Source: Dendrobates tinctorius
Lineage: Eukaryota
DNA: 64,000 nt
Direction: 5' to 3'
Assembly (NCBI RefSeq): GCF_039654945.1
Contig: NW_027361700.1
Span: forward strand, 12,834,001 to 12,898,000
The position numbers and the translations under genes were made by a program. Position 1 is the stretch's first letter. Each line of letters starts with the position of its first letter. Of this stretch, positions 1 through 64,000 are shown one piece after another. Under the pieces are notes generated by a model. It ran no database searches, had not been told where the DNA came from, and worked only from the letters and a program-made list of their open reading frames with translations.

Positions 1-271
1 ACAGGGGGGAGACTGAGCCCAGAGTCATGCATGGGGGGGGAGAATGAGCCCAGAGCCATGCATACAGAGGGGGGAGACTGAGCCTAGAGCCATGCATACA
101 GGGGGGGAGACGCTGCAGTGGGGAGATGGCTGCACTGGGGAGATGGCTGCACTGGGGAGATGGCTGCACTGAGGAGATGGCTGCACTGGGGAGATGAATT
201 AGTCACACTCCTCAATGGGGGAGGCAGCATTAAAAGTGCCTAGGGCAGCATAAACTCTAAATACAGCCCTG
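1..271. mobile_element. End of a non-autonomous hAT-like DNA transposon with internal short tandem repeats (truncated by window edge)
   Basis: Tandem repeats (GGGGAGATGGCTGCACT etc.) followed by a terminus ...TAAATACAGCCCTG resembling the CAGGG-type termini of the element at 19132-21151; other end not visible. Confidence 0.5.
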
Positions 272-1034
272 CCATAATTGCTTACATATATTCTATGCAC
301 GTTCTATGCACTCGTAATCGTTATCTGTTTGTTTGTTTCTTTTACTACTTTTATTACTTGTCTGCAATTTTGTGCTTAATAAAATATACCTATTTTTGAA
401 GCATTTCTACTCTGTATCCTCCTGTTTTTCCATTTAATTTTGGAGTAATTTCTTCTCTTGTGATCACCGGCACCTACTTGGTGTTTTGTTTCTCAGGCAA
501 ACATGTTACTGGGTTGTTTTTTGTTATACTTACCCTAGTAGCTCTTTTTTTTACTAATTATGATGCTCTCTGGCTAAAAGCTGAGTAGAAAAGCCTCCTG
601 GTAGTGATGCGTCAGAATAATAGAAATGCCTGATAATGGGGAAGCTGTAAATCAACAAATGACAGGATGAATGCATCTGAATTATTAAACAACAGTCATA
701 ATTAAATAGACCTGTCATATCAGAATTATACGAGAGCAATGATGAGGTTGTATTCCAGTTCCCTGTAAGACGAGCTATTACTTATGAAGTCATACTGGTG
801 TACCTTCCTGACAAGAGGATTATACTTTGTTATAATAAGTATTTATATTACCTGTCATGTTATCTTGTCTTTTTTTTATATTTTTGTGCTAAGGGTACTG
901 CCTTTTCTTCTCTTTTGACTGTCCCAGATTTCCTTTTACCAAGTTGCCAGGTATAGTTATTTGCCATATCAGCATGGCTTTGTATATTATATAGTGGTTT
1001 AGTGTAGACATTTTTTTTATACAAGTCATGTAAT

Positions 1035-2805
1035 CAGAGGCGCATCTAGGCTTTCTGGCACCCGGGGCAAGAATTCGGTTCGGCGCCCCCCCAAGTTACA
1101 TATGTGACTTGCACACTTAGCCATGTACCCACGAGCTGCTCTCCCTAATGCTCTCAGTGTTCAGTAAAAAACTGAAAGCAGATAGAGAAGCTCGTGGTCA
1201 CAAGACCATAACTATGAAAATCGCATATGAGTGAAGTGTGCATGTGATGACTGCTGGAACCTGCAGAGCTGAATCCTGACATTGCAGCTTCTGAATTCTC
1301 ACATCGAATGCACTGCACACTTTTAGGATTCTCCTTGCCGATGGACAGTCATGTCAGCACAAGTATGTGATTTGTATACTTCTGGCCACATTCCGACTAG
1401 ACGTGCCCGGCCTCGCTGTGTTCATTTTCAGTGAGTGAGGCCACACATGTCTAGTCAGCATGTGACCGTATGTATGTAAATTACCATCACGAGAGAGTCC
1501 TAACAGCGTTCAGTGAGCACTGTGAGAATTCAGAAGTCTGCAGTCACATAGAATGACTGCAGACTCAGCACAAACCTGGACAACCCCTGTAATATTCCTA
1601 ACATAAATAAAAACAAAAGAATTAGTCTTACAAGAGAATCAGTATCACAAATAATATTTACATCCAGGTACCTTTATAGATGACGTCGTCTCTAGAGATG
1701 AGTGACTTTGCCTTTTTTAGGGTCGAGTCGGGTTTCATGAAACCTGACTTTCTCAAAAGTTGAGTCGAACGAAATCGGCCGACTATCGTGAAAAGTCTAA
1801 GGTCCAACTGAAACACGAAACCCAATGCAAGTCAATGGGGAAGAAAAGTCGGCAGGGAGTGGAGGACAGTAAACACACCGACATGCCGGACCGCTTTTTT
1901 AAAGTGCGCAAAATCTCTCTCGACGCTGCACATGTCATCTCGTTGCCCACAGTGTATGTCCTTGCTCAGTGGCTGAAAAAAGTCACATGCAAGCATTCTG
2001 GGAAATCCGACTTTGGCGCTCGTTTTGCCAACCGCATGGCCAATTTCACGCTGTGGTCGGGTTTCGGTCGGCGAAAACCGACTTTGCCATAAGTCGGCGA
2101 CTTATGAATCTGGCCGACCTGTTTCGCTCAACTCTAGTCGTCTCTGGAGTCGTTCTCCTTTTCTTCTTCTTGTCCAGACCCCATGATGACTTTTCTCATC
2201 CACAGCCGTCACTGCAGACTTCCATCTTCTCTGGTCTTCTACAGCAAATCTCCACACAATCACCTTAAAGATAGAAGTGTCATTATAATGCTGCTTAATA
2301 AAAATTTCTGCAATATAATGTCGCCTCAAACTATTCCACTCCCTACCCATACTGTCTCCTCTAACATCCAACCTGTTCACCATACTGTTTCCTCATATCT
2401 TTACCCCCTCACTCTCTATGCTGCCTGCTCACACATACCCCTGACTCCCCATACTGTCTGCACACATCCCATCATGCTCACTCCCCATACTGTGTCCACA
2501 TACATTCACCTGTTCACGCCCCATACTGTCTGCACCCATACCCCATACTGTTCCTCATACATGCCCTCATACATATATACTCTTCATTTTGTGTCCTCAA
2601 ATCTCCCCACACACATTAAATCCCCCCATCCTCACTCCAAACCCCCCATCCCCCACACACATTAAGTACCCCCCATCCCCACTCCAAATCCCCCCACACA
2701 CATTAAATCCCCCATCCCCACTCCAAATCCCCCCACACATTAAGTATCAACCATCCCCACTCAATAATTGTACTGGCATCTGCACCCGCCCTGGATATGC
2801 GTCTG
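1035..2805. mobile_element. Non-autonomous hAT-type DNA transposon
   Basis: Imperfect TIRs CAGAGGCGCATCTAG / CTGGATATGCGTCTG; perfect 8-bp TSD CATGTAAT (1027-1034, 2806-2813); internal C/A-rich tandem repeats at 2340-2760. Confidence 0.85.
1693..2136. mobile_element. hAT-type MITE nested in the 1035-2805 element
   Basis: TIRs TAGAGATGAG / CTCAACTCTA; perfect 8-bp TSD GTCGTCTC (1685-1692, 2137-2144). Confidence 0.88.
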
Positions 2806-5620
2806 CATGTAATAATTAAGATTGCTTGCATCACTTTTATTTGCACACCTAAGCAGACATACACAATACATCAAATGGATCCCATGTCACAATTTGTGGG
2901 TTAAACCTCCATCTCTGAGGTTAACTTGTGGGCGCTGTAATATAGGTCTGTACAATGTGGATCTGTAATATAAGAAGGTCTTTAAGGTCTAAAAGTAATC
3001 ACCAATCTGTATAAGAAAATATACGCTGTGATTAGGCAAAAATTGTTACTTATGATCAATACAATTAGTATAAGCAATAAGCTAATTGATTTGATGCCAA
3101 TGAAATTTGTGTTGAGTTTTTAGGAATTTGATAAACCCGTGAAACTGAACAATTTGCAACTTTATTTGTTGTGCAATGTGTAAAATGCCAATTTATGCCA
3201 TTCATAAGATTTCATCAGTCAGTGAAGGATCACATGCTTTTGGACACTGAAATGTAGTGTTTTGTTCAAAGCAGGAAACAGCAGACATTTTGTGGTGAAT
3301 CTGTATAGTGAGGTGATGTCACAGTACACAGCATATCCATATAGAAATGCATAAAACACCGAATAAACTATATGAAGGACCATCCATTTACCTATACGCA
3401 TGCATGTTGAAGTTACTTAGACATTCTTAAGGCTGTGTTAGCATTAATGATCTTGAAAGGTGTTTGATACAGTTGTAGGAGACCAAATATGAGCTGATCA
3501 TTTGAAACTCAAAATCACCCATTTTACCAAAAATCCACCCAAAATTTGGTTTGCAGCAAATAAATTTGCACACATTGCATTTTTAAAAAGCCTTTGATTG
3601 GAAAATGTGTGTATAACATTGACTTCCCTTACAGTTAATAGAACATGTTTTGAGCTCTATAGCGCAAATACAGCCTTTTTAATGTCCAAGTAACTTCAAC
3701 CTATCTGACTAGGAGAAAATGGATGGTAACAAGAAGTAACCCATAGCATATTTAACAGCACCCTGCAGCATCAGACATTTTAAGCTGCACAAATTGTATA
3801 AGCAATCTAAAATTATCTCTTTGGGGGATAACAGATGCATGCATTTCTGTTGTTTATAGTCATGCAATACAAACGGAAGAGGCCATGGAATGTTTACATG
3901 GCCGAGTGCAACTTTTGTCTCTGTTTGGTGGGTATAAAGAGCTTTGCACTTTGCTAAATGAAGAAGCAAAAGCTTTTTCATAAGCTGTCAAGAAATTATC
4001 CTTTTAATTAGAGAGACAAAGCAGTTGAAATGTTTTGAGTGTGAAAAGGTAATGGACTCTCACCTAAAAGCAAAATAAATCTTTTTTTTTTTAGGGTACA
4101 GAGCTGTAATTACCTAATAATTTTGTAATTAGCAAAGCAAATACTTATTATGAAACTGTCCAAAAATTATCCCTTTTTTGTTATGACAATACTATTGCAC
4201 TGTTTTGAAAATGAAGAAGTTATGGCTTGCTGTCACCAAGCCTTTTCAAATATTAGCCATATATTGTGGAAAATAAAACAGCTCTTAAGGTGCTGTTGCT
4301 ACCGTTTATCACAAATGTATTCATTCACAGTCACACACTGAGTGGTCATGATGAGACTGCTACAACAGCTTACTATATATTACTTAAATCTCTGATTTCT
4401 ATTTACAGACTGAGACTACCATTTCTATTTTCAGTATGGTACAGAAGCACTGAAGTAGTACACCACAACCCCATTAGGCCTTTTTCTGTTTCTAGACTCT
4501 GTGTTCTGAGTTCCTTTCCCTACACAATACAGGCATAAAATGTAATTCCTTGGTCAGCCCCTATATTTTATACCTCCTTTGATAGCCTCCCTGAATGGCT
4601 ATCAGTGTTGCCAACTTTATTTTTTGTTTTTTTCTGGACAGCCTGTCAAAAAATCACGGGAAGACAACTTTTTTTTTTTTACGAACGCATTATATGACAA
4701 TAATAAATCATTAAGATTATAAGTGATACATTTCTACAGACCTTAAATTCTGTATGAAGATATTAGCTGCCTTAATTGTGAACTGGAAAAAGGTGATAAA
4801 TACCATGCTAACAATCTGTTCAAGTCTCTCCAGCGTTAAAAAAAAAAATCAGACACAACGCGTTCTTTTTACAGACAGGAGAAAAAAAGTGTCCTATTTT
4901 TATGTACTTTGCAGGAATTTCTGGACAATTGGCAAGACTGTTTGCCATGCTATATCATGTGATCGGATTGCTGCAGAGGATTATGGGGAAGCTCGCACTG
5001 CAGCATCTGACGCCATTGTCCCACTCACTGAGTGTGCAGCATGTGTGAAATAGTTCCAGGCATTTGTAGTAGACCTCAGAGTGTACACAAATCTTTTCAG
5101 GGAAATTGGAGGCTTTGCAGGATTTTCTCTTTGCATAAATTCGATTCACTGCAAATCAATTTCTTTGGAAAAAGTTGTCAATGGTGGCAAAAGATTTCAA
5201 AAGATTTGCTCTTATCTAGTGTACACTGTGTACATACAACCCCTGGCAAAAATTATGGAATCACCGGCCTTGGAGAATGTTCATTCAGTTGTTTTTAATT
5301 TTGTAGAAAAAAAGCAGATCACAGACATGGCACAAAACTAAAGTCAATTCAAATGGCAACTTTCTGGCTTTAAGAAACACTAAAAGAAATAAAGAACAAA
5401 AAATGTGGTAGTCAGTAATGGTTACTTTTTTAAACCAAGCATAGGGAAAAAATTATGGAATCACTCAATTCTGAGGAAAAAATTATGGAATCATGAAAAA
5501 CAAACCAACAAAAAAATACTCCAACACATCACTAGTATTTTGTTGCACCATCACTAGCTTTTATAACAGCGTGCAGTCTCTGAGGCTTGGACTTAATGAG
5601 TGTCAAACAGTACTCTTCAT

Positions 5621-5801
5621 TAGAGTTGAACGACATTCATCCACTCAATGCCGACTTTTATTCCCCATTGACTTGCATTGGGGTCGGGTTTCAGACGAAA
5701 CTCCGACTTTTTTTGCCCTAGTCGGACCAGTTTCATCCGACTCAAATTTTGTTTCATTCAGGTTTCACGAAACCCGATCCGACCAAAGTCGCTCAACTCT
5801 A
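5621..5801. mobile_element. hAT-type MITE (same terminal family as 1693-2136) inside the Tc1
   Basis: TIRs TAGAGTTGAACGAC / GTCGCTCAACTCTA; 8-bp TSD CTCTTCAT (5613-5620, 5802-5809). Confidence 0.9.
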
Positions 5802-6947
5802 CTCTTCATCAATCTGGCTCCAACTTTCTCTGATTGCTGTTGCCAGATCAGCTTTGCAGGTTGGAGCCTTGTCATGGACCATTTTCTTCAACTTCCACCA
5901 AAGATTTTCAATTGGATTGAGATCTGGACTATTTGCAGGCCATGACATTGACCTTATGTGTCTTTTTTCAAGGAATGTTTTCAAATTTTTTGCTCTATGG
6001 CAGGATGCATTATCATCTTGAAAAATGATTTCATCATCCCCAAACAGCCTTTCAATTGATGGGATAAAAGTGTCCAAAATATCAACATAAACTTGTGCAT
6101 TTATTGAAGATGTAATGACAGCCATCTCCTGTTGTGAGTTCATTTTCCCCTTCACCATTGAGGTCTGATGAACTCCCTCTTCTGGTGAAGGAAGGTAGTG
6201 AGGCTGATTACAAAGCACCTGAGCAGAATGATGTTGACTGGAATTGCTGACTGGATATAAGGCAGCCAACACCCTTCTGCCTTGCGGGTGATTTCTCTGA
6301 GGGATTCTAGGCGACCAGTCTGATTCCTGCTCCTCAAAAGCTAAGTTTTCTGCTCTGTTTTTTGCATTTGTGTTTTGGTTTTGTTTTGCCTTGTTTTTCT
6401 GGATTTCTGCCTTCCCCTGCTGGGTGAGCTGAATTCCTTTTTTGCTCTGTCTTCAGAAAATACCTGAGTACTGATATAGTCTTTTTGAAGCCTAGCGTCT
6501 TCAGGGCTTTTTTCCCTATCAGTCTGTTGGCTCTTGTTTTTGAGAGGGTTTTGGCGGATTGCAGACAGCAGCTTTTCTATTCTGTCCTATTTAGTTAGCT
6601 TGGGCCCCATCATTTGCTCAGCCTATCTTTCTATCTGTGTGAGTGTTTTTTCATCTTGCTTCACCGTCATTAAATGTTGGGGGCTGCCTATTGCTTTAGG
6701 GTCTGCTCTGGGGCAGTTTAGATTTCCCTTTCTGTCTTTAGGCTATGTAGTTCTCTGGCTGTGTTCGAGGGGTCTAGGGCACCGTAGGAACCCCCCAAGG
6801 CTACTGCTAGTTGTTGTTGTTAGGTTCAGGGGTCTGCAATCCGATAGCTGCCAACTTCTCTGGTTTTCTGGACTTAGCTAGTATTTCTGTTTTTGCTTCC
6901 TACGGTGACTCATTCATAACAGAATCACCCGCCCTTTTCAACATATA

Positions 6948-9062
6948 TTGGAGATAAAGCAATTGTCTGATCATGTGGAGCAGCTCGCTGCGGAAGTGCG
7001 GGGAATTTCCGCCTACCTTGCTCATTTACATGCTGCTGAACCAAAGATCCCTACTTCTGATGTGTTTTTTGGGGATCGGTCTAAATTTTTGAATTTCAAA
7101 AATAATTGTAAATTATTTTTTGCCTTGAAGCCTAACTCGTCAGGGAGTTCCGCACAGCAGGTTAAAATTGTCATCCCTTTGCTGCGTGGCGATCCCCAGG
7201 ATTGGGCGTTTTCTTTGAAACCAGATGATCCTATTCTGTCTAATGTGAACGCATTTTTTCAAGCTTTGGGGTTGGAGGGAGCTAAACATCAAGTCGTGGT
7301 CCTCACTGACCACAAGAATTTGATTTACCTGGAGTCGGCCAAACGCTTGAACCCTAGACAGGCTAGGTGGGCCTTGTTTTCTACACGTTTTGATTTTGTG
7401 GTCTCTTTTCTTCCAGGCACTAAGAATGTCAAGGCTGATGCTCTCTCTAGGAGCTTCTTTGCTGATTCTCCTGTGGTGACCAAGCCTGCTACCATCTTAG
7501 ACGAAGGGGTAGTTCTTTCTGCCATCTCGCCCGATTTGAGACGTGCTCTGGAAGAGTTCCAGGAGGACAAACCTGAGCATTGTCCCAGTGGAAAGTTGTA
7601 TGTTCCTGACCAGTGGAAGAAGAGAGTGATGTCTGAAGTTCATTGCTCTGCATTGGCTGGTCATCCAGGTATTTTTGGTACTAGAGATCTGGTGAGTCGG
7701 TCTTTTTGGTGGCCCACCTTGTCTCGTGATGTCAGGAATTTTGTGTAGTCCTGTGGGACTTGCTCCCGGTCTAAACCTTGTTCTCGCTCTAGTGGGTTGT
7801 TGATGCCTTTGCCGGTCCCCAGGAGGCCATGGACCCATATTTCAATGGATTTCATCTCTGATATGCCTGTCTCTCAGAGAATGACTGTTATTTGGGTGAT
7901 TTGTGATAGGTTCTCTAAGATGGTTCATCTTGTACAACTCCCTAAGTTGCCATCTTCCTCTGAGTTGGTGCCCCTGTTTTTGCAACAGGTGGTTCGCTTG
8001 CACGGGATTCCTGAGAACATTGTATCTGACAGAGGAGTTCAGTTTGTGTCTAGATTTTGGAGGACTTTCTGTTCCAAGCTGGGAATTCAGTTGTCCTTCT
8101 CCTCTGCTTTTCACCCTCAGACCAATGGGCAGACGGAGAGAACAAACCAGACCTTGGAGTCGTATTTGAGATGTTTTATTTCCGCTGATCAGGATGATTG
8201 GGTTTCATTTTTGCCCTTGGCCGAATTTGCTTTAAATAATAGAGCTAGTTCTGCCACTTTGATGTCGCCTTTTTTTTGTAACTTTGGGTTTCATCCTCGA
8301 TTTTCTTCAGGGCAGGTGGAGCCTTCTGCCTGCCCAGGTGTTGACACTGTGGTGGAGAGAATAAACCAGATCTGGGACTAAGTGGTGGATAAGTTATCTC
8401 TCTCCCAGGAAAAGGCCCAGCGGTTTTCCAACCGACATAGGACCATTGGTCCCCAGTTTAAGGTTGGTGATATGGTTTGGTTATCATCAAAAAATATCGC
8501 TATGAAGGTGGCTTCTCCTAAGTTTAAGCCTAGATTTATTGGACCTTACAAGATTTTGGAGATTATTAATCCGGTCTCTTTTCGTTTGGCTCTTCCTGTC
8601 ACATTTAAAATTCATAATGTGTTTCATAAGTCCTTGTTGAAGAGGTTTGTTGAACCAGTTGTTCCTGGGGTGGCACCTCCAGACCCTGTATTAGTTGAAG
8701 GTAACATGGAATATGAGGTAGAGAAGATACTGGATTCCCGTCTGGCTAGACGGAGACTCCAGTATTTGGTTAAGTGGAAGGGTTATGGTCAGGAGGATAA
8801 TTCCTGGGTCTCTGCCTCTGATATTCATGCCAAAAGATTGGTGCGTGCCTTTCATCGGGCTCACCCTGATCGCCCTGGTGGCGTGGATGAGGGTTCGGTG
8901 ACCCCTCCTCAAGGGGGAGGTACTGTTGTGAATTCATTTTCCCCTTCACCATTGAGGTCTGATGAACTTCCTCTTCTGGTGAAGGAAGGTAGTGAGGCTG
9001 ATTACAAAGCACCTGAGCAGAATGATGATGACTGGGTGACTGGAATTGCTGACTGGATATAA
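6948..9062 (+). pseudogene. Gypsy gag N-terminus fused to RNase H C-terminus, integrase and chromodomain; two in-frame stops; protease and RT missing
   Basis: One reading frame with stops at 7746-7748 and 8379-8381. Motifs: TDHKNL...RQARW (RNase H), H-x6-GHPG (integrase Zn finger), ISMDF...IVSDRG...HPQTNGQTER (integrase core), GPY, YEVEKILDSR...YLVKWKGY (chromodomain). Confidence 0.9.
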
Positions 9063-9680
9063 GGCAGCCGACACCCTTCTGCCTTGCGGGTGATTTCTCT
9101 GAGGGATTCTAGGCGACCAGTCTGATTCCTGCTCCTCAAAAGCTAAGTTTTCTGCTCTGTTTTTTGCATTTGTGTTTTGGTTTTGTTTTGCCTTGTTTTT
9201 CTGGATTTCTGCCTTCCCCTGCTGGGTGAGCTGAATTCCTTTTTGCTTTGTCTTCAGAAAATACCTGAGTACTGATATAGTCTTTTTGAAGCCTAGCGTC
9301 TTCAGGGCTTTTTTCCCTATCAGTCTGTTGGCTCTTGTTTTTGAGAGGGTTTTGGCGGATTGCAGACAGCAGCTTTTCTATTCTGTCCTATTTAGTTAGC
9401 TTGGGCCCCATCATTTGCTCAGCCTATCTTTCTATCTGTGTGAGTGTTTTTTCATCTTGCTTCACCGTCATTATATGTTGGGGGCTGCCTATTGCTTTGG
9501 GGTCTGCTCTGGGGCAATTTAGATTTCCCTTTCGGTCTTTAGGCTATGTAGTTCTCCGGCTGTGTTCGAGGGGTCTAGGGCACCGTAGGAACCCCCCACG
9601 GCTACTGCTAGTTGTTATTGTTGTTAGGTTCAGGGGTCTGCAATCCGATAGCTGCCAACTTCTCTGGTTTTCTGGACTTA

Positions 9681-10132
9681 GGCTAGTTTCACACTAGCGT
9701 TTATGAGCGCAGCGAAGGCCTGCGCACGGCCGCCGCTAAGCACCGCCCCTGCCACGCCTCCGCCGGTAGCTCCGCCCACCGGCGCAAGACGCTGCATGCG
9801 CCCTGCGTCCCCTATCTTTATCACTGGGGGTGCAGGCCGTGCGCAGTATGCGTTTGGCGGCGCATGCGTCCTTTTGACGGTGCGCCGACCTGCGCCAAAC
9901 GCAACCTGCTGCAGTTTGGTTGCGTCGGCGCACCGTCAAAAAGGCGCATGCGCCGCCAAACGCATACTGCGCACGGCCTGCGCCCCCAGTGATAAAGATA
10001 GGGGACGCAGGGCGCATGCAGCGTCATGCGCTGGTGGGCGGAGCTACCGGCGGAGGCGCGGCAGGGGCGGGGCTTAGCGGCGGCCGTGCGCAGGCCGTCA
10101 CTGCGCTCATAAACGCTAGTGTGAAACTAGCC
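9681..10132. mobile_element. PIF/Harbinger-type palindromic MITE inserted in the 3' LTR
   Basis: TIRs GGCTAGTTTCACACTAGCGTTT / AAACGCTAGTGTGAAACTAGCC; TTA TSD on both sides; nearly the whole element is an inverted repeat; absent from the 5' LTR. Confidence 0.93.
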
Positions 10133-10715
10133 TTAGCTAGTATTTCTGTTTTTGCCTCCTACGGTGACTCATTCATAACAATCTCCCCAGTGCCTTTACC
10201 TGACATGCAGCCCCATATCATCAATGACTGTGGAAATTTGCATGTTCTCTTCAGGCAGTCATCTTTATAACTCTCACTGGAACGGTACCAAACAAAAGTT
10301 CCAGCATCATCACCTTGCCCAATGCAGATTCGCGATTCATCACTGAATATGACTTTCATCCAGTCACGATTGCTTTTCCTTAGCCCATTGTAACCTTGTT
10401 TTTTTCTATTTAGGTATTAATGATGGCTTTCGTTTAGCTTTTTTGTATGTAAATCCCATATCCTTTAGGCAGTTTCTTACAGTTCGGTCACAGACGTTGA
10501 CTCCAGTTTCCTCCCATTTGTTCTTCATTTGTTTTGCTGTGCATTTCCTGTTTTGGAGACATATTGATTTAAGTTTCCGGTCTTGACACTTTGATGTCTT
10601 CCTTGGTCTACCAGTATGTTTGCCTTTAACAACCTTCCCATGTTATTTGTATTTGGTCTAGATTTTAGACACAGCTGACTGTGAACAACCAACATCTTTG
10701 GCAACATTGCTGTAA

Positions 10716-11552
10716 TGTCACGTGTGACTGGATACACCGCCTCCAGCAGGGCGAATTTCTATAACACCCATGAACCTGGATACACCACCTCCAGCAGGGC
10801 GAATTTAAACAGAGTTAAGGGAAACACCAGGGAAACCGTTACAATGGAGGGCCCTGCAATAGAGAACGGGGAGGTGGAGACCTGCACTCCCCTGAGTCAG
10901 TGTCCCTACACTCCTGACAATCCCTAGGCAGGTTCCGCACCTGGCGACGAGCTGGATACCTCAAATCTTTAGCTCGCCCTACACCTATCCCTTTCTAGTG
11001 AATTGGACGGTGCAGAAACTAATCCCACCACTGCACTAATACACACACAAGGAAAGTAACAAACAGGGAAAAACACCACTTAGCTTTGCTCTGTTGCTAT
11101 TGCTCCCAGCAACAGAGTACAACACCAAAGTTCAGCTTTACCCCTAAAGCTCTACACCTGAATTCAGCTTTCGCCTGAAGCTATTACACCAGAGCTCCCC
11201 TGAGCTGCCAGGAACTCCTCTCTGTAGTTCCTTCCTTCACCAGACTTGGTTGGAAATGAGCAATATCACCAACAGTGAGTGAGACCACCTGCAACTCCTT
11301 TATAGGTAGGAGCCAGGGAATCACACCTGCTTCATAATCACGTGCAATAACACTAACGGCCACCGGGGGCAAAACTAAAGTAACCAGAGTGCAATGACCC
11401 TAACGGCCACCGGGGGCAAAACTAGAACTAAAACAACCACAGTGTAATGACCCTAATGGCCACCGGGGGCAAAACTAACTTTAAGCAAACAACTTAAAGG
11501 AAAAAAAAGGTTACTTGTGCAAAATCTGTCATAATCCAACCTGGATCATGAC
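10716..11552 (-). mobile_element. Probable solo LTR inside the Tc1 ORF
   Basis: Interrupts the Tc1 coding sequence; minus-strand ends GTCATGATCC...CGTGACA; TATA-like CCTATAAAAG on minus; three internal GGCCACCGGGGGCAAAACTA repeats; no clean TSD. Confidence 0.6.
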
Positions 11553-13268
11553 TCTTTTAAGAGTTTGATAATCCTCTCCTTTGTTTCAATTGACATCTCT
11601 CGTGTTGGAACCATGATTCATGTCAGTCCACTTGGTGCAACAGCTCTCCAAGGTGTGCTCACTCCTTTTTAGATGCAGACTAACGAGCAGATCTAATTTG
11701 ATGCAGGTGTTAGTTTTGGGAATGAAAATTTACAGGGTGATTCTGCTACGATCGCGGGCGCAGCGTGGCTTACCCAGCCAACGCTCCCGTGTCGTCGAAC
11801 TATAATGACGACGGGGTATGCGTCCCAGGTGATCGTGGAATGTGGACCCACTGGACCACAGAGGGGACCCGGGCCTACCCGGACAAGGGAAAGGAAGCAA
11901 CTGGGGTCTGCGGCTGCTAAGCTTGTGGACAAGATGGCCATATGCAGGACTAACAGACACCGCACAACTTCAGGTATGAATAAAAATAAAGTTTACTGAA
12001 ATAAAGCAAAGACAAAGAAACACCAGGTTCCGGAATATGCACATCATAAAGGAAACACATCTCAGGTTGACAGGCAAAGCAAGATGTCATCATGGGTTGA
12101 CGCAGTCCAGGATTGTCTGGCGCGGGCATACTAGAATGGCCTCTCGGGCCTCGGGCGTAGCACAGGTTCAGCAGGAGAACATCAGACACAGACCTCGAGC
12201 AGACTTCAGGTGATGGCAGGGGTCATCCTGGGTAAATGCAATACAGGGGTAACTGCCTCGGGCATACTAGGATGGCCTCTCTCTCAGACCTCAGGTGTAG
12301 CACTGGCACAGCAGGAGAGCATAAGACACCAACCTCAGGCAGCCTTCAGACAACAGCAGGAGCCATCACGGGTAAGACCCCAGGGAACCGGCAGGTTACT
12401 TGTGCAAAATCTGTCATAATCCAACCTGGATCATGACTCTTTTAAGAGTTTGATAATCCTCTCCTTTGTTTCAATTGACATCTCTCGTGTTGGAACCATG
12501 ATTCATGTCAGTCCACTTGGTGGAACAGCTCTCCAAGGTGTGCTCACTCCTTTTTAGATGCAGACTAACGAGCAGATCTAATTTGATGCAGGTGTTAGTT
12601 TTGGGAATGAAAATTTACAGGGTGATTCTGCTACGATCGCGGGCGCAGCGTGGCTTACCCAGCCAACGCTCCCGTGTCGTCGAACTATAATGACGACGGG
12701 GTATGCGTCCCAGGTGATCGTGGAATGTGGACCCACTGGACCACATAGGGGACCCGGGCCTACCCAGACAAGGGAAAGGAAGCAACTGGGGTCTGCGGCA
12801 GCTAAGCTTGTGGACAAGATGGCCATATGCAGGACTAACAGACACCGCACAACTTCAGGTATGAATAAAAATAAAGTTTACTGAAATAAAGCAAAGACAA
12901 AGAAACACCAGGTTCCGGAATATGCACATCATGAAGGAAACACATCTCAGGTTGACAGGCAAAGCAAGATGTCATCATGGGTTGACGCAGTCCAGGATTG
13001 TCTGGCGCGGGCATACTAGAATGGCCTCGGGCGTAGCACAGGTTCAGCAGGAGAACATCAGACACAGACCTCGAGCAGACTTCAGGTGATGGCAGGGGTC
13101 ATCCTGGGTAAATGCAATACAGGGTTAACTGGCTCGGGCATACTAGGATGGCCTCTCTCTCAGACCTCAGGCGTAGCACTGGCACAGCAGGAGAGCATAA
13201 GACACCAACCTCAGGCAGCCTTCAGACAACGGCAGGAGCCATCACGGGTAAGACCCCAGGGAACCGGC
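11508..13268. repeat. Tandem duplication, ~885-bp unit (11508-12392 and 12393-13268)
   Basis: Directly visible repeat, about 10 differences including one 9-bp indel; AGG microhomology at the junction. Confidence 0.93.
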
Positions 13269-14850
13269 AGGACTTCAGAACAGGACTCGGATAGCACAGG
13301 TCCAGGAATGTTGGCACTACAGCACCGGGCATAGGCTGGTCAGATCCAGGACTCACTGGTGGAACCGTCACCGGGGAACAGATCTGGAGACTCCTGGAAA
13401 CCATGGAGGAGGATTCCATCCAGGAAGAAGAACGGGACCGGCTTAAGAGCACAACTTGGACCACCAGAACCACGGACTGGATATCTGAACACAGGCTGGA
13501 CATCAGAACACGGACAGACATCCGGACTCAGGCAGGACATCTGGAACATGGACTGGACATCGGGAACAGGTCATGGACACCAGGCGGACATCAGGACATC
13601 TGGTATTGAGGTGGACATCGGGTGGACAACAGGGCATCAGGACACCAGGTTGACATCAGGTGGACATCAGGACTCCAGGTGAACATCAGGACACCAGGGA
13701 GACATCAGGACATCAGATATAGAACATCTGGAAGAGGTCATCAGACACCGGACATCAGGCCGTGGTCATAAGGCTTCGGACAAGAGGCCACGGTCATCAG
13801 GCAGCGACCTACAAAGGAACCCAAGCGGTCTGGTGCAAACCCTGCTGGGTTGGAGTGGAATTGGCAGGGAATTGCACCGAAAAACCAGCTGAGCACAGCG
13901 TAGCAGAATCTCAGCGGATACCCCGGACTCCTACTTCCAAGATGAACCCAGGATAAATCACAGCAAGTCAGGTAGCAAAGAGTCACAGTCACTGGGCACA
14001 GGGTTCAAGACACGAGGGACCTCAGGAACATCACACTGAGGACACAATTCAGACAGGTAAAGGAGCAGATCCAGGATTCAGGAAACAAGACACAACATGG
14101 ACGGGCCTGGATATGCAGCCTCCAGGAATGGCCATCTGGGTATTTCTGCCCCCAGAGCAGGCGGAGAAACAAGACGCAATTCAGACAGGGTCAGGAACAG
14201 ATCCAGGATCAAGGGTTTAGGAAACAAGACACAACATGGACGGGCCTGGATATGCAGCCTCCAGGAAGGGTGATCTGGGTATTATGCACCCAGAGCAGGC
14301 CAAGATACAAGACACAGTTCACACAGGAACAAAGAGCAACAGATCCCCCAGAACTGATCAGAATCAGATCAGGAGCTGAACACACGAACTCAATGTGAAG
14401 CTCTGGCAATGCCCCAAAGGGAGGGAACTTTATATAGGAGCTGCCTAGGCTAGAGCAGCAATCGTAGCACACACCCATTCCTCATAAAAGCAGGGAAAGT
14501 GTGGCCGCGCGCACCCTAAGCAAAGTCAGACAGAAATCAGCAATGCAAAGGACACCTGGCGTGAGCTGCAAGCCTGAACACCCATGGTAAGCCATACACA
14601 GTGCAGAGGACTCATTAACCCACGGGTAGCTTTCCAAAGCGCAGCCAGAGACCGCACCAGCGGGTGGTCATGCAGAGCAGCGGAGCCACACACGCATGTA
14701 CAGCTATGTAGCGGGACTGAAAACTGAGCAGCATCCAAACAGGTAACTGACAACAGCAATCCAGCTCATTAGAGGGAAGGAAGCGAAGGGTTAAAGCAGA
14801 GAAATGCAGAGTAACGCTGTGAAACAAGGTCCAAACACAGCGTCGTTACA
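12629..14850 (-). mobile_element. Long solo-LTR-like insertion with internal GGACATCAG-type repeats (left part duplicated at 11744-12392)
   Basis: Minus-strand termini TGTAACG...CGTAGCA; flanks GATTC / GCTTC form a 5-bp TSD with one mismatch in the Tc1 subterminal region; no coding motifs recognised. Confidence 0.65.
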
Positions 14851-15430
14851 GCTTCCATAATTTTTTCCCTATGCTTGGTTTAAAAAAGTAACCATTACTT
14901 ACTACCACATTTTTTGTTCTTAATTTCTTTTAGTGTTTCTTAAAGCCAGAAAGTTGCCATTTGAATTGACTTTAGTTTTGTGCCATGTCTGTGATCTGCT
15001 TTTTTTTCTACAAAATTAAACAACTGAAAGAACATCCTCCAAGGCCGGTGATTCCATAATTTTTGCCAGGGGTTGTATATGTTAGGCTACTTTCACACAT
15101 CAGGTTTTCGGCGTCAGGCGCGATCCGGCGTCGTGCCGGAATGCCGGATCCGGCAAATGTTTTGTAAAACCTGATGTGCCGGATCCGGTTTTCTGCCGGA
15201 TCCGTCTTGTTCTTGACAGACAAAACCGGATCCGTCTCATCCGGTTCATCCGTTTTTCTATCCGTTTTTCGACGGATTACGCCGGATCTGGTTTTTAAAA
15301 TTGACCCTTGTGGCCTTCCGAACGGGATTGGCTACTGGAAAACTATATATAGCATGTTCCTACAGCCCTTCTTTGACAGGTTGTAGAGGAGAAAGTGCAG
15401 GTTGGAGAGAAGAGCAAGTTACTGGCGAAG

Positions 15431-15556
15431 ATGGATGTTGTCATTGGAAATATTACCACTAGAAGTTCTGTGACGGTTTCAGTAATGAGGGACAATTTTG
15501 CACTATACTTTATGTCACCTCAAGGCAGAGTACACTGGCAGGATGACAGAGTGTGA
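15431..15556 (+). pseudogene. 41-aa remnant of Harbinger transposase (apparent start joined to the C-terminal tail)
   Basis: MDVVIGNITTRSSVTVSVMRDNFALYFMSPQGRVHWQDDRV*; the RDxFAxYFxSPxGxVxWQ tail resembles Harbinger transposase C-termini; no DDE core. Confidence 0.7.
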
Positions 15557-16060
15557 AAGATTTGTGCCCTAACCAAACTTGTGTACCTTCTGGACCAACA
15601 GTATATACCTTTGCCAACCAAAGTTGGCTATCTTGTCATGGTCTTACTATTTTTAGCTTTAGGCCACAGGTGTGTACCTGGTTGTGTTTTATGCAAAGTA
15701 TTTCACCTTTTAACAAAAGTTGTGTACATTGTTAGGAAATCACCAACAATAAACACAACTTTTCAGGTGAAATACTTTGCTTCAAACACAACCAGGAACA
15801 CAACTGTGGCAAAAAGCTAAAATTTACCCACAGTTATATACCTGGTTTTGAATACCTTTTTACCTTTTAAATACCCTGTATTTAACCTTTTTTTTAAACA
15901 TATTTCGCCGCAGAAAGAAATGACAGACAACCAGTGTAAACAATAATTTAACTTTTATTTAAAATATTTTTTTTTGTGTGAACTGTTTTTAAAGTTAAAA
16001 AAACTTTTTTAATAAAGGTTTGAAACCAACCAAATGGGCATTTTTATTACAAAAAAAACA

Positions 16061-18658
16061 TTATAACTCGGTGTAGTGTGGGGTGGAAATACTGCTGGAG
16101 GGGCTGCGGGACACTTCGACAATGGGAGTGTGGAGAGAGGACTGGGATCGTGGTGGGGAAGGAACAGTTAGAGGTGATGGTGTGGAAAAAGATACAGAAT
16201 GGGTGGACATGTGGGAGGCAGAAGAGGTGGTGGGCGGTGGAGTGGAGGGTTGGGCAGGGACTGTAGGAGCAGATGATGTTGATGGAAAGTTGTATGGGGA
16301 AGGAGTTTGGTACGGGGAAGGAGTTTGGTACGGGGAAGGAGTTTGGTACGGGGCAGGTTGCTGGAAGTGGGGAGATGTCTGGTACTGGGGAGGTTGCTGG
16401 TACTGGGAAGGTTGCTGGTACTGGTGAGGTTGCTGGTTTGTAATAGGAGGGGGAGGATGGAAAGTGGCTGGAGGGGGTGCAGATGTAATAGGAGGGGGAG
16501 GATGGAAAGTGACTGGAGGGGGTGCAGATGTAATAGGAGGGGGAGGATGGAAAGTGGCTGGAGGGGGTGCAGGTGGAGGAACTACAGTGGTGGGAGGTGG
16601 AGGTTGGGAGGTAACCTGCTGTAGAGCACCGTGGCACGAATGCATTACATGCATCTGCTGGGTAGGAGATAGTGTTGCCATGTGCTCCACAACAGACCTG
16701 AAAAAGGTGTGGTTTGGCGAAGATCTTGCTTCTGAATGCATGGTTTGCAGAAGTGTCTTCACCTCCAGAATGCTGGAGTTGATCTGCTGAAAGCCTGCGG
16801 AGATTTGCTCTGACAAGACTTTTAGACAGTTCTGGAAAGATGCATTCAGATGCAAGAACTCTGGCGCATAACTCTTTTCCTGACCCCTCTGCCGCTGCCG
16901 CCCAGTACCCGCAGGTGTACTAGAGGTGGCAGGGGCAGAAGGGTGGGGTAAAGGGAAAGCGATCTCCTCACCAGCAGCTTCATGTAATGTAGGCGGCCAC
17001 GATGCTCCTGTGCTGGTGGATGGGACAGATGGGTCGAATGTGTGGGAAGGCTGGGAAGGTGCAGATGTACCGGGGCGGTCGAAGTGTCCCTCGGTGCCGG
17101 TCTCCTCAGGGATCACCTCAGAAGGGTCCAATCGTGCAGGCTCCCGAGTGCTGCTCACCGTGCTGTGGAATAAAGAGAAAAAAAAACAATTAAAATACTG
17201 ACATGGTATGGCCCTGGCTGAAAAAAAAAAGTTACATCTAACATTTTTTTTCACATGTGGTGTGTAATATTTACCTTCTAGTGACCATTGTTTCCCGGAG
17301 GAACGACAGGGCTTGTGCGTACTTGTACTTGCTCCTGCGTCCTCCAGATCCACTCGGGGCCCGCATCTCTTTATTGAACTCCTTCTTGAAACGATCCCTC
17401 ACAGACCGCCACCGATTCACAATTCTGTTCCCTGAAACGAGAAAGGAGTGGTTAGTATACAACATCAGTGTTTCACAAACTCCAGTCCTCATGGTCCCCA
17501 GGGGTCATGTTTTCAGGATTTCCATAGTAAATAGAAATCCTGAACACATGATCCGTGGGGACCACGAGGACTGGAGTTCGGGAAACACTGGTTTACATCA
17601 AGCAACCGGTACTGTATATACTTACGCTCTTTAATCTGGGCCCGAACATCGAGGTCCTCCCAGCGGCCCACAAGGAGCGAACAGATTTCCTCCCAGAGTC
17701 GTCGGGTAACGATAAGGTCAGCGTGGCGGCGGTCAGCCATATTCCAGAGCGGCTCCCTTTCTCTGACGAGATCGATGAGGTGGTCCACATCGAGTCCTCC
17801 ATCCTCACCGTCAGAGTCGGGAGCACGCTGTGAAGGCTGTTAAAGAAAAAGACAAAAATAACATAATTAGCCTCCACAAAAGAAATGAAATAAAAAGTGC
17901 AAAAAAACAAAGCAAAAATATTTATACTTACACGCTGGTGACCGCCGCGTTGCTGTCGCCGACGACCCTGGGAGGCACTGCGAGGACCTCTTGGCCGAGC
18001 ACCAGATTGGGAAGACTAGAGAAGAAAACAAAAAATGTTATGTCTTTGGATGTAGGCATTTGTTTGCTGTGTGTGGTCTGCAGAACATTGTTTTCTATGT
18101 GTTGTGTGTAGTGTGATGTTGTGTTTCTGCGTTTGATGCAAAAAACTTACCAATTGTGAGCCCACTCCAGGTGTCTGTCCACCCCTTCCTTCTTCTTCTG
18201 GGAGCTCCTCTTCATCTTGTGAATCCTGTTTTGAAATAAAAGGCAATGAATAGACATATATTACAGAGATGATGGATTTTGGAAATAAAAACTTACCGTC
18301 AAACGCTGACGATGCGAGGGAGGGCTCCCAGAAGATGATGTGCTGTCTTCCTGGTGGCCACACTCCATGCCTGTGGGTGGTGTTCCAGCTGCTGCCATTG
18401 CTGCTGCTGCTGCTGCTGCTGCATCTATTGGGCGGCTGTTGAATAAAGAGAAACAAAGGGCCAATGAATATCTTGATATTCAATAGCCCTAGTTTGGAGG
18501 AATGGGGGATTTGATAATTACCGTCTCTCATCTGCTGCTGGCCTCCCCTCCTCAGCATGTTCCATTTGCTGCTCCATTTGGGGTGGTGGTGGTGCTGATG
18601 GTGCTGCAGTGGTCTCCTGCCTTCTCCTGCTGCGCTTGGTTGCTTTCTTGGGTGGCAT
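16061..18658 (-). CDS. Harbinger-encoded MADF (Myb/SANT-like) protein with BESS-like motif and Pro-rich tail; 7 exons, 634 aa predicted
   Basis: Exons 18658-18522, 18435-18297, 18225-18151, 18015-17932, 17836-17626, 17431-17275, 17162-16061. All introns GT-AG with compatible phases; 1905 nt with no internal stop. MADF-like LIDLVREREPLW...RRLWEEIC...RWRSVRDRFKKE; BESS-like FFRSVVEHMATLSPTQQMHV. Confidence 0.8.
17466..17590. mobile_element. Small palindromic MITE in intron 5 of the MADF gene
   Basis: Inverted ends CAGTGTTTCACAAACTCCAGTCCTC / GAGGACTGGAGTTCGGGAAACACTG; TSD not clear. Confidence 0.7.
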
Positions 18659-19479
18659 GTTGGGTGTGGCTGTGGGTCCCACTGTCTTGCTTTTATATAT
18701 GTCTTGTGGGCAGAGCTACTGAGCATGCTCAGACCAAAAAAACCGGATCCGGCTTTCGCCGGATCAGGCGCATTGCGGCGCTCATAGGCTTTCATTGTGT
18801 GAAAAAGACGGACGCGCCGGATCCGGCGTGTCCGGCTTTTTCGCCGGAGACAAAAAACGTTACAGTAGCCGTTTTTTCCAGACGCCGGATCGCGACACAT
18901 TGCCGGATCCGGCGAAAACCGGATGAAACGCATGGCCATCCGGCGCGATCCGGCGCAAATGCAAGTCAATGGGGGGGAAACCGGATCCGGCATTGCATTT
19001 CGCCGGATCCGGTTTCTGTCAAAAGCGCCGGATCGCGCCTGACGGCGAAATCCTGATGTGTGAAAGAGGCCTAAGTGGCTTATATGCACTATCTCAGAGC
19101 TAAAGTAAGCCTCTCTAGTTTAATATCTACTCAGGGACGGTTTTAGGCAAAGTGGGGCCCCAAATGCTAACATATTGCACATCACACAGAAGCATTTCTG
19201 TTGTATTTACATGCGCTGAGTTCAGGCCGCGAAACGATTGTGATCGACAATATTGAAATCGTTTGACGCTTATTTCCCGGCCTCGTTACACCAACTGAGG
19301 GAGAATGATGGGAACAGAACAATTACTGATAGATCAATCTGTCCCCATACAGTATCATGTCATCAGTAGCACATCTACAGTTTACACCGGGCGATGTGCT
19401 GCGAGAAAAAATATTTTTGTTCCGGCATGAACAATCCAATCACTCGATGAATATGTAGCATTTTGCTTGTTTAGTATAC

Positions 19480-20735
19480 TACACCCATAGTCCTCCATAT
19501 ATTATAATGTGCCCCATAGTCCTCCATATAGTATAATACACTCCCCATAGTCCTCCATACAATATAATGTAACCCCCCATAGAGTATATTGCAGCCCCTC
19601 CATAGAATATATGGTAGCCCCCTCATAGAGTATAATGCAGCCCCAACAGAATATAATGCAGCCACTTCATAGAATATAATGTAGCCCCTCCATAGAATAC
19701 AATGTAGCCCTCCTCATAGAGTATAATTCAGCCCCCATAGAATGTAATGAAGCCCCCCATACAATATAATCTAGCTCCCATAGAATATAATGTACCCCCC
19801 ATAGAATATAATACAGCCCACCCATAGAATGTAATACAGCCTCCCCCATAGGATATAATATACCCCCATAGTATATAACATAGCCTCCCCATAGAATAAA
19901 ATGTCCCCCCATAGTATATAACACAGTCTCCTCCATAGAATATAATGTGCCACCCATTGTATATAACACAGCCTCCTCCATAGCATATAATGTGCCACCC
20001 ATAGTATATAACAGCCTCCTCCATAGAATATAATGTGCCCCCATAGTATATAACACAGCCTCCTCCATAGAATATAATGTGCCACCCACAGTATATAACA
20101 CAGTCTCCCCCACAGAATATAATGTACCCCCATAGTATATAACACAACCTCCTCCATAGAATATAATGTGCCCCCACATAGTATATAACACAGCCTCCGC
20201 CATAGAATATAATGTGCCCCCACATAGTATATAACAAAGTCTCCTCCATAGAATATAATGTAATAATAATAATAATCTTTATTTTTATATAGCGCTAACA
20301 TATTCCGGAGCGCTTTACAGTTTGCACACATTATCCCCCTAGTATATAACACAGCCTCCTCCATAGAATATAATGTACCCCCCATAGTATACAACAGCTT
20401 CCTCCACAGAATATAATATGCCCCCCATAGTATATAACACAGCCTCATCCCTAGAATATAATGTGCCCCCTCATAGTATATAACACAGCCTCCTCCATAG
20501 AATATAATGTGCCCCCCATAGTATATAACACAGCCTCCTCCATAGAATATAATGTGCCCACATAGTATATAACACAGCCTCCTCCACAGAATATAATGTA
20601 CCCCCATAGTATATTACAGCCTCCTCCATAGAATATAATGTACCCCCCATATTATATAACACAGCCTCCTCCATAGAATATAATGTACCCCCATAGGATA
20701 TAGCACAGCCTCCTCCATAGAATATAATGTAGCGC
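19480..20735. repeat. Minisatellite, ~23-bp subunit / ~46-bp dimer (CCTCCTCCATAGAATATAATGTGCCCCCCATAGTATATAACACAG)
   Basis: Directly visible tandem array. Confidence 0.92.
20261..20335 (-). mobile_element. Short 3' end of an L2-type LINE/SINE with (TTA)n tail inserted in the minisatellite
   Basis: Minus strand TGTAAAGCGCTCCGGAATATGTTAGCGCTATATAAAAATAAAGATTATTATTA. Confidence 0.65.
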
Positions 20736-21336
20736 CCCCCAATAGCACCACAGTCCAGTACTCACGGCTATATTTAAAAAAAAAAAAAACAATCCTCACT
20801 TTTCCTTGTGCCCCGCACTGCTCCAGGCTCCGGTCTCAGCGGCTGCACTGCCCGTGCCTGGCACATAGTGGGTGCGCGATAATATGATGTTATCGTGCAC
20901 CCGCAGTGTCAGAGGCAGAGGGGAATGATGGGAGAGGAAACGTCATCTGACGCGCTTTCCTCCATTATTGCTTTGAACTGTATACGGTATAGTTCAATGC
21001 GGCGGCGGGGGAAGTCAGTGCTGGTGGCAGGCGGGCCCCCCTTCCTCACGGTCCCCATAGCGGTTGCATGATGTGATGCTAGCTGGGGACCCCAGGGGGA
21101 GCGGGGGCCCTAGGCAGCTGCCTGGTCTGCTTGCCTCTAACGCCGGCCCTGTATGTACTGTATTTTTCAGACTATAAGATGCACCAGATCTTAAGACGCA
21201 CCTAAGTTATAGAGGAGGAAAAAAATTGAAGCAAAAAATGTTGACATGATGCACTGTTATGGGGAGGACCTGCTTCTTACACTGTTATAGGGGTAATGTC
21301 TCCCAATTCTGTAGTAATATCCCCCATCCTGGTATA

Positions 21337-22556
21337 CACTCACTGGCCACTTTATTAGGTACACCATGCTAGTAACGGGTTGGACCCCCTTTTGCCTTCA
21401 GAACTGCCTCAATTCTTCGTGGCAGAGATTCAACAAGGTGCTGGAAGCATTTCTCAGAGATTTTGGACCATATTGACATGATGGCATCACACAGTTGGCG
21501 CAGATTTGTCGGCTGCACATCCCTGATGCGAATCTCCCGTTCCACCACATCCAAAGATGCTCTATTGGATTGAGATCTGGTGACTGAGGAGGCCATTTGA
21601 GTACAGTGAACTCATTGTCATGTTCAAGAATCCAATCTGAGATGATTCGAGCTTTATGACATGGCGCATTATCCTGCTGAAAGTAGCCATCAGATGTTGG
21701 GTACATTGTGGTCATAAAGGGATGGACATGGTCAGCAACAATACTCAGGTAGGCTGTGGCGTTGCAACGATGCTCAATTGGTACCAAGGGGCCCAAAGAG
21801 TGCCAAGAAAAAATTCCCCACACCATGACACCACCACCACCAGCCTGAACCGTTGATACAAGGCAGGATGGATCCATGCTTTCATGTTGTTTACGCCAAA
21901 TTCTGACCCTACCATCCGAATGTCGCAGGAGAAATCGAGACTCATCAGACCAGGCAACGTTTTTCCAATCTTCTACTGTCCAATTTCGATGAGCTTGTGC
22001 AAATTGTAGCCTCAGTTTCCTGTTCTTAGCTGAGAGGAGTGGTACCCGGTGTGGTCTTCTGCTGCTGTAGCCCATCTGCCTCAAAGTTCGACGCACTGTG
22101 CGTTCAGAGATGCTGTTCTGCCTACCTTGGTTGTAACGGGTGGCAATTTGAGTCACTGTTGCCTTTCTATCAGCTCGAACCAGTCTGCCCATTCTCCTCT
22201 GACCTCTGGCATCAACAAGGCATTTCCGGCCACAGAACTGCCGCTCACTGGATTTTTTTTCTTTTTCGGACCATTCTCTGTAAACCCTAGAGATGGTTGT
22301 GCGTGAAAATCCCAGTAGATCAGCAGTTTCTGAAATACTCAGACCAGACCTTCTGGCACCAACAATCATGCCACGTTCAAAGGCACTCAAATCACCTTTC
22401 TTCCCCATACTGATGCTCGGTTTGAACTGCAGGAGATTGTCTTGACCATGTCTACATGCCTAAATGCACTGAGTTGCCGCCATGTGATTGGCTGATTAGA
22501 AATTAAGTCTTAACACACAGTTGGACAGGTGTACCTAATAAAGTGGCCAGTGAGTG
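21337..22556 (-). mobile_element. Full-length Tc1-like transposon with short TIRs
   Basis: Perfect TIRs CACTCACTGGCCACTTTATTAGGTACACC / GGTGTACCTAATAAAGTGGCCAGTGAGTG; TA TSD. Confidence 0.96.
21369..22408 (-). pseudogene. Tc1 DD34E transposase with a single 1-bp frameshift near 21551
   Basis: HTH N-terminus, WSDESRF, FQQDNAPCH, DLNPIEHLW; true C-terminus (DVVEREIR...AKGGPTRY) lies in another frame; the neighbouring copy has the extra C. Confidence 0.9.
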
Positions 22557-22585
22557 TATATGCCCCCCCATCCTGAGATATATAT

Positions 22586-22647
<62 letters not shown>

Positions 22648-22650
<3 letters not shown>

Positions 22651-23525
22651 TCACTGGCCACTTTATTAGGTACACCATGCTAGTAACGGGTTGGACCCCC
22701 TTTTGCCTTCAGAACTGCCTCAATTCTTCGTGGCAGAGATTCAACAAGGTGCTGGAAGCATTCCTCAGAGATTTTGGACCATATTGACATGATGGCATCA
22801 CACAGTTGGCGCAGATTTGTCGGCTGCACATCCCTGATGCGAATCTCCCGTTCCACCACATCCCAAAGATGCTCTATTGGATTGAGATCTGGTGACTGAG
22901 GAGGCCATTTGAGTACAGTGAACTCATTGTCATGTTCAAGAAACCAATCTGAGATGATTCGAGCTTTATGACATGGCGCATTATCCTGCTGAAAGTAGCC
23001 ATCAGATGCCTGTTCTTAGCTGAGAGGAGTGGTACCCAGTGTGGTCTTCTGCTGCTGTAGCCCATCTGCCTCAAAGTTCGACGCACTGTGCGTTCAGAGA
23101 TGCTCTTCTGCCTACCTTGGTTGTAACGGGTGGCAATTTGAGTCACTGTTGCCTTTCTATCAGCTCGAACCAGTATGCCCATTCTCCTCTGACCTCTGGC
23201 ATCAACAAGGCATTTCCGGCCACAGAACTGCCGCTCACTGGATTTTTTTTCTTTTTCGGACCATTCTCTGTAAACCCTAGAGATGGTTGTGCGTGAAAAT
23301 CCCAGTAGATCAGCAGTTTCTGAAATACTCAGACCAGCCCTTCTGGCACCAACAATCATGCCACGGTCAAAGGCACTCAAATCACCTTTCTTCCCCATAC
23401 TGATGCTCGGTTTGAACTGCAGGAGATTGTCTTGACCATGTCTACATGCCTAAATGCACTGAGTTGCCGCCATGTGATTGGCTGATTAGAAATTAAGTCT
23501 TAACACACAGTTGGACAGGTGTACC
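22648..23525 (-). mobile_element. Second Tc1 copy of the same family, ~320-bp internal deletion, runs into a gap
   Basis: Near-identical to 21337-22556; deletion junction CAGATG|CCTGTTC near 23008; inserted at the end of a (TA)n tract. Confidence 0.92.
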
Positions 23526-23761
23526 NNNNNNNNNNNNNNNNNNNNNNNNNNNNNNNNNNNNNNNNNNNNNNNNNNNNNNNNNNNNNNNNNNNNNNNNNNN
23601 NNNNNNNNNNNNNNNNNNNNNNNNNNNNNNNNNNNNNNNNNNNNNNNNNNNNNNNNNNNNNNNNNNNNNNNNNNCACTCCTGTGAACCACCTGGAACCTC
23701 AGCTGACCTGGTTAACTCCGTTGTGCCCGGATCTGGATGTAGGAGTCCATCCATACAAATG

Positions 23762-24003
23762 TGAACAACGACAAAGCAAAGTCCAGCAATAACGTGAGCA
23801 ATCCAGGATGCTGTTAAAAATTTTAGAAGGCGGGTTCTACCGCTGAAACGCGTAGTCCTATCTGTACGACTTCCCTGCGTTATTGCTGTTTTGAACTGCT
23901 TGGACCATTGTATTTTAATGGATTTATGAATAAAAAGAAAAAAAATTTTAACAGCATCCTGGATTGCTCACGTTATTGCTGGACTTTGCTTTGTCGTTGT
24001 TCA
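23762..24003 (+). mobile_element. Penelope-like fragment: ~60-bp inverted repeats around a truncated hammerhead-like motif and AATAAA
   Basis: IR 23762-23824 / 23941-24003; AGAAG-GCGG-gttcta-CCGC-TGAAACGCGTAG at 23825-23855. Confidence 0.55.
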
Positions 24004-25549
24004 TATATATATATATATATATATAATCACAATCCAGGTATATACTGTATGATCCCCATCCAGGTATAAATGGCTCCCAATCCAGGTATACATGGCCCCC
24101 ATCCAAGTATACATGGCCACATCACCATCCTGATATACTGTATATGATCCCCCATCCTGGTATACATGGCTCCCATCCCCACCCGGGTATACATGGCCCA
24201 CCATCCTAATATATGTGGCTTCCATCAGGCCACACACATAAAAGAAAATGATTCTAATCACCTTCTCTCTGTTACCTCGCAGCTTGGAGTCCTGTTCTGA
24301 TGCCACAGCTGATTTCAACATGTAAGCAGCACATGATGTCACTGCCATGTGCCCCCCACATGCCGAAGTCAGCTGCCAAAACATTCACTGCTCAGTTGGA
24401 CGATCACGTGTGCCTGCTATTAAAGAGAATGAATATTCACTGTTCCACACGCCCATAGTCTCTCCCACCTCTAAACACTGGCTTCAGTGCATACAGGTGG
24501 AATCAACTATGGGCGTGGGGAGCAGTGAATTTTAATCTACTTTAACAGTGAGCACACGTGTTAGCATAAGCCGCCATCTCCTGCCTCCTGTGACCCGCTC
24601 CTCTGCCGCTGCCTCTCCCCACATCCCCCCATAACCATAGCCGAATTATAAGGTACATCTGGACTATAAGATGCACATCCCACTTTCCTCCAAAATTTTG
24701 GAGGACAAAAAGTGCATCTTATAGTCCGAAAAATATGGTACATTAGCTAATTTTATAATGCATCATATACAATGCTAGCACAATTTACTGATCGCTGGCA
24801 AATCCATCAACACGAATCTTATGGTCAGTTAGCGGGTCTTTACAATGTGCTAAAACATGACAGCAAATAACCGATTATAAATACTTTCGCCATGTAATTG
24901 TAAAAAACAATCAGAACCCTTCAAACAGAAAATAATCTAATGCCTGTAATAATCATGATAATTGCAGTCATATTGTAAAGATGGCAATCAGTGAAGAAGG
25001 CGCCATCAGTAAAAATGGCAGCATTTTTTTGTTCTGCTGTGGGGCTGGCATTCATTGTAACATTTGCTTCCATCCTAGCAAATCATATCATAAATGTACA
25101 GGACCCTGGTCTAAGGGCGAAACCGCAGAGGAATTCACATGAGATTTCCTTACAAAAAAAGTACTGTACATTCAGAGCTGAATGCCTCTATTGTTACACC
25201 CATACCGGTCTATATTAACTCCTTTGAGGATGCAACCAGTTTTAGTTTTTGGGATTTCATTTTTAACTCCCCATCCTCGAAGAGCCATATCTTTGTAATT
25301 GTCACTCGACATAGCCATATGAGGATTTGTTTTGTGTGGGATGAGTTGTAGTATTGAATCACGTCATTCAATTTAGCATATAATGTAGTGAGAAAAAAGA
25401 AAAAAAATTCCAAACAAGGTGAAATGATGAAAAAAAACCAGAATTTCCCCATTGTCTTTAGAGCAGTAAAAATGATCTAGCGATATGATTCTCCTGGTTA
25501 GTATGATTACGGTGATTCCTGACCTGTATAGTTTTACATATATATATAT

Positions 25550-25594
<45 letters not shown>

Positions 25595-27319
25595 TGTATA
25601 TTGTTTAAGGGGCTTAAAAAAGTTTGTAAAAAAATTTGGGCTTTTCTTCGTGATCATGAGATTTATACACAAGATATTTTGATACATTTTTATTGTAGCT
25701 TTGAGGCAAAGTGTTTTTGTAAAAAAAAATAATTTTTGATGTTTCAGTTGCTTTTCCCTATTGCAATTATATGATGGCTTAAATATTTTCATGTTTTGAT
25801 AAACTGGACTTTTACATGGAAATACCAAATGTGCTTATTTTTTATGTATTCTATTATTTCTAAACACAGTTTTTTGGTGATTACTTTGTATCTCTGTTAA
25901 TACTGCACCCACACACACAAATGGTACACCATTTGAAAGGTAAACTTGCCCCTTCAGCAAGAAAATAGCCAAACACACCACACATCCACGATTTGATCAC
26001 AAAATACAGTTTAAACATTAATTTTCATAAACCTGCAGTAAGGAAAAATGACCTGCAGGTGGCACCACAGTACCCCAAAGCACACTACCACAAAGCTGCT
26101 TACAGACAACACAAACAAGTCCAAACATTTGCCTTGGGGGCTTTCCAGCTTGCCGAACGGCTTGCCTAGCCTATTTCAGCCAAATTGGAGGATTGCACAC
26201 TTCACTGCAGGTGATGCAAACACATTTGTATACATGCACTTCTTTTTCGGTGATTACTTTGCCCCACACACACAAATGGTGAGTCACATATGCAAACACA
26301 TTTATAAACATGCACTGCTCTTTCGCTGATTACTTCGCCCCACACACAAATGATACGCCATTTGAAAGGTAAACTTGCTCCCTTCGGCAAGAAAAGAGCC
26401 AAACAAACCACGCATTCATGATTTTATCACTAAATACAGTTTAAACATTTTCATGAACCTGCAGAAAGACACAATGACCTGCAGGTGGCACCTCAACTGG
26501 AAGACATTTTTTGGCCTCTACTTATCAAACCAATTTATTGTATTACCAATCTACATATGTAAATACCTGTCTGTGTTCATCATCTCATGACATACATTTA
26601 CATTTGATCAGCTTGGTTTTTCTGAAATTGCCTGCGTCCCCGACAACCAATGTGCAAAAATTTTGCAAGGGCTAAGCTAGTTATTATTTAAATATTATTT
26701 AAATGGAGAAAAGTAGATGATTCAAATTTTTACACTTTTCTTTATTGTTTTACCCCTTAACAACCACCTATACGTCTTTCTACTGTGTCAGTTAAGGGTA
26801 CTTTTTCCTCAGCGCCGTTAAATAAGGTTATAGTGCCCCCCAGCGTCAGAAATTCTCTGTGGTCTCGGCTATCGGGGGATAGCTGAGACCCTGGAGAACA
26901 TGATTCAGTTTGGTTTTTACCGACCCCAGTATTGCGATCACCGTTATTCACGGCGACCGCAAAAAAAGTCTGATTTCCCATTTAACTTCTCTCTCCTCTG
27001 ATGTGATCTAGCACATCAGAGGAGAGAAAAATGGGGTCCCCAAGCCCCACCTGGTCCCTCCTGCATCCCCCGGTCCTCTCCCCTGACCGTCGGCGTCTTC
27101 CGGTAAGAAAATGACAGGCGCATACGCAATGCGCCTGCCTAGATCTGCTGCTTGGCACCTGTCAACAATAGATTTCTCCTACTGGTTCATTTTCATCACT
27201 GTTATAGACCCTATCACAGTGATCAAAATAAAAAAAAATAGTAAAGCAAACTCCCCTTTATCATCCCTTTACTTAGGTAAAAATAATAAAATAAAAAGAA
27301 TGTATTTGTTTACATTTTT

Positions 27320-27680
27320 CCATTAGGATTGGGGTTATAGTTGGGGCTACAGCTAGGGCTAGGGTTATGGTTGGGGTAATAGTTGGGGTAATAACTAGGA
27401 ATAGGGTTCGGTTAGGGTTATGGTTGGGATTATAGTTGGGGTTATAGCTAGGGTTGGGGCTAGGGTTAGTGTTGGCCTAGGGTTAGAGCTAGAGTTAGGG
27501 TTGAGGCTAGGGTTAGAGTGAGGTTTAGGGTTGGGCTAGGGTTAGGGTTGGGGCTAGGCTTACAGTTGGGGCTAGGGTTAGGGTCGTGTTGGGGTTAGGG
27601 TTGTGGTGTTAGGGTGGTGTTGGGTTTAGGGTTGTGGTTTTGGTTGGGATTGGGGTTAGGGCTGTGTTATGGTTGCAGTA
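27320..27680 (+). repeat. Degenerate telomere-like (TTAGGG/TTGGGG/CTAGGG) array, probably inside a non-autonomous DNA element
   Basis: Directly visible hexamer-like G-rich repeats. Confidence 0.75.
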
Positions 27681-27769
27681 AGAATTGTGGGGTTTCCACT
27701 GTTTAGTTACATCAGGGGGTCTCCAAACACGACATGGCACCCGTCATTGATTCCAGCGAACGTGAGACC

Positions 27770-28645
27770 ACCCATAGTGTTCATATAATGCTGCATGAAC
27801 CAATTATCGGCCTAAGTATATAACAGTACAGACACAGAGGGCTATTAAATGCATAAAGCATATGAGAACATGATGCGAGGAGCCTGGTTATGATAAAAAT
27901 TTTGAATGGGCCACACAGGTATAGTTAGGGTAATGTGTTGAGGCGGTAGGCCAGTCTGAAGAAATGCGTTTTTAGGGCACGCTTAAAACTGTGGGTATTG
28001 GGGATTAATCGTATTGACCTGGGAAGTGCATTCCAAAGAATTGGTGCAGCACGTGAAAAGTCTTGGAGATGGGAGTGGGAGGTTCTGATTATTGAGGATG
28101 TTAACCTCAGGTCACTAGTATAACGGAGGGCATGGGTAGGGTGGTAGACTGAGATGTAGGGTGGTGCTGAGCTATGGAGTGCTTTTTGGGTGAGGGTAAT
28201 AAGTTTGTACTGGATTCTGGAGTGGATGGGTAACCAGTGTAATGGCTGGCACAAGGTAGAGGCATCAGTATAATGATTGGTGAGGAATATGATCCTGGCT
28301 GAAGCATTCAAGACAGATTGGAGAGGGGAGAGTTTGGTAAGAGGGAGACCGATTAGTAGAGAGTTACAATAGTCCAGACGAGAATGAATAAGAGAAAAGG
28401 TAAGAGTTTTTGCAGAGCTGAAATTAAGAAAAGGTCAAATTCTAGAAATGTTTTTGAGGTGCAGATAACAAGAGCGAGCCAGTGATTGGATGTGGGGGTG
28501 AATAAAAGCTCGGAATCAAGTATAACCCCAAGACAGTAGGAAAGTTGTTGGGGAGTAATGGTGGAACCACACACGGAAATGGCAATGTCGGGCATAGGTA
28601 GGTTAATAGAGGGAGGAAACACGAGTTCAGTTTTTGACAGAGTTA
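27770..28645 (-). mobile_element. 5'-truncated L2-clade LINE (RT C-terminal region), frameshifted
   Basis: LSKTELV, LGVILDS, LHWLPIHSRIQYK, FSRAAPILWNALP, FKRALKTHFF motifs across several frames. Confidence 0.85.
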
Positions 28646-28710
28646 TAATCATAACTTGGAGTTATGACATAACATAAGAGTTATACTCATTCAGAAATTA
28701 CTATTCTTGT

Positions 28711-28885
28711 ATCATAGAATTCGAGTTGGAAGGGACCTAAAGGGTCATCATGTCCAACCCCCTGCTCAATGTAGGATTCACTAACCCATCTCAGACAGAT
28801 GATTGTCCAGCCTCTGTTTGAAGACTTCCATTGAAGGAGAACTCACCACCTCTTATGTCAGCCTGTTCCAATCATTAATCACCCT
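28711..28885 (-). mobile_element. CR1 LINE 3' fragment
   Basis: ATCATAGAAT...TTGGAAGGGACC...GGTCATC...TCCAACCCC, the reverse complement of the typical CR1 3' end. Confidence 0.75.
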
Positions 28886-30017
28886 GTAGCAGCTGTGTGG
28901 TACCATAACCCATTGACACCTCACAGTCATGTCTCACGTGGACACAACTCCATGTGTGTGCCACTTAAATACCACTATCAGATATTAAACAGCAGCAATA
29001 AGAGTTAGCTCTGATTCCAGCTGCTAGAGATGGGTTCTGGCTGTGTAACACGGCTGGCACCTGCCTTGTGTGGAGAAGGCTGAGCTTCTGAGCCTTCTAA
29101 AGACACACATTTAGCTTACTCAGATTTGTGGCTCTGGTTGTTCTTGTTTCCAGATTTGTTTTATGTGTACTGTATAGGAAAATTTGGTGTGAGTGCAATG
29201 AAGTGAAAGAATGACAATATTTCGCTTTTCAGATGATGTGCTTGATAACAAAATTCCTAAATAAAAAAGCACATTTGAATCATTATACTAATATTCCAAT
29301 GTCACTGTAGTTTAGTGACATAGCTCCAGTATTTCTAACATGGACTCAAATGAGCACATTATAGACTAAGTCCACACTAGATTTGGCTATTATAGATTTA
29401 GCGGGGCCGCATTGGCCTTTATGCCTATAGAGTCAAGACTGTAGCTAGAGAAGGTGCATGGTTATATGGCAGGTGCAGGACACTATCCCTTATTTTGTAT
29501 TTGTACTCTATATAGTTTTAGACAATTGTATTGACAAGTAATGTTGAATGCACTTTTCTGTACAGGATTGCTTTTTATCCTGGGTGTCTTTTTTGGCATA
29601 TGTTTTCCTAATTAAGTCTACAGCCACATGGCGCATACATCAGGAGATTTCTACGCTGATCTTACACCACAGATGTGATGGGGACTTAGCCTCACCTCCA
29701 TTAATTGTCCGGTTGAATACAAAGTAATGTGTTCTGTAAGAAGCCGGGCTGTAAAGAGGCTTGATCGTCAATGGTGTACCTGAATGGAAGGCCAGAAAAT
29801 GATTCACACCCCTGATCCCTGCTCTAGCTCACTAGCTACAATTCTCATACCTTCCGGAACATTTGCTAACATTTATGTAAACAAAATCGGGTGGAGATTT
29901 AGTAATAGTAACTGAAACATGACAGCATAAAACTAGATGAGACAGGTAGAGCCTGCACCAAACATATCACATCAGCTAACAGCGCGTAAAAAACTTGTCG
30001 CGTCTTGTAAGGAGTAA

Positions 30018-30324
30018 GGCTATGTGCACACGCTGCGGATTGGTCTGTGGATTTGTATCTGCAGAACCGCAGGTAAAATGACCTGCGGTTTTACCTGCGG
30101 TTTATCACCTCTACAATGGAGGAGACGGTAAACCGCAGCAGAATCCGCAGAAAAGAATGACATGTCATTTCTTTCTGCGGATTCAAAACCGCAGCTTTTC
30201 CGCAGTTAAAAATCCGCAGCATGTGCACAGCAGAATGCAAATCACATAGACTTACATTGTACTGTACACTGTCTGCAGAACTGCTGCGGATCCGCAGAAA
30301 AAACCGCAGCGTGTGCACATACCC
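30018..30324. mobile_element. PIF/Harbinger-type MITE
   Basis: TIRs GGCTATGTGCACACGCTGCGG / CCGCAGCGTGTGCACATACCC; TAA/TTA flanks; internal CCGCAG repeats. Confidence 0.88.
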
Positions 30325-33300
30325 TTAGACACTTTTCTCTTCTTTACGCCCCTTCTTGACAGCCTTACTGTACACCAGCAATAAAATAAGGGTGCACCAT
30401 ATTAATAAATGTGGGTATTTTAAGACTCTTTTTGACATGTACCTTATCGAAACACTTTATAAAACTGTCTACTGAGGTGTAAAAAGTGTACAAAGCACAT
30501 AATAAATCTGACGCGCGACATGTATGGCTGTTTTCTTGGCACAATTTGAGCTACATACAGTAAATCTTTCCCCTGTGCCTCTTTTATTGTAAATTTTATT
30601 TTTGTTTTGGTCAAGCATTCTTGAGATCTCATTCTTATACTTCAGAATTATTTGTTTTGTTTTATGTTTTTACATATAAATTACCATTTGTTGCTTTTTT
30701 TTTTTAATAAATGCGGTCACAGCCCAGATCATCTCTATTACAAACATTACTAAATCCCTGAACTAAATAAAAGGTATAAGGAATCTCACACACACAGGAT
30801 GGGGGGAACTTAAGTAATACTAAGCATTTTGGAGGGGGGATGGGACATATAGCATTGAATGTGCTATAAGATACTATTAATTTAATGAATGCATACACTG
30901 AACTTGCGATGACTTCTCAGCCAAATGGAAAGGAAGCAAAGTTGGAACGACACTCATCATACTGGACAGAGTGTTCCTTTATTGTCAGATCTATGTGTTT
31001 AATACATCAGTAGATTTATTCAATACTTTAAAGCCATCTTGTCAGTTTCTGAGGCAGGGCGGCAAGAAAGAAGGAGCTGAGTGGCCATGTCACTCCACGA
31101 TATTTGTAGAATCACACAGAATTTGTGGGCAGGAGATTGTGGGTTTAAATGCCTGACCAAGACCTTTTTGCTCAAACATCTGCGTTTTTTTTCTATTTAA
31201 AGGCCATCAGGGGTCACTTTGGAGGAAAATGAGCTTACCCATTTGTATGTTAGCGCATGTTCTACATCTTCATGAAAAAGAGATGGCGTTATAATAAGGA
31301 ATAAGTGTATTACAGCATCGTCTAAAATGCTCTACCCATCGATTCTGAAGTACAAGTGAAAGAAGTTCTCAAAGTTATGGTTTTTTTAAGAACCTGGGAC
31401 AAGGCTAAAGATGCATGTTATGTGCATGGAAGATGTTGGAGATATCTGACTTCCCACTGACAATTTTCAGATAAAAGCATATTTCAGGTTAGATTGCAGC
31501 AATTTCAGATCTTGGTCAACACAACATTCTTTTTTATCAATTACTGCAATCCAAAAGATATCACTGTTGCATTTTTCAGTCGACATTGGACTGTTTGATG
31601 ACTTTATATTGAGGCGTATATGAGGTGTTAAAAAAAATGTAAAAATTGTTTTGTACAGCCATATTCTCAGAGCCCTAACCTTTTTTTCCTTGTCATTGGA
31701 GCTTTGTAGGGCCTAAATTATTGTCTGATGAATTGATGTTCTCATTTCATTGGAACTAGTTTGTTTTACATATAACTTTTCATCACTTTTTATTTCATTA
31801 TTTTGAAGGCTAAACTATCAGGCCCGTGTTGTTTTTTTGGTTCCATTTTTTTCTATGGTGTTCAGTACACTTGTTATATGTCAGGTTGTTATATTCATAG
31901 AAATACCAATTAAGTGTTTTTTACTGTTTAATTTTTTGATAAGAGTTCTTACATTTTATTTTTATGTTTTGAACATTTCATGAAACTTTTTTTTTGGTCC
32001 ACTTAGGGGACTTGAACTTTTATGAGCCTGATCACTCTCAGGATACACTGTAATGCTTCTGTATTGCAGTGTGTTAAGCCTATCAGTGGATAGAACACTT
32101 GCTCATTAAAGTCTATGATGATATTCATATGTCTACTTTTTTTGTGGACCGTATATCAACAAAAGAAACAGACAGAGTTTGTTGTCATCAGAGTCATGGA
32201 TCAAAACTATCCATACCAGTGTATGGGACTGTGAAAATGCTTAACAGAAGATTGATGGTATTAGTGTACAGCCCATGATTAACATAGCAATGGAAAGGTG
32301 AAGCTTTATAAAAATGTATTTTCTCATATGTGAAAATCACTGATGGTAAAACTGACCCTGACCAATCACAGATCACACTTTTTTTTGTGCATGTGAAAAT
32401 TCACAGATGTCTGAATGAGGCCTTACGCTGACGGACATCCCATTAGACCCAACTTTTGTCTGACCACTTATGTTTTGCAGTTCCTGTTGACCATGTCATC
32501 TAATGGGTAAACTGTATAGACTGGAGTTCACTTCTATCCTCTCAGTTTAATCAGAAGCGAGTGATTTTGATATCGGCCACAATCCAGTACTTCCACGATC
32601 ACCTTGACTTATATATACACATATCAAATCAGCAAAAGTACATTAGAAAAGGAACAAATTCCGGTCTCTTTTTGCTTCTTTGTTTTGACCTTAAACAAAA
32701 GTCAAAAATGAAAAATCCCAGCATCCTCCCCCATCCCACACCTTTGCCTTCCCTCCCATGTGTGTCTTGAGTTATTTAGCAAATTTTGCTTAAAACTGTT
32801 ATGCTGTAGATTTGGGGTTTAAAAATATATGTGTCCCCCCAAAGAGCTCCTACAACTATCAGTTTATGACTCCAAAATGTAACAGCTTATCTCCTTTAAT
32901 GATAAAATGGTCTGGTATTTTGAAACTAAACCTACCTAGCCCTTTTTTCCCCAACATCTCCCATCTTTGTAGAGTTAGGACACCACTATATCAATTTTGG
33001 GGGGCTTTGCCGACATTCCTCTCATGTGTATGGCCACCTATAGGCTGGTTTGACTACTCAGGTGTTCATTTGAGCTTTAGATTGCAGATCTTTCAGAATA
33101 GTGTCATAGCCATAAAGCTATGGCAAATCTCTTTTATAATAGATCCCAACAAGTCCCAATGAGTGCCATATATATGTATATATATAATAATATAGGATCT
33201 GTAAGTTTTTTTCAGGTGTTGTAGTATTTTTTTTACTGGAGAGATAGCCCTATAGAATATACTATACCGTGAGTCAAAAATACTGAAACCCTGATAGAAA

Positions 33301-35371
33301 TACGTAAGCACCAATATAGACGGAGACTTGCGAGCAGAGATAAGTATGGAAAATTCACACTTGTCCAGAATTCTTATCTCTGTCCTTCACTGTGAAACCA
33401 CACAAAACGTCCCATGGATTTTCACAGGATCTACTGTGCTCCAAAACTACCGTATATAATAAAAACATCAATCCTGACATTTGGCTGTGAATCCTACAAG
33501 AGGATGAATGCAATGTGGGGTAGATACCACTTCATTCATTGGTATTATTATATTTTTTTCAAGTTCAGTCATTTGAATTCACTATAAAAGTGAAGTTTGA
33601 AAAAAATGTGTTTTCCCCATTTTGTTTAAAACTCATTTTTTTCTACATTGCATTGAATAATATGACTGACATGACTGATTTTAATATTTTTCTATTTACT
33701 GGGTAACACGGTACAAAGATATATTTTACCTGTATCATGACTGATAGGGAAATTTTAAAAAAAAGGTAATGAGATGTTTACCTGTAGAAAGTTTCTGCAA
33801 CAAAAATTCTACTCCAAATGTTTGAATGATGTTGTTTCTTCAGCATGGAAATTAATTTTTTAAACCCTATAAATAAGGATGATTCGGACTGTTAGAAGAT
33901 TCTGCAACAAAACTTGCAAATGTACATGAAAAATAATATCACAACCATTTACCGAGAAAAACCTAGAACGGAGGATGAACAAAAAACATTCCCATCTTAA
34001 ACCGAAACCCTACTATTGGCATGTATGCATATATGTCTGTCTTTGTATGTGTGCATATGTATATGTATGTGTGTGCATATACGTGCCTGTCTGTGTATAT
34101 GGGTTTATATCTATGTATGGTATGTGTGCGTGTGTGTGACAATGTGAATATATATATATGCCAAACTTACAGAGGGAATAACAGGGCAATGGTTAATAGT
34201 TATCGCAGTCACTTTCATATATGGTTAGTTTTCTATTTTATACTGTCTTTTCCGATCAAATGCAGGATGAATGGAAAACTGATTTATGAATAGACATTTT
34301 CACTATATTTTTTCTTTAATGTATCAGGGGTCATTTATGTCCTAAAGATAAAATAACTTAGGAATGTTCTTAGGAATGTTTACTATCAATAGCGGTCTGT
34401 TTTTCTGAATAGTTGATGTTTTTGGTTCAGTTGATAGACCCCATTTATTTTTTTAAACAGAATTGATGAAAAAGTGCTTTACTTTTCAGTCATCAAAAAA
34501 AACATACATAGTATAATAGCATGTTACTCAATCTGCATCCGCACTCATCCAGCAGAAAGTCCTGAATACGTGAATGGTGTAATGTGATAATGTAATCATT
34601 TGATTCTGTAATTAATCTATATTTTTTCAAGATATATCTCTTTATTGATCTATTTAGAAATGTAAGCATGCATATTTGTACGTATGTTTTTATTGCATTT
34701 CTGTTTGTTTGTTTTTTATTCATTTATTACATTGTTTTTTATTTCTTGTTTTTTTAACTAATTGTTCACCTTTTTCTTAAGCTATAGGTTAACCGTTAAC
34801 AGCATAAAACATTTGATAAGTTAACAAAACAAAATTGTAAATCTTTTGCAGAACTGTGTCAGAATTTCGCTTTATTTACGACAGGTTACAGGGCGCGCTT
34901 ATTGTTGGAATTATAATGAATAGAAGCCAACTAACCCATTTTCTTTCATTCTCTCTTTGAATATTGCAGGGTCAAGTATAGCTCTGTAATGTCATGTCAG
35001 TAATTGTCCAGAAATTGTGCTAAATGTTACGTTATTGATGAACTATGAAATAATAAAAGAATCCGTGTGGTACAAAAAATACGATGAATTAGAAACAAAA
35101 ATCACACGCAAAATAAAAATATTAATTGTAAAACACACATCTAGCGTATTATCTGTATCAACACACAAGATTTCTGCAAATATTGTGTAAAATGTTTTGT
35201 AATATATGATTTTAAATTATATAATATATCAATGGCTATAAATAACAAACCTAAACTTGATGTAGTTATTTAATAGAAAATATTAAATGTATCCAAGTTT
35301 AAGTGTTCTATTTTCAAATATATAATACAATACGTAAAATAATAGTAAATGAATATGTATATACATATGTT

Positions 35372-35406
<35 letters not shown>

Positions 35407-36270
35407 TTGTTAAGCATATGGATCTTACTTAGCCACATAACCTAAAATAAGTTACTTTAGGCACAAATTCATCATTTACAAAAATTTACCTGTCTTATAT
35501 GTTTTTCATTTTATTAATGTACCTTCAAATGTTGTAATGCAGATTTTATGAATGTAAGTTTTATAAAAGTATTTCTGGTAAAAATTATGTTGCTCTTTTT
35601 TTTAGCACAGAAAATGGCTGTGGAATAGTTATATGTCTAAAAAAACAGCATGTATATTATTATTATTATTATTATTATTATTTATTATTATTAAAGCGTC
35701 ATTTATTCCATGGCGCTTTACATGGGAATGAGTAAGTAACAAGAAAAAATATATTTTCAAGCATTCAAATCATATCAGCTTTTATATCAAGCAAGATTAC
35801 CAATAACATTTGTAAAACGTGCTTGATAAAAGAACATCCATGCTCTAAAAGCCTCCAGATATCATTTTTGAGGGTTATTCAATAAGGAGCATCACTCTTA
35901 TATTACTATACCTATGTATATAGGGATTTTTTTCTAGAGAAAAAAAGATCTATTTTACAGCTTTTTTGGCACACACAATGTTGTAAGGTTTTGTTTTGTT
36001 TTATTATATCTGTAAAGCAAGATATTATATTTTGAAAATGTACCAAGTTAATGAAATGATTGCCGGTGATACATTAAAAAATATACTTTGTTAATTAACT
36101 TTGCAGATGTATAAATTTAATTGATCCTTACCTGTAAAGATACAAAGAAAAAAAATAGCATAGCTAGCTAAATTTAACTGATCAAAACGTGATTGTGATT
36201 TTTTTTTTCTTTTGGAGCAAAATTCCTAATCCTTGTGAAGTGTGAGAATTTTCATTCTGCTTCCAAAGCT

Positions 36271-36303
36271 TGTGCGTGTGTGTGTGTGTGTGTGCGTGCG
36301 TGC

Positions 36304-36361
<58 letters not shown>
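36271..36361. repeat. (TG)n microsatellite
   Basis: Directly visible. Confidence 0.95.
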
Positions 36362-36362
<1 letters not shown>

Positions 36363-37649
36363 GGCGCGCTTATAAGTGCATGCTTTAAAGTATAAGGATA
36401 AATGGACCCTTTTATACAGGTGGCAACATATTTATGCAGTACATATGTAAATCTGATGAAAAGAAAAAGTATACATAAGACAAATGCCAATTATATGCCA
36501 GCTCTATACCCTTTTTGTCAGTTCTGTATACAGTTGGTACACAGTTACAGTTCTTTTTTTAAGTATACATATTGGGTGTTTTTATTTTTTACTTTGGACA
36601 TCTAACATACACACAAGTTTTAAATATAGCTATACAGACACAACTTTATACAAAAAGAAAGAAGGAAAACCTTATGGTAAAGTGTGGACATGTCCCAATC
36701 CAGTCTTGTAGTCTCTATAGAGAAAATCAACTAAAAATACCACATCAAAGGAAGAACAAAAGTTTCCAAAGGTGAACTTCCAGCCAACAATGTGAGTCAT
36801 GTCCTCATTTGAATATACTGCTTGTTCTGCGCCACGCCATCAATCCTGCCTTACTGGGCTGACTATGGGCTATGTAACACCTTTGACCTCGCTCACTTTT
36901 ACAGTTCTATTACACTATTGCACTCCTATTTGCAAGTTTAAGGAGCACAGTAAAAAGTTCCTAGTGCTACAGCACAGCCAAGCCGCTAGGCTCCAGTAAA
37001 TGGACTCAAAAAAGGTTATGGATCCGAACACTGACCCCAGCCACTTCCAGCATGTGTTTGTTGCAGTTCTGAATTCTTGTAGGCTTCTTTTTTTTGCATT
37101 TGTTTAAGGTATTTGCTTTTTTTATATATAAATATTTTTTTAGACTTTAAAGCTGTGTTTTTATTAAATAATGTGTTGCAGTATCTGTATTTTGGTGGTA
37201 GGTTTTAATGCATTCTTTATTATAGATCAAGTGATTCAAAAATTCAAGGATCCTGTGATTTGAATGTGAAAAATTCAACAACAAAAGTCACATAAAAAGA
37301 AGCAAAACATAATGGTATGTGATTAATTTATCCAGGGACTAAAATACAATGGTGGTCTATCGGGGAAGACATTCAAATTTTCCTAAAAAAAAAAAGACCA
37401 ACACTACAACATTGTGGGTTTGTGAACAAAAATGCCACTGACGCAAAAATTTGCAAGGAAATACATTTCTTATGCAGCTACCATCTGTAGAGTTTTTGCC
37501 CAAAGAAACATGGCAAAAAGAAAAGAGAAATGATCAGAAACAAGTAGAGTATTTTACTTAATTCTATGCAGTTTTCAATGTACCCTTGTTGTAAAAGTAT
37601 GTGCCAAATTTAACGTCCTTAAATATGCCTTTTTCTATTTATATATTAT

Positions 37650-37897
37650 GCATTGCTTATAGAGCGCCATTAATTCCACAGAGTTTTATAGACATTATCA
37701 TCACTGTCCCCGATGGGGCTCACAATCTAGATTCCCTATCAGTATGTCTTTGGAGTGTGGGAGGAAACTGGAGAACCCGGAGGAAACCCACGCAAACACG
37801 GGGAGAACTCCTTGCAGATGTTGTCCTTGGTGGGATTTGAACCCAAGCCCCAGTGCTGCAAGACTGCAGTGCTAACCACTGAGCCACTGCGCTGCTC
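37650..37897 (-). mobile_element. tRNA-derived SINE (V-SINE-like)
   Basis: Minus strand A box TGGCTCAGTGG, B box GGTTCAAATCC, central GGGTTTCCTCCGGGTTCTCCAGTTTCCTCCCAC. Confidence 0.8.
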
Positions 37898-38371
37898 TTA
37901 TAGTTTCCTATGCCAAAATTTAAAAATTATGAAAAGGGGAGAGTTGCATAACTTTTTGACATTAAGTACAACATAATTCTTAATGTATCTCTATATAAAA
38001 GATGCAACAAAAAAACTATTCTAGACAGGTCATACCTGTCTTAAAGAAGGTATGAAATAAATGTATTGAACTTTTAAAATGATACAAAAAAAAAATAATT
38101 TGAGCAAAATTAAACAGTAAAAGACAACATTTTGACATTTTTCTGATATTCAGAAATGAAAAGTATAAACGCTTCTTTGGCATAATTTGCTCCAAATTCA
38201 CCATGAAAGTGTGACTTTTGATAAATATGGAGGGGCGAAGTTGCAGTAAGTACACCGAAGATTTGGCTCAAATTACACCTTTTTTAGCCTAGACTTGTCT
38301 TTGAAAGCACCTGCAGGGAGATTGGGGTGAATTCAGCCTTCTGCCCTTGGCAGTGAAGGTTACTAAAAGAA

Positions 38372-38390
38372 CTGCGCCCTCTGGTGGTCA
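38372..38390 (-). promoter_or_regulatory. CTCF-like motif
   Basis: Minus strand TGACCACCAGAGGGCGCAG, a very close match to the CTCF core consensus, in otherwise AT-rich DNA. Confidence 0.7.
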
Positions 38391-39168
38391 GAAGTTAGGT
38401 CACGTTTATATGTAAGGTCAAATGAAAACATATTTTTTGTGTTTTTTAGGGGGGTTCGATTAATTGTGTGTCCCACATAAATCTTACTATGTAAGTCTGA
38501 ACTTGGATGGTGACTATCTGCTCTGAGAGAATTGTAGTGCTCCTTGTAAATCATAAATACTGACACTTTACATGTATCCTAGAGATAGCAGCTAGGAAGC
38601 GCCTCATCCAGCCACATAAATAATGGAGCTGCTTTGGTGGAAGTTGCTAGATATATTGTGTATTCAGGCACATCTGCACAATTATCTTGTTATAATTTCA
38701 CTATTTTCATTGCTGACACTCATTTCCCAACATCATCCCTTCCTCATAAATTAATATAATCTGCAATGAAGCTAACACCATGACTTGTCATCACACACTT
38801 TCCTAAAATATTGCTTCACCCTTTCAAGGAACTTATTGAATTTCCTGTGGGAAATATTGGTTATAAAACAAGATCAGGCTAAAAGAAATATATATGTATT
38901 TGTAATATTCAACTCAAGACTGAAATGCTATATTTCATTTTAAGGGCTGTGTTTCTAAAGGCTTCACTATTATTCCCGTGTACTGGAGACTGATTGTAAA
39001 CCTTTCTTTAGGGTCAGATGTGAATTATGGAGACCTCAGCCCAAAACCTTTACATATGTAAATCAGAAAGGCAACCTTTCTTGAAGAATGCATAATTTAC
39101 AACAAGCAAAAACAATATATAAAAAATGAGATAGATAGATAGATATGGGATAGATAGCTAGATAGATA

Positions 39169-40771
<1,603 letters not shown>

Positions 40772-40828
40772 TAGATAGATAGATAGATAGATATGGGATA
40801 AATACATAGATGTGAGATAGATATATAT

Positions 40829-40866
<38 letters not shown>

Positions 40867-41150
40867 TGGGATAGATGGTTTGATAGATATGAGATGGATC
40901 GATAGATATGGGATAGATAGATAGATAGATAGATAGTTATGGGATAGATAGATAGACAGATAGATAGATATGGGACAAATAGATATGAGAGATAGATAGA
41001 NNNNNNNNNNNNNNNNNNNNNNNNNNNNNNNNNNNNNNNNNNNNNNNNNNNNNNNNNNNNNNNNNNNNNNNNNNNNNNNNNNNNNNNNNNNNNNNNNNNN
41101 NNNNNNNNNNNNNNNNNNNNNNNNNNNNATGGATGGATATGGGATAGATG

Positions 41151-41190
<40 letters not shown>

Positions 41191-41219
41191 TGAGATAGAT
41201 AGATATGAGGTAGATATGG

Positions 41220-41278
<59 letters not shown>

Positions 41279-41314
41279 TCTAGCAGATTTAGACCTTGAC
41301 ATTTTTTTTCTGTC

Positions 41315-41348
<34 letters not shown>

Positions 41349-41350
41349 TG

Positions 41351-41394
<44 letters not shown>

Positions 41395-41429
41395 TCTAGC
41401 AGATTTAGACCTTGACATTTTTTTCTGTC

Positions 41430-41468
<39 letters not shown>
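40772..41468. repeat. (TAGA)n/(GATA)n microsatellite complex with a gap and a duplicated ~40-bp spacer
   Basis: Directly visible. Confidence 0.9.
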
Positions 41469-41469
<1 letters not shown>

Positions 41470-42802
41470 ACAGTAGTATCAGTTTTGATGTTCTTCTCCA
41501 TGTGCCCAACATAAGAAACTAAGAAACTATGGCGTTTTTTCCTGGTTATAGAAGCCTGATATAAATATATGTGAACTCAGACTTAAGAGTATAAGAATAG
41601 CATAAACAATTGATGATTGATTGGAAAAATAGATATTAAACAAATATTAACATTCATTGTAAACTAGAATTCAGATTTGGTTTATTGATGTGTTTGTTCT
41701 AATCTGATGATGAAATAGTTGAAGAATCTTCTGGAGGAGCAGATGCTCCATGTTCTGTGTTCCTCTGCACAGCACATAATGTATGGAGGTCTGAGCGATG
41801 CTGGACAATGGTAGAACTGTTTCTAGGTGCAGAAAGTTCCTTAGATTTTTCACACTCAACTGAAAATTAATGTGGATTCCTCTGTGTTGTCTTCTATGTG
41901 CCCCAGATTGTTTGGTGGGTAAATTGGTGACCAGAGTGTAAATGGCAGGAGCTCTGCCCTGGCACAGTAGATAAAAGCGCCTTGTAGTTCACCTCCTACT
42001 TCCTTCACACTTGGGTCACAAAGTCTAACAAAAGCTTCCTTGCAGTGGGAGAGGATGGTGTATGGAGGTCAGGACTGGCTGGTGGCAGCTGAGTAAAGCA
42101 CTGGACAGTCACTGGCTTCACACATTGTAATGCCATTTGTAGGAAGAGCTGCAGATCTCCTGTAAGTGGCTGTGTGGTTGTAAGATCGGGTCATTAAAAG
42201 ATCGTATTTTACTATGGATTTTACAAAGAAATCGATGCATTGGAAGAAAAAAAACCAGGTCAGCCGTGATTTAGACTGGTATGGGGGGACAGTGCAGAGG
42301 TTTGGGGGGCTGCTGGCCTCAAGTCATCTTGCAGGTAGCCCCTCTGTAGAAGTTTCTCTATTGTCTTTATAGCTTGAAAAAATGGATCGTGCTGGTGAAT
42401 TCATAAGTTGGGTCTAATTAGACATCGGGCCAAGTACTTGTACAACTTGTGAAACTTTACATTTCTTTGTATAATACATGTGAGTACTTCTCTGTATGTG
42501 TGTCTGCATTCTCTAGTGTTAGCACAGTGCGCAGTAGTTGTAGCAGCAGTAACAATGATAGGACAGGTCACTTGGATATTAGGGGCCTTTTCATAGGTCT
42601 CAGCTCAAACAGTAGACGATATTTAAAGATGCAGATGTTGTCATTGACTCCAATTCATCATGATTACATAGATTTTTATCTGCAGTTTTACAGTTTTACA
42701 TAGGACTGCAGGTAAATCTACTGATTTTAAATCCCAACACAAATAAACATCTCTATGATCAATCTCACTTTGCTGCAGTTGTATGAGTTTATTAACAGTA
42801 AT

Positions 42803-42858
<56 letters not shown>

Positions 42859-45439
42859 TGCACTCCCTCCACACTGAGTAGCTTTTTTCTGGTGGAAAAA
42901 AAAAATTGAAGTCACATCTGACCCTGTTAAATTCTTTATCTATACTTGCTGCGACATGACTATATACCATTTACATTGTTCCTTTCAGTAGAATGTGATG
43001 TATAAAATGAATGGAGCAGACATTAGAAGTAATTATTGAAGTCTCTGCTGTCTGTCCTATGCACTGATATATAAAACTCTATTATCCTCCTTCGTTTCTC
43101 TGCTCATAAAACGAATTAATGGACCCGGTTGTACAAGTTGAAAATCTCCTTGTACAACTTGAAACTAGAGGAAATCGAACTCTAATATGAAGGCACATTC
43201 CACTTTAATAACCCAATTATTATGTGGGGAGAATCAATGTATATTATCATGTAATCACAGTGTTTCCTGCCTCCCTCATATAGCTCAGGCCTGATTACAA
43301 TACACAGATTCTTTTCTGGAATTTTATGACTCAGATCAAAAAGAGGGAAAAGCAAAAGTTTGGTGCATGAACCCCTACAAGAAACCAGAGGAAAACTGTC
43401 TAAACATGTCTATCCTTTAGTCTGTAGTGAGCTTATGAGTTGGTGTGTATATATGTTTAAGTGTATGTGTATATCCATATAAATATTATCTATATAGCGC
43501 CATTGATTCCATGGTGCTGCACATGAGAAGGGGTTATATATATATAAATATTTAAGAACTCATAAACACACTGCATAATAAAGGAGAGACAAGTTCAAAC
43601 GGTGTTCCTTTTCTTTGTGGTAGGGGTTCATGCACCTGGATAGATGGATGGATGGATAGAGAGAGAAAGATAGATAGACACCTACAGTACATATATACAG
43701 AATTATGCACTAAGGGGATCAGTTCAAGAACAATCAAGAAAAAAAAAGAGGACGAGATGGAAACTTTATTCACCTATTTATTTTCTAGTTTTGGGAGTTG
43801 TTGTTTTTTTACAATCATTCATGTCATTTCTCTCCCTATGACCTATTATTTATATTTATATATTTATTTATTTTGGGGGTTCACCATCAATTATGTAATT
43901 CCTTTATGAGTTTTACAGAACCTCTACAGGTATACTAGATGTCTGTTATTCTGTGGGCTATTGGACGAAAAAAAAAGTAATGTCGCCAACTGCATCAGTA
44001 TATACAAAGTTATATGCTTCAGAATACACAAAGTACAACTTTTATTGGTTTACATATCAAATGCTTCTGACTCTCTGGATACAAAATGTTCTAATATTGC
44101 AAGTTTGCAATTAAGACATTAAATGGGATATATTATATTTGATTCATTAATTACATGGCAGTGTACTATTGGCATATAGGTTAATATACAAGTCCAAGTG
44201 TCCCGCAATATATCATTTGAGAAGGATATAAAGAAAATATATAATATAAGACAAAGCTAAAGAATATTTTTACATAAAGTAGTGAGAAGAACTTGTTGGA
44301 TGCCGAAAAGTAGATAGACAATGTTATGGCAAAAAAAAAAAAAATGTAATGTATTGTCGCAGATAAATAATGATTAGATAGATTGATAGATAGATAGATA
44401 GATATGGGATAGATATGGGATAGTTTGATTAAAAATAAAACACTTAAAGAGGTGTAGATAATAGCTANNNNNNNNNNNNNNNNNNNNNNNNNNNNNNNNN
44501 NNNNNNNNNNNNNNNNNNNNNNNNNNNNNNNNNNNNNNNNNNNNNNNNNNNNNNNNNNNNNNNNNNNNNNNNNNNNNNNNNNNNNNNNNNNNNNNNNNNN
44601 NNNNNNNNNNNNNNNNNNNNNNNNNNNNNNNNNNNNNNNNNNNNNNNNNNNNNNNTTTCAGATTGATATGGGATAGATAATAGATAGATAGATAGATAGA
44701 TAGATAGAGACATAGATATGGGATAGATAGCTCGATAGATAGATATCTCTTGACATTATGATGAGCAGACATATGTTTTACTATCAGGATCATGTAGCAG
44801 GACAGGCTGAAGCTGTTGAACTGGATTGATATTAATTTACCTGCATAATTCAGCAGGTTGTTCATTATCAGGCTCTAATGGATATTTGGGTTAATCTAAG
44901 CAGTTCATGTTTTATGGTAGAATAATACAGGAGTAGTCTAAGGTCATATATTTTTCCAGGGGAGGTAGGAAAGGATGGGGAGAACTATGAATATTAAGGG
45001 CTTGGGTCCTTCCATGTGCTCCATTCCAGGTCTGTTAGTGTATATTCTGCATGGTTAAGCGTTTGAGATGTTTCATCCATTTATGACCCTGTAAATGAGC
45101 AGCTTTCCCTGTGCAAATATCATTTCTCGTTTTGCTCGGGCAGCTTTCCACTAATCATAATAACACTGATAATAAATCGAATCCCCTTTCCCTTCCTAGC
45201 ACTCTGAGCCCTCGGGATGCAGGTAGTTGGTTGCAGCCATCAGTGTGCACAGGAGTAGCAGTTACAGTAGTGCGAGCAATGGGTGAGACAAGGTGACTGT
45301 GTGCAGCCTGCGAGTACCTGGTGCACTAGAAGGCATCACGACCTGCAGGGTGGAGGATGTGCCGCGCTCGGGGCTCAGGCGTGCAGCAGCCTCATCCACA
45401 TAAAACAATGGCTCCTTGATATGAATGCTGACAGCTCCG

Positions 45440-45520
45440 TGCGGCCCCTCCGATTGATTGATGGCTCTGTGACGCTTTATCAGGCTCACGGATAAAGTTT
45501 GACCAATCATTTGCCAGGAG
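45440..45520 (+). promoter_or_regulatory. HoxB9 proximal promoter motifs
   Basis: TGATTGATGG (Pbx/Hox-type, 45455-45464), TGACG, TTTAT/ATAAA and a CCAAT box (~45503), 130-190 bp before the ATG. Confidence 0.55.
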
Positions 45521-45636
45521 CTCAGGAGGCAGCAGCCCAAGTGCACTTTGTTGGCTGGGAAGTTGGGAAGGGAGAGCTCCGCATCTGTCCTGTGTCTGCC
45601 TCCCTTCCATGAACCTGCCTTGTATGATGTCCAAGA

Positions 45637-46141
45637 ATGTCCATTTCTGGAGCCCTCACTAACTACTTTGTGGAGTCCATAATAAGCCCTGACAGTGAGG
45701 AGCCTCCAGCACCCAAGTTCTCTGGCCAGTACTCCAGTCCCCGGGCTGCGGGACCCCCAGACACCCTGGACTTCCCCTCGTGTAGCTTCCAGCCCAAACC
45801 TCCAGTGTTCAGCGCGTCCTGGACCCCCCTGAACCCGCACAGCGCCGCTGCCGCCCCCCTGCCGCCTGTCTACCACCCCTACCTGCAGCCGGGCGCCCCC
45901 GCCTCAGAGAGCAGGTACCTACGGGGCTGGCTGGAGCCGCTGCCCAGGGCTGAGGCCGGACCGGGACAGGGAGCCGTGAAGGCTGAGCCGCTGCTGGGGC
46001 ACCCTGGGGAGCTGCACAAGCTGGGAGCCCAAGAGTACAGTCTAGAGGCGCCGGCTGCCAGAGAGGAGGCTAATGAGAGGCCCACCTACCCGGACAATAA
46101 AGGGTGCGAAGGAAGCCAGGACAAAGACAGGCCACATCAAA
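45637..46141 (+). CDS. hoxb9: Homeobox protein Hox-B9, exon 1
   Basis: MSISGALTNYFVESIIS...DFPSCSFQPK...YLRGWLEP; donor A|GTAAGT (phase 1). Confidence 0.97.
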
Positions 46142-46257
46142 GTAAGTCCCCCAACTGAGGAAGTCAGCCCAAGAGGAGGAAGAACCGGCCAGAGGGTGCA
46201 AGGAAGCAGCAGATCCTGTCCAGGGCCCAGGGAGGAACACATACAAGTAGTCATGAG

Positions 46258-46258
46258 G

Positions 46259-46308
<50 letters not shown>

Positions 46309-46314
46309 TGGGAG

Positions 46315-46347
<33 letters not shown>

Positions 46348-46577
46348 TGGGAGAGATAGATAGATAGATATGGGAGAGATAGATAGATATTAGATAGATA
46401 GATATGGGAGAGATAGATAGATATTAGATAGATAGATAGATAGATAGATAAAAGATAGAAAATAAAAAAGATAGAAGCAGCATACCATATGACATTTTAG
46501 AAAAAGCGTATTTTAATAGCCCATGTGGCGACGTTTCGGTCTCAAGTGCAGACCTTTCTCAAGCCAAATAAATAGAT

Positions 46578-46621
<44 letters not shown>

Positions 46622-46645
46622 TGGGATAGATAGATAGATAGATCT
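46258..46645. repeat. (TAGA)n microsatellite in the HoxB9 intron, interrupted by a ~100-bp Penelope-like insert
   Basis: Directly visible; insert at about 46470-46570. Confidence 0.85.
46526..46566 (-). ncRNA. Minimal type I hammerhead-ribozyme-like motif (Penelope-associated type)
   Basis: Minus strand UGGC-UUGAGAA-A-GGUCU-gcacuug-AGACC-GAAA-CG-UC-GCCA: 4-bp helix I, 5-bp helix II, U3/A8 variant core, palindromic ACGU in place of helix III. Confidence 0.55.
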
Positions 46646-47420
46646 ATAGGTAGAGCAATAACTCAGTAGTCGGTCAGTCTCCCTGATATATGACTTGCGC
46701 TTTTCTCCACCTTCATGGTGTAATGTTCTTACTAAATGTCACTTCTTGTTCTGTCACTTTAAGGATAATCCGATATCATTTATCTGCTGGACAATGATGG
46801 ATATATGCTAATAGTTCTGTCCTCAATATCTGACGATGCAAACCCTGTATTACTGCTACAGTAAGAATAGACAATAGGTGGTGGCAGGAGCCTGATGTGG
46901 AATTCCGGGGGAACATTGCATGTGGAGTGCGGCCATTACCTCTAGTTCTCCCACTTTCATCTGTCTGTAATACCACGCTCGTGGGTTCTGCTACTATAAG
47001 AACGGTAGTTGCTGTATATGATTCAATACACGATTAGTATACTGTGTTAGCAAGGACCCAACGAAAGAGTAATTAGCAATTGTAAATTTAGAGAAACCCC
47101 AGTAGCTGCAGATCCAGAAATCCGTGCTGTCTGCCCCGCCATCGCCGCCGGATTAGCGCCTATTAATTATTCACTCATTTAAATCTCTTTAATATTTCAT
47201 TTTCCTGCATATTATCTGGAGCAGGAGCTATACCAGGAGGATGCGGCCAGACACAGCCTCTGCCATGTGTATATGTGTATGTGATCCCTAGAAAACGGGT
47301 TTATTGTCAGGGAAGAAAATACATAATAGTCACCGATAAAACCGGTCACTGCCTGCTGCAGGACACTAACACTCATCAACCCCTGCCTCATAGAGAGACA
47401 CAGGATTTGCCAATGTAATG

Positions 47421-47452
<32 letters not shown>

Positions 47453-47456
<4 letters not shown>

Positions 47457-47527
47457 CTCAAAAAATAGAGGGAACACTAAAACATAGGACCCCATGTTTA
47501 AGTGTTCCCTTTATTTGTTTTGAGCAT

Positions 47528-47529
<2 letters not shown>
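47453..47529. mobile_element. ~75-bp Tc1-derived mini-MITE in (TA)n, HoxB9 intron
   Basis: Inverted ends TGCTCAAAAAATAGAGGGAACACT / AGTGTTCCCTTTATTTGTTTTGAGCA. Confidence 0.7.
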
Positions 47530-47573
<44 letters not shown>

Positions 47574-47910
47574 GCATATATCGTCTGTATAATATATTAA
47601 TATTTATAGTTAGTATTATATGTCTGTGATATATATATATAAACACACTTAGAACTAAATCGCTTTCCTGATCTATTCCTCAATTATATATATAGCTGTC
47701 AATCGCTCTCTTCATCTATTACTCTTCCATTATCTATTATTATAAATAAGTGGTTTTCTGTTCTTCTGCTTATCATTTATCTGCCTATGTAGATTTATTT
47801 ATGTACTTATTTCCCTATGTATCTGTGCTTATACCTATGCTTACCTAGTTATTGCCATTTTATAGAACTTTTCTAGGAAACTTATTTCTTCCTTATTCTT
47901 TCTTGTGCAG

Positions 47911-48146
47911 ATAACCCCTCTGCTAACTGGCTACACGCCCGATCCTCAAGGAAAAAGAGGTGTCCCTACACCAAATACCAGACCTTGGAGTTGGAGAAGG
48001 AATTTTTGTTTAACATGTACCTGACCAGGGACAGGAGGCATGAAGTGGCCAGACTGCTCAATCTGAGCGAGAGACAGGTCAAAATCTGGTTCCAGAACCG
48101 GAGGATGAAAATGAAGAAACTGAACAAGGAGCAAGGGAAGGATTAA
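47911..48146 (+). CDS. hoxb9: Homeobox protein Hox-B9, exon 2 (homeodomain); spliced protein 246 aa
   Basis: Acceptor TTGTGCAG|AT; [77 protein letters not shown]. Confidence 0.97.
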
Positions 48147-48898
48147 CCCCTTCTCTCCTCCCTCCAGAATGCACCTGCTCCCTATTTATGATTCCACTTG
48201 CATAGGACTTGGCCATCTTTGTTTGCATGACACACGGAGGCTGTGGTAGACTTGGCCAGGTAGTAGCAAGCAGACAGCTAATGTTCTTTTCTGTGCAGTC
48301 CTGTCCTACATGTCCACATGTTGTCCCTCTGCAGGGGATGTGGCACCTGCCTGGAGGTAGGAAGCTGCACATGGGTGGCACCTCGCATCCAGCAGATGAA
48401 GGTCCTCGCACATCCATCAGCATTATCACAGAGCTATAGATATATTTAATATTCACTTTCTCTAGTAGAACTTCAGCCAGCAAAACTCCCTTTTATACTG
48501 AGCCAGAAGATTATGACTAAAAGCACACTGGACAAAAAAAAAACCTCGATTTGCTAAAATAGTTTTTTAGAAAAAAAGAAAAAACAATTTCCAAAAAAAA
48601 AGTTATAAAGAAGTAAAAAAAAACGTTTTCTTTGTTTTTAGCACACTAGATCGACAGAAGACGGTGAATGTTCCCTAGAAGTAGATTATTTCTAATTTAT
48701 TGTGAAATGAAGTTTATACGAAATGTAGAATTTGTTCTTGTGTCAAGTCAAAGTATTTGTATATTTTTTATGTTGTTGAAATCTGCTATACTTGAAAGTT
48801 TTGTGTTTGTGTGTAAATCTCTATTAATGTAGTGTGTACTGGGGCTGACCCGGCTGTTTACAATGGACAAGGTCATCATGTGTTATTGGCAAACCATT

Positions 48899-48904
48899 AT
48901 TAAA
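48899..48904 (+). terminator. Candidate HoxB9 poly(A) signal ATTAAA
   Basis: Variant hexamer ~750 nt after the stop, just before low-complexity DNA begins. Confidence 0.4.
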
Positions 48905-49008
48905 CTACAGTAGTAATATAAGCTACCGGCTAGCCTCTTCATTTATCACTGCACACTGGGCTCAGATACATTATTCTTTACATATATAGTTACATTTATA
49001 TAGAGAGA

Positions 49009-49045
<37 letters not shown>

Positions 49046-49074
49046 TTGTTTCGCTTAATACGATGTATATATAT

Positions 49075-49145
49075 ACTGCTCAAAAAAATAAAGGGAAGAC
49101 TAACATACCACATCCTATGTGTTCCCTTTATTTTTGTGAGCAGTG
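49075..49145. mobile_element. Second mini-MITE of the same family, downstream of HoxB9
   Basis: ACTGCTCAAAAAAATAAAGGGAA / TTCCCTTTATTTTTGTGAGCAGTG within (TA)n. Confidence 0.7.
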
Positions 49146-49151
49146 TATAAA

Positions 49152-49216
<65 letters not shown>

Positions 49217-50667
49217 ATATTGTGTAATACTGGATGTGTAAATATAGATCACTTAATTCTGTATCTCTCTCAATATATATATATATATATTGCTTAGTAC
49301 TGTGTGTACATTTATATATTTATCACTTAATACTAGCTGTGTATGTACATATGTAAATATATATAGCTTAATACTATGTATACACAGTGTATATGTATAT
49401 ATTGTATACATATATATCGTTGTATGTGTGTATATATATATATATGCATGTGTTACTTTTTACTGTGTGTATTGAAGTTCAGCTATATATACATATATTT
49501 GCACGCACGGTATTAAACATTTGGAATATAAATATACACGTATATACATATATATGCATACATCTGCAAAATATATGTACATTTAATAGCTATAAGCTAT
49601 AAATAAAAATATATTCTATATGTGTTGCATGCATAATTATACTACCTACACAACTAATATATGTATATATGTGTGTGTGTATTGCATGTAAGTGTGTGTC
49701 TACATATAAATATCTATTTGTATATAGCAATATATAACATATATTTCTGTAGATATATTTAACAACTAGCTTTTGCTTTCTGATTGTTGACTCCTCTCTG
49801 TTCTCTAGACTATAGGAAAGCCTGGAGATTGCTATCACTGGGGGCCATGCATGGAGAGGCTGTGCAGAGGAGATTGCATTGTGGACCCCCATACTGGTGA
49901 CCTGATTTATAGAAAGTCTCTCCTGCTCTCCTACATCTCATCTGTCAGCTCTAGCAACCAGTCACCAATGTCCTTTTAATATTTTATTTTCCACCGACAT
50001 CAATTGAAAAATAATCGGACTTTGATCACTCGGGGAAGCAGAGACAGAGCTGAGAAGAGTATTGATGTTATTCTGGAGGGGCCTCTGCCTTTGCTGGTCT
50101 CTCTCTTTTTTTTTAGGGGCCTATTTGCATAATTCTTTGGAAAAACAAAAAAGGATGAAGGACTTAAAAAGCAAGTGCTGGTGATAAAAAGGAAAATTCC
50201 GTTTAGTGCTATGTCATAAAAGTATATAAGGGCTGTAAAAGTTTATAGGCAGAGAAGTGAGGAGACAGTGAGGAAGTTTCCTGGCTACAGAGGCTGCGAC
50301 TGGGAGGAACAAGCAAATACCTTTCAACAGCTCAGAGAAAATATATGATGAGGCAGAGGGAAGCTGGGAATTTCTGGAGCTTTTCAGAAGCCTTGGAAAC
50401 TCCTCTCTGGGGTTTAATGTCTTTTGTTCTTTCTTTTTTTTTTTTTACTCTGAGCAATTCCTGGCTGCAAGAATTCAAGCCATAAACTTTCAAACAAGAG
50501 AACTGTGGCCAGACGTCTGAAATTGTGTTTTCTTTATCAGTATCATACCAAAGCTGTCCAGACTCCCCCCCAGCCCAGCTCCAGTAAATGCTTCCCCTTT
50601 ACTCCTTTATTAACCACTTACCATCACCTAGATGTTTCAGGCAATACATACGCACCTTTTTGCATAA

Positions 50668-50706
<39 letters not shown>

Positions 50707-50831
50707 TATATATATATATTTATATATATATATATATATATATAAAAATTACTATGTGATAAACATCAGCTTTGAAGAGCAAAAGTTGGAGATCTTGACT
50801 CTACGGTTATCATTCAGATTATTCTTAGAAG

Positions 50832-50850
50832 CGCTCACTAGGTGGCGCTG
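50832..50850 (+). promoter_or_regulatory. CTCF-like motif between HoxB9 and HoxB8
   Basis: CGCTCACTAGGTGGCGCTG matches the CTCF core (CACTAGGTGGCGC). Confidence 0.65.
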
Positions 50851-51589
50851 TTGATCTATGAATTTTGGATTCTTCGCTCCAGTCCTTATAAACCACATAT
50901 AGAGAAAAGGTTTAAAAATTGCACTAAACCTACCCCTTTTTGCATAACAAAAATAGCTGTTCTTTCCCTTCCCAGAAATTGTTACGTCTGTTCGTCATAA
51001 GAAATAAAACACCAAAACAGAATATCTCCTAAATGTAACTTGAGCGAATAATTCAGCTTTATGACACTGTAAAACGTTTTAACAATCAGTAAATTAGTGA
51101 AGAATAGCACAGGGGGAAGATTAGTAGACTTTAGGATTGCTAGGATGCCGTTTTGGATATATTCTTCCCTGCAGATCGCACAGTGATATCCAAATCCACA
51201 GTAATTATATTGAGTGTTATGTGATGCTAGGACCTGGTGCTGACAGATCTTCTGGTCATTTCTGGACACCTCCTGTCAGGGAAAGTGGGTGCTAGATCAC
51301 CCGAGGATTCATCAAGTAGCAATCACATAGGATAATATGACATTCGGAGGCATAATCTGGAAGAGGGGGTAATTAGCATGATTATGTGGAAGAATGCTGA
51401 GCATTAAACGAAAGAGCATGGCTTCGGTGTGCCCTAATCTCCCATTGTAAGGCAATGTTTCCATAACCTCTAAATCTATGGGGACATATTCTGATATATT
51501 CCTTAATTTAATTTAACAATCCATTTAATTTACAGCAAAAAGTACTCTTGAGAACCTTTGCACCTCTATGGAAGCAATAGTGCATGTTT

Positions 51590-52430
51590 TATGTAATTGT
51601 TTATACATGTATATGGTTGTGTGCTTTTATATATATGTGTGTATGTGTTATGGATGTGTGCTCTCTGTGTTGTGCATGTGTCTGTATTTTATGCATGTTT
51701 AATGTGTGTGTTATACATTGATGCTATATGTGTGTTGTGCATGTGTTTATGAATTTGTGTGTGTCTTAGTGTGTTATATAAGTGTGCTATTTGTGTGTTG
51801 TGCATGTGTTTTTTATATGTAGGTTTGCTGTGTGTGTGTGTTCGTTTCTGTGATATATGTGTATGCTATTTGTGTGTTGTGCATGTGTCTGTATTTTATG
51901 CATGTTTAGTGTGTGCTATAAATTAATGCTGTGTGTTGTGCATGTGTTTGTGTTTATGTATGTTTCATGTGTGTGTGTGTTCTTTGTTTGTGTGCTATAT
52001 ATATATGTGTTCTGTTTGTGTGTTGTGTATATGTTTGTGTTTTATGTATGGCGTTTGTTCTATATGTGTGCTATCTGTGTGTTATATTTGTTTTATGTGT
52101 GTTTTCTCAGTGTGTGTGTTATATATGTATGTGCTATCTTTTTATTGTGCATGTGCTTTTTTGTTGTTTTTATGCATGTCTGATGTATGTGTGTGCTATA
52201 TATGTGTTCCATCTGTGTGTAGTGCATGTGCTTCTGTTTCTATGTAGATATGGTGTGTGTTACATATGTGTGCGATCTGTGTGATATATATGTTTGATGT
52301 GTGTTTTCAGCTTGTGTGTGTGCTATCTATCATCTATCTATTTATCTATCTATACATAATATATATACTATATCTGTATTGTTCATATTTTTGTGTTTTA
52401 TGTATGTATGGTGTGTGTGTTTTATACTCG
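51590..52430. repeat. Degenerate TG/TA-rich low-complexity tract
   Basis: Directly visible. Confidence 0.85.
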
Positions 52431-53459
52431 GGTGTACTAACAAGTTTCTGTCTTTTTTATATCACTTGTTCGCTTTACATTTCACAATGTTCCCATACAA
52501 TAACTCTTTCTCACACTTAAATTGCAAAACCAAACATGAAGTTATATCAAAACTTAATAATCAATAGCGTATTGTCACAGAAGACTGTCAAAAAGGATAA
52601 AAAAAATCTTGCATTAATAAATATGTATTCCTTGTACACTTTGACGCAAATTTCCCTGATCTGTGACGCCAGTAAATACAGATTCAGAGGTAACACATTT
52701 GTCAGCTGAACAACAGTCTTCCATAAATATTATTTACCAGACTCCATTTAAATGTAACATTTGCTTACTAGAATCCAAATCACATCACAGGAATGCGCTC
52801 TCAGAAAGACATATATTTCTATTGCCTGATAATGTGTCCCAATACAGTCATTTATATTGGACAGGTATATAGAATTTAGGCCTCCGAGGAAAGGTAGGTC
52901 CTAGGTACAGGTAGTATTTTATTGTGAATTACGTCTAAAGGAAACATAAATACATTTAAAGTCTGAAAGNNNNNNNNNNNNNNNNNNNNNNNNNNNNNNN
53001 NNNNNNNNNNNNNNNNNNNNNNNNNNNNNNNNNNNNNNNNNNNNNNNNNNNNNNNNNNNNNNNNNNNNNNNNNNNNNNNNNNNNNNNNNNNNNNNNNNNN
53101 NNNNNNNNNNNNNNNNNNNNNNNNNNNNNNNNNNNNNNNNNNNNNNNNNNNNNNNNNNNNNNNNNNNNNNNNNNNNNNNNNNNNNNNNNNNNNNNNNNNN
53201 NNNNNNNNNNNNNNNNNNNNNNNNNNNNNNNNNNNNNNNNNNNNNNNNNNNNNNNNNNNNNNNNNNNNNNNNNNNNNNNNNNNNNNNNNNNNNNNNNNNN
53301 NNNNNNNNNNNNNNNNNNNNNNNNNNNNNNNNNNNNNNNNNNNNNNNNNNNNNNNNNNNNNNNNNNNNNNNNNNNNNNNNNNNNNNNNNNNNNNNNNNNN
53401 NNNNNNNNNNNNNNNNNNNNNNNNNCAGCATCTGATATAGATGGACATGGCGCCTACAG

Positions 53460-54200
53460 CCACAGCAGCGCAGTACAGAGTAATAAAGGCGCCTATAAAG
53501 CAGTGTCTGTGGAAGGCGTTTATGGGAGGTGAATGGACCTGTGTGTTTTATCTGAGCGGTGAGATAAGGGGATTATTATTATGTGCAGGGATGATGGAGG
53601 ATGGGGGACGCAGAGAGACACCAGCAGTGACAGAGGCCAATGTTTGGGGGTCATCCCTGCCTCGTTCCCCTGCCTGGTCTGTGTAATAATAAGCAGTTGC
53701 CTGGAGGGGAAAGGAAAAAAAAAGGAAGAAAAAAACAGTCACAAAAAAAAAGAGAAAGTGTTATTGTGGAGACAATGATGATTTTAATTCAGTATTGACA
53801 CTCGCAGCATCTTGCTATAATAATGTGTGAGGTTCCAATCGAATCTGCTCTTTTATCGCTGTAATGGAGAAGCCTCGTAAACTGCTAACGCGTTTTATAT
53901 TCTGCGGCATAAACAAGCTCCCCATCTCGGCTTTACAGCCTTTTATCGTTTGCTAAACACTTTACAGCCCCTTTTCTATTGGGGGAGGGGGAGGGGATGT
54001 TCCTGCCCCTTTATCAATAATAGGGGGAATTGATCATTAAAATGTTAAATATGACTGGCTCGTTTGTTTTAAAATATGTTTAGCCTAAGAAACTGTATGA
54101 TTTGATAACTTGTATTAAAATACCAATTACATTTATTGGACCCTGTAAAAACTCGTAGCAATTAAATCGTGTACTTTTACAGTTTTCGAAAGCGACCCTG
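53460..54200. promoter_or_regulatory. Cdx/Hox-type motif cluster upstream of HoxB8 (candidate enhancer)
   Basis: Repeated TTTAT/ATAAA/TTTAC motifs (GTAATAAA, GTTTATGG, CTCGTAAA, GCATAAA, TTTACAGCC); position fits the Cdx-responsive upstream enhancer known for mouse Hoxb8. Confidence 0.5.
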
Positions 54201-54359
54201 ACATTTAAAAAGGCTAAAACTGCCTCGTTAAAATTTCCAAATTAACGGCTACATGTCCCCCCTCTTTGATTTTCTGCACTCCCCAAGAATCCATCTTTGG
54301 GGGGGCTAGGTATGTGGAGGTAGTTAACCATTAATGTGCAGATCCTCCACCTCTCCCCG

Positions 54360-54727
54360 CCACTGGGGCTGCGCCTCTCCCAATCCTGCGCGCGGTCCTG
54401 CTGGAGCGCTGGAGCCAATAGGAGGAGGCGCCGCTAATAGATGCAAATGTTCGTGAAAAGACGCTGCGAAATATGAAACAAGTCATTTGCTGCGAAGTAA
54501 ATCACAGAAACTGTTTATGAACTGGCAATCCCTTCCTGGAAATGTAAAGCGACAAGTCTTAAGTGCTATTTTTTTGATTATGATAAAAAACAAGGGATGC
54601 GATCTCATCCAGGCATAGACTTTTGATTGTATCTTTCTTTTATATTCCTGGAAATCAGAGACACAACCAGCCAGGATCTTTTTTGCTTCTTCTTCTTTTC
54701 TCTAGTCTGTAAAAAAGAACCATTAAA
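54360..54727 (+). promoter_or_regulatory. HoxB8 promoter / 5' UTR
   Basis: GC-rich stretch with CCAAT boxes and octamer ATGCAAAT (54441-54448). Confidence 0.55.
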
Positions 54728-55148
54728 ATGAGCTCCTATTTTGTCAATTCACTCTTCTCCAAATACAAAACAGGGGAGTCTTTGCGCCCCAATTACTATG
54801 ATTGTGGCTTTGCCCAGGATCTAGGTGGCAGACCCACAGTGGTGTATGGACCCAGCGCGGGGGGCACCTTTCAGCACCCTAGCCAAATTCAGGAATTTTA
54901 CCATGGAACGTCCTCCTTGTCGTCACCCTCCTTCCAGCAGAATCCTTGCGCTGTGACCTGTCATGGGGACCCCAGCAGCTTCTATGGATACGACCCTTTG
55001 CAGAGGCAGAGTCTGTTCAGCAGCCAGGACTCGGATCTAGTGCAATACACCGACTGCAAGTTGGCTTCAGCCGGCCTGGGGGAAGAGGCAGAGAGCTCTG
55101 AGCAGAGTCCCTCACCCACACAACTCTTCCCATGGATGAGACCACAAG
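54728..55148 (+). CDS. hoxb8: Homeobox protein Hox-B8, exon 1
   Basis: [42 protein letters not shown]...QLFPWMRPQ; donor G|GTGAGC. Confidence 0.98.
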
Positions 55149-55420
55149 GTGAGCAATGGTGGATCACAACCATAAAGTGACCCTGTTTTATGGGGGGGAA
55201 CTTGTGCACTTGTGAATTGCTTTATAGCTTAATTGCCCGGATGGAGGTTTGTGTTTTACTGCTGGACACTTCCCAGGCTCTTGGCACCCTCCTTCCCCAG
55301 CCCTTTGTAGCATGCACTGCCTTTAATTCTTTCATATCTGTACTGTATACTCTTCTTGGTGCTTGGTGTTAGCCCCGGTCATACCCCCAACCTTTATTAC
55401 TGACCCTTTGTCATCTCCAG

Positions 55421-55737
55421 CAGCCGCCGGACGCAGGAGAGGCAGACAGACCTACAGCCGCTACCAGACCTTGGAGCTGGAGAAAGAATTCCTCTTCAAC
55501 CCCTACCTGACCCGCAAGCGGAGGATCGAGGTCTCTCACGCTCTGGGACTTACCGAAAGACAAGTGAAAATCTGGTTCCAGAACAGGAGGATGAAATGGA
55601 AAAAGGAAAACAACAAAGATAAGTTCCCCAGCAGCAAATGTGAGCAGGAGGAACTGGAGAAACAGAAAATGGAGAGGTCACAACAAGACACTGAGGACGC
55701 CTTGGATGGACAAAAGGGCGAGAAGAGCCGAGACTAG
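55421..55737 (+). CDS. hoxb8: Homeobox protein Hox-B8, exon 2 (homeodomain); spliced protein 245 aa
   Basis: Acceptor CTCCAG|CAG (tandem NAGNAG); [69 protein letters not shown]. Confidence 0.98.
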
Positions 55738-56085
55738 TTTGGCCTTTTGGAGCAGACGTTCTCTAGTTCTCCCAGTCCTCGTCCTATGTTCCTGGAGAGA
55801 TGCAGGAGGGGGCACAATGTTGCTGTAGCTGTAATCCCCTCTCATCCAACTTAATACCCTAACCAGAGCCCCATAAGACCAGGAGAAACTACTACTGTCC
55901 TCCGACCTTCTTCAGGAGGAAGCGATTGACTTTGTAGTGTTTGTGTATAACGCAATAGCTTTTGTGGATGATCATTTGGGGGTTTGTTTTGTTGGGAAAG
56001 GTTTGCTCTAGAAGTTGTGTGTGCACTATTTCTCTATGTGGTTTACTGTATTTTCTTTACATATATCTATATATAAAAGAACAGA

Positions 56086-56106
56086 CCAACAACATGAAAC
56101 TGCCTA
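56086..56106 (+). promoter_or_regulatory. Near-perfect miR-196 complementary (cleavage) site in the HoxB8 3' UTR
   Basis: CCAACAACATGAAACTGCCTA is complementary to miR-196a UAGGUAGUUUCAUGUUGUUGG with the single known G:U wobble. Confidence 0.95.
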
Positions 56107-56369
56107 ATTCAGCTGTAGCCCCCCTCCCTCTAACACACTGCTAGATACCCCTCTTGTTGTCCCCGGCACCCCGCATTCTCCTTGTGTGCGAGGATGTAGT
56201 TAGCATGCGCCCAGTGAAAAGCCACTTGTGATTTTAGGGTTACTGTGAACAGAGTGTATACTGTATACGTGAATTCCTTTACCTAGGGGATGGGGATCAT
56301 TCTCTATTTTATGGTTCTGCACACTTTGTCCTATTGTCTAAACATGGAAGCGGCGGAAGAAGGAGTTAC

Positions 56370-56375
56370 AATAAA
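56370..56375 (+). terminator. Candidate HoxB8 poly(A) signal AATAAA
   Basis: Canonical hexamer downstream of the miR-196 site. Confidence 0.55.
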
Positions 56376-57839
56376 GTTTACAAGAGGGACTGTGACATCA
56401 GTGAGTTTTGATGCTTCACTTCCTCCACTTGGGATGGAAAAAAAAGAGAAATAAAGGTGTTCTGTGCTCAGAGAATGCAATCTGTAAGGCCACTGAATTG
56501 GGCTGTGTATATGATTAGGGCTTGGAGAAAGATACTAGGAATGATCTGATCAACGGGAGGAGAAAGCCATGGATCCTGGATGAGCGCAGGTAATNNNNNN
56601 NNNNNNNNNNNNNNNNNNNNNNNNNNNNNNNNNNNNNNNNNNNNNNNNNNNNNNNNNNNNNNNNNNNNNNNNNNNNNNNNNNNNNNNNNNNNNNNNNNNN
56701 NNNNNNNNNNNNNNNNNNNNNNNNNNNNNNNNNNNNNNNNNNNNNNNNNNNNNNNNNNNNNNNNNNNNNNNNNNNNNNNNNNNNNNNNNNNNNNNNNNNN
56801 NNNNNNNNNNNNNNNNNNNNNNNNNNNNNNNNNNNNNNNNNNNNNNNNNNNNNNNNNNNNNNNNNNNNNNNNNNNNNNNNNNNNNNNNNNNNNNNNNNNN
56901 NNNNNNNNNNNNNNNNNNNNNNNNNNNNNNNNNNNNNNNNNNNNNNNNNNNNNNNNATCTATCTATCCCATATCTATCTATTTATCTATCTATCTATCAA
57001 TCCTCTTTCTGTCTTGCTATTTGCTATATATAAAGTCAGAAGTTTGGCTCAGTGCATTGCATTTATAATACAGGTCTTAACAGTATGAGAAGGTTTAAAA
57101 ATTGTACATTTGTGAATACGATAAAGATATTAACAGGAGTTACTTTTGTATTATAATTTGTATAGGAATTTTAACCATAGTGTGGTTAATTATATATGTA
57201 CTGTGTGTTAGTGAAGATAAATATTACTAACAAGTTCTGTTGTACAACACTCAAGTCTATTCTTTATCGGGAGGGTTGGGGGTTATGTATGTATATATTA
57301 TTAGGAAAGGGGTCTGCAAAAGTTACTGTACCATAGGGTCCCAGTATAGCCAACAGTTATAGTGAACTATAGAATTTAAATTCCTTTTGGTTCAGTTTAT
57401 TAATCTGCAGGCCTTTGGGGTAAGGCTGGTTAATGTATGTAAAACTGATGATTGGACAGATTAGCACAAGTTTCTTTTGCAGAATTATCACTGTATACAT
57501 ACAGATGATGGGGCCCATCTAGTTCATTGCATTCTAAAATACATTTAAGGTCCATGTAGTGTAGGAAGGAATCTAAAAAAAGAAACATAAAAAATTGAAG
57601 AATAGTAAAGTTTGTGGCTCAGGGAATGGCATACTTTTATCAGATAATTGTGTCCATTATTGATAATAAATAATAGAATAAGTTCCAAAAGTAAGAGGCT
57701 GTATACAGGGAAATGGTAACCTCTTTGGAAGTGTGCATTCTGGCACAAGAAGGGTTAATGTATAAAGGTACAGAGCAGCACAGTGTACGTGTCCAATGAC
57801 ATGGGTGTAGGATGGTAACTGTTGGGACTAAGAAAAGGA

Positions 57840-59482
57840 GTGAGTGGGTCGGTGTCATCAGGAGCTGAGGCTTGTGGGGTGAGTGGGTCAGTGTGATCAG
57901 GAGCTGAGGCTTGTGGGGTGAGTGGGTCAGTGTGATCAGGAGCTGAGGTTTGTGGGGTGAGTGGGTCGGTGTGATCCGTGGCTGAGGCTTGTGGGATGAG
58001 TAGGTCAGTGTGATCAGGAGCTGAGGCTTGTGGGGTGAGTGGGTCGTTGTGATCAGGGGCTGAGGCTTGTGGGGTGAGTGGGTCAGTGGGATCAGGAGCT
58101 GAGGCTTGTGGGGTCAGTGGGTCAGTGTGATCAGGAGCTGAGGCTTTTGGGGTGAGTGGGTCAGTGTGATCAGGAGCTGAGGCTTTTGGGGTGAGTGGGT
58201 CAGTGTGATCAGGAGCTGAGGCTTTTGGGGTGAGTGGGTCAGTGTGACCAGAAGCTGAGGCTTGTGAGGTGAGTGGGTCAGTGTGATCAGGAGCTGAGGC
58301 TTTTGGGGTGAGTGGGTCAGTGTGATCAGGAGCTGAGGCTTTTGGGGTGAGTGGGTCAGTGTGATCAGGAGCTGAGACTTTTGGGGTGAGTGGGTCAGTG
58401 TGACCCGAAGCTTAGGCTTGTGAGGTGAGTGGGTCAGTGTGATCAGGAGCTGAGGCTTGTGGGGTGAGTGGGTCAGTGTGACCAGGAGCTGAGGCTTGTG
58501 GGGTGAGTGGGTCAGTGTGATCAGGAGCTGAGGCTTGTGGGGTGAGTGGGTCAGTGTGATCAGGAGCTGAGGCTTGTGGGGTGAGTGGGTCAGTGTGATC
58601 AGGAGCTGAGGCTTTTGGGGTGAGTGGGTCAGTGTGATCAGGAGCTGAGGCTTTTGGGGTGAGTGGGTCAGTGTGATCAGGAGCTGAGGCTTTTGGGGTG
58701 AGTGGGTCAGTGTGATCAGGAGCTGAGGCTTGTGAGGTGAGTGGGTCAGTGTGATCAGGAGCTGAGGCTTGTGGGGTGAGTGGGTCAGTGTGATCAGGAG
58801 CTGAGGTTTGTGGGGTGAGTGGGTCGGTGTGACCAGGAACTGAGGTTTGTGGGGTGAGTGGGTCGGTGTGATCAGGGGCTGAGGCTTGTGGGGTGAGTGG
58901 GTCAGTGTGATCAGGAGCTGAGGTTTGTGGGGTGAGTGGGTCGGTGTGACCAGGAACTGAGGTTTGTGGGGTGAGTGGGTCGGTGTGATCAGGGGCTGAG
59001 GCTTGTGGGGTGAGTGGGTCGGTGTGACCAGGAGCTGAGGCTTGTGGGTTGAGTGGGTCGGTGTGATCAGGGGCTGAGGCTTGTGGGGTGAGTGGGTCGG
59101 TGTGACCAGGAGCTGAGGCTTGTGGGGTGAGTGGGTCGGTGTGATCAGGGGCTGAGGCTTGTGGGGTGAGTGGGTCAGTGTGATCAGGAGCTGAGGTTTG
59201 TGGGGTGAGTGGGTCGGTGTGACCAGGAGCTGAGGCTTGTGGGTTGAGTGGGTCGGTGTGATCAGGGGCTGAGGCTTGTGGGGTGAGTGGGTCGGTGTGA
59301 CCAGGAGCTGAGGCTTGTGGGTTGAGTGGGTCGGTGTGATCAGGGGCTGAGGCTTGTGGGGTGAGTGGGTCGGTGTGACCAGGAGCTGAGGCTTGTGGGG
59401 TGAGTGGGTCGGTGTGATCAGGGGCTGAGGCTTGTGAGGTGAGTGGGTCGGTGTGACCAGGAGCTGAGGCTTGTGGGGTGAG
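57840..59482. repeat. 39-bp minisatellite, ~42 copies (GTGAGTGGGTCAGTGTGATCAGGAGCTGAGGCTTGTGGG)
   Basis: Directly visible, highly homogeneous array ending ~530 bp before the HoxB7 ATG. Confidence 0.97.
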
Positions 59483-59844
59483 CTGCCCTGACCCACAGAC
59501 TGGAGCACATCTGCCATGTTCCAGCACAGTCCTCCCGTCTGGATGCTCGGGGCTTTGTGGTCTGCGCCCGGTACATTACGCACGATCCATTAATAACTGT
59601 GCACAGATCTCACCGGGCGCAGACAGCGCGTTACAGCAGAATCAATAGAGAATAAATAGGTTGGAGTTTTTGTGCCTGAGCAGTGGGTTTTATGGAGGAT
59701 TGCAGCAGATTACCGCTTACTTATCGACTACATCGCCATTGCACTTTATATCATAGATCTTAGAGGACATCAAATATTTATCATATTTTATAAATCCAGC
59801 TCTACAACATTTTTTTCCACATTATAAGAGCTGTGGGATGCATG

Positions 59845-60009
59845 GCGTGGATTGGGCGCTGGGAAATCACGTGTCCTGCAGTCACATGGTCAGGGAGGAA
59901 AAAGGGGGTCCTTTTTGGTGTAAATCTGGACTCTAATTCTGTAATATATCACGGTACCTCGTAAAACCGACACTAAAACGTCCCGGCCTACAAATCATCC
60001 GGCCAAATT
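59845..60009 (+). promoter_or_regulatory. HoxB7 promoter and conserved 5' UTR
   Basis: Reverse CCAAT (GATTGG), E-box CACGTG; the leader GGTCCTTTTTGGTGTAAATCTGGACTCTAATTCTGTAATATATC...CCAAATTATG resembles the mammalian HOXB7 leader as I recall it. Confidence 0.7.
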
Positions 60010-60406
60010 ATGAGTTCATTGTATTATGCCAATGCTTTATTCTCCAAATATCCAACTGCAACTTCTGTCTTCCCATCCGGAGTGTTCCCGGAGCAAACTT
60101 CGTGCGCCTTCGCCTCCAACACCCAGCGGCCGGGCTATGGCAGTGGGAGCGGGGCGTCCTTCCCGGGAGCCATGGCCGGGATGTACAGCAACGGGGGCAG
60201 CCTGCAGACCCCGGCCATGTACCCCCCCTCCGGGTACGGGCTGGACGCGGCCCCCTTTAATATGCACTGTTCCCCGTTTGAGCAGAACCTTTCTCTGATG
60301 TGCTCCGGAGACCCCAGCAAGCAGAACTGCACAAAGAGCGAACAGAGAGACCCCGACCTGCACAGTGAGAGCAGCCTCCGGATCTACCCCTGGATGAGGA
60401 GCACAG
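60010..60406 (+). CDS. hoxb7: Homeobox protein Hox-B7, exon 1
   Basis: [15 protein letters not shown]...[12 protein letters not shown]...RIYPWMRST; donor G|GTAAGA (phase 1). Confidence 0.98.
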
Positions 60407-60747
60407 GTAAGAGGGAGGAGAGGGGCTCCAGGCGCCGGGAGTGATCCATCACTGGCTGCAGGGACACAGAGCAGCCTCTGCCCGGCAGGCTGGAGAGTAG
60501 TGGCACCAGGTATTCCTGGGATTGGGGAACAAGCGAGCCCCATAAAACCAGGGCTGAGGAGCGACGCAAACACCAGCAGGGATGATACACGGCGCAGGGT
60601 GCGGGATTTACTGGGGGCTGCAGATCCTCAATGTGCAGTAAGTGGCATAGATTCCAGCAATTCATGGGAAGCATTCCACGGAAATAGAGAGGCAGCTCAT
60701 CAGGGACAGGTTTATTGTGGAAATGCTTATCCTATTCCATATGTACA

Positions 60748-60779
<32 letters not shown>

Positions 60780-60782
60780 CCA

Positions 60783-60820
<38 letters not shown>

Positions 60821-60822
60821 TA

Positions 60823-62131
60823 CACTGGTCAACAGCATTTTTGGTGCCAAAGATATTTCATCGAATTTAGGGTATTTTTGGGGTGCTGATTCTGAATATG
60901 TCATCAGTTTTGCCAGATTGGCTCAAGTTTTTGAGATTTTTGGTATCTTATTTATAGCACTTGTTGGTAAATGCGACGCATCATCTCATTAATTTCTTTG
61001 GATTAGTACTTGAACTGAGCAGTTCTCAATATAGTTTTGTGTTAATTAGTGTTCTAAAAGTTTGTTCATAGCTTGATTTTTGCACTAACTTTATGTTGTT
61101 GTCTGTTTTCCAGTGAAAAGCATGAACTCATCAAGAAGAAGTTGTCTTAACGATCCAGACTCATTCTGTTACATTTGTGGTGAATACACACTGCCAAAAC
61201 ATAGAAGAAACATAACAGACTTCGTAAAAAAAGTGTATTTTGCCTATTTTGGGGTTATGCTTGGGGACCAAGACAAGTTTTGGGCACCACACATAGTGTG
61301 CAAAGCATGTATCGAATTATTACGAAAATGGAGCAAAGGACAAAGAAAAAGCTTCAAATTTGGTGTTCCAATGGTGTGGAGAGAGCCAAAAAATCATCAT
61401 GATGACTGTTATTTATGGTAAACACAGGTACAGGCACATCTTCACAATGAGGGACAGGCCTTCTTGCAGATTCCATGTTACTCCCATTTTCGTTTCTTAT
61501 GCTTATTGAATCCTTGCACTTGCACTGCACAGAAATAACAGTCATCATGATGATTTTTTGGCTCTCTCCACACCATTGGAACACCAAATTTGAAGCTTTT
61601 TCTTTGTCCTTTGCTCCATTTTCGTAATAATTCGATACATGCTTTGCACACTATGTGTGGTGCCCAAAACTTGTCTTGGTCCCCAAGCATAACCCCAAAA
61701 TAGGCAAAATACACTTTTTTTACGAAGTCTGTTATGTTTCTTCTATGTTTTGGCAGTGTATATTCACCACAAATGTAACAGAATGAGTCTGGATCGTTAA
61801 GACAACTTCTTCATGATGAGTTCATGCTTTTCACTGGAAAACAGACAACAACATAAAGTTAGTGCAAAAATCAAGCTATGAACAAACTTTTAGAACACTA
61901 ATTAACACAAAACTATATTGAGAACTGCTCAGTTCAAGTACTAATCCAAAGAAATTAATGAGATGATGCGTCGCATTTACCAACAAGTGCTATAAATAAG
62001 ATACCAAAAATCTCAAAAACTTGAGCCAATCTGGCAAAACTGATGACATATTCAGAATCAGCACCCCAAAAATACCCCAAATTCATTAAAATATTTTGGA
62101 CACCAGAAAAAAAAATTTTTTTCGTTGACCT
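60823..62131. mobile_element. Fold-back (palindromic) derivative of a Chapaev-like DNA transposon in the HoxB7 intron
   Basis: Ends CACTGGTCAAC / GTTGACCT(gap), preceded by TTA. Arms ~60862-61414 and 61533-~62084 are near-perfect inverted copies encoding CYICG...DQDKFWAPHIVCKAC...WREPKNHHDDCY(FC), a Cys/His pattern like the Chapa zinc-finger domain. Confidence 0.8.
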
Positions 62132-63362
62132 NNNNNNNNNNNNNNNNNNNNNNNNNNNNNNNNNNNNNNNNNNNNNNNNNNNNNNNNNNNNNNNNNNNNN
62201 NNNNNNNNNNNNNNNNNNNNNNNNNNNNNNNNNNNNNNNNNNNNNNNNNNNNNNNNNNNNNNNNNNNNNNNNNNNNNNNNNNNNNNNNNNNNNNNNNNNN
62301 NNNNNNNNNNNNNNNNNNNNNNNNNNNNNNNNNNNNNNNNNNNNNNNNNNNNNNNNNNNNNNNNNNNNNNNNNNNNNNNNNNNNNNNNNNNNNNNNNNNN
62401 NNNNNNNNNNNNNNNNNNNNNNNNNNNNNNNNNNNNNNNNNNNNNNNNNNNNNNNNNNNNNNNNNGTGCACTGGAGTTTTCCTCAGAATGTAAATTACAG
62501 TTACTTTTTTTACTTATCTTCTCTGTTATATCCCAAAGTATCTAAATTACCTGTCCCAGTTATAATTGAAATATACCCCAATGTATCTGTTGGAATGTTT
62601 ATCCCGGAGTATAGGAAAGATGTATATCTTTGCATTTTTCTATCCAGGAGTAGTTTTCCCAGTCTGCATATAGCGCTGGTATCTAGAATATGGATAATTT
62701 ATTGTGTGAGAAGTGAATGAAATAAGTTTGCTGATAGTCACATAAAGCTGAGCTGTAAGTCAGCTCCTACAGGCTTAATAGGAAAGTTTCTGCATGTAGT
62801 ATCTTCGTAATGATAATTTGAAACAGGGATAATCCCCCCATTGACCACTCATCTTCCCAAAAGGCTGACCAAATATTCATCCAGCAATTTGTCACAGTGG
62901 ATCTAATCTGACCACAAACGCGTGTGCTCCATATAAACACATGTGTATTGTGATGTGCCCAGACAAGACCTAATGTTCTAGTCATTATTCTTTCCCTCTC
63001 ACTTCTATCTAAATGCTGGTTGTCTACAGAAAAACCCTACAAAATTAAATATCATCTTACTAATGGTGTGTAGGCCCCCACTGGAGAGCATATCTGATTA
63101 CTGAAGCCCCCCATAGATACTTATACCAATACCTATCTATTTATTAATTATTCTTTCAGTCCCCTGCACAGAATAGCATTTTGGATTACAGCCCCCCCCC
63201 CCACAGTCTTACCTATCTGATTAATCCTGGCCCGTAGTGCCCCACAGGACTCCAATTCTGAACCCCATGTATCTGACAAATCATGGAAAAACAAGAACTA
63301 TTCTAGAACCTAGAGAAAATGGTGCTGTAGGCTTTAGAGATGCCTTGCTATTTGGAGCCTAG

Positions 63363-63725
<363 letters not shown>

Positions 63726-63787
63726 CCAGACCCTACAAAAGACTGGTGCCCCCCACACGATCCACTGGCTCTCCTGGATCCTGTCAT

Positions 63788-63795
63788 ACTACCTA
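63788..63795 (+). promoter_or_regulatory. miR-196 8-mer seed match in the HoxB7 3' UTR
   Basis: ACTACCTA, ~60 nt after the stop codon. Confidence 0.75.
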
Positions 63796-64000
63796 GATCC
63801 CTTTTATACTCTAGGGTTAGCCCCCTGCCCCCCGTGCCCAGTGTGGTGACAGACTAGGCTCATCTTGATGTGACTCCATATAGCGACTCTCCTTCACACT
63901 TGTCAACACTCCAAAACTGAGAGACCCTAACAAATCCAACGATTGTGACTGTGTGTAGCTCCTCGGAGACCCCCAGGTGTTTGTGTAGGACTGTGCTTTG

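Follow-up and report, generated by a model that had tools for sequence, protein, structure and literature searches.

At its 3' end, the stretch of Dendrobates tinctorius DNA analysed here (64,000 nt, hereafter the window) carries the gene hoxb7, whose two coding exons are separated by a single intron (Table 1). A first-pass annotation of this DNA had placed the end of exon 1 in phase 1, on a G at 60406, and the coding sequence agrees: the last base of the exon is a G, the donor GT follows at 60407, and the YPWM hexapeptide is encoded near the exon's end. The best protein match to exon 1 is the Hox-B7 of Ranitomeya variabilis, with 89% identity. Exon 2 is preceded by ...taatattgcag and ends with the hoxb7 stop codon at 63723-63725. 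There is a further AG at 63426, 45 nt upstream of the true acceptor, which is in frame and open; splicing to it would place 15 extra aa ahead of the homeodomain. This 45-nt segment is likewise open in R. variabilis, and it is probably by chance that these 15 codons are free of stops. In some reptiles, NCBI annotation contains Hox-B7 "isoform X2" or "Hox-B7-like" proteins of 164-188 aa with no homeodomain match, and these short entries may be predicted intron read-through products.

Table 1. Features of the hoxb7 gene and of the element in its intron (window coordinates)
Feature	Position	Strand	Remarks
hoxb7 exon 1, coding part	60010-60406	+	397 nt; 132 codons + 1 base, phase 1
hoxb7 intron	60407-63471	+	3065 nt, including 334 N
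(TATC)n microsatellite holding the insertion	60740-60822		TTA at 60820-60822, candidate target-site copy
Left terminus of the element	60823-60869	+	Starts CACTGGTCAAC; lacks an A/T run, as do the 3' ends of full-length relatives
Sense arm	60870-61414	+	Inverted copy of transposon 5' UTR and ORF start (arm comparison)
Candidate 3' splice site	61084-61113	+	ACTAAC branch motif at 61084-61089, T-rich tract, CAG
Conceptual chimeric exon	61114-61421	+	102 codons to TAA; ZAD-like zinc module ending DCYLW
"Spacer"	61415-61529	-	Native ORF continuation of the antisense copy; reads ...DCYFCAVQ..., then SARRPVPH... past a frameshift
Antisense arm	61530-62131	-	Element's original 5' portion; 5'-type outer end, AGGTCAAC with A/T run
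Run of 334 N	62132-62465		Starts ~3 nt short of the element's expected right end
hoxb7 exon 2, coding part	63472-63725	+	Homeodomain; true acceptor AG at 63470-63471

The intron holds, at 60823-62131, what is likely to be a non-autonomous fold-back derivative of a cut-and-paste DNA transposon of the Chapaev3 type (CMC superfamily). Its two arms (60838-61417 and 61530-62109) show 98% complementarity and are separated by 112 nt, and RNA fold prediction renders the stretch as one near-perfect hairpin of ~590 bp (-1035 kcal/mol). Comparison with related proteins by tblastn showed that only the first ~100-135 codons of a transposase are present, twice, and that no catalytic part of the transposase exists anywhere in the 64 kb; therefore, the element is a non-autonomous derivative. 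The fold-back junction lies at 61414/61415. We considered whether the 112-nt spacer is a separate loop sequence and rejected this reading, as the ORF of the antisense copy runs on through it. The antisense arm has a TGA opposite the AGA of the sense arm (61134); DCYFC is preserved in it, against DCYLW followed by a stop in the sense arm. The N run occupies the place of a (TATC)n-type microsatellite of ~330 nt in R. variabilis.

Family and history of the insertion

Chapaev3 transposons have been described as having a 3-bp TWA target-site duplication, termini that start with CAC (e.g., CACWGSCCAAC), and ORFs of 485-561 aa, the encoded protein being a DDE transposase of ~485-561 aa (Novick et al., 2011, PMC3014272). 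The left boundary of the frog element reads TTA/CACTGGTCAAC (60820-60833), with a CAC terminus as in Chapaev3, and the visible part of the right end, AGGTCAAC in reverse complement, fits CAC-AGG..., its last 3 nt lying under the N run. The left flank is TTA (60820-60822) and the right flank is under the N run, so that a candidate target-site copy is seen on one side only. Two complete relatives of ~2.5 kb, L002 (2621-5128) and L003 (2622-5123), were found in public assemblies; the former is bounded by TAA/CACAG...CCAGTG/TAA, with TAA on both sides. Full-length relatives at the protein level measure 560-568 aa and occur in animals as distant as crab and spider. The CAC terminus and the TTA flank, together with relatives of ~560 aa that show 3-bp duplications, therefore support the "Chapaev-like" label given in the first-pass annotation, an assignment made on termini, flank, and protein size.

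The frog element resembles Chapaev3 in its CAC termini (CACTGGTCAAC versus CACWGSCCAAC), in its TWA-type flank, and in the size of its relatives (~2-2.5 kb, ~560 aa). It differs from the elements of that description in lacking a catalytic part and in its architecture, in which the 5' end is folded back and the arms are long and nearly identical; the account of Chapaev3 in PMC3014272 contains no such form. The N-terminal module encoded by the arms (~99 aa) has 2612 related clusters at E ≤ 0.001. A word search with this module returned a best match of 73% identity, and gave neither near-identical copies nor a transcript showing use of the native acceptor. L002 and L003, which lie on Mb-sized contigs of two ENA assemblies, share 72-77% DNA identity with the frog copy, and crab and spider proteins are ~65% identical. 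This pattern of sequence identity among the frog copy, L002 and L003, crab, and spider is compatible with horizontal spread.

The ends of the element bear on its original orientation. In the relatives, an A/T run follows ...TCAAC at the 5' end and no such run is found at the 3' end. Compared with these, the frog element has a 3'-type end on the left and a 5'-type end on the right; therefore, the original insertion would have been antisense to hoxb7. Between the arms, the outer 47 nt show 9 substitutions and a 10-nt indel, the inner 545 nt only 2 substitutions, and the antisense copy extends 112 nt further along the native ORF than the sense arm does. On these sequence differences, the sense arm would be a recent inverted copy, with a very rough age of the order of 1-2 million years, calculated from 2 differences per 545 nt at an assumed rate of 1e-9 substitutions/site/year, an age that gene conversion would make appear lower than it is. 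In R. variabilis, the hoxb7 locus (L001) can be aligned to three blocks of the window (59960-60420, 60528-60817, and 62477-64000), with 84-92% identity. Its orthologous intron has no such element and only an uninterrupted (TATC)n in its place (14.4 kb compared), and the insertion is therefore specific to the lineage of this frog.

While the anatomy of the element, its frame, its family, and its absence from the orthologous intron are observed, the order of events is one that we infer, as is the non-use of the acceptor. The transposon would have inserted into the (TATC)n microsatellite, antisense to hoxb7, after the split from the Ranitomeya lineage. Subsequently, an inverted copy of the first ~590 nt would have taken the place of the transposon's interior, joined at 61414/61415, probably through a template switch or through recombination between subterminal inverted homologies. 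As a result of this step, one copy of the transposon 5' UTR and ORF start would now be sense to hoxb7, and the branch point, pyrimidine tract, and CAG of 61084-61113 would be the transposon's own 3' splice-site module in front of the ATG. The in-frame match of this module with the phase-1 exon 1 would be a one-in-three coincidence. In the present gene, either the whole fold-back would leave with the intron or the site would give only rare, unproductive transcripts. The anatomy illustrates that a fold-back derivative can convert an antisense insertion into a splice site on the sense strand.

The candidate acceptor and the encoded module

The first-pass annotation had drawn attention to the sense arm for an acceptor derived from the transposon and in frame with exon 1, made up of an ACTAAC branch point at 61084-61089, a T-rich tract, and a CAG ending at 61113. 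All of these components are present as described. The acceptor sequence ttttccag ends at 61113, the branch A (61088) is 25 nt from the AG with no AG between them, and the transposase ATG (61122) follows the AG itself (61112-61113) at a distance of 8 nt, in keeping with the origin proposed for the site. It had also been claimed that this site is at least as consensus-like as the real acceptor, and this holds with a crude matrix of approximate frequencies: 61113 ranks third among 158 intronic AGs and the true acceptor seventh. With the same matrix, five other intronic AGs besides 61113 also score above the true acceptor, and the score alone is therefore no predictor of use. Two decoy acceptors, at 62625-62647 and at 61734-61756, score above both 61113 and the true site, and both run into stops within 8-14 codons.

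The acceptor seems to belong to the transposon itself. In 100,000 first-order Markov simulations of the transposon 5' region, a post hoc test, an equally good acceptor appeared within 30 nt of the ATG in 3.5% of the runs; when a CTAAC branch motif and the lack of an AG in between were required as well, the figure fell to 0.026%. The module as such therefore does not look like a product of chance. In another relative, L004, ...ttcttttcatag stands 6 nt ahead of the ATG, with an AAG/GTATGT donor 149 nt upstream, and the frog copy has a weak TTG/GTAAAT donor 147 nt upstream; a further relative, L005, has no such AG before its ATG, so that conservation of the acceptor is partial. For 8 of the 9 captured transposases that they studied, Cosby et al. 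(bioRxiv 10.1101/2020.05.07.082677) reported acceptors located in front of the ORF. Because of its position 8 nt from the ATG, the 0.026% chance in simulation, the likeness to L004, and the pattern reported by Cosby et al., we infer that the acceptor probably belongs to the transposon as the 3' splice site of an intron in its 5' UTR.

Conceptual translation bears out the product that had been predicted. When the final G of exon 1 is joined to 61114, the frame reads V-K-S-M-N... and stays open to the TAA at 61419-61421, which gives a protein of 234 aa (132 + 102) that keeps YPWM and has lost the homeodomain. Three more particulars of the first-pass annotation proved accurate: the antisense arm does have a TGA where the sense arm is open, paired with the AGA at 61134; the last Cys of CYFC is lost in the sense arm, which ends DCYLW-stop; and the hairpin, with its 98% complementary arms and a predicted energy of -1035 kcal/mol, does cover the site. 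The description of the appended part as a Cys/His-rich transposase domain stands as regards a conserved set of Cys and His residues; the part itself is better described as a ZAD-like zinc module that is without its last conserved ligand. Overall, the sequence observations made at first pass are confirmed, and the interpretation placed on them, a homeodomain-less chimeric isoform or a splice trap, is partly supported.

Eight positions of the module are conserved in 40 relatives (C8, C16, C19, C60, C63, H92, C96, and C99), and in the sense arm W stands at the last of these, C99, so that the last zinc ligand is lost. A Pfam search of the frog module gave nothing significant and no zf-AD match; relatives gave sub-threshold zf-AD (PF07776) matches, the best of 26.8 bits against the Pfam gathering cut-off of 28. 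An AlphaFold model of the module has a mean pLDDT of 85. A Foldseek search with this model placed ZADs in nearly all of the top 14 ranks, with E-values of 0.06 or weaker, TM scores of 0.5-0.57, and rmsd of 2.6-3.0 A over ~66 residues; the structures matched were those of M1BP, Grauzone, Pita, CG2712, Serendipity-d, and ZNF276. Like the ZADs of insect C2H2 proteins and of vertebrate ZNF276, the frog module has two CxxC pairs. However, it has in addition a second set of conserved ligands (C8, H92, C96, and C99) that is absent from ZADs, and it is located at the N-terminus of a transposase and not at that of a zinc-finger array. ZADs are homodimerisation domains (PMC12649048). The module is therefore not obviously a DNA-binding domain, and it is incomplete in the frog sense arm. 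A ZAD-like fold would thus occur, with a second Cys/His set, at the N-terminus of a very large transposase family (61122-61418 in the frog), and a literature search found no report linking ZADs to Chapaev-type transposases.

Possible use of the acceptor

We consider that the probable state of the locus, and the likeliest, is that of a fold-back remnant with a cryptic exon that would be silent or used at noise level. The 234-aa HoxB7(1-132)/ZAD-like chimera is most likely a correct conceptual translation and not a working isoform, judging from the DNA. A protein search with lengths widened to 252 aa found no HoxB7 protein, chimeric or normal, from the same species, and neither the 99-aa ORF of the sense arm nor the 144-aa product of unspliced exon 1 was on record when looked up as exact sequences. 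In vertebrates, according to the exon-definition model, an acceptor that has no good donor downstream is poorly recognised. The best donor downstream of 61113 scores 2.2, and those at 61418 and 61428 score 1.1 and 0.8, compared with 7.0 for the true donor (crude matrix). There is no AATAAA downstream of the acceptor, and only an ATTAAA at 62085, inside the duplex. Long inverted-repeat duplexes in mRNA favour nuclear retention and editing, and an mRNA made with 61113 would keep the long duplex. Acceptor 61113 itself sits inside the ~590-bp predicted hairpin and is base-paired once the second arm exists. Its pairing partner is transcribed ~720 nt later, and therefore splicing factors may engage the site ahead of hairpin formation; earlier in vivo studies of long-looped hairpins are in line with this. 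Also in favour of use, this acceptor is the proximal one, it is strong, and it was probably shaped by evolution for splicing.

Could the acceptor nevertheless be used regularly, to give a minor isoform in which the HoxB7 N-terminus with its YPWM, devoid of the homeodomain, is joined to the ZAD-like module? We find this quite unlikely. Such a protein would be a nascent host-transposase fusion, potentially able to titrate Pbx or to dimerise. In favour of it, 102 codons lie open in frame, the acceptor scores above the true one with the crude matrix and looks evolved by simulation, the module is modelled with confidence (pLDDT 85), transposase capture by exactly such a route is well documented, and transcripts without the homeobox have been reported for a number of Hox genes, among them Xenopus XlHbox2 (cited in PMC7040399). 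However, neither a downstream donor nor a poly(A) signal would define the exon, the transcript would carry a duplex of ~0.6 kb, and the last zinc ligand is missing. Moreover, the element is absent in R. variabilis, so that retention across species was not found, and the copy is so young that there has been no time for selection, nor is there any sign of it. The contrast between an open sense arm and a stopped antisense arm was considered as a sign of selection and was rejected: it carries no weight because it is due to a single substitution, and AGA is the ancestral state of the family. A divergence of 2 substitutions between the arms gives no power to detect selection. In its full form, in which the fold-back Chapaev3 insertion expresses the homeodomain-less HoxB7/ZAD-like chimera and the hairpin sets its amount, we hold this proposal to be very unlikely; if it were true, a host-transposase fusion would have been caught at birth in a Hox gene, with an element ~1-2 million years old.

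It is also conceivable, and in our estimation unlikely, that the element acts through RNA structure, the 590-bp intronic duplex serving as a splice trap or as a substrate for ADAR or Dicer that lowers or modulates hoxb7 output. The near-perfect hairpin predicted in the pre-mRNA and the presence of decoy acceptors in both arms (61113 and 61756) would suit such a role; against it, intronic inverted repeats are common and mostly harmless, and this duplex is wholly within one intron, which it may merely shorten. That the fold-back was produced by misassembly where a contig ends beside the N run, for instance through a chimeric long read, seems highly improbable to us. The right arm does stop exactly at the N run, and the exact look-ups found no independent contig of D. 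tinctorius with the sense-arm ORF or the unspliced exon-1 product. However, the structure is asymmetric, with one arm extending 112 nt further along the native ORF, its outer ends differ in the same way as the 5' and 3' ends of independent relatives do, the left end has a proper TTA/CAC boundary, and there are real substitutions between the arms. In addition, the gene measures 3716 nt versus 2435 nt in R. variabilis, a difference of ~1.3 kb and of the same order as the 1.3-kb element, a comparison made loose by the N run and by differing microsatellite lengths. A lineage-specific fold-back with a cryptic exon that is silent or nearly so is the reading that we prefer.

Relation to known systems and significance

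One feature of host-transposase fusions, a transposon-borne acceptor located just upstream of the transposase ORF and in frame with a host exon, is present at this locus. As in documented transposase captures such as KRABINER, SETMAR, and PGBD3-CSB (Cosby et al., bioRxiv 10.1101/2020.05.07.082677), a DNA transposon lies in a host intron and its frame fits the upstream host exon, here with an N-terminal, non-catalytic module only. In contrast to these, the frog element is a truncated fold-back that has neither its own 3' end nor a poly(A) signal, its module is incomplete, the insertion is young and not common to the related genus, and the fusion transcript is a predicted one. In its sequence features, the arrangement is the first step of a transposase capture. 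Hox isoforms that lack the homeodomain are known: XlHbox2 (= Xenopus Hox-B7), HOXA9T, HOXB6, and HOXB9v (PMC7040399). They share with the predicted frog product a Hox N-terminus with the hexapeptide and no homeodomain. Such isoforms, like host-transposase fusions, are defined at the level of the transcript. However, as far as cited, they arise from splicing or retention events of the host and were seen as RNA, whereas in the frog the alternative exon would come from a transposon.

The value of the locus is that of a clean and well-delimited candidate, although the N run hides the element's right end and the target duplication there. As it stands, it represents a lineage-specific transposon insertion in an amphibian Hox intron that offers an in-frame cryptic exon. 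If the junction from exon 1 to 61114 were used, the locus would rank as a very recent case of transposase capture, in a master gene of development, and it would provide a natural test of a long intronic hairpin against a strong proximal acceptor.
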